A stretch of DNA of 64,000 nt from Squalus acanthias (taxonomy: Eukaryota), in the NCBI GenBank assembly GCA_030390025.1, contig CM059444.1, forward strand, positions 44,640,001-44,704,000. Reading direction: 5' to 3'. Numbering within the stretch: the stretch's first letter is position 1; each line of letters starts with the position of its first letter. Of the stretch, positions 1 through 64,000 are shown piece by piece. The notes beneath the pieces are model-generated. The model had not been told where the DNA came from, made no database searches, and saw only the letters and a program-made list of their open reading frames with translations. The position numbers and the translations under genes are program-made.

Positions 1-368
1 CAGGTCCAACAACACTCAAGAAGCTCGACACCATCCAGGACAAAGCAGCCTGCTTGATTAGCACCTCCCAAACCCATGACCTCTACCACTTAGAAGGACA
101 AGGGCAGCAGGCGCATGGCAACCCCACCAGCTGCAAGTTCCCCTCCAAGTCACACACCATCCTGACTTGTATATCGCCGTTCCTTCATCATCACTGGGTC
201 AAAATCCTGGAACTCCCTCCCTAACAGCACTGTGGGAGTACCTTCACTTCACGAACTACAGCGGTTCAAGAAGGCGGCTCACCACCACCTTCTCAATGGC
301 AATTAGGAATGGGCAATAAATGCTGGCCTTGCCAGCGACGCCCACATCCCAGGAACAAATCAAAAATA
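1..368 (+). mobile_element. 3' end of a CR1-group non-LTR retrotransposon
   Basis: Encodes PTTLKKLDTIQDKAACLI, like the region after a LINE RT. Ends gggcaataaatgctggcc...cccacatccc plus an A-rich tail. A diverged copy lies at 36270-36670. Confidence 0.75.
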
Positions 369-374
369 AAACTT

Positions 375-1655
375 CCTTCATGACGTTGGTGAACTATTCT
401 TCCTCATGCTTCTCGACCTCTCTGCAGCCTTTGGCACAGTGGACCACAGCATCCTCTTTCAATGCCTCTCTCCATTGTCCACTTGAGTGGAACTGCCCTT
501 GCTTGGATCTACTCTTACCTATCCAATTCTAGCCAGAGAATCTCCTGCAATGCCTTCTCATCCCACTCCACACTATTGCCTCTGGAGACCCCAAAGATCT
601 ATCCTTGGCCCCCTCCTATTCCTCATTTTATATACCGCCCCTCAGCGACATCATCCAAAGACATGGTATAAGGTGCTACATGTACGCTGACAACACTCCG
701 CTCTGCTTCTGCGTTACCTCTCTCGACCCCTTCTATGGTCTCTGTTGTCAGCCTGCTTATCCGAAATTCAATCCTGGATGAACTGTAATTTCCTCCAATT
801 ATACATTGGATAGACCAAAGCCATTGTCTTGGTCACCCCCACAAACTCCGTTCCCTCGACAATGATTCCAACTCTGTCCCAGGTCACTGTCTCAGGCAGT
901 ATCGCTCTACAGAGAGCCGGCATGGACTCCTTCTGTGCCGTAATGACTCTATGAACCATAGTGCAACCTCAGCATCCAGTTCTGACCCAGAGCTGAGCTT
1001 GTGACTCCATATCCTCTCTGTCACAAAGACTGCCTACTTTCACCTCTAATATCATTCATCTCTGCCCCTGCCTCAGCCCAACTGTTGTTGTGACCCTCAT
1101 CAATGCTTTTGCTACCTCCCAGGCTCTCCTGACTAGCTCCCCTCCTCTACCTTCCATAAACTTGAGTTCATCCAAAACTCTGCTTCTCGTATCCTAGCCT
1201 GCACAAGTCCTGCTTACCCATCACCTTTATGCTCGCTGACTTACATCGGCACCTGATCCACTATCGCCTCAAATTTAAAATTCTAAAGCTTATGTTCAAA
1301 TCCCTTCATGGCCTCGCCCCCTCTCTATCTCTACAACTTCTTTCAGCCCTACAACCTGCCAAGAACTTTGCATTCCTCCAACTCTGGCCTTGTGCATCCT
1401 CAATACCGTCACCCCCATCATTGGTGGTCATGCCTTCATCTGTCTGGGCCCTAGGCTCTGGAATTCCATCCTTAAACCCCTCTCCCCTCCTTTAAGACCC
1501 TCCTTAAAACTTGCATCTTTGACCACACTCTTAGTCACCTGTCCTAATATCGCCTGCTTCGGCTCAGTGTCAATTTTTGTCTGATTACGCTCCTGTGAAG
1601 CGCTTTAGGACATTTTCCTACGTGAATGGTGCTATATGAATGCAAGTTATTGCAG
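375..1655 (+). mobile_element. Decayed L2-clade LINE, 3' part
   Basis: Frameshifted RT motifs (LDLSAAF, SILGPLLFLI, HMYAD, LADLH..HYRLKFKIL) and the tail gtgaagcgctt...gctatatgaatgcaagtt. Confidence 0.85.
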
Positions 1656-2627
1656 TTCCCTTGTTTGTGGGCTGTAATACGCTCCTCCACGAACTGTTGA
1701 TGAGCTGTCCAATAACTTCACCTCTTCAGAATGATTTGTGGTCAGGGCATGCCCAACGGAATATTTTATTGTGTTTAACTCCTTTGTTTCAGATTTAGAT
1801 TGGCTAGGCTAATAAATTTAAATGTGATGATTGAAATACCTATAAAGCTATGTATGAAGTAGCTTGTATTCCATTTAGAACATGTCCGCTAGAAATTCTC
1901 CTTTGTTTAGTGCAATTGCTCAGGGTTACATTATGGTGGCTCCAGCTGCAAGGGACAGTGCCAGGTTATGACTTCAACTGCCTTTGTTCTACTCTAACAG
2001 CAAATACAAATATGTATTCAACTTTGACAAGTTTACAGTGGCTTAAAGGCATTAGTAGAAAAGTTCACGAATTGAATCCAGGACAAATTTCGCGATACCA
2101 TAGAAACATCACAAAGCACCTTGTCATTCTTTATATGGTTCTTTTGTGCACCATATTTAATGGCTGTGTGAGATTTGCATGTAATAGGAGTCTGTGGCCA
2201 AATCCTCCCTTTTATTTACAAAGGATATTTGAATGCAAATGACTTCTTACGTTAGATCTTGGCATTAGAAATAACTTGGTAAATAATATCCTTTAACCTG
2301 TTTGAAATCTGAACAAATTTGTACACTAAATTGCCCTTGTTTCGTCAAGAAGTATTTCAAGGCTTGAGGCTCCAGTTTTCCATACTTTGTGTAACTTTCC
2401 AAGGGCTACCTTTCATTTTGTGAGTGCCAATTCATGGGGTATTAAAGCATGGATAAAAGGGAGGCAGGCCTGGAACACTAGGATGCCCCTATCCCCAGAA
2501 TTAATTTAAAAAAAATATATATATATATAGAAAGAATATGTTCACGGGTATGGTAAGCCACAAATAATCTCTTCCTTGGGTGAATTGGGAGGTCATAGCT
2601 GGTCTAATAACCTTTTATTCATGGCAT

Positions 2628-2839
2628 TTTATTCATTGTAGTCGTCTGACATTGTACGCTACACAGGCATTGTTCTCTGTCTATATATGCTTTGCCGATT
2701 CGTATTTCTTCACTTCACCTGACGAAGGGGCAGCAGCTCCGAAAGCTTGTGATTTCAAATAAAACTGTTGGACTATAACCTGGTGTTGTGCGACTTCTCA
2801 CTTTTGTCCACCCCAGTCCAACACCGGCATCTCCGCATC
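2628..2839 (+). mobile_element. Short Penelope-like insertion (family A) with a 21-bp target-site duplication
   Basis: Flanked by ATAACCTTTTATTCATGGCAT at 2607-2627 and 2840-2860. Near-identical to 4004-4089. Contains a hammerhead core. Confidence 0.8.
2715..2752 (+). ncRNA. Minimal type I hammerhead ribozyme motif
   Basis: UCAC CUGACGA A GGGGC-AGCA-GCUCC GAAA GC UU GUGA: stem I UCAC/GUGA, 5-bp stem II, palindromic AGCU in place of stem III. Confidence 0.75.
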
Positions 2840-3094
2840 ATAACCTTTTATTCATGGCATCTATTTACTTCTGGCACCAACACAATCGACCTCTCCACCA
2901 CTCTTCTGAGGCTAAATCAGAAGGTGTGCAATCTCTGTGCTGTGCTTAACCCCGAGTTAACCTTCCTACCCTACATCTGGTCACATGCCAAGACTACTTT
3001 TTCCATCACTAGAACATTATCCAACTGTGCCCTTCCCCTGCTAAAACCCTAATCCACGCTTTCATCACCTCCAGAATTAATTTCTTTATACTCT

Positions 3095-3818
3095 TGTTAT
3101 GTTTTAGAGATGTACGTAAGATATTTAAGTAGGTGTCGTGTTCCCCAAAGCAGGAGTGTACCGTTATCCGACCAAAATCAGGGTGAAAGATGGTGAGGCC
3201 CAGGATTCAAACATAGAAACCTTGTCACTGTGCACTGGCTATCGAGAATGTACCACTTGCTGCCATATAATTCTCCTTGTCTTTGATGGGCAGTTTGAAT
3301 ATTAACTCCGGCTATAAACTAACACACCATTTATTTATCACAGAACGGGTAGATGAACAGAATTTAATGAAAACAGTACATGTTACAATAAGTACAAACT
3401 TTACCATCCTCCTTGGTATATCAAACCAATAAAGGCATTTCTCCCTGAGCTATCCCTCTACTTGCATTGAACCTTAAAAGTGGATGTTCCCTTCTTATGC
3501 GGTGAACCCCAGCCATGGAGCCAGAACTAGCACAGACTGTCTGCTAGTTGGAGACTGACATCTGAAGCAAACATTGAAGTAGCGTGCCAGAACCTTTGAA
3601 AGTATACTGAACGAAGCCCATTCACAAAGAACTGCATTCCTCGTAATTAGATGGTTAACCATTTTTGACAATGGCATAAGAATGTTTGTCCCCTAGTTCA
3701 TGCATCTGTGATAACCCAACTAGCATAGATTCCATAAAACAGGTAATATCCAATGTCTCTGCATTCAGTTTGCATTAGCATATTAAAACCACCTTTTGTT
3801 TGCCAGGGACCATGTTAA
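3095..3818. mobile_element. Unclassified, possibly LTR-like insertion that splits the L2; continues at 6546-6719
   Basis: Starts TGTTA exactly where L2 similarity stops, and L2 resumes near 6720. No coding signal and no clear TSD. Confidence 0.35.
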
Positions 3819-3988
3819 AGAACATAAGAAATAGGAGCTGGAGTAGGCCATTCGGCCCCTCGAGCCTGCTCCGCCATTCAACAAGATCATGGCTGATCTT
3901 CTACCTCAACTCCACCTTCCAGCACTATCCCCATATCCCTCAATTTCCTTAGTTCCCAAAAATTTATCGACCTCTGTCTTGAATATAC

Positions 3989-4089
3989 TCCTCCACTTTG
4001 TGTACCTGACGAAGGAGCAGCGCTCCGAAAGCTCGTGATTTCAAATAAAACTGTTGGACTATAACCTGGTGTTGTGCGACTTCTCATTT
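3989..4089 (+). mobile_element. Penelope-like family A fragment nested in the CR1
   Basis: Matches 2717-2803. Bracketed by TTGAATATAC at 3979-3988 and 4090-4099. Confidence 0.75.
4003..4037 (+). ncRNA. Minimal hammerhead ribozyme motif
   Basis: UAC CUGACGA A GGAGC-AGC-GCUCC GAAA GC UC GUG: intact core, perfect stem II, NUH = CUC. Confidence 0.72.
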
Positions 4090-6719
4090 TTGAATATACA
4101 CAGCTCTCTGGGGTAGAGAATTCCAAAGATTCACAACCCTCTGAGTGAAGAAATTTCTCCTCATCTCAGTTCTAAATGGCCGACCCCTTATTCTGAGACT
4201 GTGATCCCGTGTTCTAGATTCCCCAGCCAGGGGAAACATTTTCTCCACATTAACCCTGTCAAGCCCCTTAAGAATTTTATATGTTTCAATTAGATCACCT
4301 CTCATTCTTCTAAACTCTAGGGAATATAGGCCTAGTCTACTCAATCTCTCCTCATAGGGCAATCCCCTCATCCCAAGAACCAGTCTAGTGAACCTTTGTT
4401 GCACTCCCTCTAAGGCAAGTATGTCTTTCCTTCAGTAAGGAGACCAGAACTGTACACAGTACTCCAGGTGTGGCCTCACCAATGCCCTGTAAAATTGTAG
4501 TAAGACTTCTTTACTCTTATACTCTAATCCCTTTGTAACAAAAGCTAACATACCATTTGCTTTCCTAATTGCTTGCTGTACCTGCATGTTAACTTTCTGT
4601 GATTCATGTACAAGGACACCCAGGTCCCTCTGAATGCAAACATTTCCCAGTCTCTCACCATTCAAAAAATATTCTGCTTTTTTGTTTTTCCTACCAAAGT
4701 GGCTAACTTCATATTTCCCCACATTGTATTCCATTTGCCATGTTCTTGCCCAGTCAACCTGTCTATATCTCTCTGCAGCCTCTTTGCATCTCCTCACAGC
4801 TTACTTTCCCACCTAACTTCATATCACCAGCAAACTTGGATACGTTACACTCAGTCCCTTCATCTAAGTCATTAACATAGATTGTAAATAGCTGAAGTCC
4901 AAGCTCTGATCCTTGCAGTACTCCGCTAGTTATAGACTGCCAACCCAAAAAAGTCCCGTTTATTCCTACTCTCTGTTTTCTGTCCATTAACCAATCCTCA
5001 ATCCATGCTAATATATTACCCCCAATCCCATGAGTCCTAATTTTGTGTAATAACCTCTTGTGTGGCTCCTTATCGATTGCTTTTTGAAAATCTAAATACA
5101 CTACATCCACTGGTTCCCCCTTATCCATCCTACTAGTTACATCTTCAAAAAACTCTAACAGATGTGTCAGACACGATTTCCCTTTAGTAAAACCATGTTG
5201 ACTCTGCCTAATTATATTCTGATTTTTCTAAGTGCCTTCTTACCATGTCCCTAATAATAGATTCTAGCAGTTTGCCTACTACTGATGTCAGGCTAACTGG
5301 CCTATAGTTCCCTGTTTTTTCTCTTCCTCCTTTCTTAAATAACAGGGTTATGTTTGTTACCTTCCAATCCTTGGGGACTGTTCTAGAATCTAGGGAATTC
5401 TGGAAGATTAATACCAGTGCATCCACTATCTCTGCAGCTACCTCTTTTAAAACCCTAGGATGCAGGTCGTCAGGTCCAGGGGATTTGTCGCTACTTAGTT
5501 CCATTAATTTCTCCAGTACTATGTCTTTACTTATATTGATTTCTTTAAGTTCCTCATTCTCTCTAGACCCTTGGTTCCCCATTATTTCCAGAATGTCTTT
5601 GTGTCTTCTACTGTGAACAGATGCAAAGTATTTGTTTAATGTCTCTGCCATTTCCTTATTGCCCATTATAATTTCTCCTGTCTCTGCCTCTAATGGGCCC
5701 ATGTTTACTTTCACTAATCTCTTCCTATTTACATACTGATAGAAATTTACAATCTGTTTTTATGTCTCTTGCTAATTTACTCTCATTCTTTTTTCTCTTT
5801 CCTTATCAATTTCTTGGTCCTCCTTTGCTGAATTCTAAAATCCTCCCAATCCTCAGGCTTACTACTTTTTCTGGCAACATTATAAGCCTCTTCCTTTGAT
5901 CTAATACTATCTTTAACTTCTCTTGTTAGCCACAGTTGGACCACTTTTCCTGTGGGGTTTTTGTGCCTTAAGGGAATGTATATTTGTTGTAAATTATGTA
6001 TTAATTCTTTAAATGCTAGCCATTGCTTGTCTACTGTCATACCTTTTAATGTAGTTTCCCAATCTACCTTAGCCAACTCGCCCCTCATACCTACATAGTT
6101 TGCTTTGTTTAGATTTAAGACCCTAGTTTCAGACTTAACTAAATCACTTTCAAACTCAAGATAAAATTCTATCATATTATGGTCACTCTTCCCTCAAGGC
6201 CCCTTTACTACAAGGTTATTAATTAACCCTTTCTCATTGCACAATACTACATCTAAAATAGCCTGTTCCCTAGTTGGTTCCTCAATATACTGATCCAAAA
6301 ACTATCTTGTATACATTCCATCAACTCGTCCTCCATACTATTACTGCAAATTTTGTTTGCCCAGTCTGTATGTAGATTAAAGTCCCCCATGATTACTGTA
6401 TTACCCTTGTTACATCCGTCTCTAATTTCTTGATTTATACTCCGCCCTACATTACAACTACTGTTTGGGGGCCTATAAACAACTCCCACCAATGTTTTCT
6501 GACCCTTGCTGTTTCTTAGCTCCACCCAAACTGATTCTACTTCTTGATTATATTCAATACTTCCATCAATTATCATCCAGGAAACCTGTCTTCATTTCAT
6601 TGTGAATCAATCCAGATGGCCATTTTCTGTACGATCCCAGATTATTAACCCCTCAGATGCTGATACGAGTAATAATGATTTTTATAGTCCAGTATAGACA
6701 AAAATAAAGTTTTGCCACC

Positions 6720-7225
6720 GCTCTCCTTGCCAATCATTCCATCTCCACCCTTTACAAACTCCAGTTAATCTAGAACTCCATGGCTTAAATTCTGTCTCTC
6801 TCAATCATGACTATTGGCTTTGCCAAGCATCACTTGCTTCCTGTCCCCAATGTATCAACCTTGGGGTTCTAATTTTCAAATCCTGACACTGATCTCTCCC
6901 CACCCTACTTCAAATGGTCTCCTGTAGTCCTATGTCTTGGCCTGCACCCTCTATTCCTCCAATACTGCATTCCTACTCAATCCTTGCTCCACCAACTCCA
7001 CAGTTGGTGACTACTTCAGTGGCGTGCTCTTGCTGTTTGGAACTCTTCCAAATCAACAGTGAATACTACTACTTTCCCTGCTTCAAATACTTCTTTAAAA
7101 TCCTTTCCTTTTGACCATGCTTTCAATTTATTTCCCCCAGCCCCTAAACCATCCCCTTCTCCTACTTGGCGCTCTAGTAAAGTGTTTAGATTTTCTTCTG
7201 TGTGAGGAGCAGTATAAAAGTACAT
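6720..7225 (+). mobile_element. L2 LINE 3' part (continuation of 2545-3092)
   Basis: gctctccttgcc...ccatctccaccctttacaaactccagttaatc follows the L2 sequence directly after the part ending near 3090. Tail gtaaagtgttt...gtataaaagtaca. Confidence 0.6.
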
Positions 7226-10200
7226 ATCCCCATCATCCTCAAAACAAGAAAATAACCCATCAGTGTCTCAAACCCATTTGTGACTACTGGGAACGAAAAA
7301 TGCTTAACCCTGAAACCTCTTGTCATTACTAACTCCTATGTTCATATTGACAAAGAGTCAAAACTTATGGAGACAATCAAACTGAAGGGCTGTACCAAAA
7401 CTTTAACATACAAGCTATAAACAATGGCACTTCAGTGAAATAATTTAAAGTCCTGAGATTTCCTAAAGTTCTATTAATGAAAGTTAATCTGTGTCAAAAT
7501 TGACACCTCTTAGATATTGCTGCATCTTCTGAAGGCCACCCCTGTGATGATAATATAAGTGTATTAGCGGCCCCCACACAAATAAGAACAGTAATATTCA
7601 ACCTTGGTTCATAGAATATAAGTTTATTTTCATGTCACATCAGCCAACATAGACTATAACAAACTTGTAAGGATATATTCTATTTCAACTTTCTCAGTTT
7701 AAGATCTGAACGTCTTGGACAGTACTTGCATCAGGTCCTCATAGTGTATGCAAATATATCTATATCTACCTATATATTATATATTATATATATATCCCCT
7801 CTAGGAATGGGGTCAAATTATTTTACTGTGCATTCAGGGACTGTTTTATGTGCGAGAGTCCTTGAAGGACACATCCAACACACTGAGCACTGGGCTCTGT
7901 CTCCGCATGGATTTCTGTGAATCTCATCAAGTCTTTCTCGGCTATACTGGGCTCCTCAGTCTGAACAATGGACACTTCCTCCACCTAGGACTCTTGACAC
8001 TGAGTGAAATAAGAATTCTGGATGGATAAGACTGAATGTTCTGCTAGATTATGTGTAATTTGAATGTCATAATTGCAAGAACTTTGTGAGAAATTATGCA
8101 AAAACAGTGGATTATGGACTACAAATAGTTATATATTTGAAAGGGCTTGCATGTATATTGGTACAGTACAGCTAATGTAATGCTTGATACTAGTAGCTGA
8201 GTCTGTAGTACTTGAAATAACAGAAAAACACAATTTTCTTCAGAAACGTGAGGCAGAGGCGATCTCAGGCATGTGCTCATGCATATATGGATTGTAGCTT
8301 TTTTGTTAATTTTTTTCCCCCCTTGGGATGGACACTGTCACATCAGCATTTTTGATAGCTCCACGATCTTCCAACTTCTTTTGAAACTTTTATTTTTGTG
8401 GCAATAACATTCTAACCCTGTTTGACCCTCAGTAACCTGCATTTCAGTTTTAGTGTCTATTGATGCAATTTGTAACATTTTGAAAAGTTTCACCAAAAAA
8501 CATAAGACAATACGGGAAAAATTGGGTTTCTGTCACAGCCTAGTGGATGTGGTTTTTATATGTCCTATTTGTGCAGTGAGGAAAGAAGTCATTGCATAAA
8601 CAGGTGACTTTTTCTGGGATTTTAATAAGGCTGTCACTGTCATTAATTGTAGTTGAACTCTGGTTGTGTTGCTTGTTTTTCCGCTGACAGAAATGGTTCA
8701 CTTTTTGTATTGTCATGGTGAATATTTAAGTGCAGAAATCTGGGTGGAAATTTTCTTTCAAAACCAATGGGGATAATTTTCCAGTAGTCCTTTTCTGCTT
8801 CCAAAAATCCCTTGCACAGGACTGAATAATCAAAAGAAATCTGCCAGACTTCTGGGGAAGCTGCTACATTTAAAAATCGCATATACCATCGTGATGTGAA
8901 ACATGAGATTTTCAAATAGGAGAAATTATTATATACTGTTGTTTAAAAATCATTGAGACTCGGTTGCAGATGGTTTGGTCAGAACTTGTCCAAAAAGGCA
9001 CTTATTTTTAAAGCTAGTTAAATGCATACACCTTCAGTGTCACATTTTCTCCACTTAATACTGGTGCTACATTTCAGAGAACTACTAAATCAAATGTTCC
9101 TGAAGGCTATTATGACAGACTGAATCACTCTGAATGGCATGCTGGAGCAAACTGCTTCCAACAACAGGTGACTCACCTGGATTCTGCCTGGAGGCCTGTT
9201 GGCTCAGGCTCCATTGTAGCACTGACACCATCCACCAGTAGTCTTTGGGCTGCTGCTGGCTCCCATTTTCATAGTATAATTCCTGTAGCGAGGCGCTTAC
9301 TTTTGAACAGTTGATCCTTTTTTTTTGTGGAATTCTGGAAACCAATTAAGACTATTAAAGAAGGAGCTGAACAGTGCATGTGATGCAGAGGAAAATTCTT
9401 TAAGTTACAAATGCTCATTCTTTCTTCATTGCCCACAGTAGACACGCTTCTTCTTGAAGTATCTTGAGAGCAGAAGATGATTAGTTCCAGTTCCACCTCT
9501 TCAAAGGTGTTACTGCACATTTTTTTTCCTGGTGTACTATTGCAGCCCACTGCCCTTGCGTATTCAGTGCATTTGCCCAAACGGCCTTCAAAGAAAGGTG
9601 TAGATGTTATTCACTGCAGGAGAACCTGACTAATTGCCATTAGTTTAGTGCACACAAACTTGGCTACTTAGTACAGCTGGACTCCCTCTGTTGTATACAG
9701 CACCTACCTCAACAGAACATTACAATGAAAATGGCCAGCTACAACCATATTTGACAAGTCAGTAGCACCTCAACTTCAGGAGAGAATTCATGGTAAGCCA
9801 AGCATATTGCAGGAAAGTACAATTGTTTAGCGGATTCAAGAGCAACGGTTCATCTACACAAGTGTGCCCTCCACTGGGTGTTTATATGCAAAAACCTCAG
9901 GATGTGAGGCTACCCAAATCTGAGACAAGGTTTGAGGAGAATGTGAAAGTGAAGGATTTAGCCCTGGCATTGTCCCCAGTCCCAGAATTCTATTTTGGGA
10001 TTGTTGGTCCTTCAATTGAAAATGGATTTATATTGTATGCATTCCCCTCTTCTCTGTAATTTCATTTTAGTTCTCCTGAAGCAACATGTTTCAGTCATTC
10101 TTCCACCTCTAACTAGACCTGCTGTGGTAGAATAGATGTTGAATGAGAGCCATTTGAAAGCCAGGGCCAGTTAGACGAGGTAATTAAGATCATCATGATT

Positions 10201-10453
10201 ACAAATAAGCCTTCATTACATGCTGTGTCAGACTTTATTAGAGGTATTGGGAATATCAATCCTGCAGAATGTTTTAGTTTCATTACTGGAGGTAAACATC
10301 ATCTCTGCTTTCAAGTTCATGACATTAATCTTGAAAGACCTGTGCTCAACTGTGATTGATTTTAGCACAGGGAGTCAGCAAGTCTCGAGTTGCAGTAGCA
10401 AACCTTCCTTCCTGGATTTTCAGGGATAAAGTAGTGCTTCAAGTATACCTTAA

Positions 10454-10934
10454 GGGGGAGAAATTCGGTATCGCCCCGTTTGGGGTGCAATTATCGGCCG
10501 GGCGCAAAATTTAGCGCCTGGTGATAATTATCGCCTCCGACTACAAACTTGGCTTCTATCGCCCCTTGGCTTCTATACACCTCTCTTAAGGCACTAAGGA
10601 CGAGGAGCGAGGCGCTAACTCAGAGCGCTGGTGAAGCTTATGTGATGTCAGTCAGCAATTGAACACAGACACACTGGCGCGGGCCAGTTCTTAAAGGGGA
10701 GGGTCGATCTTGCTCTCCATCCACATCCTGCTCATTGCAGCCTTGAATCTCGGCCTGGAGAGACCTGTACATCAATTCTGCTGGAAAGAACAATAGAGAG
10801 GCCCAGGGAAAGAGCTCAGAGTGCAGCCCCCATAGTCTCTTCTAAATCGATGCAAGGAAGGTCAAATCAAAATGAACCTGCAAAGTGCTGCTCAGTACCC
10901 AAAACTCCTTCACACAGCATTGAATCTCTCCAGA

Positions 10935-10976
<42 letters not shown>

Positions 10977-11336
10977 AGAATGCGTGGTGCAAAAATGTCG
11001 CCGACAAAAAAAGGCAGGAAGTGGCCGCCTTTAAATAGCGCTCCCCCAGTCCCTTCCCGACTGCAAAACGTTCCCCTCAACCTGTTGTTGCTAGCGGCAG
11101 GCGGTAAGGCACGGGGCGCCACTCAATATCCGGTCCGGGGCGTTGCACGCTCGACTGACGTCACAATCTGCGGGCGCAGGAGATCGTGGCAGTAATGTTT
11201 AGCGCCGCCACAAACTGTCTAGTCAATTTCGCGAGCGGTGCATTCATTGCTGTGCCCGGGTGCTAGTTACTTTGCACCCCATTAGCACCCTCTTCGGGCG
11301 CTAACGGGAAGCGTAAAGCAACCGAATTTTTCCCCC
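10454..11336. mobile_element. PIF/Harbinger-like MITE
   Basis: TIRs GGGGGAGAAATTCGGT / ACCGAATTTTTCCCCC (15/16), TAA duplicated on both sides (10451-53, 11337-39), CpG-rich non-coding interior. Confidence 0.85.
10939..10975. repeat. (TC)n microsatellite inside the MITE
   Basis: Uninterrupted TC repeat. Confidence 0.95.
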
Positions 11337-13061
11337 TAAGTTCTTATCCAACATGGCCTGTCAATTGCACCTTCCCGGGCCAGTCAATAATATCTACCTC
11401 ACTTCTCACAGGAAAAAGGGGGGTGGGGGGAGGAGGTAGGGTCTATAATACTTTATGTACATCATGTTTTGGTTTATCCAAGTAAGTCTGACCCATTCTC
11501 CGCCTTTTTTCACAACTGAATCCTTAGATGCTCATTTTCCAAACTTTGGCTAGCCAACTAGATAGTGGAATATATATTGGATAAGAACTTGGCAGGTAAT
11601 GCTGCTCCTTTGTGTAGTATAACAACATGTTGCTTGACAATGGTCACTTAATGGATTAGATTCATATCATTCTACCTTGGGAATCACTGTAAAGCTACCA
11701 TGTTGAACAACAGTTACCAAGAATATCTGCCTCCAGTGATTTGGGGCTTTGCAGGATAGCCTCTTGTGAGTGATGGTTCCTCAGCCTGGTTTGAATTGCC
11801 CATTCTGTTTCTCCTGCCTTGTAAGGAGAGGGGTGCAATCCCAGATTCGGCTACTTTATTTCATGTGAAAAGTAGAAAGCTGCAGGAGGAAGGTAGTTAA
11901 AATGTGTAAAATTGAGTGTAATTGAGATAGAGAAGATTAGGAAATTAATGATAAATACACCAGCCTTTGATGCCATGGTAATATGATATAAGAGGCAATG
12001 TTAAGTATACTTCCTCTTTTAAGACTCATTTATTCAGCAAATGCAATTTAATAATTGTTCCAAATTTATAGCTATTTAAAAAAAAAATACAAAATTGGTG
12101 TGACACTTACTTTCTCCACTTTTAATTTGGTGTAGACACTCCTACCTCCTGAGGCAAATTTTTAAAAGATGATAAGAGTGCAAGTTTCCTTTTAGCATTG
12201 CAACAAATTAATTTTGGCTTGAATTCTGCAGCGTTTAACCTTTCTTCAGTGCAGTAGTTTGCAAACTTTGCTGTGTAGGGCACCTGATGAAAATATTGAC
12301 TCACTCCTAAGGATCCCTATCTTGAATCCAAAAATCAGTATCAGGAAAACAGTGTCATCTTTGCAGAAGACACTTTTTTATTTGTGTGTGTGTATATAGC
12401 AGCAGAAACAAAATGCTAGTAAGTCAACAAATAGAAAAACTACAGAACTCTCGAAACACTGCTTGTGATATGTGTTATGGCTGGTCCCATGGAGACAGAA
12501 ATCTGATGACTTCACAGACTCTCTTAGATCCCCTAGGGTCATGGATCCCAGTTTATAAACCGAGGGTCTAATGTTACCTATAAATTCGAACTCCTTTCCA
12601 TGTTATTTTATACCACTTATAAATCTTCTATGACTTTTGACCTTGACACTTCTTTGATAAATCCTTTGTTTAAGCAGGAATAAATGAGTTGCTTCGATAT
12701 TGGTCCTTAGCTGAGCTGATTCTCATGGGGTGATGCTTTGTGGTAATAGTTGTTGAGGGAAGAGAGCAAGGTAAGTTCCTTGTAGTTCTCTGTTAGTTTG
12801 ACTTGGGTAACCAAAGCAGACAGATCAAGGGAGACAAATTTCAGTTAACATTCATTCTCGGCACACAAGGAAATCTGCAGAACCTTTTTTTTTAAAAAAA
12901 AACTCCTAGAAATTTGAAAATGCACGAAGTACACGGAAGGTCCATCAGCCAATGACCTAAAAGGCTTCAAAGTAGCATTGAATGAATTGCTTGAACTGAA
13001 TCTGACTTGTACACTCAAAAGTAACATTGCAAGCCTACTCAAATACATGTCCAAATTTAAA

Positions 13062-13153
13062 ATAAGAACACAAAATATTGGAAACATTCAGCAGGTCAGG
13101 CAGCACCTATGGAGAGAGAAACAGAGTTAACGTTTCAGGTTGATGATCTTTGA
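13062..13153 (-). mobile_element. Penelope-like family B fragment with 12-bp TSD; hammerhead core lost
   Basis: TCCAAATTTAAA at 13050-13061 and 13154-13165. Matches the cagcaggtcaggcagca...gttaacgtttcaggt family. Confidence 0.8.
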
Positions 13154-13288
13154 TCCAAATTTAAATGTGTTTAGCTCACATCAATTTGGCTAAAAATTCT
13201 AATGCGCATCAATGAACAGAATCTAGTCCTTCAGTTGCTACACTTGATGTCGAAAGAGACAACAGCAACGGCGTTATCATTGAACTGG

Positions 13289-14340
13289 TGCAGTTGAGCA
13301 GAAAATAGAATTAAATTATTAAGAATGAGCTTTTTGCGGCAATCCTCAGTATCCATCCTCCAGAGGTATCAGTGGCATCACACTGTTCATGCCCACCATC
13401 TAGATAGAGTAGAAGGTGATGATATAGCCGCAGATAATCAAGACATGCCTGTGAAGGACCAATTTCATGACGATATTTTCTTTCCCGTCATGCACACTGT
13501 TATAAGTTATTTCTCTATCCCAGAGGCCAGGGATGCTCAGTCGTTGAGTATATGCAACACTGAGATCGATAGATTTTTGGACTCTAAGGGAATCAAGCGA
13601 TATGGAGATTGGGCGGGAAAGTGGAGTTGAGGTCAAAGATCAGCCATGATCTTATTGAACGGTGGAGCAGGCTCAAGAGGCCGTATAGCCTACTCCTGCT
13701 CCTATTTCTTATGTTCTTAAAAGAACTTTGATGTACTCACGTGTATCTGCCAAAGGTTTGAATTTCTGTGTACATTTCCTGAAAGCATAAAGGTTGATCA
13801 CAAAAGATTTTCTCAATTTTTATTCCACTGGTATTTCTGGTGACATAAAAGAAAAATGAAGAGTTCTTACAACACATTTACAAAGAAAACATTGACCACA
13901 AAATACAATTGCTGCTTCATTTACTAAATAAGCTGCATGAAACCTTTCTTCAGAACCTCTTCCCCAAGCTGATTGTTGCACTTTGCATATGTTGCTGCGG
14001 ACCAGCCTCTGTAGTCAGCGCAGAAAGATCGTTTAATGCTCAAGCGTGTGAAGAACTGCAACGATGCACCTTTGGGTCAGTCAAGACTTAATGGCTTAGC
14101 AACTCTTGCCATTGAAAATGATCTAACGAGAGTGCATGACAGGAAAGAAAATATCGTCATGAAATTGGTCCTTCACAGGCATGTCTTGATTATCTGTGGC
14201 TATATCATCACCTTCTACTCTATCTAGATGGTGGGCATGAACAGTGTGATGCCACTGATACCTCTGGAGGGTGGATACCAAGGATTGCTGCAAAAAGCTC
14301 TCATTCTTAATAATTTAATTCCATTTTCTGCTCAACTGCA
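13289..14340. repeat. About 207-bp inverted repeat (13289-13495 versus 14132-14340)
   Basis: The arms are near-perfect reverse complements. The ORF track shows VHD.KENIVMKLVLHRHVLIICGYIITFYSI on both strands. Confidence 0.95.
13510..13718 (+). mobile_element. CR1 LINE 3' end inside the hAT fossil
   Basis: Reverse-complement match to 3819-3980; ends ctcctatttcttatgttctt. Confidence 0.88.
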
Positions 14341-15449
14341 GAATTCAATAACCCCTTTGATTCATTTGATGACAAGAAAAGTTGCACCATTAGAAATTGA
14401 AAAGTCTTGAAGTAAATTATCCAGAAATTCGAATACTTCTTCATTTTATTCTATTTTCTTGACGACATGTTTTATTATCACTGATTAGTTTCATTCAGAA
14501 ATCCTCCCCCCCCCCCCCGGCCCCCGTCAGCACTGCCTGTAACGTTAATCTGTCTTTTTTGCAGATGCTGACAGATGTGCTTTGCGTTTCCAGTATGTTA
14601 TGATTTTTAATAAGGCTCATTTTACTTTACAACACAAGGGGGTGCACTTCTGATTAGTGAAGTGCAGGCTCACTCATTTTTCTCTCTCAAAAAACTGAAG
14701 TTTTTTACTTGGTCTTTTCAGGCTGTACTGTTATTGGATCAGGATTCTAAAGCTCGAAACTGTTCTACTTACAAGAGTGATGCAATCACTGCAGATATTT
14801 TGTACGCTTTGAAATCTGTAGTTTGTGGAAATGCGTCTTCATTGTGGTGCTTATGTGTTTGGGGCGGGGCTTCGAATGTGTGGGATTCCCCACTGCCTTT
14901 GTCTGTGTTAGTCTGCCAGGTGGTGTAATGCCGTGTTATAGTAAGGGACCTTGGACAGATTGTCCTCTCTTCAGTACATAACATTGAAGAAGCCCAAATA
15001 CAAATAGCAACACTCTGGTATTGTAACTACTCAGCACTTTGAATTCTTTGCAACCCCATGTCTTTAAAATGGAAGAAAAGCAGTGGTTGAATTGGTCTAC
15101 ACTTGTCACCAAGGTTGCCTCCATGACTCCACCCCGCACAACCAAAAAACAGGCATGCGAATGTTTAAAGTGTGCAGATATTGTAGGCCTGTTGGCAAGA
15201 TAAGTAAAATGTTCTGCATTTGACATGATTTTACCATGTTCATTTAAAAAAAAAAGAAATTCCAATTCCAAAAATGCTCCCTTTTTGTTTCCCCCCCCCC
15301 CCCCCCTCCTGTCGGAAGGAGATTTTGAGCCCTGGTTCAAGTATAGTCCCACAGGCAATCCCCAAAGCCTCACCTAAGTTGCCATTCCTCATGTGTGAAC
15401 CTAAACATGCCACCGAGGTGAGGCTTTGAGGAGTGCATGTGGGGCTGTA

Positions 15450-15895
15450 TTTTTTCTATTTGTTCACGGGATGTGGGCGTCGCTGGCAGGGCCAGCATTT
15501 ATTGCCCATCTCTAATTGCCCTTGAGAAGGTGGTGGTGAGCCGCCGCCTTGAACCGCTGCAGTCCATGCTTCTTTTGTAGCGGTTTGTTACAACTGAGGG
15601 GCTTGCTAGGCCATTTCAGAGGGCAGTTAAGAGTCAACCACATTGCTGTGGGTCTGGAGTCACATATAGGCCAGACCAGGTAAGGACGGCAGATTTCCTT
15701 CCCTAAAGGATATTAGTGAACCAGATGGGTTTTTAACGACAATGACAATCCGGTAGTTTCATGGTCACCATTACTGATACTAGCTTTTTATTCCAGAATT
15801 ATTTAATTAACTGAATTTAAATTCCCCCAGCTGCCGTAGTGGGATTTGAACTCTGGATTACTAGTCCAATAACATAACCACTATGCTACCGTACC
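15450..15895 (-). mobile_element. Full-length tRNA-derived SINE sharing its 3' tail with the LINE at 1-368
   Basis: Minus strand begins ggtacggtagcatagtgg (A box) ... gagttcaaatccc (B box). The last ~110 nt match 255-356. Confidence 0.85.
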
Positions 15896-16233
15896 TAAGA
15901 TACTCCATTAGTCACTGTATCTCTACAGAGAGGAAGTTAGATTTTAATGTGCACTGACTGTTCCACATGCCGTCACTGCTGCACACAGACAGGGAGAAGA
16001 CCAGGCACCTGAGAGAAGGGAGTGAAAGACTGTGAGCTAGAGAGAGGTGAGTGGTGCTGGAGAGCTGGGAGAGCAGGATAAGGCCAAGAACAGGTTAGTG
16101 CATTCCCTAAGCTGAGCTGTGGTACCACCATCACAGTGACTCTGAAACTGGGACCAAACCCCAACTTTTAACCCCCAATGACCTAAACCTGTAGTCTTGT
16201 ACGCAAGTATATAGATTAATTATAGATTACTGT

Positions 16234-16680
16234 GGCAGCCTTGGCTCAGTGGTAGCACTCTTGCCTCTGAGTCAGAAGATGGTGGGTTCAAGCCACACTC
16301 CAGAGACTTGAGCACCTAATCTCGGCTGGCACTTCTGTGCAGTACTGAGGGAGGGTGCCGTCTTTCGGATGAGATGTTCAATCGAAGAACCCTCTTCCCT
16401 CTTAAGGTGGACAAAAAAGATCCCGCGGCACTATTTGAAGAAGCGCAGGGAGTTCTCCTGGTCAACATTTATCCTTCCACCAACACTTTAAAGAATAGAT
16501 GAGCTAGTCATTTATATCATTGCTGTTTGTGGGATCTTGCTGTGTGCAAATTGGCTGCAGCATTTGCCTACATTGCAACAGTGGCTACACTTAAACTGCT
16601 TAATTGGCTGTAAAGTGCTTTGGGACATCCTGAGGTCATGAAAGGTGGAACATAAATGCAAGTCGTTCTTTTGTTCTTTC
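16234..16680 (+). mobile_element. Deu-domain SINE (SacSINE1-like)
   Basis: tRNA head tggctcagtggtagc...gggttcaagcc, Deu core ggtgccgtctttcggatgaga...aaagatccc..ggcactatt, L2-type tail aaatgcaagt. Confidence 0.85.
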
Positions 16681-16695
16681 AGGCAGTAAAACATT

Positions 16696-17431
16696 GGACC
16701 AGAAATTGATCTCGCTCTGTTCCCGCGGGGGTAAGGCTTTCCCGCGATCTCTCACCTCGCTTGTGCTTTTTCAGATCCAGCTCGCACGAACTTCATGTTC
16801 TAGACATCAGCTGGGCAGTGCTTGCGTATCCCAGCAGCGTAGTGAATTCGTGCGAGCTGTGGGATCACGTGACTCAGTTAGAGCCAATGGCAGCACACCA
16901 TCTTCCATTCATAAGTTTCATAGCACGGCTGTGAAAGCTATGAATCTTACACCCCCCCAAAATAACAGCTAAACCTCAATTAAATTTAAAAAAAAAAAAA
17001 CCATCACATTAATAAAATAAGTATAGTTAATTAAATTAACCATTTTAAATAAAAAATTAAATTTTTGAAAAAATTTAAAATCTTTTAAAAAGTTATAAAA
17101 ATAAACTTACCTGTCTTTAAAGTCTCTAAAAAAGATATACCTGTTAAAAAAAATTCAAAAAAATACTTAATTCACTACTTACCTTCTTAAAAGTGGGTCT
17201 TACTCCTCCTTTTTACATTTCCAAAATCTTCCGTACTTACCTGCGCGTCCAAAGCATGAAGTGCGCAGCCTGTAGCGCGCACGCGATGCACCGAGGACCC
17301 GCCCCCTTTTCAGAAGAGCAATTGCCGGTTTTCAGCGCATGCGCAGGGCATGCAGAAAACCGGCAATTGGAGTGGGAATACGCGAGAGTACGCAGTGCGT
17401 ACTCTCGCGTCCCGGGATCAATTTTCGGCCC
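16696..17431. mobile_element. Harbinger-like MITE with an A/T-rich centre
   Basis: Ends GGACCAGAAATTGATCTCG and (reverse complement) GGGCCGAAAATTGATCCCG; ATT on both flanks. Confidence 0.75.
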
Positions 17432-20400
17432 ATTATTATTTTTCAGCACAAGTTGTTATCTATATGTAAAAAAAAAAAACGAACTCCTATTTGGTGCTCT
17501 AATGGTATCAAGTATAGTCTGGATAAATGAGGTACCCAATTCAAGTTCTGCTCCAACAGTTTAGATTTCCAGACCCAATTATATCATTTACTAATGTATT
17601 ATGTTTGCCAGGAAGCTACGTAAGAAAACGGACACGGGCCATTTGATAGTAATTTGATCAAAGCATTTTTTTCTGCCATTTCACTCTCCCACCAACATAT
17701 GCCAAATCAGCCTTTTGTGAAAGAACTGATGTGTTTGCTTTGCAATGTATTCCAAAACTCTGCTCTTATCTGTTGCCTTCTACTTTTTTTTACAAGGAAG
17801 TGCAGGGCTGCTGAGGGATTTGTGTGCTCATGGGATTTGGGAATGAACCAGCCCAATTTTTCTCTGCTCCAGTGTATACACATTACACAAAAGGTGGAGT
17901 GTGTGTGTGTTTTCTCTTTTTAAATGTGGCATCTGTTCACCATTATCAAGTCACTTGGATCTTCCTTTATCCCAGGTCTAAAGGTTTGACTCACCTTCAT
18001 CCCAGGTCTAAAATTTTGATCCACCTTATCCACACATGATCATCGAGGAAATAACTAGTTATAAGCCAGTAAGAGTTAGAGAACAGATGTTCATTACTGG
18101 CTCACACTATGCTACATCTGGAGCTATTATTCGGCTCAAACTGTACAATTTCTCTTTTATAGCATTGTAACAATGGGGCTTTTGTTGGAAGAATAGTTAA
18201 TGTGCAGGAAGCACTCATTGGTCTAATACCTTCTGTTGTGAGAACAGTGTGGGTCCCCAGGATTGAAGAGTACCAATTGAGATTAATTTTTCACCAAGTG
18301 GAAAATATTTTTTTCACACCAAATCTGTACAGTAGTTCTGGGTTGTTTTGACAAAGTTGACCTATTGCACAGAAAGACAATGGCATTAAACTTTCTACAA
18401 CTGTTTGTCTTGCACGAAAGTATGTACTTTTCAACAACTCCATCTTAACACAGTTTTTATTCAAATAAAATGTTTACTTTCCCTGTGTCTCTTTGTTTTG
18501 AGATGAGGTTTGCTGAGTACCAACATTTAGTCTCATTTAATATAATGGTTTGTGGATTTTCCCCTCTCTAGTTGTTTGCACAAGGAGGAAGAAATGTTTT
18601 TGTATCTAAATATGTGGTAAGATCTGTGATATGAGAACTGATTGTTTGACTGACCGGTTTGATTTGAAATGCTGGCTAACTTTACTTTCAGTTTTACATT
18701 TATAAACTGCTTACAATGCAAGAACACCACCCTGTTTACTCCAGTATGTTCCTTAAGTCTCTTGCCACTGGATAGCAAAGATATGCTTCTGCCTTGAACA
18801 GTTTGTGAAGGACATTATTAATAGGTAAAATGAGTACAGCAGCAATAGACACAATTGGAAAATCTCTCCTTGGACCAGATTGGCTGAATCAGATGTGTGC
18901 TTTGTAGTTTGCCTTCCTGACCTGAGGTTTTGGATGCTGATCCCTGAAACTTATTATGTTGCACTTGTTAGTGCACTATTGGTTCCTTTTTTTAATGGCA
19001 GTGTGAGCAGGGAGCATCAAGTTTTACTGCGCAGCCACACTGCTCTCGGGGTTGAATTTGCACAGCTCGTACACATGCATGCAAAGAAGTTTAAAGCCTC
19101 CGTGCTGTTGCTGCATTTTAAGACAGGTGAAGGTTTAAAAGAAAATGGAAGAGTAGCACAGGAGGTTGCCTCAGTTGTGTGATTGAAAAAGTGCGCTTTA
19201 TGCCGGTGGCATTAAAATGCAGCTGGTACAAGGTAAAACCAGCACGAGGCGACCTCTTGAAGATGGCTTTGGCGAGTTTGACATGGGGCAGCACTGGTAA
19301 TGTTATACTGCACAACCAAGACTGCAGTATAACAGCAGTGCTAATTATGTAGTCATTTTATAAGCAGAGTCAGGTCTCAAAGACTGTCTGTTTCAGCACT
19401 TGCCCTGAGCAAGCAGAAATTGCATTCATCATCTGAACTGATCCAAGCGTAGTATGTTTTGAGGAGAGGAGATTGTGGGAGTGGTTGGAATTTGAAAGTG
19501 ACTGAGGTTCATCACTGCTATAGCCACTATAATGGTAACAGGAACACATGAGGCAGCTATTTCTGAACTTTTCTTGGGGTACAGTTCCATAAGTTCTGAT
19601 ACTTCCACTGAGTTACCAGTCTTCATGCGCGACTCTGGGCTTTGAGCAACGGATGAACTGTTGGGGCTATCATGATGCCATGTGAGGAGCATAATAAAAT
19701 GCAGGAAAAAAATGGATAGACAGGGGTCAGGTGTTTCTACCTCATCGCACCCCACCTGCTTAGCTTAGCTTAGCTTCTAGCAGGGATCATTGATTACTGT
19801 TCAGAGCCCTGACTGAGTGTCATCCCCCCGCCACTGCTCATGCTCAGGAGAGCTTTAAACAATTGAAGCAGCTCCAACAATATCCCAGCTGAGATTGTGT
19901 AGTTCAGTACAGACTGAGGCTTAACTGTGGAATCTTCTAGGTCTGTATTGCTCGATACTACAACACCTTATGCCATTATCCACTAACAAAAATGTATTTA
20001 TATTGTGCAACAAATTTTAAGGAGCAGATTTATATCTGATCAGCCAGTATTACAATGACAGTGTTTGACAGAAAATCTTTCAAATTTGGATTCACTGGTA
20101 TCCTATTATTTGTCTCAATCATGTTTGACCAATGTTAATTTTACTCAATACTGCCATCCCGTTTCTTTTTTAAAAATTGGGAAAAACTATTGTACATCAC
20201 TTCTGGTGTGGAGGGAGATGAGCCAGCAGGTCAGTGAGATTAATTAGAATAGTTATTTAACAAAACAATTGAAATCACAACCTTACTCAGGCTAATACTT
20301 ATCATCGTTTATTTTCCAGTTACTAACCTTTTACTTTGTAATCACAAACTCTGCAGTCATGCTACTAATAGCAGTATAGGGTACATTCACCTTATCAAAG

Positions 20401-20988
20401 ATGGCCACAACGTGTATATATAGCTGAAGGTCACATCTTCACCTTTTTTGGTGGGATTGTTGAAGATGATGTTTCAAGGTGCTATTCCAAGTTTTTCTCA
20501 TTCGGATTAGTCTTTATGTTATGTTGATAAGTGAATGCATGCTAAAGTTGAATGACTAATGGTGGAATGCCATTTGAATGTTGACCACAGCCTTTTCATT
20601 TTTGTTACCATGGCTCCAGACTAACTTTTTAAACCTTCCCGTTGCTACAGGCAGGGAAGGTTCACTGTGGTTCATCAAAAGACATATTTGTGGATCAGGT
20701 TTAATCTGCCGAACTGTTGGCCAATCAATATAGGGGCTGAAAATGAAAACAACTAAATACTGTTTAAAAAAAAAAAAGCACTGGAGAGCTTTGTAAATAT
20801 TTAGACTTCATTAAAATGTAGTTATTTAAAATTACAGGCAACTTTTCAACCAGTCTGAAATGCGATCTTCAGAGTATGAGTTTTATGTATTTTCTTAACT
20901 TCCTTTCTTTCTCTTTGATTTCAGTTCCTCTCTTTGTCTTGTATTTTCCTGGTCAATTTTTTGTAACTATGTATTTTTTTTCACATTT

Positions 20989-21330
20989 GGTTGTGGGTTC
21001 AAGTCCCACTCCAGGGACTTGAGCACATAAAGCTAGGCTGACACTCCCAGTGCAGTCTTGAGGGAGCGCTGCACTGTCGGCGGTGCTGTCTTTCGGATGA
21101 AACGTTAAACTGAGGCCCCGTCTGCTCTCTCAGGTGGATGTAAAAGATCCCATGGCACTATTTCGAAGAAGAGTAGGGGAGTTATCCCCAGTGTCCTGGC
21201 CAATATTTATCCCTCAACCAACGTACCAAAAACAGTTTATCTGGTCATTATCACATTGCTGTTTGTGGGAGCTTGCTGTGCGCAAATTGGCTGCCACGTT
21301 TCCCACATTACAACAGTGACTCCACTTCAA
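20989..21330 (+). mobile_element. Deu-domain SINE, truncated at both ends
   Basis: gggttcaagtcccactcc B box and Deu core gtctttcggatgaaacgttaaactgagg...aaagatcccatggcactattt. Confidence 0.88.
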
Positions 21331-21646
21331 CGTTCCATTGAATTTTCCTATATCTTTATGACATTTGTTTGATTTTGCAAAATTGCAGCATTAACTGCAA
21401 AAGAAGAATTCTGAACCGAGTTAATATTGTTTCGGCCACTGTACAGTATCTTGCTCAAATGACCATTTTTACTTGAATCTTGGCAGTGAGCGTCAGCAGA
21501 CTGTTTGATCCCTGGACAAGTTCAGCTAACTCAGCAGAGACCAGGAATCTGACCTGGGACCTTTCTGGTCTGTATGTCTCGGCTATAATCAACAGAGAAG
21601 ACATTGGTGAAACTCCAGTATTTAAATATTTTATTGTGCTGTCTAT

Positions 21647-22314
21647 GGGTTGGAATTTCCTCTGTATTTGGGACAGAGATATGCGTAATCGAGGCGTAAA
21701 GCAAATACCTGACGTAAAGGGTCGAGCAAACTCAGAGCAAGTGTGCTACGTACGTAATTATGCTACACCCGAATTTCCTTGGTTTTTTAAAATTAACAAC
21801 CGTCTACTGATCCCTGCGCCCGAAATGCATCTCAACTCATTATAATGGCTCCGCGCCCAGGCTAAAGAGCTCTACACACACATTTCCTGCAGTTACGCTG
21901 GCTCAAAACAGATTTAAAATTAAGCCCAGAGTTGTTTTTATCCTCACTGAGACCCACTCTGTATTTTCTGTTTCTTTGAATGCATTTTATTGGCATCAGT
22001 ATAAGTCACATTAAAAATTGAAAAGCTTCCACGATTGCAAGTTCTTACACATGCTGTGCATGAATGAAAGTTAGATGGCCTGAAACTTTTAATTTTCATA
22101 CATAAAGAAGGAATATATGGTGTGGGTTTGCTTTCTTCAAACCCCGATTGTTTGCGCTGAATCTGTTTGTTTATGCTCATTTTTTATGTTCCGGTGCATA
22201 CTAATGAAATTGGCAGGAAATTTGGTTGTAAATAGACATCTGCAAAATGGCTGCGTGAAAGGCGTAACTTTTGCTGTAACTTCCCGATTATGCCCCCACA
22301 GGAAATACCATGCC
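21647..22314. mobile_element. Degenerate Harbinger-like MITE
   Basis: GGGTTGGAATTTCCT versus reverse-complement GGCATGGTATTTCCT (12/15); flanks TAT/TAA; CpG-enriched ends. Confidence 0.55.
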
Positions 22315-23619
22315 TAATGAGCTTTTCACCTGCATGCAGGGTAGCAGGCAGTGCAATTTAGCTACTTTTACAATAGTAATACTGTAGGTTGTATAACATC
22401 AAGGACGTGTACAGCACTGTTGCAGCAAATGTTTATGGAGACGAAACAAGTCTTCATCGGAAAAAAAGCTTTATATGAAAATCAAACAAATTATTTTTCT
22501 TCTACTCTTTTGTAATCAAGATGCTCCCCCGCCCCTTGTAAACACACAACACTAGCAGTGAAGTTTCACACACCACTCCTACCTACAGGACTCTCTCAGA
22601 GAATGCAACTTTACCTGAAATACTCTCTTCTGTACTCAGAAGCTGAAACACAGAGTTCACTAGCACTTACTGAGCCAGGGTTGATGCAGTGTATGTTAAA
22701 CTATGGGAAATCTGTGACACTGTCAGTATAATTCTTACAAGTCTTTTGGTGCTCCAGTAATTTCCAGGGGCAAATTTGTGAGAAACCTGCATTTTAACGT
22801 GTGTAACCTATTATTTCATCCAATGGGTAATCTGCCCCTTCTCCAAAACAAGAAAGAAACCTGAATTTCTGGTTTATAAACAAGTTGTGGACTAAATATG
22901 GTCTTCAATGTCGAACAATATTTTTGCAGCAAAGAAAACTTCTCTACGTGACTGAGATTGCCATTTCCAGACCTCTTAAATCTGACACCATAGTCTACGT
23001 TAACCTAGATTTTTAAACTGTATACTACAAGCTAGTTCTGGTTAGAAAATATAAAAAGAGCCATTGAAGGGTACAGGAGACTGAAAGTAACTCCAATAGG
23101 GCAGCTTTAGTAGATCTCTGAGCTCCTGACCTTGTTGCTTTTGAACATGTTGTTGTTGCCTTTTTAATTGGTATCCTTTTGGATCAAAATTTAAAGTTCC
23201 AGAATGCATCTATTTATTGTTGTATTTCCACCGCATTGCCTCTAGGTTGTGCTGCTGTGCACATTCTGTGGTTCCAATTGCCAAGGTTAGTGTAAACCCA
23301 GAAACTTTTTGTCTTTTTTTCTCTTTCCCCTTTCTAAGAGCAAAGCTTTATGTTTTGTAAAGTGCTTATTTCTAAGTCAATAATGTTCCCCTTCTCCATC
23401 CCCACAGTGATTTTTAATAATTTAAAAATGCTTGGCCTGGAACCCATAAAATGTCACTATCAATTGGGCGGGGGAAGACGCTACATTGGGAAATTCCTCC
23501 TTCATCCTCCAAAGAAGGGCTGATCAGGGAAAGAAGGAAATATAACAGCATGAAGTGTTAAAAAGAAAAGAATGGCTGAAAGCACAGAAACTGTCTTTAA
23601 GTACCACCGCAGTAGATCT

Positions 23620-23945
23620 GCAGCTAAGTGCACCGCCGAGTGAGAATATGAGCCATACAAACCAAGGAAGGTCCAAGGTGCAATCCATAGTCTGTGCTGA
23701 GGTAACTTATCTCAGTCAAGGCAATAGAACAGCTGGTCCTAATGCCCCCTAGCTAAGAAGGTTCTCACTCCAGATTGCTATCCAGTAATCACTGACAGAA
23801 AAGTATGTGTGTGTGTGTGTATGATGGCTGATCGGATCGGATTGAGCTGCGATGATCAGCATGGTCAAATAGTCTGACAACACTCACTATCTTGTCTCAC
23901 GCATGAAGGATGGCTGCTTGGGTGAAGTATTAGAAGTGGGGCTGG
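23620..23945 (+). mobile_element. Old SINE-like family; other copies near 19740-19980(-), 21450-21590(-), 24090-24580(-), 37420-37740, 38210-38510, 39050-39175, 48430-48730(-)
   Basis: Recurring gagccatacagacca-ggaaggtcccaggttc-atcc...tgtgctgagttagctga motif with a B-box-like core; highly diverged. Confidence 0.55.
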
Positions 23946-24785
23946 TATCTGTTGGAAAAGTACAGCAATTTTTAACCCTGGTTTCAAATGTGTTTTTTAA
24001 ACTATAGTAAAACATCTCACAATCCTGTGATAAAGCATTGTTTTGCTCCTGAACGTCTCATCAGATTACTTCCTGAGTTCCTGGATATTTTTCCTGGATT
24101 CCAGCAGGAGTCATTTGGATAGCAATCAAGAGCAGGAACCCTGATTTTTTTTTTTTTCCTACTCTTCCCCAACCCAAAGGCACCAGTGGGCACCTCCCAG
24201 GGTATAGAGTGTTTTATAGACATCGATAACATTATGATTTAGCCGGGAAGGTTCCCTTTGCTTTTGATGGGACTTTGTTGCTAATTTTGACTACTTTTAT
24301 TGTGATTGGACCATATAGGAAATAAACATATTAGTGGTGCCCTAAAAGGGGCACTTGTGATGATTCATGTTTGGTAACCTAGGGGCAACCCAGTGTCACA
24401 CTTACTGGTCCATCAAAAAAGGCCCAGCCCAAAGGCACAGAGGACAATTGTAGTGCCTCTATAGCAGCCTGACACAGATCATCTAACTTGGCACAGGCAG
24501 GGGACTGAACTCTGACCCCCCTCGTATATGTTTCTCAGCTACTCACGGGATAAACTTGCTGAGTCACACAGGGAGACCTAATTTTTTTTTAATGGCAAAA
24601 ATGTTCAAAAACCTTAGGTCTGAGGCCGAGAACTGTGAAGCTGAAAGGATGTGAGCTTACCTCCCAATTGTGATTTGGGGATTTCACACTCGAATTACAT
24701 TATTCTGAGTGGATGCAAAATCAAATCAGTTTTGCACTGGTGCATACTGTGTTGTAGTGGCCTTTCCAACATAGTTTGGTGCACA

Positions 24786-24928
24786 AACGAAAGAGTTCTG
24801 ACGAAAGGTCATCGACCTGAAAAGTTAACTCTGTTTCTCTCTTCACAGATGCTGCCTGACCTGCTGAGTATCTCCAGCATTTTCTGTTTTTATTTCAGAT
24901 TTCCAGCATCTGCAGTATTTTCTTTTTG
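24786..24928 (+). mobile_element. Penelope-like family B insertion with 14-bp TSD
   Basis: TAGTTTGGTGCACA at 24772-24785 and 24929-24942. Confidence 0.82.
24792..24832 (+). ncRNA. Minimal hammerhead motif (6-bp stem I, stem-III palindrome mutated)
   Basis: AGAGUU CUGACGA A AGGUC-AUC-GACCU GAAA AG UU AACUCU; the family consensus is GAAACGUU. Confidence 0.7.
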
Positions 24929-25033
24929 TAGTTTGGTGCACATACTGATCCAGCAACTCTCTGTATAAACACCAGGAGATGCCACTCAGCCTGGGTCATT
25001 TCAACAGGACTTTGTTACCCATTTTAAAAAGGC

Positions 25034-25406
25034 TCCAAAATAAAAACGGAAAATGCTGGAAATACTCAGCAGGTCAGGCAGCATCTGTGGAGATGGAAAC
25101 AAAGTTAACGTTTCAGGTCGATGACCTTTCATCAGAACTGGAAAAAGTTAGAGCTGTAACCGGTTTTAAGCAAATACAAAGGAAGGGGGAGGGGAGGAAA
25201 TAACAAAAGGGAAGGTCTGTGATAGGGTGGAAGGCAGGAGAGATTAAATGACAAAAGGGATGATCGTGCACGGCAAAAGAGGGTGGTAATGGGACAAGTA
25301 AAGAAACAAAAGATGGGTCTAGAGGAGGTGTAAATGGCAATAGCAGAATCATTACCAACATCTGCTGTCCGAAAAAATGGGATGATCTTAAGTATTTTGC
25401 TTTTTG
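25034..25406 (-). mobile_element. Longer Penelope-like family B insertion with 12-bp TSD
   Basis: TTTTAAAAAGGC at 25022-25033 and 25407-25418. A short inverted terminal piece agtattttgcttttt lies at the right end. Confidence 0.8.
25103..25139 (-). ncRNA. Minimal hammerhead ribozyme motif, intact
   Basis: Minus strand: AGUU CUGAUGA A AGGUC-AUC-GACCU GAAA CG UU AACU. Confidence 0.78.
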
Positions 25407-26299
25407 TTTTAAAAAGGCAGTTTTATAAGCGTGCACAATTTGTATTTTAACTTCTATAAAATTGGCTCTACTTGTGCTGTCTAATTCTCTTCTGTATTAG
25501 TAATGAGGGTAAATTCATTTTACAAAACAGTATTTTAAAAGCTACTAATGGCAAAAACTTCTGACTTTTATTCAATTAAAAATGGTAGATTGCTCTTGTT
25601 CCTCAGACATTTGTAGTTCGCGTTTTGAATGCAGAGCTGCATGTGTCTTGGTACATGCAAAACAACAGTTTGGGGTCACCTGCAGTAAGAAGTCCTTTAA
25701 ATGGACAAAGAAAATCCGATTAATCCACACCTCAGATTGTATTTAAAACAAACTAAAACGGTGCTCCAGTAGCTTTGCATTGTTCGTCATTTTAAGCTAG
25801 TTAAAGTTTTGTAATTTTTGTGTTCTGGCCATTAGACATGCTGTAGGGGTAATGCAGCTCATTAAACTCCCTCACACATTGTCACGGATGGGTGGCTGTG
25901 CTTGCAATTCTCTCAGTTACACCTTAAGGGTAAGGTACTGGCAGAGGCCTGTTCCTTGGACCTCCGGTAGATGATTAAATCATGGAAGCAATTTTCTATC
26001 TAATCTGTTGGTCACGAACTAGTGTGCTTCATGGGAAAGCCTAAAGAGGAGCGGGGAGATAAAATAATAAATAGCTTAGAAAAAAAAATACATGGAGTAC
26101 AGTGCAAAATGTTGGATCAACCTTGTGCCTGTCTGTAACTTTACACCTGTTTTGAACTGTTTTAAATTGTGTAGTCCCGTCACGGCTCTCTCTTTGCTGT
26201 TCTGCTTATTATTTGCAAAATGTTAATTCCTCCAGCAAATTGAGTTTTAAATACTGCAGTCATCAAGTGTGCAAAAAAAAATTGCACACTTTCTACTCG

Positions 26300-26907
26300 T
26301 TGCTTTGTGTGTATTTTGCGAACGGAAAGTCTCTGCTGTGTGTAGTCTTGTTTTTGCAGAGCCAGCAATGTTTGCAGTTAAAGGCACTGCCCCCTTTGCA
26401 GCGCCCAGCCCAGCCCTGCCTCCCCCCCAGTTGGTGCATTTGGAGTCTGATCGTGTGCAGAAAAAATCCCTGACATTTGAGGCGCTGGAGGGATTTACTG
26501 AGCATGCTCGGTTGTCTGCCCGCTAAGAGAGAGGAAGGCTCGTTTACATACGAGTCATACCAAGCATAGCCTGCATGTCTGTGCAGTTAACTTGCAGCGG
26601 GCTGTGAGGAGAGCTGGCGCGTCTTGTCTCTGTCACAATTGAGCCTTCTAACTATGAACAGCCCATTTTTAAGAGTTTCTGGCCTGTGAGGAAAAAAACA
26701 AAAATCTGTGGGCACAAATAGAACCTTTTTTTTTCCACAGAAAGCTCTGTGCCCTTGAAGGGTACTATTTTTTAATTTTTAATTTTTTTTGATCTGAAAG
26801 GCTGGGGCCTTCAGCTTTGCAGAGAGAGGGAGAGAAACACAGCCAGGAGCTAGTCTGAAGCGCGCTATCTGGTTAAGCAAACAGCTGGCCTTTTTGCTAC
26901 CCAGTAA
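26300..26907 (+). promoter_or_regulatory. Probable promoter and 5' UTR of the MLLKK first exon
   Basis: Repeat-free, locally more GC/CpG-containing sequence directly upstream of the ATG. The TSS cannot be placed from sequence alone. Confidence 0.5.
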
Positions 26908-26983
26908 ATGCTACTTAAGAAAATGGACCTGTTGAACTATCCGTACAAGATGAGCAACAATATTGGCATCCTTTGCTTTGAAG
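26908..26983 (+). CDS. VGLL4: VGLL4 first coding exon (MLLKKMDLLNYPYKMSNNIGILCFE-G)
   Basis: ATG at 26908 directly after an in-frame TAA. Translation matches the recalled vertebrate VGLL4 N-terminus (MLFMKMDLLNYQYLDKMNNNIGILCYEG). Phase-1 donor AAG|GTAAAA at 26984. Confidence 0.93.
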
Positions 26984-29900
26984 GTAAAACTCCAGCTTGT
27001 TTCAGTTTTTTTTCTCTCGCAGTTCTTGAATACAGTGTGTTAAATACTTTTTAAAGTTTCTGATTGCAGAATGTTACTTTGTTTCCCCCCCCCCCCCTCG
27101 CCCTTTTCAGGATCTAAAATATTTTGGTCTGTTGGTTTTAACATTGTGTATCAATTTTTTTTAATTAACTGGCTGATCATTTTTGCTTCATGTTTCTTTG
27201 TCTGTGGAAAAGCCGTGCCCAATGTCTGCCTAAGGCTCTCAGAGATTGCAGCCGCGCTAACAAAGAAAACTTGCTGGCTGTCTGAGGAGCCATGTTGTAC
27301 TTGCACAGTCTGACTCTTTGTTTAGCTTATCATTTCCTGTGTAGTTCTGAGAAAGTTCTGACAGTGAGGGATGTGCCTCTCCTCTCAAATGCTGCAAGAG
27401 ATCATTGTTGAGCCAAAGAGAAAACACTTTTTTTGCTCAGGTTAATTGTAGCTTCATTGTTTTGTGTTTGGTTTAAAAGATTTTGCACACAGTATTTTTG
27501 CATTACTCTTGAGAGTTCAGTAATGATCAAAGATAACCCACAGTGTAGCTATTGGGCTGCTTGTATTCTTAAAACAGCATCTACGTGCTGTTTAAAGGAG
27601 TGGTAATGGCTTGATTTTGGATTCTAAAGCATTAGTGATTTAAAGCTAACAAGTATTGCATAAACCACATTTGGTACAGTACTATCCATGCTTCTGTTAC
27701 TAAACCAATTCAAGCTGCATATTTTTGAACTTCATTCATTAAAAATGTAAAGCAGAGTTAATTGCTAGAACTTGCCTCTGCACTTGACCTGTACATTCAG
27801 ATAATGTTGCAAATCCTTAAAAAGCCAGCTCCTTGCGTTTTGCATACTAGCTTGATCAGCTTCAAGCTTTTAAAGCTGAATCTTAATTAATTACTACTGT
27901 AACAGCCTAAACACAAGTAAAAGTTTAAGATGAGCAGGCAACAAAGGAAAGCAGCATTTCTGTTTTAAATGATTAACTTACAAGCAGCACTGGTGGGGGG
28001 TGGGGGGAAGTGACAGGAAGCTTGATTTCTTCCTTGGGTGCATTTTACCATTTAACTTCCCATTCAAGTACTGTAGTTTTCTGTGGGTGAAGTCAGGCAC
28101 CTAGTGGAGACAAAGGATTGATATCGTTCTAAAGTTTTTTTTCCTGTTTTTTGTTTTGTTTTACCAGCTTTGAATTTCACTTCATTTTTTTTCAAAAAGA
28201 TGCTATGGAAGATTTTGGGATTTTCCACAAAGAAAAAAAATATATACCCATAGTTCTTTGCAAGTGTTACTACAACCATTTTAAAAACATGGAAAAATAC
28301 AAGGTAAAGCGGTACTGTAAATCAGTCTTGCTTGTTCTTCCATCAGAATTCCTTCATTACCAATAAAGTTAGAAAAGTTGTCTGTCAAAATATTATGAGT
28401 GAGATTCGACATAAAATGGAAGTTATCAGTGAAGTTCGGTGCAACCTATTCTGGTGGTTATGAGTTTTTCCTTTGTTATAATTGACAGTTCCATTCTGGT
28501 TTTTACAGAATTTAGGTATGCACTAAATTAGTGGAACATCAGTTGACCACATCTGTTTTCCAGTTTTCAGCATCTTGGGGGAAACTAATTCTGTTTGAAA
28601 TCATTAAGAGTTTTAATGCAGCCCACTGATGTCAAACAAAATGCAGTTTGGCAAACTTGCTGTTGTAAACTGCTGGGAACACTTGGCTGCATGTTTGAAT
28701 AATAATCTAAGACCAAAGTACACTTTTAACGGGGGGAATCGGGTTATTCATATGGATTAAGGTATTTATAATGTACGGATTTTATTCTTTTTATGAAGTT
28801 TCAGAATATGTGTTTCCATTTTTTCCCCTCACTTTACTAATTGCTTCTGTGTTAGCAGCTGTTGTGACCTGGAAGCAATCCTGTTCAGCAAACAGTAATT
28901 CAGTAATACTAATGGCAATGCCAGAGGTCACTTTGGTTTGGTCCACATATAATTGGCATAAAGAATCTTACATGTGTTGGCTTCTTCCTGCTCCCCATCT
29001 TAACAGAAAAATCTGATTATATGCTGGTAATTTCTATGCATAGCATTTAGAATTTTAATTGTGTTTTTGGACACTATGTTTAAATATATATAAAAAATAC
29101 ATTTATTTTCAAAATGGGAAAAAAAATTACTTTATCAATCAGCTACATCCATTGCAGCTCCCAAGTCCCTTCATCGTAAACCACGTTTTGTATGTAGTTT
29201 GCTCCTTATGAAAATTGTGATCATGTCGGCTTCACATAGTTTCCCCGTATCTTGTTTTAATTTATTTTGAATGCATTTATTCTGTTATCTATGAAATTGT
29301 TATTTCAATTGGAAGCCTGTAGAGGTACAATGATGAAATATAATTCTCAAATTAATATACATTGTCATTTATTGAAATACTTTGTGCTATTAGATGTACA
29401 AATTCAAACAGATTCTTAGGGCAATATTTTGTATATAACTAGCATGGAATTCTGCTCTTTGTCTGTAGTTCCTGGGCCTCTGGTTGGCAGGAGAAAGGAC
29501 AGATAAACGATTACAATGTTCAGACACTACAAATGTTTTGTGCTTACAATGGCCATTTGGAGTTTTTACTATTGAACTTTAAAAACAAAATGGAAAATTG
29601 ATTTAAATTAAGCAGATTTATGTTCATTTTGATTTAATAATCGGAGATGGGTGAGACCCAGAAAAAGAATCATAGTTTCTGTGGATTTTGATTGCCTGTG
29701 TCTGTTTTAACTCTGGTGTCTAGGCTTCAGTGTGAGCTGTGCACCGAGAATGCAGGCATTCAAAAGCCCATTACAAAAGCTGAGCCAGCAGCACTGGGGT
29801 GAAAAGGCTATGTAGCAGAACCGTTCTGTACCAGCTGCCTACTCTTGTGCACCGTGTCAAATGACAGGCACTTGATACTTAGTGAATTTTGAGCTTCAAC

Positions 29901-31239
29901 ATCTGCATCTTGTTTTTTCTGTGAAAATGGTTTTCTTTGCGCTCATTCAGTCTAGTGAAGATGGAATTTGTAAAATAACACAAGTCTAATGTGTACAGTA
30001 GTAGGTTTGTCATTGCTTAACTCCCTGCTAATTCTATTCTGGAAAATAATGCAACGATATAATTCCCAGTGGTGAGGCTAGCATCCCTCGGTAGTGGTTC
30101 TCATTTGTTTAGTTTGAGTGTCCAGATGGCTAAAACAACAGGAGGTATCCTTTTGTGATGTATGCTCCTTCTGTATCTCTCTCCTTGGCCTTGAACTGTG
30201 GTAACTAGGATGCAGAAACCAAACAATAAACAGTGACTTTTAGCAGCTGATCTTTGGGTATTTCATGAACTTGGAACAACTGGAGCTGAAATGCTGGCTC
30301 ATTGAGTAGAAGAATTGTTAATACTTTACCAATACAGTAATTGATTAGCTTAAGTGAAAGTAACTCTGCTGATTCACGTGAATGTGATTTCAGAGCGCTT
30401 CACCAATTCAAATATCGAAAGTTCATGTTGAAAAACATATATCACTTCAAAAACCTTATGTGATGACAGGCGAAAAGGAGTTTGGCTGAATAGAAATGTA
30501 CTGTGAGGGGCTGAAAAAAATGAACTGTGAGAATGAGCTGCTGGAAAGGGGTGAGAAAGACTCCCTTTTAAGTAGGAAGGATGGCCAAAAATACAGAGAA
30601 ACATCTGTAACTGGGAGTCTGGTCCGTATTATAATGCTATAAACAATTTTCTGTTGGCGATTTAAATTAAGTTGCCTTTTATTTTAATGTTCTGAAATGC
30701 AACATTCTGTTAAGCTGCAGCCTGCATTATGTTTAGCCCATTGTCAGGACTCTGGCTTTCATTGTAAAGTCACCCTGTCATGTTATTCACCGTTGCTAAA
30801 CTGATATTCTAATCACTTGCACTAAATTTATGTTAACTATTCTACCTGGTGATATGTTAATGCCTTGGGTGTGTACAGGGAAAATGTGAGAATGTTTTGA
30901 GAGTGTTTTTTTTGGAAAAAGATCAATAAAACTGACAGTTGAACTTCACTTTCTGTCAGGTTTAAGCAGTTAATTTTCTTCTGAATTGACGCACTGCTTT
31001 TGATGTACTGGCATCGTTCTCGGTTTGTCTTGGTGGGGTTGTTTCTGAATGCCAGTTCTGAATTGCAGCTTCAGGTTTGTTGAGTAGAATCTGGATCTGA
31101 AGTTCTAATCCAGATCCGTTCTTGCTCTTCTCTCCCATCAAAGTATCTGAAACATTAGATATGTTAATGTAACTTTTGATCAAATGTCTGCATAGGGCTG
31201 AAATGTAAAGCGTACAGACTAAATCAGTGTCTTTGCTGA

Positions 31240-31465
31240 CTATATCTGGCCAATATTTATCTCTCAACCAACACCTAAAACAGATTATCTGGTCATTTAT
31301 TTCATTGCTGTTTGTGGGAGCTTGCTGTGCACAATTTGACTCGCACGTTTCCGACATTACAACAGTGACTACACTTCAAAAGTACTTCATTGGCTGTAAA
31401 GCATTTTGGGGTGTCCTGAGGCTGTGAAAGGCGCTATATAAATGCAAGTCTTTTCTTTTTTCTTT
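31240..31465 (+). mobile_element. Deu-domain SINE, 3' half
   Basis: ctggccaatatttatc...cattgctgtttgtgggagcttgc...aaggcgctatataaatgcaagtc. Confidence 0.85.
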
Positions 31466-31494
31466 GTGTTTTAAAAATTCCAAATTTTCTGATA

Positions 31495-31734
31495 CAAAAG
31501 CAAAATACTGCGGATGCTGGAAATCTGAAATAACTGCAGAAAATGCTGGACATATTCAGCAGGTCAGGCAGCATCTGTGGAGAGAGAAACAGAGTTAACG
31601 TTTCAGGTCAATGACCTTTCGTCAGAACGTTCTGACACAAGGTCATTGACCTGAAACATTAACACTCTTTCTCCACAGATGCTGTCTGACCTGCTGAGTA
31701 TGTCCAGCATTTTTTGTGTTTATTCCAGATTTTC
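31495..31734. mobile_element. Palindromic pair of Penelope-like family B units
   Basis: Axis gtcagaac|gttctgac at 31628/31629; arms of about 105 bp are reverse complements. Confidence 0.85.
31594..31628 (-). ncRNA. Minimal hammerhead ribozyme motif, intact, antisense to VGLL4
   Basis: Minus strand: GUU CUGACGA A AGGUC-AUU-GACCU GAAA CG UU AAC. Confidence 0.75.
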
Positions 31735-34700
31735 TTATCAATACATTTTTTATGCAACTGCATGTTGTAAGCCATATATCTGTTTACTTTCTTGTTGGAT
31801 GCTATCGTAAACACATTTTTTCTTTCTGTTTACTGCATATCATTTTGGCGGGAAACAAAATCCACTTAAGCCTGAGGGATCCTGTCCTGTAAAACCTGAT
31901 CTGCAACTTTATGCAAACTGACTTGACAGCTTTATGTTCACTGCATCATCTCCCTGCAAAGGGATAAAAGGAGAGGTCATTTTCGGTGCTATCGGCAGTG
32001 ATCTGAGCTGTGTTTTTCATTTTGCCACAAAGCTGGAACAGCTTTAAATGGAGTAGACACAGGCAGGGCAGAAAGGGAAAGACTGGTAGTGGAAACAACA
32101 GTGTGCTTTGTTAAACTACAACTGAAATTAAGACTTCAAAATTACTCATGCATATGCATGAGCCTCTAGAATTTCCATCTGTTTTGCATGAAAACAATTC
32201 CTCATTATATTTTGATTTGAGACCAAATGCAGATATTATACTGTTCTTTGGTAGCTAAGCACAGTTTAAGTAGGGTTTCTCAGCTAACAACTGGTTGAGA
32301 ATGTGATTAAATCCAAGTTCAGGCGCCGTGTTTCTATAATTGTGGCAAGAAAACTGAAGTAGCCAGATGGTCACTCTTAACCCTAAAATTGACCAGCAAA
32401 AAATAAAGGTCATGATGAAAACAATATCTAGCCGAACTGTGCGTATGTGTGTGTCCAAAACATCAGCCATCCTTGATTTTTTGCCATTTGTATATAATCC
32501 TTGCATTTTGAAGCAAATTACCCCAAACTGTAGATAGTCATTTCTAGTTATTTTGAAGATTTCAGATTTATTTTTTAGTTTAAAACTGTAACTCAAACCT
32601 TCAACAAAGGCATCTTGCATCCGCTTCTGAATATACAGAAAATCTCGCTGAGCTATATTTTGCAATATAATGTGTACCTAAACATAAGCCAATTCTGGCG
32701 GACTGTAGTATTGGCTCCAATAGTTAATAAAATAACCATCATTTATATGTCAATAAATTTTTTATGGGTTTTCTATTTTTAAAATAATTGTACCCAGAGA
32801 CAGTGTTACTCTGTTCCTTTTTTATGTGGCAATATGACTGGTGGAGTGGTTCCCACGCAGGAAAATGGGTCAGGATATAGAACTTAGCAGCTGCAGATAT
32901 AAATAGTTCTGAGCCGAATTAGTCCACAAATTCTATGTACACGTTCAATTAAAATGTTGTACAATTTCTCATTGCGGTATAGAGTGAGTCTTGCGCATAC
33001 ATTGCTTCTGTACAGATCCCTGGATATACTCCTCCTAGGACATCTGGTGTGCATTGCAGCTATATTTTTCCATTGCTTGCTGCGGTATCTTTGAAGGCTA
33101 TCGCAGTAACTGTGGTCTGCCCAGATTAAATCATATGGAACTGACTGAGAATGCTGACAGCCCCTTTTTTCCCCTTCTTTCCTTTTCCTGCTGAACACAG
33201 CCAAATTATTGGCTGCAGCTGAGGATGTGCAAATCTGCAGTGCTTATTAAAATAGGATTTGGGGAAAAACACACTATTTTACACGTTACAATGATTTATA
33301 ATGTGGCAGTGGAAGAAGCAACGTGGTCAGAAAATATGTGTTGCAGTAGACTTAAAAATGCTTTGCGTTCAGGAACACTTTGCTTTGTATGGCGACAATT
33401 GAGGGTTAACTCGCACTGAACCAAGAATTTAACAAATGAAATAATTGCTGAAGTAGATACCTTGTACATGTGTGTTTTGATTTGTTAGCACTGTCGATCT
33501 GCTAATGTAGGGGTGCCAACCTGTAGCCCTAGTGCCACATGTGCCAATCGCACTGTTGATGTCCAATTTGCAATGATATTTCTATTTGCTTGTTTTAATT
33601 TCCAAGGCTGGAGTGTTTGGAAAAAGCTGCTTTTTTATTTGCTATTAGCTATTTTGCTTCATTAGTTGGATAAATCATCAATCAGAACACTTTTGATTTC
33701 TTGGTGTCCACAGCTTGAGATGTATGATAATTAATGGGGACATGGATTTAAGCTGTATAAGTAGCCTTTGAGGCTCAATGATGCACAATTATGCAGCGCA
33801 AGAAGACAAGGTTTGGGCAGCTCTTGTGCTTATATATCGAATGTTGAAAAGGCAAAATCTGCTGGTTCTCATTTTGTATGACGCACTGCCTTAATTTTTA
33901 CTCCTTTTTGTGTCTTAACCAATTTTTACTTCTCATTTTGAGGTAATCTAATCATAACTCTCGCGAACATTTTATTTCATGTGATTTAATGGGAGTCTAC
34001 CACTGTAACCTGATCATAACATCGCCGATTTATTTCTGAAGTTTCAGCAAGTCCTATTTTACGTTGATTTAATGCTTCGATGGGCCCTATCTGGCACATT
34101 TTTATTTTTGTAGCTTTTTCACATCTGCTGGCGGTGGGGGGGGGTGGGGGGGAAAGAACTTCCTTCCTGGGGAGCATAAGTAATTTGGCAAACATCAGGT
34201 TAAAATTCCATGGGGAGGGGGGTTGGGGGGGTGGAAATTCTATACATAGCTGCTCAGCTGGGCAAGAGAATACATGTAAATGGTTTTTTGCTGCCTCAAG
34301 TGAATAAGCAGTCAGGAAGGTGAAATTGGAAATGGATCAAAATGTTGCCTGGTAATGAGGCTGATGACTTGTAAAAAGTCACATGAATATCCTGCATGTG
34401 GAATGTGTAGTATCTGGTTCTAGGAGACAAAAACTAAATCAAATGTATTCAAACTGCTGTTGCAGCTTTTTTTTTTAAAGTCTAGCTTTATCGGAGGGTT
34501 TCTTGCCAAAATTATGATGTCATTTTGGTTGCCATGGTGTGTGGTTAGACTGGAGGAGACAACCCAGCCAGCAAAATAGGACATTTGTTTGGTGAACTGC
34601 GCTGTGGTTTCCCTTCACTGACTGAATGCAATGGGGAAAACTACCAACAATAAATCTCTTGAATTTTCAGCTCGTCGTCCTTTTTTTTCTGTTGTTTTTC

Positions 34701-35203
34701 TGTAGTTTGAGGAAGAGGTGTGGGCCTCTTGCAGACTTGGGTGCATGCCCCTATTTTTCCCATGTAGGCAGGGTGTGTGAGTCTGTTCGGAGTTTGGTTT
34801 TTATGCCTACATATAAAACTGTAGAACATTAACAGTCTCCAATAAACTAGTAAAGTTTAGTTTGGCAAGCTGTTTTTTCCTCTGCCACAGCCCTTATTGT
34901 GCAGAAAGAAAAACAAAATTTCCCACAGCACTGCTGAGTTATATTTCTCATTGCAGTAAAGCTAAGTAGCAAATTTTATGCAAAATAGAGGGTTTGGTTG
35001 TCCTTTTGAGCTACATTCAGAGTGTTGTCTAGTAAGATCTTGAGTGAAATGTATTGTACATTACTGAAGTGTTAAGCATGAAGCATTTTTAACTCTCTTC
35101 TCACCCTATACCAACATCTTGTTAAACAGCTAGATTGTATTTACAACCTGCTGTAGAAAGGATAGTATTTCAGAGGAATAACATCTCTTTATTTAATCCA
35201 CAG

Positions 35204-35390
35204 GTGAAGCTGCACTAAGGAGTGACGGTAGGATGCAGTCAATCCCAGTGTCCTCCGCACTCGCCAACCATCGCACAGGACCTCCACCCATTAGCCCCAA
35301 CAAGAGGAAGTTCAGTGGGGACCAGGGAGATGATGATGTGGAAAGTGAGAATGAACATGCCTCCAAAGCAAGCAGGTTATATGTTCAAGT
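35204..35390 (+). CDS. VGLL4: VGLL4 coding exon 2 (EAALRSDGRMQSIPVSSALANHRTGPPPISPNKRKFSGDQGDDDVESENEHASKASRLYVQ)
   Basis: Acceptor ccacag| and donor |gtaagt. 187 nt, phase 1 to phase 2, in frame with its neighbours. HRTGPPPISP-KRKFS motif typical of VGLL4. Confidence 0.95.
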
Positions 35391-36269
35391 GTAAGTATTT
35401 CTTGACTAGAAGTATTCCATGTGCAGGAAACTAGGAGCTCTTGGGCTACATCAGTTGCAAGAGATGGAACTGGTTGAAGTGCCATTAGTCAGCCTGAATG
35501 AAGAGCAGATTCAGCGACGACTAGGATCTACATTTTTAGTAAGCCTGTCCTTGAACTCTAGTATCTGCACACATTTTTATTAGGTCTCTCTGCTGATTTT
35601 ACTGAGTAAAAGTTTGAACAGGAAAACGGCATGGGTCCAAAAAATAAACTCTTAGCCAAATAGTATGCTTGCCCAAATACTGTCTGTACATAAACTGCTG
35701 CCTCTCATGTCCAAAACAAAAAGGGTGTCATGCACTCAAACTCTCAATCTTTCAAAATCTTTACTGCTAAGCATTGCTCTTTATTCTTCCAGTTTAAAAC
35801 AAAATTATATAATATGCCCATTTGGGGGGGGGGGGGGAGAATATGAAATATGTCATCCTCCTGAAATCTGTTTATCCTCTGTTACCCAGAAGTTTATATC
35901 TCCTCCGTCTTACCCATAGCAATATTTTATGCACACTTGATATTCTTTCAGTCTATGTAGTATGCTACGTGTATACCGTACCCCTTCTTTCTCCCAGTTT
36001 GCAGCATGGCTTTACATGCACTAGGACTCCTTCCTCAGCTTGTCACACATTGATGCGTTCTACATACTGTATAATTTAATCCTTGCCTCCCCAGCCTGTC
36101 ACATGGCATTGCTTTATGGATGCTTGATTCCCTTTCAGTCTGTATTGCAGAAATGCTTTATACACAGCGGAGTCTTTCCCTCCCCCTATTAGTCTGCGGC
36201 ATTGTGATTCTTTATACACACTGTACAACTCTCCTTTGTGTCACACAACTTGATCCGCACCACTGCACT

Positions 36270-36672
36270 CAATATCCACCTCTTCCACCACTGGTAAACC
36301 GTGGCTGCAACATTTACTATCTATAGGATGCACTGCAGCAATTCGCCCAGCTTACTTCAACAGCACGTCCTAGCCCTTCAACCTCTACCCAGTGAGAAGG
36401 ATGAGCAGCAACGCCATGGGAACACTATCACCTCCCAAGTTCCCCTCCATGTCTTGCACCATCCTGACTTGGATACATACTGCTATTCCTTCATCGTTGC
36501 TAGTCCCAAAATCCTGGACTTCCCTACCTAACAATAATGTGGGAGCACCATCACAAGAACTGGAGCGGTTCAAGGAAAAGACCCACTACCCCTTCTCGGG
36601 GCAACCAGGGATGAGCAATAAATGCGGTCTTGCTAACATCGCCTACATTCGGAGAGCAAAATAAATCAAAAA
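36270..36672 (+). mobile_element. Diverged 3' end of the same LINE family as 1-368
   Basis: IYRMHCSNSP, caccatcctgacttg...aaaatcctggacttccct, and an aataaatgc tail. Confidence 0.75.
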
Positions 36673-39600
36673 ATTCCTCTGTCACATCATGATGCTTTAT
36701 ATGTACTAGACAACTTCCACCTGTCCTCGTTGCCTCCCTCCCCCATTCCACAGGACTTTGTATGGTAAAGTGTTAACTATCACTAGAAAAACATTTAAAG
36801 ATTGTTCTTGGTAAATAGGGAAGTATACCTTAGAACGTGAATAAACAAGCTTTTATGTACCTAAAACTGTTACTTGTACATTAACCAGAGAAAATAATTC
36901 TAAAGGAATACATTTGTTGTAGTCAAGTGCCAGTTACTAGGGTCTGCAAATTCGAATCAAGAAAATGGAGAAGGCAGCAGAAGAGTTGCTTTTCTTTCTC
37001 GAGCTCAGTGTTAGAAAGTAGTGCTTGGCTAGCTGATGAATGGAATTTTCCACACATGGTCTTATACACTGCTTATATGCAGAGAAAGAATCATTCATAG
37101 TTTTTTTTTTAATATTCTTTAAGTGACATTGTGCTACAAGAGCTAAATTTTTATTTGCTTTTCAAATACTTTTTATCTGATTTTTTTTCTCCCCCCTCCT
37201 TCCATTATTCTCAGTGAACTGTAGCAGTTTCTGGCAATTTGCCAAAGTGTCTCCATAATTCATGTACTGTATCTGGTTAGAGTGTGAGGCTTTTCAGCCC
37301 TTGGGTAGGCCAGTGGAAGTATTATAGACCAGTCATATCCTTGCCTGACGTTGAGACAATCTCTTTGTTGATTAGGAAAGTTAATGAAACCCATGGCTTC
37401 CTTGTTGACTCAATGAACAAGTGCACCTTGTGGTATAGCACTGCACCATTCAGATTAGAAAGAATGAGAGTTGATTCCCTGACCTGCACTGAGCTTGTCT
37501 GTCTAAGCTGGATAGTGCTCAATTGGTGTTTGGGGGCTAAATAGGGGAAAAATGAACTCGGGTCCCCACGCCAGAAACCTCTGGTGGAAGTTTATGTTTG
37601 TGGATATCAGCTATGATGTGATGGCCCCAATAGTTACTAACTCTCTCAAATAATGGCTGTGGCATACAGTTCCACAGGTGGCCACAGCAAGCTCTGGTAC
37701 CTAGCCCCACCATGCGCTGCCATCTTAAGATGAGGCATAAGAGGTGAAAGTTTGTAGGAGGAAAAGAAAATGAACTGGACTTAAAAATTGTGCTGTATAT
37801 ACTGATGCTGCTTTCAGCAAATTCTAGATTTCACTTCATAATGCAGATGGTGCAAGTACTGAGATTCCTTTTTAAGTACTGTACTACTATTTACAACAAA
37901 AGTATCGAACTCATTTGTAATGCAGATGTTTTTTTCTCAACAAAGCCATTCACTAGGCTAACAGTTTTCACCAAATCATAATGAACAGTAAACTAATCTT
38001 GTCTTTGGAAGTGAAACAGCTAAAATGATTTAACTTTAAATTTCTCACTAAGCAATTTTTCAATATGACAGCCAATTTCCTCTAGCTCTGGGGAATTATT
38101 CAGATACCTTGTATACGTTATTACAGCTCCTACAAACATTCAAAAATATTTAAGTTCTGTTTGTAGAACTCCTGTTATAACCTCTCCCAAAGGCTCATCT
38201 GATACCCAGAGTGGAACTGAGCCATACACACCTGGAAAGTCTTGCGTTCAATCCCAAATGTGCACTGACTCAGATGATTGGCCTGCCTTAAATTCCTCAG
38301 GCTTAAAGGGGTGGGGGTGGATGTGGAATTAGCTAATTCCAGTGACTTGCTGGAAGGTGTGTGTGTGAGGACAGCTTCAGTCTTGGTTGTGATAGCCACT
38401 TGGGTTGAATATCCTGCTTTCACTCATTAGAAGGTACCAAGGCGGCTGATGGCCATGGGGATGCACCCCAGTGAGATTGGGTGCCTTTAGGAGATTGAAG
38501 TAGGGAAAAACAAAGGTTTTTCATTCGCTGCCTAACCGGTATCATGAGATGAGAGGATGTGGGGTTGCCACCCAAAGAAGGTGCCACCAATGCTCAGGTT
38601 CCCTGTTAAGGGATAGGGAAAGTCAGTGGCAAGTTACTGCAAGTCATGTTGTAGTTGATTTGCACAAAGGAATTGGGACTGGCTTAGTAACAGTTTGCCT
38701 GCCTGCCGATCCTCCCTCTCGGTTTGGGAGTGCAGGTGAAGTGGCTAAAAGTTAACTTGAAATGGTGCTGAGGGGCTGAAAATAATAAAAATAAGTATCT
38801 ATGAAATAATTGCATTCTTATAGGTGCAACTGAAGGAATTCTTTGTACATGAAGTCTACAATTGTTGATTAGGTTGTGTGCAAAATATCTTTAAGTTGGC
38901 ATAGCTTTGCCTTTTGCAATTCCTCCTCCTTCCCAAAGAGCATAAGCTATGAGCAAAATGTAAGGTGTCACTCCCATAACCTCTGGAGAACTGATTGTGC
39001 TTCAGTGATGGAAGAAATGTAAACCGAATGTAAATTGCAGTCCCAGGAGCTTCCATTAACATATAAGCTGAACCGTTCAGACCAGGAATGTCCCAGGTTC
39101 AGTCTTCTGCTTTGTGCTGATCTCCGGAGAGTGGAGACAGCAGACTGTAGATTCCTCTTCCCTGCACGTAAAAAAACCCACAATCTATTTAAAAAAAAGA
39201 ATTGGCACCAAGAACAGGCACTGAGCCAGCCCAGTTTATCATATGAACTTGCGTCATGATGCTGCTTTGTGTCATGATACAAATACATTGATATGCTAAA
39301 CTGGTTTGTTGCATTTACAAGGAGGACTCGTGAGGTGTCTGTACCCAACGGTGGCTTGGGAGACCAAGGGAAAACATGGTCTTCACTGCAGTCAGAAGGC
39401 CACAGCTTGGTAGCTCTTCTATTTGGTAGTGCTGTTGACTATGCAGGTATCTGGGTCAGGACTCTACTACAAGTAGTATAATGTAAAAGCACCTGATTGT
39501 CTGGATGAAAACAGTCTCCGACTAAGAGTCTGCAGTTTTACGTAAATACTAACCAGTGATTTCAGCAGTTGTAATGTAACCCGAGGGTTAGGTGGCTGTA

Positions 39601-40864
39601 AACAACTCCAGCTCGTGCTTTAATACCATCTGAATCTCTTGGGGGGTGACTTGTAATAAATACCTTCCAGATATCCATTCTTGTCTATTTAAACCTTTCC
39701 ATCTCAGATATTTTAACGCTCACTGTTGTAGCAAATTCAGCATTTTTCCTCTTGATTGGATGAAAAAGTGTCCAATTGTAACCATTTGCACGTATCGGAA
39801 AATGTATTTTAAGAAGCTCATAACGTGACCAGAGACTGAGCCTTGTGAACTACAAAGAAATTTAATTTGAGTCCAAATTCTTATCCATAGCCCTTGTAAA
39901 ATTAACACCAACCTGAGCAGCCTAAAAATATACCAAGCAAAGAACATTGCCATGTGCCTATATAACAGTAAATTTTGCAGTCAAATCTTTACTTTAATAT
40001 GTAAACACTGACTGCTGGTCAGTCCCCTTTGAGCAGATGCAGCCTGTCTCTGTGTATTGCGTGGATCTTGTTTTCAGCAGAAAGAATATTTAATCAGAGC
40101 CAGCTTTCTTGGGGAAAAAAAATCATCAGAATGACTTGCAGCATTTTTCTTGAAGTTGAGCATTCATTTCTTCTTTTTTGTTACATCTGCATACTTTACA
40201 GTTTCTTAGAACCCTGAATGGTGTTAACAGTCTTAGCCCTTCACCAGTTGGGTGAGCCTATATAATCAATTACCCCTCCCTCTATATTGTCATTCAACAT
40301 AAAGTTCTTAACTTATCGTCCCAGATGTTGTGTTCGAGCTTGGCCCATAATTTGAGTTAAAAATCAGACTTGAGATCTAAAATGTAAACTGGAGGAATCA
40401 TGAACCTAAACCCTCAAACTACATTGTCTACATTAACAGTCACTGCAGTGCAAGAAGTTAGTCATTGTGTGATGTACTTCAAGAATTTTCAAAGTGCTAG
40501 GCTCTATACAAATACAAGTATAATGATCACATTTATTATAAGTTGGTGCTGTAGACCTAAAACACATTCTGACTGGAAATGATGGCATAATGTATTTAGA
40601 AAAAATAGCTCCTAGTTTCATGTAAGTGTTTTTGAAAATGAGTACTCTGATGGTTTGAAATGGTATAGTAGACTTGTGTTTCGAAGAGATATGAAATGTA
40701 CAGAGATTTGTTTATTAAGTTTTCAAACACTGGCTATGGATATTATAGAATAAATTTTCCATTCGGTTACTAACCCATCAAGATGGGAGTGGACATCTGA
40801 TAACGTCCAGATTTCTAGAATCCCATAGAATGTTGTGGTTGGATTTTTTTTTACCAGAACAGCC

Positions 40865-42560
40865 CCACCTTCCCTCCCTTAAGTCCAAGGGTTGCAGACT
40901 TGAAAGCATATGGCGCGCAACCGGTTTAGCCGTTGATAGCCAGAGCTGGCTGGACCACATTGAGCACTATCGGGTCCTGATCCCCTCTGCCAAAATTGTT
41001 CTCTTCTCCAGGATCACCCTGGAATGCAAGGATAACCCCCAGCTTCTTTTCTCCACTACCAACCATCTCCTTAAACCCCTCTCCCCTGCCCCTTCTACCC
41101 TCGCCTCCAACAAGAAGTGCAAGAAGCTCATGGACATCTTCTTCACAACGAGCGAGACCATCCGTTCAGCTACTTCTGACGCATTCCTCCCCTGCCATTG
41201 CCCACAAAGTCAAGGCTCTCCTGTGCCCTAACTCAGAATTCGTATCTTTCTGTAGTTTCTCTCCTAACTCCCCTCAAGCCTTCGCCGAGCTTACCTTGTC
41301 CATGGGACCCATCTCCTACTCTCTTAACCCTATTCCCACTAAACTGCTGACTACCCAACTCCCCTTCCTGCCTCCATGCTAGCTAATATTGTAAACTGTT
41401 CCCTCTCCTCGGGTATTATCCTTGAACGTGCTGTCGCCTCCCAATCCGTGCCCATCTTTCCCGCAACTCCATGTTTGAACCTCTCCAATCGGATTTCCAC
41501 CCCTGCCACAGCAATGAAATAGCCCTAATCAAAGTGACATCTTCTGTGACTGTGGCCATGGTGCACCATCCTCCTCCAATGCCTTTCCTCCGTTGTCCAG
41601 CTGAGTGGGATTGCCCTCGCCTTGTTGCACTCTTACCTATCCAGTTGTAGCCAGAGAATCTCTTGCAATGGATTCTCTTCTTGTCCCCTCCTATTTCTCA
41701 TCTACGTACTGCCCATTGACGACATCACTCAAAAACATGACACCAGGCTCCACGTATATGCTGATGACACCCAGCTCTACCTCACCACCACCTCGCTCGA
41801 CACCTACACTGCCCCAGAGTCGTCAGACATCAAGTTCTGGATGAGCTGCAATTTACTCCAATTAAACATTGGGAAGACCAAAGCCATTGTCTTCGTCTCC
41901 CGCCACAAGCTCTGTTCCCTCGGCACCTGTTTCATCCCTCTCCCTAGCCACAGTCTCGGGCTGAACCCGACTGTTTGCAACCGTGGCGTCCTATCTAATC
42001 CTGAGTTGAACTTACAACCCATATCCTCGCCATCACAAAGATGATCAACTTCCACCTCCGTAACATCGCTCGTCTCCGCCCCTGCCTCAGCTTATCTGTT
42101 GCTGAAACCCTCATCCATGCCTTTGTTACCACTAGACTCGACTATTCCAATGCTCTCCTGGCCGGCCTCCCATCTTCCACCCTCCATAAACTTGAGCTCA
42201 TCCAAAACGCTGCTGCCCACATTCTAACCTGCACCAAGTTCCACTAACCCATCACCCCTATGCTCGCTGACCTAGATTGGCTCCCAGTCTACCAAAGCCT
42301 CAATTTTAAAATTGTCATCTTCATGTTCGAATTGCTCCATGGCCTCGCCCCTCCCTATCTCTGTAACCTCCTCCAGCCCTACAACCCTTCAAGAACTCTG
42401 CGTTCCTCCAACTCTGGTCTCTTGTGCATCCCCCACTTTCTTTGTCCCACCGTTGGTGGCCATGCCTTCAGCCATTAAGTCCCTAAATGCTGGAATTCCT
42501 ACCCTAAGCCTCTCGGTCTCTCCACCTCTCTCCTACTTTAAGACGCTCCTGCTCAGTCTC
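40865..42560 (+). mobile_element. L2-clade LINE, internally deleted
   Basis: HSYLSSCSQ, PLLFLIYVLP, HVYADDTQLY, LNIGKTKAIVF, FHLRNIARLRPCL, HAFVTTRLDYSNALLAGLP. Confidence 0.92.
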
Positions 42561-42592
42561 CGCTGAATGCCTTTATTAGAGATTGTATAGTA

Positions 42593-42924
42593 CAGGAAAC
42601 TTTCGTTTATCCGGCACCGACGGGACCGGCGTGGTGCCGGTTGATCGAAAGTGCCGGATTACAGAGAGGTATACTTACCAAGGTACGAGAGCCCCGTACA
42701 CGGCCACAGGCTGAACAATTGGGACCCGGAGAGGGAAGGTAAACGAGACTCCGGCTTTTTCCTCCGTGGCGGCGACAGGTCGGAGTCGGAAGAACGTTGA
42801 CCCCCCTTTCATGGGGGCGATAGGTCAGAATCGGGGTCTTGTCTGTATAATAAAACTTACCTGATTTTTGCCGGTTAAGCGAGAATTCCGGATATTAGGG
42901 TGCCGGATAAACGAAAGTTTCCTG
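42593..42924. mobile_element. Tc1/mariner (Tigger/pogo-like) MITE
   Basis: Perfect 26-bp TIR CAGGAAACTTTCGTTTATCCGGCACC, TA on both sides, subterminal gccgg(a/t)t repeats. Confidence 0.92.
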
Positions 42925-43324
42925 TACTTGAAATGCTAAATTCAGAGGAGGACATAGAAAATTGAGAGGAGAGAATTGAGGAAGAACGGGAGAATTAAAA
43001 ACCAAAAGTTTTGGAAAATGCATTAAAATGTTTTCAATTAATGAAGCAGTAAGCATTGGAAAACTGTTTAAGTGGTACTGGCTAATATTTCTGACTTTAG
43101 ATGTGCCATACCACCCTTTAATTTTGATATGTGGAAAATACCAACATGTTCCCAGAGTTTGGGTTACATCTGATTAAAATTTATGTTGCTGTAAAATTGC
43201 ATCATTCTCAGAGATGACTATCTCTGACTATACAAGTAATATGAGAACAGTAAGTGGTTTTATCAGTTGTTCTTAGTGTGTGTGCGCGCGTTCGTGCGAG
43301 TGGATATGTATGTACATATATATG

Positions 43325-43585
43325 TACATAGAAACTAGGAGCAGGAGTAGGCCATTCGGCCCGTCGAGCCTGCTCCACCATTCAATACGATCATGGCTGA
43401 TCATCCAAATCCAGTACCCTGTCCCTGCTTTCTCACACAGAATCCCCATCGAGCCTGCACCGACACATATCCCACCCTATCCCCGTAACCCCACGTATTT
43501 AATTCCCCCCTAACATATCCCATCCTATCCCTGTAACCCCACATATTTAATCCCCCCCTAACACTAAGGGTCAATTTATCATAGC
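43325..43585 (-). mobile_element. CR1-type 3' tail joined to a SINE-like fragment with a ~48-bp tandem duplication (43464-43561)
   Basis: aggagcaggagtaggccattcggccc matches 3833-3900. catatccca.cctatccc.gtaaccccac.tatttaat.cccccctaa occurs twice. Confidence 0.6.
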
Positions 43586-46500
43586 GTGTGTGTGTATAAG
43601 GACAGGAAAAGCTTTTGAGAGATTTCCTTTCTCCGTTCCCATGAATGCCAAATTGGATGGCATAAAGCTGAAACAGATTTCACTTATTCCTGACTAGACA
43701 AAATGATCACAGCACATTGTCGGCAGAGGCAGTATGCATTCCTGATCACTATTTACAGTTCTTTGCTTTAGAGCTTAACTGAAGTAGTCTACATTCCTTG
43801 CATTCCAGATCCATTTACAATGTTGTGTGTAGTCATAAAGCATATACAGATCTTTAATGTTTAGTAAGGCCTTGATGGATAGCCAGTATTTTATTTTTTG
43901 CAGGCTGCATCACTGTATTTTATCAGTTTGAACAGCTTAATAGGCTAAGTGTATAAATGGTCTAAAAATGGATCAGTATCCTGCTGGTAAAACAGCCTTT
44001 CCAACCTGATCAAAATGTTTAGCAATGTGACAATTCAGCTAAGTGCTAAAGGCATGATGTGTTGCCAAATTGTCCGGAGAATTTGGTGCTGCTTCAAGTT
44101 CTGGGAGCTGTGCGGCTTCAGATGATTTCTGATGCGATCTGAAGCATATCTGGGATTCTGAGTTGCATACCTCCCTTTGTTCGTTTGCATTAAGACTTTG
44201 TGCAGCAGCCTCAACACTCGAGTCTCCCGGCCCCTTCCCCTCAGCCCTTCGTGGTGAATCGACTCTGTTGATCCTGCATACTGTTGTGATTGTGACTTTC
44301 TGACCTGTCTATTGTGTCTGTCTCAATGGAGCTGGTGGTTGATGAGATCACTGGAGGGGAAGCAGAGGGAGAGGAGGAAATTTGGTGTTTGTGCACAGGA
44401 GCAGCCAGTGATTTGTATTTCTGGCTGGATTTGGGATTAAAATTTGCCGTAACTGTTCCACTTATTCTGTTTGACACACATTACACCAGCAAACCCAAGC
44501 AATGAGAGGAGTGTATTTGTATTTCTTTTTTAAAAAGATGCAGATGAACTTGCGATTGTACAAAAATGTGGGTGTTGCCCTCAAAAGAGGGTGATTTGGG
44601 AGATTAAAAGTGCAACACTTTGCGAATAGTAATAAAAATGAATAGTTATGAAAGAAATGCAACAACATGTAAATAAGTCTGTAGACTTTACAGGGGAAGA
44701 ATTTGAAACAATGCATACATTGGAACAAAATTAGCAGTTCCATTCACAACAATCTGTTTCCTTTTATGGTACAATATAGTAACGCAACAAGATTTATTCA
44801 TGACTTGCGAGTGGGTGGTGACTTAATGCAATACATTTTCTGGCATTGAAGTAGAGAAGAACAATAGAAGTTCGCAACTGCCTTGGTTCACAAAACAGGA
44901 TGATGTCCCCATATTGTTTATGAAATGTACTGAACAAAGCAGGTTGTACGTGTATGATTTTGCCTACCCCAGCTCCTGAAATATCATACAGGATGAATAT
45001 TAACAGGTTTTTTTTAATTTGTACTAGTTTTATGTAAAGAACTAACTTTGCTTACTGACTCCCACCAATTCATTTTGGCAGCTGTAATTTCTCCCTCTTC
45101 CAAAAATCCACGGTGGCAGGAACCAATATAGCGTCATTGGAAATGTGCAGTGCCAGTAACTGTATACACGCAGTGCAACAAAGGTGGCATTCTATCCTTG
45201 TGCTTCCCCACTAGGTGAATGAGCAGTGGGCTCCCAGTTACTTCTGAAGACAGTTTTGCTAGAAAGTGTGACCAATGGGGAATCTTGGTAAATATGGAGT
45301 GAAGCACAGTGTTCCCCCCCGCCCCCACCCCTGCCCACGACAAGTGGAAAGCATCACTTGGTAACATGGCTGAGTGGTGATGGTGCTTGTTATATGTACT
45401 AGTAAGCAAGGTGGTGTTTGAAACACAAACTTTGTATGTAGCAACTTGGAGTGTGCTGGACTCGAGGTGCTTCTGGGCCTTTTCAGAGATTTCCATTAGT
45501 TGTAACATGAGAGCTGAGGTTTTATGCATGTCACAAAGCAAGAGAGCTTTTGTCTGTATGCCATTTTGTATTCTACTGTTTTCTAGTTTATTTACAGTCT
45601 ACTAGCAGGTACTGTACTAATGGAATTGTGGGATGATTCAGTTGCCCTTTATGAAATCAGCTAATTGGAATGCAGTACGCTAAATGATGACTTAACTCTG
45701 TTTATTTTCACACATCTGGTTTACCAAGAAGTAAAACTGTTTGTTTACCAGATGATCTATTCTTGTTTCAGAAGGAAGCTGAACCTTGTTTTGTGCTAGT
45801 AGTATGACATGTTTTTCACAACGTCGGCTGAAAATGATGTCTTGCATCAGACTGTACAGAGGGTCACAATCATGTTCAAATAGCTGTATTTAAGATAAAG
45901 AAAAACGGAAACACCCCTGCAATTTAATGCCAGTAAAAATGGATGGTATGTAATTACTTCCAGAGCTCTTTCTTTTCTTGAAGCCTCCTAAGCTCCTGCA
46001 GAATACAGCTTTCAGTAAAGTTCTGGCTTTCATAACTCACTTTGGCCCATGCACTAAAAGCTGGTTTGTATAAACCATTGCAAACTTGTGGATGTGATCC
46101 AAAACCAGATAACCTGCAGAAAGTCCACACTGTAGGCTTGATTAGGTGAAGGAAAGTGAATCGAAGCATAGCCTTTCAAAACAAAACACTGCTTTTATAT
46201 ATTTTAAGTTAATAGTACAGAGCTCTGTTCTCATTTGTTTTTGTCTTGGTGCCACTGTTCGACCCAATTTAAATTATTATGTACATCCCGATAGGTTTGG
46301 TTGAAGACCCTTCAGCTCATTTGCTCTTATCCTTCCCGAAAGCCAACTCTACCATCTTCCCATTTCAGCACCTATCGGTTTCTTAAATGAGTCCCAGGTC
46401 CTGGCCACAGTCTCCTTCCTGGCAACCTGTTCCAGTTGTTCATTACCCTCTGTGTAGAGAAGTACTTCTTGATGTTTGTCCTAAACTCTATCCATAATCC

Positions 46501-46637
46501 TGAACCAGTCATCCTTGCTCTGGCAAAGCGCAAGCATAAGCACAATGGGTTAAATGGCCTCCTTCTGTGCTGTAAACCTCAGAGGTTCCTTGTTGTCTTA
46601 GTCCACCTGACGGTGTTGGACTCGGGGTTATTTTTTA

Positions 46638-47352
46638 ATACCAAGACTGCCTACTTCCTCCTCTGTAACATCACTTGTCTCCGCCCCTGCCTCAGCTCAT
46701 CTGCTGCTGAAGCCCTCATCAATGCCTGGCTGGCCTCCCACCTCTGTAAACTTTTGAGCTCATTCAAAACTCTGCCTCCTGTATCCTAACTCGCACCAAG
46801 TCCCATTCACAATCACCCTTGTGCTCACTGACTTACATTGGCTCTCAATCCGGCAATGCCTCGATTTAAAAAAATAAATAAATAAAAAAATAATTCTCAT
46901 CCCTGTTTTCAAATCCCTCCATAGCCTCGCTCCTCCCTATCTCTCTAACCTCCTCCAGCCCTAAACCCCCCCCCGAGATCTCTGTGCTCCTCCAATTCTG
47001 GCCTCTTGCGCATCTCCGATTTTAATCGCTCTACCATTGGTGGCCGTGCCTTCAGCTGCCAAGGCCCTAAGCTCTGGAATTCCCTCGCTACACCTCTCTC
47101 CTCCTTTTAAGACGCTCCTTAAACCCTACGTCTTTGACCAAACTTTTGGTCATCTGTCCTAATATCTACTTATTTCCTATATTACAACAATGACTACACT
47201 TCAAAAAGTACTTCACATTGGCTTTAAAGCGTTTTGGGACGTCAGGTGGTCATGAAAAGTGCTATATAAATGCAAGATTTTCTTTTTTTCAGTCCTGTGA
47301 GGCACATTGGGTCATTTTACTATGTTAAAGGTGCTATATAAATGCAAGTTAT
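46638..47352 (+). mobile_element. L2 LINE 3' end, with a Deu-SINE tail (about 47170-47290) inserted before its own tail
   Basis: Matches 1025-1655 and 42050-42550. Two consecutive gctatataaatgcaag termini. Confidence 0.85.
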
Positions 47353-48756
47353 TATATTTTGTTAAGTATAATACACCTGTATATTAAGGGATACCTCTTT
47401 TCAATAATGAAGAGCTGTATCACATCTAGCCGTCTCTCAATGATTATCCCTCTGATGTGAGGGTTCAACCCAGTTGTGTTTCTTTGTGTCACCTCTAGAG
47501 CCTCGATGTGTCATTGTGTCATGGCAGCTGAAACTATGCATTATATTCTGTATGTCACCTAACTTATGTGGCTTTGAACCCCTTAACTATTTAAATATGT
47601 TGAGTGAGGTGCTAACTAGATCTTTAGATCAAATTCATTTTCCACTTGGCAAGTTCTATACACCCAGAGAGTATATGTGCCTAGTATTTTGACTTCCAGT
47701 TTGTATTACCTTGTGCAATTGCATATTGAACTTAATTTGTTACTGATCAACCCAGGTGCCTATGCTATTCAGATCTTGGTAAGATCTTGGCTGCTTCTTC
47801 AGAGTCCAAGGTCCCTTCAAGCTTGGCATTATCTGCAAATTTAACTGCCTTGCACTGAGACTGTGAATTCAGGTCATTTATGTACAGTAGGCACAGATAT
47901 GTTGCAGCATGACAAATTTATTTTTAAAAAGCAGCTGTAAAAGACTAAAATCTGATTTACATTATCAGTTCATGCCAAGGTGAATCTAGCGTGGATTCAA
48001 TGCTGCTGCAAAATTGGTGGTGTAAAGAAGAACAGATTGTACCCTCTCTGAGTGAAAAGTGCCACAGAAATAGACTTCTATATATGTGGTTGGTAGTGAT
48101 GAATTAAATGGGCTCTTGAGTATAATTCAAACTTTCAGCCAAAATTGAAAGATTTGAACAGAAATTATTTACGCAAGTGTGTATCTGACACATGGAATTC
48201 GAGCACTCTGCTCAATGGCTTGCTCACAATGTTCTAATGTTTAGCATACTAGAAACGTCTGAAGTAAAGGGCCGTAACTTCACAAATTACATCCTGAAGT
48301 CAACTTTCACCAACGGCTGGGGAAAAACCCTCTTACCCTTCCCTAAGTGTGGTGACTATGCTGTGGTTCTGTTCCAGGGTTTGCTGGCAGTTTTTTTTTG
48401 TTGTTCAGGTGAAGTACTTTTCTTCACATGAGCCCTGACAGTGATGGTGGGCTATTTTACCAAGGAGGACAAAACTGACCAGCCTTAATCTTGTCATCTG
48501 AAGATCCAAACGTTTGCATCTTTGACAACAGGTCACAAGAATGCAGTCGGGAGCAGGAACCCTGACTGACTTTCCCATCCATCGGCCACAGACATTAAGG
48601 CCAAGTAAAACGCTGCACTGTTACACTGGCTGCAGTTGGCACAGACCATAACTTGAAGCTGGGATCTTGCTTGTCTTTATGGTGGAATATCACATCATGC
48701 AAGGCATTTACTCCCTGATCCATTGGGGAATTCCTGGAGGGAGCAGAGAGGTAAAC

Positions 48757-48975
48757 CTGAAATAAAAACAGAAAATGCTGGAAACACTCAGCAGGTCAGG
48801 CAGCATCTGTAGAGAGAGAAACAGAGTTAACGTTTCAGGTCGATGACCTTTCATCAGAATGACCTGAAGCGTTAACTCTGTTTCTCTCTCCACAGATGCT
48901 GCCTGACCTACTGAATATTTCCAGCATTTTCTGTTTTTATTTCAGATTTCCAGCATCCACAGTTGTTTTTTTTTT
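48757..48975. mobile_element. Inverted pair of Penelope-like family B units
   Basis: 48757-48845 is the reverse complement of 48861-48945. The minus unit keeps CUGAUGA..GAAA; the plus unit starts after the core. Confidence 0.85.
48826..48859 (-). ncRNA. Hammerhead core intact, stem I shortened by the inversion junction
   Basis: Minus strand: UU CUGAUGA A AGGUC-AUC-GACCU GAAA CG UU AAC. Confidence 0.6.
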
Positions 48976-49599
48976 AGCAAAGTAAGCCATTTTTGAAGTC
49001 ATTTTCAAACCATCAGTGTAGTGACTCATCATCTTGTCCTCAATTCTCATTTTTGGTGGACATTAAAGTTGACAACAGAAACCTTTTCATGAGATGATAT
49101 CCAACTCTCCTTCAGACTGAGCCTTCATGAATGCGATATGTGATCAATTATCAGAACTGCCCTGACTTGGGACGGTGTAGATGGAGGCACGTTAAATTTA
49201 ATTTTTCCTCCTCAGCAGCCTAATACCTATTTGGGACTGGAGTAGTCATTCTTGTTACAAGCACAAATGGGACTGACCCTAATATACTGGAGAGATGAAT
49301 TCTCATTAATATTTGGAGCCATTGTAAAATGAAAAACATGTAAGCCCACTTTAATTTTAAGTTTGTTTAATTCCCCGCATGCATGAAAGATCCTCTGTGT
49401 CAGGACTGGGTAACATGAGAATTTGACTCTTCTCTTTCTGGCAGGTCTTTTACTTAAGGCAATTTTCCCCTCCCCCTCCTCATGTCCACCCCTAACAGAC
49501 TTGGTGAATCTTGTTATTATCCGACCCCTCTGCTTTCACTCACTTTTTCCAGATCCCTTGTCGGAAAAAAAAAATACCTCCTGTGAAAGGGAATATATC

Positions 49600-50245
49600 T
49601 AGTACATAAATTGTACTTAAAAACATTAAGCAAGGGGCTTGGGTTGACCTGTGCAGTGTGGGTTTCTTGTTTGTCGGCTGGGGCCATTTTCTCATTTTCA
49701 CAGTTCAGCTGAAAACAAAGGCCTCCTTATCCTTTCACTGAGCTGTGTTCACAAGCGCTGACATCAGCCTTCCCCCAGCAGGCAAATGTGCTGCATTAAG
49801 AGTCTACAGGGGAGTTGGGAAGCTTGACAGAAATCCTTTCTCATGACATTTTATTGATCAGTTGCTTCGTATCTGTGTAGAAAGCGAATGCCAAGAGCAA
49901 TAACAGTTGACACAATGCAGAAAATTATTGGTATGGATTTAACCCCTAAAGTCTTCATTTTCCTTTGGCCAATTTTTTTAAATACTTGTTGTTGTTGTTG
50001 TTGTTTACATAAAACCTTTTGAACTAAATATTGTAGTATTGTACGGTCAGTAACTTCATTTGCATTTAGTGCAGTTCAGAGGCGATTAGGAAAATGTGCA
50101 GCTCACTGATTCCCTGCGATTGCAAGGGACTTTTATGTTGAAATGGCTTCTGCCTGCCCAGCTTTTCATAAGATAGCCTGCCAAGATTCAGGGGCCCAGG
50201 ACTTTCTTGTGGGAGGACGTTGGGCTGCCTTCATGCTTTTTGACA
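49600..50245 (+). promoter_or_regulatory. Probable internal promoter and 5' UTR of the MIKVR isoform
   Basis: Repeat-free DNA upstream of the micro-exon, with a FOX-like TGTTTAC near 50002 and two TGAGTCA (AP-1) sites just downstream of the exon. Inferred from position. Confidence 0.45.
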
Positions 50246-50259
50246 ATGATTAAAGTGAG
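50246..50259 (+). CDS. VGLL4: VGLL4 alternative first coding micro-exon (M-I-K-V-R)
   Basis: acaATG ATT AAA GTG AG|GTTAGT. The phase-2 donor joins the exon at 54729 to give MIKVR-TKPVNGDF, matching a recalled short mammalian isoform MIKVR-NKTANGD. Confidence 0.8.
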
Positions 50260-53200
50260 GTTAGTACCAAAACCTTCCATTCTATTTTTTTTTTAAAAAC
50301 AGATGGTAGTTTCATGTTCAGCTGCAATTAATTTTAAAGTTTGAGTCAGTGTGTTCTGTAGAGGTAAAATGATTTGTTCAGCAGTGAACACTGATCTCCC
50401 TGCTGTACCATTAGCTCACAAGCAGTGTTGATTGGAGAAGATACTGTTCTTGCCCCCTCCAGGTTCGAAGGCAGCAAGTTTGAGTCAGTGGAACTTGTAT
50501 TTCTCCTGGAACCACCAATAAACTCTTTTTAGAAAGATACCAAGTGGCCAGTAAAATTGACAATCCTCAGTACGTACAAACTTTCTGCATGTTATTAAGC
50601 TCCTATGCCAAGTTACAAGCTTTGATTGACGACAAACACACCCACACACACTAAGTTAAAGTCTCTACTTTTGCTATATTTTGATGATTAAAGAAGAAAG
50701 CAGTCTGATGTCAATCTATTTTTAGCTAGTACTGTAATATTACTAGAATAGGAAAATGTAATCGTCCAGTAAACATTTGTTTATTCAGTTTTAAGCAATC
50801 AGAAAAATATGCATAAAACCATGAGAATTTAGATCAAAAGGTTTAATTACTAATGGACAAATTAACATTTTAAACTCCCAAGTGCAGAAATTGTCGATAA
50901 ACATCTTACCTTTACATGTAAACTCTATGGATAATGGTCCAGAATGTGAACCCTGACTGGGCCCCCTTTAGAGTTTGGCGGATTTGGTCCTGGTGTGCGA
51001 GGAAGAATACTGTACAATGCAAAACTAGCAGATGCAGCACTGCTCCCGTTTACCACCTTTTCAGAATGAGCAGCAACTTAGTAAATTAACACAGTTCCAG
51101 GACTGCTACTCAAAGTGTTCAAAATGCTCTTTTTCTACAAGTAATAAATGTGTTTTATTTGAAGAGAGCACGATTGCATTTTGTTTATTGGGACAATAGT
51201 GATTATCATGGGTAAACAATACAAATTGTGTGTGAAGTGTTTTCCGTATTCCATGCTGAAACATGCGTTATTCTATACCAGCTGTTCAATCGGCACTTGT
51301 GGCCCCCCGGGTGACAGACTGTAGGAGTTGATGTTGTGGTGTGACGTGTTTGAAGCGACCATATTGATGGATGTGACACTAACATTCATGGAGTGAGGAT
51401 CTTGTTTTATGATGGCAGCTTCTATCTCGAGGTGGGCCTGTTTTTCCTCATAGTAAGTGTTGAGATGCAGGTCTTATTGCCAGTTGTTTAGAAGAAGGAG
51501 TTAACTGGATGTTTCTTTGGACTGAATTATTTTGTCCTTTAATTTTTTTTTTGCTTTTTTTTGGAGTTGATGTTAGAATCTTGTGCTGTCGTGTTTGTTC
51601 ATTTTTCTGTGTTGGTTGTGAAGCATTTTGGGAGATTTTCAGGAGGCGATAAATGCAAGTTCCTTGTATTGTCAGGTGAGTGTTGTGGATCTGAAGTACG
51701 ATAGGTTTAATTTGGGAGGGGTAGGGTCGTGGTGTGGCGGGCAAGAAGAGGCTTAAGAAACCTTATTGGGCAGCTTGTTTTAAGTTTGTAGTGGGTTCAT
51801 TTTTGAAATTGAAAGTAGTGATGATGCTCTCGCAGTGTTTTAGGGAGTCATTGCACTTCGTGATATGGTGTACACCGTGAACATCCCAGGTTTGATCCAT
51901 GATGTACTCTTCGAAGGATGCTAGCTGCTCGGCAGTACCCCACCCAAGATCATTTTCATTGCAGTTCCCTCTCCGCAATAACTTTTTGCAAAGCAACTTC
52001 TTCTATATGGGATATTGACCGGCTAGAAGAAACGCGGATGTTAATGCAGTCCTGAGTTGGTGTTGGGCCAAAATGCTAATGGGTGACTCCCATCATGAGC
52101 ACACACACCAGCCCTAAACCAGCGAGGGGGTCCCCGTGTACATTCATCAATTCCCTGAACAGCCATTTAGGTTTTTTCTCATCCTCTTTGTAGAAAATGG
52201 CAGACAGGTTGACTGCATGGGGGGTTTGGTAATGCAAAACATCTGAACTGGAAAACTAAGGGGGGGGGGGGGGGAATCCTATGGGAAAGCAAAAAAAAAT
52301 TGCAGGATGTAATTTTCAGGAAATACGGCGTGATGAAGGTATGTATCTATATTTTTATATGGAAAATAAATCACCGACTGTTACAAGGTATTAACACGCT
52401 GGAGGGGAGGTTGAATTACATCATAAATTACGAAAGCAAAGCTTGAGCACTCCACTCAACCCCATCATTACAGCATTGAACAGACTCCCAAACATTGTTC
52501 ACTCACTTTTTTATAATGTATCCAGTCTAATGTTATTTGTCTTTCTATAGCTTTTGTTATTGGTGGTTCACTGTTGGAGGTGGTGCCTTCCACAGTTGCT
52601 GCATTTTGGCTTGAGCATTTCTCTCTGGCTCTGCATCATGTGACAGGAGGAAGAAGCATTTTAATGCAACCCAACACTGGGGAATGTTGAGGTCAGCTGA
52701 TGGGGAGCAAGGATTTTACCGAGCGAGAATACCATGTTTAACACCTATGCCGTACAGCAACAAAAGATGCCATTCTAATACATGTACCATTTCACTAAAT
52801 TTATTGAATTCTATGCTCCTCAATAGAAAATACTCTTTTATTCTCTTGGGAAGGGTAGTAGAGGAGGAGTAAAAATACTTGAACTATTTATTAATATCTA
52901 GCATATAGCTGGCAGTTGTTAAATAGAAGGTTGTGTAGATTTGATTTATTTTTCTAGTTTAAATACAGCTCATGTAATTCAACAAAGCAGATACTGTCTC
53001 TGCAAGTTTGGTGGTTTTATGTGGAGCTTAAATAAGAGGTTAAGATGTAATGCATGTTTGCCTGAGTATCGGACTACAAACCACACATCCTGTGTTCCCC
53101 TATGACACATATTGCTGAATATACTGTAATTAAAGAGGTTTTAACAAAAACAGTCGCAAAACATTGAGCAACCGAAACTGAGGAAACTGATTTGAGTGCA

Positions 53201-54704
53201 AAAAATGTGTGTCTATGGAAACTGCACTGTTCGATTGAACATTAATATATTCAGCTGTGCAGGTGTTTTAATAATTAAAAACTCATTTAGAACAGCACAG
53301 CCATGGGCATCATTTGTGATGGGGAACAGCCCTTCAGTAAGTTTAACGCTATGGATACCTGGCTTACTTAGTAAAATGTCCCTTTATTAAGAGACACTGT
53401 AATCTGTTGCACCCTCCTTAAAGAAACGTCACCAAGACATGACCTACTTTTTCATTCGCAAACTGAATATAGTAATCAATTAACTGTACTTAATCCTTTT
53501 CCCTTATTTTGTTCAATTTGTGCTCTGGTTGTAGGCGATGCTGGCAAGACTACATTTATTGGCCATCACTAGTTGCCTTAAAAAGCTGTGGTTCTTCTAT
53601 TTCCCCACTACCCCCCCCCGCCCGCCTCCTTCCACCTCTCCTCCAGTAGCCTGCATTGGGAAAACTAAATCTGAGGATTCAAATTTCAGTATTAACCAAT
53701 TGATCTCCTCTGGTGTTGCTTACGGTAATGCAAGGCCTGGGAACATGGTGGCTAGAGGGCAATATCGCAACAGTAGAAAATGGAGAGGAATAATTGGGCA
53801 AATTAAGAATTTTTCAGCACCTTTATATGTGTTTTAGTACTGATGAAAAGAACATCCCGGCAGATGAAATATGGGAAATCAACTTAACTCTAATTGCTTG
53901 CACACCCTATTTGTTCATATAACAGGAACTACAAGATGCATCTAGGTGTAAGATGGCAGGTGTTTTCAACAGGTGCCAGTGATCCACAGGCTGTAGATGT
54001 TGTTATCAGTTGTCAAAATGTTACAGGACAGGATCAATTATTTGGTTGGCAAAATTCTGGAAAACGATTGCTAGCTATATATAATACTGTGTCGTAGTAA
54101 GACGATTATCAAATATACATTTCTCGATACAAAACAGGGCTTGCTGGTTACACATAATTTGTAAAACGACTTGGTTTTTTAACAATTTATATTAAAAATA
54201 ATTAAGTATCTGGATGGGCATATTGGAGTATGATTTGATTTAAATAAACTTGTAAGTTAGAAAATGGGAAGGTGCGATCTTGATAACTGGTACCCCTTTG
54301 ATTTCTATATTTCCAGAGTTAGATTGGACAGAGTTCTTATTGTTATTTGACAGTCAAAAGCTGGAAAATGCACAACTGTATGTGTAGCTGGGGACCTGGG
54401 CTGCTAGGTTATTTGTATGTACATGAGTATAGTCTACTAGTACATTCCTGTTATAATCAATTCATTGACTAACATTTGCCTGTTGCTGACTTTGTTTAGC
54501 TTTAGCATTACACTGAAATAGATTTCCTTTCCCCCCACCCCCAATCATTAGTAACTTCCTTGGGCAGAATGATCCAAGTAGTCAACGTCTATAATACAAA
54601 ACTCCACGTCTTACTGGTTCTGTTTCAGAGAAGCAATCGCGGGTTTGCTGCATGTACGCCAGGTTGAAGTAATTGTTTTCTAAAAATGTTATGTGATTAG
54701 CGAA

Positions 54705-54711
54705 TACTAAC
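54705..54711 (+). promoter_or_regulatory. Perfect TACTAAC branch point before exon 3
   Basis: TACTAAC ends 17 nt before the exon start at 54729. Confidence 0.75.
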
Positions 54712-54728
54712 GGAATCCATTTATGCAG

Positions 54729-54945
54729 GACCAAACCTGTCAATGGGGATTTTCGTAAAGATCAACATAGAGAGCGAAGCCGTAGCCCAATAGAACGTGC
54801 TGCAGTGTCAACTATGAGCCATCTCAGCAAACATGCCTATGCTGGCATAGGACTACCAAGTATGTCAATGGAACAGCCTCTAGCACTGACCAAAAATAGC
54901 ATGGATGCAACTAGGACAGTCAGCATTGGTGTGGAACGACAGCAG
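54729..54945 (+). CDS. VGLL4: VGLL4 coding exon 3 (TKPVNGDFRKDQHRERSRSPIERAAVSTMSHLSKHAYAGIGLPSMSMEQPLALTKNSMDATRTVSIGVERQQ)
   Basis: Acceptor atgcag| and donor CAG|gtataa. 217 nt. RERSRSPIERA and EQPLALTKNS motifs conserved with VGLL4. Confidence 0.96.
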
Positions 54946-55414
54946 GTATAAACGCTGATCTTTTGGTTGGTTTCACATATTACAACATCTTCCTCTTCTA
55001 CTGTTTTGAAACTCTTGAGTTAGAGGTCTGTTATGCTCATGTACTGAGGTAGATGTGTGTGAATTGACTCATCTTTAATCTGTGGAAATGCCACCCCTCA
55101 TCCAGATTGTCTGGGTAAGGAGGGCAACATCCCTTGTGGGAGAATCAGAAAACTGAACTGGTGTCCCGCCATTCAGTGGTCCATCGGATACATTTGCATG
55201 GATATTAATGAGATTTGTTACAACTGCTGTCAAGAATAATTGACTCACCTCATTAACTGTATCCCTATGCAACCTCTATTTTTCAATAAAATTATAAATA
55301 GTACACACAAAAAGTCATTTGGCCCTTATGTTACGACACTGCCACTAAAATAAAACAGTAGAAACCCATCTCTAGGTGACGTTCCCTCTGGAGACCATAC
55401 CAACACCATGGTGT

Positions 55415-55840
55415 TGGTTTGGCTCGGTTGGTAGCACTCTCGCCTCTGAGTCAGAAGGTTGCGGGTTCAAGTCCCATGCCAGGACATAACCTAGGCTGGT
55501 TCTTCAGTACAGTTTATGGGAGTGCTGTATTGGCGGAGGTGCTGTCTGACGGATGAGACATTAAACTGAGGTGCACAACCTGCTTGTTCAGATGGATTTA
55601 AAAATCCTATGCCACTTTTTTGAAGAAGAACAGGGAGCTCTGTTGTTCTGGCCAACATTCATCCTGAACCAACGTCACCAAAAGCCGATTAACTAGTCCT
55701 CAAATCTTATTACTGTTTGTGGGATCTTGTGTGTAAATGATTTCCTACAAAAACATCAGTGACAAAAGTAACTCATTGATTGTAAAGTGTTTTAGGACAT
55801 TGAGGTTGTGAAAGTTACTATATAAATGCAAGTTTTTTTC
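55415..55840 (+). mobile_element. Deu-domain SINE, diverged
   Basis: tggctcggttggtagcactctcgcctctgagtcagaaggttgcgggttcaagtccc head, Deu core, tatataaatgcaagt tail. Confidence 0.85.
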
Positions 55841-56422
55841 ATAGCTGCTGGCAATCTATCCATCCAGCAATGTAGCCTGCTTATACAAGCCTTTCCCTAT
55901 TATTGGGGAAGGCACACGGACAGAAATTAAAAGTGGGAATTTGTGACTTTAGAACAGTAGAGTTGTTTGTGTGTCGCTGCTGGTTTGTGGAATCTGTCCT
56001 GCAGTGTAAATGGGACAGATTCCACAGCATCAGCTTCCCCAATATGTTAACAGAATTATTTCTATTAGAATTTGGCTATTTAAAGTGTAATATAAAGGGA
56101 GGGGAATCAAAGCCATTTCATTTGAAGCTTAAAGGTTTGCTTGTTTATGAAGCAAAAATTCTCACTGTTTACATTAAAACTGCAATGCTCTGTCAATCGT
56201 GGTTACCTCACTCTGCATGTATGTGGAACGTAGGTGGAGTGGTGTCATTTTGGTGCATCATGATGCATGATTGACTACCACATTCAGTCCCAATGTAAGT
56301 ACATAGTGAGTGACTTTAAATTGAATATTGTTGCATTTCCCCTCCTCCCGAACCACAGAATTTTCTGAGCACTGCTGAATTCAGGCATACAAAGTGATTG
56401 ATTAGTTTTCCAAAACAAATTA

Positions 56423-57338
56423 GTATTGAGGGAATGCTGCACTGAGAAGTGTTGTTAAACCGAGGCCCTGTCTGCGGTCTCCAGTGGACATAAAAGATCC
56501 CACAGCACTCTTCGAAGAAGAGTAGGGGAGTTCTCCGGTGTCCTGGCCAACAGTTATTCCTCAACCAACAGCACTAAATCACCTTCGAGCCACTTATCTC
56601 ATTGCTGTTTATGGGACATTGGGGCAGACTTTGATCTGGGACGTTTTCGTGCCCAGACTCTGCACTACCCAACAAGCAGGCGCCTGAATGAAGAGGATCG
56701 ATTGAAATTGATTCTCGGACCTCAGTGGCTTACTTGGTGCAAGCTTCCGGCATTGGTTGTGCCGAGTAGTGGCCCTCAGGTAATTCCCGGGAAGTGAGGG
56801 GGGAGGGGGCTTGGAGTGGACCATGGGGGCGGGGTGATCACGAATCCTGCAGGGTCGGGTGAGCACTCCTACTCCTCCCAACTCCTCAGGAACATTTTTT
56901 TTTAAATAAAAAAAAAAAATGTCACTACCTACCTTTTTTAGTTTATGGTCGCTGGCGCTGCTAAAGATTCCTGAGTGGGGCAGGCTCATTGCCGACTAAT
57001 TTCTGAACGGGGTTCTTCAACAGGCATTAGACTCCTTAGGGCTTGATGCCTGCTTCAGGTATCTGCCCAGGACGCCTAAAAAAGAGCCCCACAAATGTAG
57101 TAGTGGGATCAATGCCTGTGCAGATTGGGTGCAGCTAGTACCATTGCTAAATCAGTATACTTTGCACCCAAAAAATGGGCACTGCACATATCACATTCTA
57201 CCCGCTTGTGTACAAATTGGCTGATGCGTTTCCCTACATTACAGCAATGACTACACTAAAAGTGCTTCATTGGTTCTGAATTGCTTAGGGACATCCCGAG
57301 GTCCTGAAAGATGCTATATAAATGCAAGTTTGTTCTTT
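56423..57338 (+). mobile_element. Deu-domain SINE split by a MITE
   Basis: The SINE runs to cattgctgtttatgggac (about 56618) and resumes tgtgtacaaattggctg near 57207. Confidence 0.8.
56621..57203. mobile_element. Harbinger-like MITE nested in the SINE
   Basis: GGGCAGACTTTGATCT versus reverse-complement GGGTAGAATGTGATAT; interrupts the SINE cleanly. Confidence 0.6.
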
Positions 57339-57791
57339 AACATTTGATTGAACAAATCGGCGCGCAAAATTAACATTGGTTTCCAACTATAAATGTAGCA
57401 TAAGGCTTTAAAGAAAGCATATAGACTCTAAAGGGGGTGGGAGGGGTAAGTACCTATCAATAGGTCCCAGGTGGTAATTTGGGGAATTTTAAAAATCTAG
57501 TCATTGTTTGTGATGCCATTGATGAGGTTTCTTTCTATGGCCTGGAATTCAGTCTCTAAGTGTTTGTGTGAAAAGAGAGACCAGTGGAAAAGAAAACTAT
57601 CTACAACCTGTTCAGACCGACAGGTGCTGCTAACACTGAAGTAAAACGGTCGTTTTCAACCTTTTTCTGGGAGTTTTCCCCCCCCCCCCCCCCCCTCCAA
57701 GCTTCTGAAAGAAAGTGTCATCTACTAAAGTGAAAAAGTGGTATCGTTGCAAAAATGTTCTTCGTATACAACAACAGAAATAATTTCCTGT

Positions 57792-58172
57792 AAAGAAAGA
57801 ACTTACATTTCTATAATTCTTTTCACATTCTCAGTACATCCCAAAACGCTTCACAATTATTGGATTACTGTTGAAGTGCAGTTGCTGCTAAGTAGGTAAA
57901 TGAGGCAGATAGTGTGTGCACAGTAAAGTCCCACAAACAACAATGAATGAATGACCATATCATCTGTGGTGTTGGTTCAGAGAGAAACGTTGGCCAGGAC
58001 ACCCCCCCCCCCCCCCCGCCCCCCCCCTTTCCTCTTTAGGTTGTGATGTGGCATCTTTTAGATCCACCTGAGCTGGTAGACGGGAAGGCCTTGGGTTCAA
58101 TGGCTCATCCGAAAGATTGCACCTCCAACAGTGCAGCACGCCCTGTCAGCCGAGCTTATGCACTCAAGCCTA
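57792..58172 (-). mobile_element. Deu-domain SINE, diverged, reverse orientation
   Basis: ctcatccgaaagattgcacctccaacagtgcagca and aacttacatttctata are reverse complements of the Deu core and tail. Confidence 0.75.
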
Positions 58173-58643
58173 TAATGGGACTGAAAGTCAAAATTTTGTG
58201 AAGAGCCAAGTTGTCTGTCACTTGCCAAAAAATACAGCAAGAATATAGCATACAGATTCTTGAGAATGCCCAACCCAGGCAAACACAAGTCTGACCATGG
58301 GGACTATTGGGTCCTCTCTGTGGAACCCAGTTTTGAGCTGCAAATGGAACTTGCTGATTCTGCATCACCTCAGTGTATTTGCCAGAATCAGATGGATGAA
58401 TACTGGACTGTACAAAGCAGTCCTGCTAATGATAAATAACAAATGGATTTGTTTAAAAAAACAAATTACATACAACGAATGCAGAGGTCAATATTGACAT
58501 TGATATTAAAGTTGCCCCTTTATAAACTTGGACTACAATACATTACAATGCAATGCATTCAGGGCTTCAAGTTTTCCTGTAATTAAATGTTCATATTAGC
58601 TATTATTGCTAAGTATTCGGTCTTTGACTGATTATTGGAATAG

Positions 58644-58650
58644 TACTAAC
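58644..58650 (+). promoter_or_regulatory. Perfect TACTAAC branch point before exon 4
   Basis: TACTAAC ends 23 nt before the exon start at 58674. Confidence 0.8.
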
Positions 58651-58673
58651 GCACTGTTTTTTTGTCCATTCAG

Positions 58674-58797
58674 AATCGCCCATCAGTAATTACATGTGCA
58701 TCTGGTAACAATCGTAACTGCAACCTTTCCCATTGCCCTATTGCTCACAGTGGTTGTGTTCCAGCAATGCCCCCAAGCTACAGGAGACCCTCAAATC
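58674..58797 (+). CDS. VGLL4: VGLL4 coding exon 4 (NRPSVITCASGNNRNCNLSHCPIAHSGCVPAMPPSYRRPSN)
   Basis: Polypyrimidine tract plus ttcag|, donor |gtaagt. 124 nt. NRPSVITCAS and RNCNLSHCPIAHSGC match VGLL4. The terminal TDU exon was not found in the window. Confidence 0.96.
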
Positions 58798-60198
58798 GTA
58801 AGTCGCATTTCAGTGATGTTTATGCAAGCAATCTAACTCAATCCAGTCATGCCCTTAGGCCCTGTGTTTTTATTTTTAAAAATACAGTACTTGCCATCTG
58901 TGCAGCTTTCCCTTGATCATGTCAGCACTTGCTCGTCAAGTAAAGGGGCCTCACATGAACAGAAGTGAACCAAGTTTTTTTTTTGAGCTAAACTTTCTAA
59001 GTTTTGCATTACTAAGTTGGTACAGATCTCTTATGTTTGGCTCGGTTCACAAAACTTTTCTGCACTTCTCTATGAAATATAGTGGTAACTGTATGTAGGG
59101 AATGCAGCTTGATACGCTTTACATGGCAAACTCGGATTCTGAATAGACCCAACAACTGGCGACAATATGGGACTGTAGTGCCAAGTGCATGTGAATTAAC
59201 AAAGCAGGCCCATTGCAACTGGGCTTCAACTGAAGCCAATGTAGGTCATGAGAAAAGATCTTTCATATTTCTCCTGTGGCTTTCAGTTTGCACTGTTGTT
59301 TCAACACACCCACTGAAGAAATAAAATGGTGCTCTCATCGAAATTGAAGTACAATTTAAAACATTATCAGGAAATCATTTTTCTACTAAGTGCTTCCACC
59401 CTTGTGAAGAAAATGTTAACTGCTTGTTTCACGTTGTATAGTTTTTCAAATCGGCAACTTGTACTGGTAAGTGCCACTAATTGTATGCAGCTGTTAATGA
59501 CAGAAAAAGGAGGCAAATGCCATCCTATCGCACAGACTGACTGTATCCAGTTACCTGGAACATGTTACTACTGTAGCAATGATCAAATGCCTTGTAACGT
59601 CACTAGTATGAATAGCACCTGCTTCCTCCCGCCCCCTCCCCCCTCCAAAACCCCCTCATAGCTGGTGAAAGAGGGAATTGCCTTCTCTCTTAATGTTGCT
59701 GGTACTTTGCATTTCTCATTTGGAGTCACACACTCTAAGAACCCTCCCCCCCCCCCCCCCCCAAAGTCTCTCCTTTTATACTCAGCCACAATCACTTCTT
59801 CCTTTTCCCTCCCCTCTCATTCTATTGCATGTGTCCTTCTCCCATTTCAGTTTTCCGTTTTCCAATTCACTGTGTAATATCTTCGGTCTAAGAACCTAAT
59901 TTTTAATAGGTGGGTGGGCAATTTGAACATTTTACTCCTTTTGCCATGGGCTCCTCTAAACCTAATTTATATTTTGGGTTTCTCACTGATTTTACCCGAG
60001 TTTGCATTCAAGGAACGGGATCCTGTCGACATAATCTGGGTAAATGCAAGATACTTGTTCCCGATTAGGATAAAGGCTACTTGAGATTTAATTAAGAAAA
60101 CAACTGGTTGTTTATTACAAGAACATTGAATTGTTAACTTGGAGTGATCGCAGCAAAACATGCGGTGGTTATATTCCATAAAACCCAGAGTTATGGGA

Positions 60199-60540
60199 CA
60201 GACTACCATCAATCTATAACGGCAAAAAACACAGCAGTCATGTTCTACACATACTTGATACAGGTAACTCTTGCTGCAGTCAGCTTTCAACCTAGCTTCT
60301 CCATTTCAATTTTTCTGACATAAAGCCGGTGCTGGTGGAGTTGCAGGCCAAAGTATAAAAGTGTTTGGGCAGACTACCATCAATCTATAACGGCAAAAAA
60401 CACAGCAGTCATGTTCTACACATACTTGATACAGGTAACTCTTGCTGCAGTCAGCTTTCAACCTAGCTTCTCCATTTCAATTTTTCTGACATAAAGCCGG
60501 TGCTGGTGGAGTTGCAGGCCAAAGTATAAAAGTGTTTGGG
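60199..60540. repeat. Tandem duplication, 2 x 171 bp
   Basis: 60199-60369 and 60370-60540 read identical by eye. Confidence 0.95.
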
Positions 60541-62991
60541 TTGGATCCAAAACAAACTTCTGTTCTAGTTCCATCAGCAGTTTATTTCAGTTTCAACCAG
60601 AAAATCTGGATAAATGAGGAAATCCTGATCTTACTGGTGCTCAGTTGTGTCCGGTGTGCAGACTTTAAACCTTCTCACAGATGAGGCGAGGCAAATTGGT
60701 CATTTTTAAAAAAATCCAGTCTGGTACAGTTATGATAAATATTATTGAATACCTTTCTTTGAGAATTAAAGCTCATAAATGGCTTTACAAAATAAGATGC
60801 TGTGAAGGAAGTTAAATGGTCCGGGCCATTTATAACATTGTCAGAATATCTTGCCTTTTATTGCACTAAGGGAACTAGAACCCCCTTTAACAATTTTGCA
60901 TACAGTATTCTAATTTTATAAATAATAAATATGTAATGTATATAAAATAAATACAGCGTATTCCTGATGATTCTAAATTTCTTTTTAAAAGTTTTGAATT
61001 GTCTAGTAATTTGAATGAGGTGACTGAGTTAAGCATGGACAGTGTATATTTAACTCTTTATATATACTAGTTGTTGTCCTGTGATGCTGCACACAAGGAA
61101 TCAAGACCAAGTGTAGTCTCCAGGCGAAGCGGCCATTAGAGGGTGTCAGATAATTGGATCAGGGCATGTAGACTTAATTCCGTCCTCATTTTAAACTCCC
61201 ATGTTTTGACCTTCAATTTATATTTCCAAAATATATATATGTCCACATTTATAGTGGAAACTTCCTATGTAAACCTGTCACCCTACATCCTCATGTCGCT
61301 GGTGATGCTGCAGTGTCTCCATTGGTAGAAGAGTGTAATTACAGTATAGCAAGCTTACAATACAGTTTCCACTATAAATATGGATATAGGAATATATAAT
61401 GGAAAGGTTGACTGTAAGTGCGTGCATTAGTAAGATTTTTAATATAGATATATTATACACATTAGTAGTTCTCTTGTGGAGTTGCACACAGTTACGTTGC
61501 CTGCTTACTTGATCTTGTGCTCTCTATAGCTTTTTTTTCTCCACCCGCACCCCAGCTGCCTTTGTTTTCCCTTTTGCTTCTTTCCTGTGTTCTTCTGATT
61601 CTCTCTTCATTCCTTCCAGTGGGAAGTAATGGGTAGTATGGCAAAAGGGAATGGCGCTATTGAGAGTTGCAAGTTGGATTTTACAACGGTTGGTGTTTGT
61701 AAAATGGAGCCGGGGGGGGGGGGGGGGGGCGGTGCTGGCGATTTAAAATTTGAGAGGTAGGCAAAAGTGGGTAGAACCATTCGGGCGGAAGGACAGTCAG
61801 GAGTGAGGCTGGCGGGTATTCTAGTGGGGCGGAGCTGGAAAAGCAAGGCTCGATTTAAAATGTTGGGTGGTAAGCAGAGGGGAGCCGACACAAATCAGAG
61901 GCTGCAGTGGGGCAGAGCTGGCAAGGCAGAAGGTCCAACTGGGAGAAAGACTGCCAGCACCACCAGAACATCCTCTTCTGTGGGAAAGAGCTGATGGAGC
62001 AGCAGCACATGCTGAAGTTAATGCCTGGAAGGATTGGGGTGCAGGGCAGCAGGCATTTACTGGGGCAGAACCTGGTGTAAAGTGAAGATGGGAACATGGT
62101 GGGAGAGATTGCCGGGGCAACGTAACATTTTAATGGGGGGATGAGCTTGTTATTGTTTTTGTTGAAAGTAAGCTTTAACAATATATATATATAAAAAAAA
62201 AAAATAACTTTAAAAAAAATTTGCCTACAATGTTGATCTTCTGTCTTTTGAAATGCTGCACTGGTGGCCTCTTGACCCAGCTCAGCATTTTAGTTTCCTG
62301 GCCCTGCTGAGTGAACTCTGCAGCTTTAGACGCCCTTCATTTTTGAAATGCTGGCCCGTTGCCTCGCGTTTCCGATGTCTGATTTTCAGGGCAGTGAGAA
62401 GCAGTGGGCCGGCATTTCTGTTAACTGTGGCAATAGCCAATGACGATTAGACAGCAAGGGCAGGAGGCCCTGAGTCTAACCAGAGGGAGACAGGAGGTGG
62501 GGTCTGTGAGCCTAGGATCGAGGATCAGTCGAGGGAGCCGGCAGACTTGGGATTGGAGCCCACAGGCGCTGCGGGCCTCTGGTCAGGAAGTGGGAATGGG
62601 AGTCGGGGCTGAATAAAAATGGAGGTGGAAAAAGGCCTGGGAGTAAACGGACATTAAGTTAGCTATACAGAAGGAAAAATCAATGAAAATAAATATATTA
62701 AATTAAAAATAATACTCACCCGTACAGAAGAAATAAATTGGGTAAAAATCAAAATGGCTTGTGACATCTCGTATTGGGAGGGTAGATTAAAAATAATAGA
62801 AACAGGCATTACTCTCATTGCTAAGTGTCACAATGCATGACAATCCTGACAAAGTAAATGTGACAACAGGAAATGTGCATAGTCATATATGAATTTTACT
62901 GTATTAGGTGTGTGTCTGTGTAGAAAGAGAGATGATAACTAAGATGCAATCAAAATCTTGTAATAAACAACAGCAGAACCTGAATCAATTA

Positions 62992-63416
62992 CAGGAAACT
63001 TTCGTTTATCCGGCATCGACGGGACCGGCGTGGTGCCGGTTTATCGAAAGTACCGGATAACAGAGAGTTATATCTACCGAGGCTATTTTTAACAAAGAGA
63101 CTCCAAGCAGCACGGGAGAATCTACTCATGCTACTGCAATGTTTCGGACTTGCGACAGCGCCAGGAGGCCGAGTAGTGGCACTTTTGAAAAGTACCCCTA
63201 CTGAGTAAATCGGCGTTCGCGGACTCGGACTCAGACTCGGGATCGGCAACATTGCCGGTTATTTGAGAGGATTTTTCGGAGCACTCGGCGTTCGCGGAGA
63301 CTCGACTGCGACTCGGCAACATTGCCGGTTATTTGAGAGGAGTTTTCGGAGGATGATTTTTGCCGGTTAAGCGAGAATTCCGGATATTTGGGTGCCGGAT
63401 AAACGAAAGTTTCCTG
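62992..63416. mobile_element. Tigger/pogo-like MITE, same termini as 42593-42924
   Basis: TA-CAGGAAACTTTCGTTTATCCGGCA...TGCCGGATAAACGAAAGTTTCCTG-TA; internal ~70-bp imperfect tandem repeat at 63210-63351. Confidence 0.92.
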
Positions 63417-63437
63417 TACCTGGATGGGAGGGGGGAT

Positions 63438-63742
63438 ATCAAATCCACTATGGCCTTGCCCCTCCCTATCTGTGTAACCTCCGCTAGCTCTACAATCCTC
63501 AGACTCTGGCCTTTTGCGCATCCCCCATTTCCTTCGCCTCACCATTGATGGCGTACCTTCAGTTGCCTAGGCCCTAAGCTGTGGAACTCCCTCCCTAAAC
63601 CTCTCCCTCTTTTAAGATGATCCTTAAAACCTATCTCTTGGACCAAACTTTTGGTCACGTGGCTTGCTGTCAAATTTTGTTTTATAACGCTCCTGTGAAG
63701 CGCCTTGGGACATTTTACGGCGTTAAAGGCAAGTTGTTGTCT
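63438..63742 (+). mobile_element. L2 LINE 3' end
   Basis: Matches 46910-47160 and 1560-1650. Confidence 0.82.
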
Positions 63743-64000
63743 TGCATAAAGCACATTTGATGCTTAAAATAAACTGCCTGCAGGATGAAGTGTGCTGGGT
63801 ATGGGACTACATGTTGTTGGGGTCAGATTATCCCAGGCCAACCTTGCCGAGCTCAAACCCCTTATTCCCCGCCTCCCTCCCCCCAGTAACCAATGTTGCC
63901 TCATTTCCCCCTTGTAGAACCATTCTCCCAGTGCTTTCAACCCCTTCTGACCTCACCACCTCTTCCCCCAATATTAGTAAATAACTCCCCCCCCCCCCCC

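Follow-up and report, generated by a model that had tools for sequence, protein, structure and literature searches.

The insert at 2607-2860 of the window (the whole 64,000-nt stretch of Squalus acanthias DNA that was analysed) is best read as a young, 5'-truncated pseudo-LTR (pLTR) copy of an autonomous Penelope-like element (PLE), likely the product of target-primed reverse transcription starting at the tail and halting after ~205 nt; we put the probability of this reading at about 0.9. Taken alone, the locus is an unremarkable dead fragment, of a kind known since 2014, and its hammerhead is probably inert. Its family is useful to the wider field: with so many copies, the genome can be read for the RNA start, the priming sites and the cut stagger, and a defined 41-nt leader together with intact ORFs is to hand for work on the role of hammerheads in PLEs. 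The lead that we consider worth following is an extra G that likely marks a capped RNA start just before the hammerhead.

As described in the first-pass annotation, a 212-nt insert lies between perfect 21-nt direct repeats. A direct-repeat search places the left copy of the target-site duplication at 2607-2627 and the right copy at 2840-2860 (both on the forward strand, as are all features below unless stated otherwise), and a match of this length is expected by chance ~2e-7 times in 900 nt of like composition. Because the first 2 nt (AT) of the right copy could equally belong to the ATG of the element, we count the duplication as 19-21 nt. The insert opens with 9 nt (2628-2636) of target DNA and not of element; they copy 2614-2622, adjoin the repeat 14 nt out of register with their source, and agree with the element at five of their last six positions, which points to a likely microhomology junction. 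The remainder (2637-2839) is, by family comparison, the 3' part of a 443-nt pLTR (about positions 243-443); the insert as a whole aligns with positions 237-443 of the pLTR of the intact locus L041, and the element portion is the last ~205 nt up to the ORF start codon. It carries an AATAAA hexamer (2758-2763) as a candidate signal, is without a poly(A), ends 76-78 nt beyond the hexamer, and includes the optional 3' tail of ~35 nt (2807-2841) that places it in the tailed class of 3' ends. It departs from the majority of 26 subfamily copies at 1 of 203 nt, where those 26 differ by 1-10; relative to that majority the window copy reads as young for its family, in keeping with the recent insertion that had been proposed. 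A search for the empty site of this locus returned only the locus itself and one 75% match.

The duplication can be judged against the rest of the family. Two pattern searches supplied the loci, which were taken from contig C1 in the order listed; the 185 items reduce to 158 distinct elements, of which 141 have both ends inside the locus, two of these being the window's own (L131, in which the pattern is absent, and three overlapping loci were left out of one sample). The 139 elements with both ends in view comprise 81 inverted head-to-head pairs and 58 simple insertions, and a duplication of at least 8 bp flanks 109 of them (72/81 inverted, 37/58 simple) vs 7 of 600 mismatched pairs. Since most of these duplications measure 11-14 bp (mode 12-13 bp), the 21-bp repeat is of the expected kind but unusually long, and it is atypical when set against the 109. 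It is possible, at somewhat under even odds, that the true stagger was 12-14 nt, as is usual in the family, and that the repeat was lengthened by target repair synthesis and then slippage. Only 2 of the 109 duplications reach 18 bp, and the 9-nt target copy sits out of register at the very same junction, both of which are consistent with lengthening; a plain 19-21 nt stagger with one slip, however, gives the same sequence with one template switch fewer. Either way, lengthening is a variant of our preferred explanation and not an alternative origin.

Several features of these insertions deserve a record of their own. Duplications of the same or similar sequence recur at different loci (L163, L186, L200, L204, L215; and L157/L069/L111/L189/L193/L199), with those starting CCATCAAA seen five times, a hint that the element favours certain sites within another repeat. 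Head-to-head joins (L147-L216, many inverted pairs) often use the symmetries of the hammerhead stems as microhomology, and the two arms of an inverted pair often come from different subfamilies.

The first-pass annotation had suspected a Penelope-like origin and had proposed looking for a partner with PLE reverse transcriptase (RT) and GIY-YIG domains. Such a partner exists, and the insert matches its pLTR. A DNA search of the 3.7-Gb genome scored 40 candidates and gave 44 matches, with 94-100% identity among the best 30, and the 5' flanks of the matches run on into shared sequence and then into RT and GIY-YIG reading frames. A protein search yielded 48,790 first-look candidates, 110 of which were scored. 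Nine of 16 long-frame loci have an open frame of 919-921 codons, and in most of the 16 two same-strand pLTR pieces surround the ORF. [quoted passage not shown] The RT domain (PF00078) scores above the Pfam cutoff, and the GIY-YIG, for which Pfam gave no match, was assigned by eye from VVYLIRC...WYIGET. A CX4CxxC linker (CHGNLCKTC in P0003) is present in the ORF; a CX2-5CxxC linker upstream of GIY-YIG defines the Neptune/Nematis type in the part of the PLE overview used here (PMC8557442), and by this motif the element would belong to that type. A search for solved-structure relatives of the ORF found none.

The closest long copy, L055, is 97.6% identical to the window copy and has a broken ORF start, while the intact L041 is 94-95% identical; an intact member of the exact source subfamily is thus putative. 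Pattern counts convey the scale: the exact 41-nt hammerhead variant of the window copy occurs 2,388 times in the genome, a 29-nt pattern spanning the cleavage site 41,685 times and a downstream 38-mer 44,150 times, with controls at 0 in each case. The family therefore has at least 44,150 copies, among which the window copy is one truncated solo pLTR of many. Another lies nearby at 4001-4092, 1.3 kb downstream on the same strand and inside another repeat; it is a tail-less copy of ~90 nt from another subfamily, carries the C17 variant, and has a 10-bp duplication (3979-3988, 4090-4099). A transcript from the promoter at 2682-2712 could hold two hammerheads. At L022, a frame resembling an LTR-retrotransposon integrase (by eye; 2336-3208 of the oriented locus) stands open beside a pLTR copy.

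What did not survive is the proposal of a distinct non-autonomous retroelement, taken here as a retrozyme- or SINE-like unit of ~212 nt mobilised by a PLE. We regard this as very improbable, and a self-spreading unit of 212 nt as largely refuted: the insert is instead a 5'-truncated solo pLTR of an autonomous family, and its 5' junction is found once in the genome, with no other copy having the same boundary as members of a dedicated family would. In the motif-based sample, only 5 of 86 copies break at pLTR 225-244, none of them at the same base. With its TATA box, initiator, hammerhead and tail retained, the unit could be transcribed and then primed in trans; a pLTR origin is reported for non-LTR retrozymes in the portion of the preprint cited here (bioRxiv 10.64898/2026.07.22.740005), and short copies of 90-130 nt running from +1 to the tail are common in the family. 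Retrozymes of that sort, however, are tandem arrays with a hammerhead in each unit, and within 2000-5000 there is a single unit and no array. Daughters made from the insert's own promoter, moreover, would begin at 2712 and could not be told from the family's other short copies. The best 30 matches hinted at a truncation hot spot at the hairpin of pLTR 192-233, which was dropped on the same 5/86 figure. The hairpin itself, a 42-nt inverted repeat (L043, L048, L054), lies just upstream of the window copy's 5' break.

The motif in this truncated pLTR is a minimal type I hammerhead (2715-2752), with cleavage predicted between 2748 and 2749 (U17) and a palindromic AGCU in place of stem III. The parts that the first-pass annotation named are where it put them, and the full order is UCAC (2715-2718), CUGACGA (2719-2725), a bulged A (2726), stem II GGGGC/GCUCC (2727-2731/2736-2740), GAAA (2741-2744), GC-UU (2745-2748) and GUGA (2749-2752), followed by AATAAA. 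An Rfam search of the motif gave no match at the gathering score and no hammerhead family at E<=10, and it folds no better than shuffled sequences (z -0.85); its minimum-energy structure does contain helices I and II. The identification is therefore one from the core motif and from conservation across the family.

Conservation was assessed in 182 long copies (53 haplotypes), with figures that are inflated, as the search tolerated no more than 3 mismatches in the 5' part and the motif itself served to choose one of the samples. The core expected of minimal hammerheads (C3-A9, G12-A15, U16-H17) is present, G5, A6, A9, A13-A15.1 and U16.1 are invariant, N7 takes all four bases, and position 17 is U in 168 copies, C in 14 and G in 0. 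Most variation falls at N7, in loop II and at stem positions that tolerate wobble. One helix I pair appears as C-G, U-G or U-A (167/5/9) and one helix II pair as C-G or U-A (174/5). Among 13 chosen haplotypes, 99.1% of cells are paired vs 17-47% in slid controls, with two-sided changes at two of nine stem pairs and few independent events. Conservation and covariation of core and stems, the test that had been proposed, are thus both seen, the latter over few events. By an energy model, which is a weak test, the double hammerhead (-19.9 kcal/mol) is not favoured over two monomers (-22.4) or an inactive duplex (-28.1).

Beyond these points, a U4C core change (CCGA) recurs in 7 of the 182 copies (L048, L154, L176, L199, L205, L208, L216); it is common to several haplotypes and was therefore propagated by active elements. 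The window also holds a second minimal hammerhead family, at 24798-24822 (+), 25111-25135 (-), 31601-31625 (-) and 48833-48857 (-), with stem II AGGUC/GACCU, an ACGU palindrome and a longer helix I; the first of these has an altered base after GAAA.

The position of the RNA start can be approached through the 5' ends of truncated copies. A TATA box (TATATAT, 2682-2688), present in long copies of several subfamilies and kept in all subfamilies seen, lies 30 nt upstream of the start that we infer, and an initiator-like TCACTTC (2710-2716) contains A2712, at which 5' ends pile up across the family. A sample of 97 copies was drawn on a motif that lies downstream of the cleavage site; the TATA box is retained in 53, and the remaining 44 break downstream of it, 10 of these exactly at the equivalent of A2712 (+1). 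No copy (0/97) starts at the hammerhead cleavage site; both of our samples required sequence downstream of that site, and the count concerns 5' ends. On sequence grounds we consider it probable, with fair assurance, that the equivalent of A2712 is the transcription start.

Much of the interest lies in the base before it. Long copies almost always carry C or T at position -1 (174 of 176); in short copies genome-wide, for one motif variant, the purines at -1 are at least 2,156 G (2,495 purines less all A) vs 339 A, a ratio in which many of the G's can be supplied by an inverted partner (partly judged by eye). Where no inverted partner explains the base, G makes up 17 of 22 purines (p=0.003), and in 18 head-to-head joins of two +1 starts the pair is G/G in 7, its CpG-decay form in 11 and A/A in 0. 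Against an extra G, loci not chosen on the -1 base have it in only 4 of 15 unexplained cases (p=0.47). An extra, untemplated 5' G is an accepted sign of cap copying in LINE-1 and SVA, according to the part of that work cited here (PMC4859970), and the extra G before +1 in thousands of sister copies likely marks a capped RNA start just before the hammerhead. That 5' ends fall at A2712, often with an extra G, and never (0/97) at the cleavage site suggests that capped, uncleaved RNA is the template. The family was also found as contigs in four sequencing runs from four organisms, where its RNA nature is a guess and where, with contigs and no read ends, no pile-up of ends appears. A literature search, supplements aside, found no report of an extra G or of cap copying in PLEs.

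One could instead ascribe the 5'-end hot spot to stalling or fold-back of the RT at hammerhead stem I. This seems unlikely. Such stalls would suit the 21 of 97 copies that break inside the hammerhead, often at stem symmetries, and the D. virilis element has an internal, TATA-less promoter in the part of that report used here (PMC2377424). The peak, however, falls on the A of the initiator match, 3 nt upstream of stem I and 30 nt after the TATA box, and stalling does not predict an extra G. Cleaved templates were considered for L060, L092 and L096, whose inverted partners seemed to end at the cleavage site, and set aside: L092 and L096 join via stem I complementarity, and the 0/97 count speaks against this reading.

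Taking A2712 as the start, we can propose how the window copy arose. An active element would be transcribed from +1 in its upstream pLTR, through the ORF and into the downstream pLTR, and its protein would nick target DNA and prime close to the pLTR end, at either of two sites. If it primed in the first pLTR, the short copies of 90-130 nt would result, with their end at the cap; if in the second, longer copies that span the promoter. Because the window copy extends 75 nt upstream of the likely start, its template was presumably the downstream pLTR of a read-through transcript. For both classes the hammerhead would have been uncleaved in the template when copied. Repair synthesis probably sealed the 5' junction, copying 9 nt of target as it did so, and may also account for a duplication of such unusual length.

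On this view the hammerhead is carried along as inherited cargo, with selection acting on the active element to preserve it. There it would span nt 4-41 of the capped transcript, and cleavage, if any, would sever a capped 37-nt leader, so the bolder reading gives it a regulatory and not a processing role. In its fullest form, which we hold to be speculative and rather unlikely, the copies are a fossil 5'-RACE library: the telomerase-related RT of the PLE copies the m7G cap, a TATA/Inr start lies 3 bases before the hammerhead, uncleaved RNA alone integrates, and the hammerhead is a self-decapping off-switch, triggered by the meeting of two element RNAs, curbing the element and serving no processing step in transposition. 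If true, the hammerhead limits its element as RNA level rises.

It remains to place the family among known systems, for which we draw on parts of the papers cited. Minimal hammerheads (min-HHR) in the pLTRs of metazoan PLEs were described by Cervera and De la Pena in 2014 (PMC4209133), and by sequence the motif here agrees with all their listed features: a type I core, a 4-bp helix I, an extra nucleotide between 9 and 10.1, G10.1-C11.1 and a palindromic 15.2-16.2. In both cases, too, most motifs are solo ones left by truncated PLEs, and fish PLEs are among the carriers. Helix II is 5 bp here vs 7-8 bp in their Schistosoma examples, and U17 is the major form here (168/182), unlike the min-HHR that they describe. 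Their account, as drawn on here, gives the motif no position against a mapped RNA start.

Adineta Pen2/Pen2a (PMC3846280), taken with the PLE overview (PMC8557442), offers the same pLTR-ORF-pLTR order, an optional tail of 30-40 bp, an inverted 5'-truncated partner (which with the tail is typical of EN+ PLEs), a target-site duplication, and a pLTR with putative TATA box and TCACT initiator. Duplications are 8-10 bp in Adineta (PMC3846280) vs a mode of 12-13 bp here and 19-21 bp at the window copy, and tens of thousands of copies permit 5'-end mapping here, unlike in Adineta. The extra G before the first transcribed base is shared with LINE-1 and SVA insertions, in which it is read as cap copying by another class of enzyme (PMC4859970).

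The nearest functional parallel is Anolis Poseidon (PAc; Frangieh et al. 2024, PMC11167929), in which uncleaved RNA is the main template, as is suggested here, and no ends at the cleavage site are described, as here. The PAc hammerhead overlaps the ORF start, with priming 111-118 nt inside the ORF, whereas here ~90 nt separate the hammerhead from the ATG downstream of it, and the ATG is where the tail ends; the ORF here also has the CX4CxxC linker, which Poseidon is without. Both systems have two internal RT start sites that give rise to a tail. In PAc the two priming sites were shown in vitro, and the 3' ends in our family match them: of 224, 127 fall at -45 to -26 and 93 at -6 to +12 relative to the ATG, two classes ~35 nt apart.

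What the first reader, a model, noticed from the sequence alone, without database searches (positions are those of the whole stretch)
31495..31734. Spacer-less palindrome with back-to-back hammerheads in VGLL4 intron 1; sense copy broken
Seen: axis GTCAGAAC|GTTCTGAC with arms of about 105 bp. The minus-strand ribozyme is intact, while the plus-strand one reads CUGACAC for CUGACGA and GAAACAUU for GAAACGUU. Both arms share private variants (AUU loop, tgtccagc/gctggaca), so one arm was probably copied from the other. Known: PLEs produce inverted pseudo-LTR arrangements. Inference: fold-back synthesis at insertion; the pre-mRNA would carry a long hairpin.
Basis: partly seen in the sequence, partly recalled or inferred. 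Interest (0 to 1): 0.7.

Follow-up and report, generated by a model that had tools for sequence, protein, structure and literature searches.

The report
Back-to-back Penelope retrotransposon leader copies
This mirror-image stretch in a shark VGLL4 intron is an ordinary old insertion of a very common jumping gene, two back-to-back copies of its ribozyme-bearing end, likely made when both cut DNA strands copied the same RNA rather than by a strand folding back.

Summary
The palindrome is real. It is a 231-bp insertion between 14-bp target-site duplications in VGLL4 intron 1. It holds two head-to-head copies of the leader of a Neptune-type Penelope-like retrotransposon, a family of roughly 200,000 copies here. 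One arm carries the known ~35-nt PLE tail (1-136); the other stops at 97. The same zero-spacer axis recurs at 14 other matches, and 227 more junctions have asymmetric centres.

The minus-strand hammerhead core is intact but minimal, and is predicted to be buried in the hairpin. The sense copy is broken mostly by CpG decay, which is common (19 of 41 copies broken). The arms share two derived bases but are 12% diverged.

Fold-back is not favoured. All 65 TSD-bounded pairs have exactly one tailed arm, and the tail-less arm stops where solo copies stop. It often reaches further 5' (22/28, 15/24, 8/25), and two insertions have arms that share no sequence. Best model: both target strands prime reverse transcription at the two known start sites, probably on one RNA, and the cDNA ends join. 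Here both ran to the RNA's 5' end. The layout is published, and this scan reported such palindromes before on other DNA of this genome.

The parts
31477..31490 (+). Left target-site duplication, 14 bp (13 of 14 identical to the right copy)
31493..31628 (-). Tail-bearing arm: element leader positions 1-136, subfamily B, 6 differences from the subfamily majority over positions 1-98
31493..31531 (-). Unpaired extension, positions 98-136, containing the PLE 'tail' between the two family end sites (~100 and ~135)
   Evidence: tail described in PMC11167929 and PMC8557442
31594..31628 (-). Minimal type I hammerhead motif with intact core, 3-bp helix I and loopless self-complementary helix III; predicted buried in the hairpin
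   Evidence: no Rfam hammerhead hit
31628..31629 (.). Zero-spacer axis; both arms begin at element position G1, a family-wide hot spot of 5' ends
31629..31721 (+). Tail-less arm: positions 1-97 with a 4-nt deletion and 10 substitutions from the subfamily majority; sense to VGLL4
31629..31663 (+). Broken hammerhead motif (G9A and G30A at CpG sites, A10C)
31722..31735 (+). Right target-site duplication; this junction is also in contigs of a second study of this organism and of three other organisms
26908..26983 (+). VGLL4 alternative first coding exon (host context; donor GT at 26984)
   Evidence: identification rests on recalled short peptide motifs and on its in-frame join to exon 2
35204..35385 (+). 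VGLL4 next coding exon (Pfam PF15245 positions 19-77; end given is the end of the Pfam match)

Best explanation
This is a 231-bp head-to-head insertion of two short copies of the leader of a Penelope-like retrotransposon, flanked by a 14-bp target-site duplication, and it likely arose when both nicked target strands primed reverse transcription on the element's RNA and the two cDNA ends were joined. Inferred steps: (1) the GIY-YIG endonuclease nicks both strands ~14 nt apart; (2) one 3' end primes at ~135 (tail end), the other at ~97-100, the two start sites shown in vitro for the anole PLE; (3) both copy the same source sequence, probably one RNA molecule, the rear enzyme displacing the front cDNA; (4) here both ran to the RNA's 5' end (positions 0-2, likely the start site), so the ends met with no spacer; (5) each cDNA then templates the other's second strand. 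The insertion has decayed since, apparently neutrally. On either strand the hairpin is predicted to stop the hammerhead from folding, so no cleavage is expected.
For: SHOWN. (1) TSD and tail/no-tail anatomy at this locus. (2) A full-length parent with RT and C-terminal GIY-YIG frames and a CX4CX2C linker lies in L146; the leader precedes the ORF's ATG by ~170 nt. (3) All 65 true pairs with an exact TSD of 10 bp or more (66 rows, one spurious row dropped) have exactly one arm ending at 126-150 (mode 134-135) and the other at 104 or less (mode 99-100); TSD length is 14-15 bp in 39 of 66 rows. (4) Copies without an inverted partner end at the same two sites: 28 of 44 at 97-108 and 14 of 44 at 127-136. 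(5) The tail-less arm reaches further 5' in 22 of 28 loci, in 15 of 24 after two duplicate rows are dropped, and in 8 of 25 long pairs. (6) L047 and L240 are TSD-bounded, with a tail-only inverted arm that shares nothing with the other arm. (7) 45 of 45 pairs have both arms from one subfamily, with 49 shared derived bases against 9.7 expected. (8) Of 16,954 copies with the exact 22-nt core, 3,260 lose the element match within positions -1 to 1; 64 of 70 fetched cases do not extend beyond -9, and I saw no common upstream exon by eye. (9) G precedes A0 in 484 of 1,052 (46%) against 30-38% background, a weak cap-like hint. LITERATURE. PMC11167929 reports that PAc nicks and extends both strands, starts at two sites bounding the tail, and is predicted to be a dimer.
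Against: No intermediate or biochemical test was seen; the mechanism is read from end products. This locus is symmetric, so it does not itself tell the models apart. 14 of 25 long pairs have the tailed arm reaching further, and 7 of 24 non-leader long pairs are symmetric within 30 nt; both classes also fit fold-back. Later deletion at a palindrome's centre could change which arm reaches further. The pattern-selected sets are biased in where arms start, though not in which arm has the tail. The start-site reading lacks direct RNA-end data. One RNA against two RNAs from one source locus is not resolved.
Confidence: 0.68

Rival explanations
1. Fold-back or self-priming (first reader; self-priming is also proposed in PMC3846280): one tail-primed cDNA folds on itself, copies back as a second arm and is joined to the other target end.
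For: It explains shared variants and symmetric axes at arbitrary internal points (L150: 1-nt centre; L283: 9 nt; L287: 5 nt). It fits the 14 of 25 long pairs where the tailed arm reaches further.
Against: It cannot make pairs where the tail-less arm reaches further 5' (22/28, 15/24, 8/25) or arms with no shared sequence (L047, L240) without extra deletions. It gives no reason for the second arm to stop at the ~100 site where solo copies stop. L293 has a hairpin-like joint, but the loop lies on the tail-less arm. A zero-base loop is sterically implausible (general knowledge).
Confidence: 0.14
2. Dual priming on two separate RNA molecules from the same source locus, held by a protein dimer, with the cDNA ends joined by microhomology or bluntly.
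For: It explains one tail per pair, either arm reaching further, and symmetric joints at the RNA's 5' end such as this one. A dimer is predicted for PAc.
Against: It needs both RNAs to come from one source every time: 45 of 45 pairs are from one subfamily and share minor variants. It does not readily explain 7 of 24 long pairs symmetric within 30 nt at internal points, nor tail-only arms that stop at 101-110, next to the other start site.
Confidence: 0.12
3. The palindrome is a mobile unit of its own (MITE-like), or its arms were made alike after insertion by gene conversion.
For: The same axis recurs at 14 matches. Some long pairs are 99% alike (L150, L295). One decayed palindrome was multiplied inside another repeat.
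Against: Copies with this axis differ in subfamily and in where the tail-less arm ends (22-107), and each has its own TSD. Centres vary among the 227 other junctions. The arms here are 12% diverged, which argues against ongoing conversion.
Confidence: 0.03
4. The hairpin has been kept for a role in VGLL4 pre-mRNA (editing, small RNA, splicing), and the sense ribozyme was disabled by selection.
For: A ~90-bp duplex is predicted on the sense strand. The right junction is shared by four organisms. All three core changes fall on the sense arm.
Against: Two of the three changes are CpG transitions, and 19 of 41 sampled copies have a broken core. Private substitutions, 8 against 4, are not significantly skewed (p = 0.39). 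The hairpin itself would already block the ribozyme. The flanks differ by only a few percent between these organisms, so neutral retention suffices, and such hairpins number in the thousands genome-wide.
Confidence: 0.03

Closest known systems
EN+ Penelope-like element insertions with an inverted 5'-truncated copy and one-sided tail (PMC8557442 fig. 2, passages; Pen2a_Av in PMC3846280, passages)
   Same: Head-to-head inverted pLTR copies, a 30-40-bp tail on one end only, a TSD around the whole unit, and palindromes at the inverted joint.
   Different: Both arms are only the ~100-136-nt leader, with no ORF; the TSD is 14 bp (9-10 bp in the Adineta examples); the joint has no spacer. PMC3846280 proposes self-priming on an antisense template, which the arm geometry here does not favour.
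PAc, Poseidon-type PLE of Anolis carolinensis (PMC11167929, parts 1-2 of 4 read)
   Same: Hammerhead near the ORF start, two internal RT start sites bounding the tail, both target strands cleaved and extended, and priming without target homology (mean junction ambiguity here ~1.2 nt).
   Different: The shark parent has a CX4CX2C linker, so it is Neptune/Nematis-type, not Poseidon. Its ATG lies ~170 nt downstream of the ribozyme start, not inside it. The parts read do not link two-strand extension to inverted genomic copies.
Minimal type I hammerheads of metazoan PLEs (PMC4209133, parts 1-2 of 4 read)
   Same: Conserved core, extra base before helix II, self-complementary bases in place of helix III, mostly dispersed truncated copies, some pairs on opposite strands.
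   Different: Helix I is cut to 3 bp by the axis, and the mirror arm is predicted to sequester the motif. No dimer partner lies on the same strand.
L1 twin priming (recalled, not read here)
   Same: Both target ends prime cDNA on the element RNA, giving an inverted segment inside a TSD.
   Different: L1 twin priming yields non-overlapping inverted segments. Here the arms usually duplicate the same segment, and the two start sites are fixed.
Non-LTR retrozymes (10.64898/2026.07.22.740005, part 1 of 5 and passages)
   Same: Short non-coding PLE-related units with a type I hammerhead.
   Different: Retrozymes are head-to-tail tandem arrays. This is a head-to-head pair made at insertion.

Membership tests
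EN+ Penelope-like element (insertion product) | [quoted passage not shown] | tested here: met
   L146 frame hits RVT_1 (E 2e-5) and GIY-YIG (E 1e-3), both below Pfam's curated cut-offs; L079 GIY-YIG E 1.6e-4. The frames end ~300 nt upstream of the same leader sequence.
EN+ Penelope-like element (insertion product) | Pseudo-LTR: the same segment at both ends of a full-length copy | tested here: met
   L146 4917-5218 = 8133-8433 at 95%.
EN+ Penelope-like element (insertion product) | 30-40-bp tail on one end only | tested here: met
   Arm ends at 136 and 97 here; 65 of 65 pairs.
EN+ Penelope-like element (insertion product) | Target-site duplication | tested here: met
   14 bp, 1 mismatch. An empty site was not found; three other organisms also hold the right junction.
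Neptune/Nematis clade of PLEs | CX2-5CxxC linker before the GIY-YIG domain | tested here: met
   CKRRRCNTC in L146 and L079; criterion from PMC8557442.
Neptune/Nematis clade of PLEs | RT phylogeny with reference elements | not testable with these tools
   No reference PLE proteins were available; no PDB relative was found.
Minimal type I hammerhead ribozyme | Conserved core and helix II | tested here: met
   Minus arm only; helix II pair probability 0.81-0.99 in the isolated arm. The plus arm has three core changes. Rfam found no hammerhead.
Minimal type I hammerhead ribozyme | Folding of helices I and II in its RNA context | tested here: not met
   Pair probabilities 0.0 in the palindrome; helix I about 0.02 even in the isolated arm. 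Prediction only.
Minimal type I hammerhead ribozyme | Self-cleavage | not testable with these tools
   Needs an assay.
Non-LTR retrozyme | Head-to-tail tandem units, each with a hammerhead | tested here: not met
   Head-to-head pair with one motif per strand.
MITE / palindromic mobile unit | Uniform ends and centre across copies | tested here: not met
   Centres and arm ends vary, and arms are unequal.

The most novel reading that the evidence does not exclude
The shark genome records how PLE inverted insertions are made: both target strands prime on one RNA at the two start sites that bound the tail, the rear RT displaces the front cDNA, and the two cDNAs template each other. This would explain the one-sided tail, the head-to-head layout, symmetric axes at any position and zero-spacer leader palindromes like this one with a single mechanism, testable with the existing PAc assay.
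Probability: 0.5. Interest if true: 0.5.

Novelty: new member of a known kind. Interest (0 to 1): 0.27.

Why it matters
The locus itself matters little: it is one old, decayed copy among thousands of head-to-head insertions. The family-level counts bear on an open question. PMC8557442 calls the origin of PLE tandem and inverted structures 'still undefined', and PMC3846280 proposed self-priming. The strict one-tail rule and the arm geometry point instead to priming from both target strands, linking the in vitro two-site result (PMC11167929) to genomic products. I did not find that link stated in searches (titles and abstract starts only), but the library lacks most subscription papers and I read only part of each paper. 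Such insertions also seed long intronic RNA duplexes across shark genomes.

Tried and rejected
Rfam found no family at gathering score in the window. At E <= 10 it gave only hairpin look-alikes such as mir-3202 at 40 bits against a 90-bit cut-off, rejected as generic hairpin matches.

Splice-acceptor idea: long copies read as a 3' splice site just before position 2, but 70 fetched copies ending at 0-2 showed no common upstream exon by eye. RNA-type contigs laid on the parent's 5' region showed no GT..AG joint among the listed joints (contigs show neither starts nor absence).

Expression, editing and small RNAs at the locus: no RNA holder was listed on record, so this was not testable.

Empty site: not found. 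The other organisms' contigs already hold the right junction, and none listed spans the axis.

Primer-RNA homology: this target resembles element positions 98-108 at 10 of 11 bases. Across 57 and 65 junctions the mean ambiguity is only ~1.2 nt. The permutation control (~0.5) counts only one side of the junction, so I do not take this as enrichment.

PDB: no relative of the RT-EN frame. No earlier scan note lies near this locus.

Rows dropped before counts: L014 (same flanks as L009); L125 (inside the flanking region); L102 and L114 (partner arm not resolved); L274 (= L273) and L225 (= L096); L294 and L296 (direct), L297 (two separate insertions), L142 and L136 (complex); the second L255 row; 14 copies nested in another repeat. 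L254 is doubtful but was kept.

Full report
OBSERVATION. The axis is between 31628 and 31629 with no spacer. I number the element from the G at the axis (G1). The left arm is positions 136 to 1 on the minus strand (31493-31628). The right arm is positions 1-97 with a 4-nt deletion (31629-31721). A 14-bp direct repeat with one mismatch flanks the unit (31477-31490 and 31722-31735), giving a 231-bp insertion. The apparent 105-bp arm includes the right duplication, which resembles element positions 98-108. The + strand folds at -160.2 kcal/mol (z -19) and the - strand at -149.8. VGLL4 is on the + strand; first exons lie at 26908 and 33 kb upstream, and the next exon starts at 35204, so the site is in intron 1. 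An assembly artefact is unlikely, because the arms differ at 11 of 94 sites. A contig from another study matches 31688-32300 without a difference, and three other organisms hold the same right junction. No listed contig spans the axis.

WHAT THE ARMS ARE. The arm sequence is a very common repeat: 70 hits in 117 stretches of 10 kb taken at round positions, about 60 per Mb or roughly 220,000 genome-wide. Long copies run upstream into a GIY-YIG frame. L146 holds a full-length copy with direct terminal repeats, RT and GIY-YIG hits below Pfam's cut-offs and a CX4CX2C linker, the mark of the Neptune/Nematis clades (PMC8557442 passages). After position 136 the parent continues to an ATG at about +172, so the arms are the element's leader.

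THE RIBOZYMES. The motif fits the minimal type I hammerheads of metazoan PLEs, which are thought to need a dimer and cleave weakly (PMC4209133). The minus-strand core is intact. Its helix II forms in the isolated arm (probability 0.81-0.99), helix I hardly does (0.02), and neither forms inside the palindrome (0.0). The plus-strand core has G9A, A10C and G30A; two are CpG transitions. Cores are broken in 19 of 41 sampled copies, and the 8-against-4 skew in private substitutions is not significant. No selection is needed.

SHARED VARIANTS. The arms share C19T (6 of 148 other copies) and T78G (1 of 167); none of 138 copies has both. A common template is therefore likely. In overall identity the arms are unremarkable: 42 of 61 subfamily-B copies are closer to the left arm than its partner is. 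Sharing is the family rule: 45 of 45 pairs are from one subfamily, with 49 shared derived bases against 9.7 expected, many of them minor-subfamily markers. This shows a common source, not fold-back.

HOW COMMON. The exact zero-spacer 32-mer occurs 14 times (two share flanks). One narrow pattern finds 227 head-to-head joints with asymmetric centres. The window holds a second one at 48753-48974. This scan's notes list many similar palindromes in this genome.

WHY THE AXIS SITS AT G1. Of 16,954 copies with the exact 22-nt core, 902, 1,306 and 1,052 lose the element match at positions 1, 0 and -1. Of 70 fetched, 64 do not extend beyond -9, so about 17% of these copies end in a 3-nt window. No common upstream exon was seen by eye, which argues against a splice junction. 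G precedes A0 in 46% against 30-38% background, a weak hint of a copied cap. I infer the RNA's 5' end lies at 0-2; two earlier scan notes suggested this leader reading, and RNA contigs could not test it. A zero-spacer axis then follows when both cDNAs run off the same end.

MECHANISM. PMC11167929 shows that a purified PLE protein nicks and extends both target strands and starts at two internal sites bounding the tail. In this genome all 65 TSD-bounded pairs have one arm ending at 126-150 and one at 104 or less, with TSDs mostly 14-15 bp. Unpartnered copies end at the same two sites, so both are priming sites. A fold-back copy cannot contain what its template lacks. Yet the tail-less arm reaches further 5' in 22 of 28, 15 of 24 and 8 of 25 pairs in three sets, and L047 and L240 have a tail-only inverted arm with no overlap. 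Against this, 14 of 25 long pairs have the tailed arm further, and 7 of 24 are symmetric within 30 nt at internal points; both classes fit fold-back, and later central deletions could blur the geometry. One RNA copied twice covers all classes: shared variants, either order, symmetric stops at a shared RNA end, and tail-only arms that stop near the second start site. Two RNAs cover fewer. These steps are inferred, not shown.

COMPARISON AND NOVELTY. The inverted truncated copy, one-sided tail and TSD are described (PMC8557442; PMC3846280, which proposes self-priming). I saw parts 1-2 of 4 of PMC4209133 and PMC11167929, keyword passages of PMC8557442 and PMC3846280, and part 1 of 5 plus passages of the retrozyme preprint; L1 twin priming is recalled. 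Searches listed no paper whose title or abstract start describes shark PLE palindromes or dual priming as their cause; subscription papers are missing from the library.

VERDICT. This is an ordinary member of a known kind whose relatives give a useful mechanistic hint. Interest 0.27.

Noticed in passing
window 48753-48974: Second head-to-head copy: tail-less arm 2-108 and tailed arm ~19-133, a geometry that single fold-back cannot give; no TSD found.
   Followed up: partly
window 24795-24930, 25038-25400, 13053-13151: Solo copies of the same family, with TSDs; the 25038 copy extends ~260 nt upstream into the element's 3' UTR.
   Followed up: partly
L048:9271-9415, L056:2079-2220, L168:1842-1979, L197:4672-4815 and three sites flanking the window: A decayed palindrome (arms ~20-96 and ~53-119) sits inside another repeat with shared flanks and was multiplied as its passenger.
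   Followed up: no
L002 (both arms), L013, L250: Family copies cut near positions 22-32 by, or adjoining, a G+C-rich insert with a similar 12-nt start; in L002 both arms are cut. Possibly a DNA-transposon end (recalled, untested).
   Followed up: no
L150, L283, L285, L287, L293, L279, L165: Long-armed pairs symmetric within 1-30 nt at arbitrary internal positions, which suggests the two cDNAs stop in a coupled way.
   Followed up: partly
window 31277-31460: A very high-copy SINE-like repeat directly left of the insertion (depth); the name HER1 is recalled, not tested.
   Followed up: no
window 13289-13498 and 14129-14340: Inverted repeats of ~210 bp, 96-98% complementary, 630 bp apart, MITE-like.
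   Followed up: no
L146:5236-5256: In the full-length parent a pyrimidine-rich stretch and AG lie just before the ATG, possibly a 5'-UTR intron acceptor as in other PLEs; no spliced joint was listed.
   Followed up: partly
G000:C3:67400798-67400848: A palindrome in which both arms begin with an extra G before A0, with one base between them (listing); not fetched.
   Followed up: no
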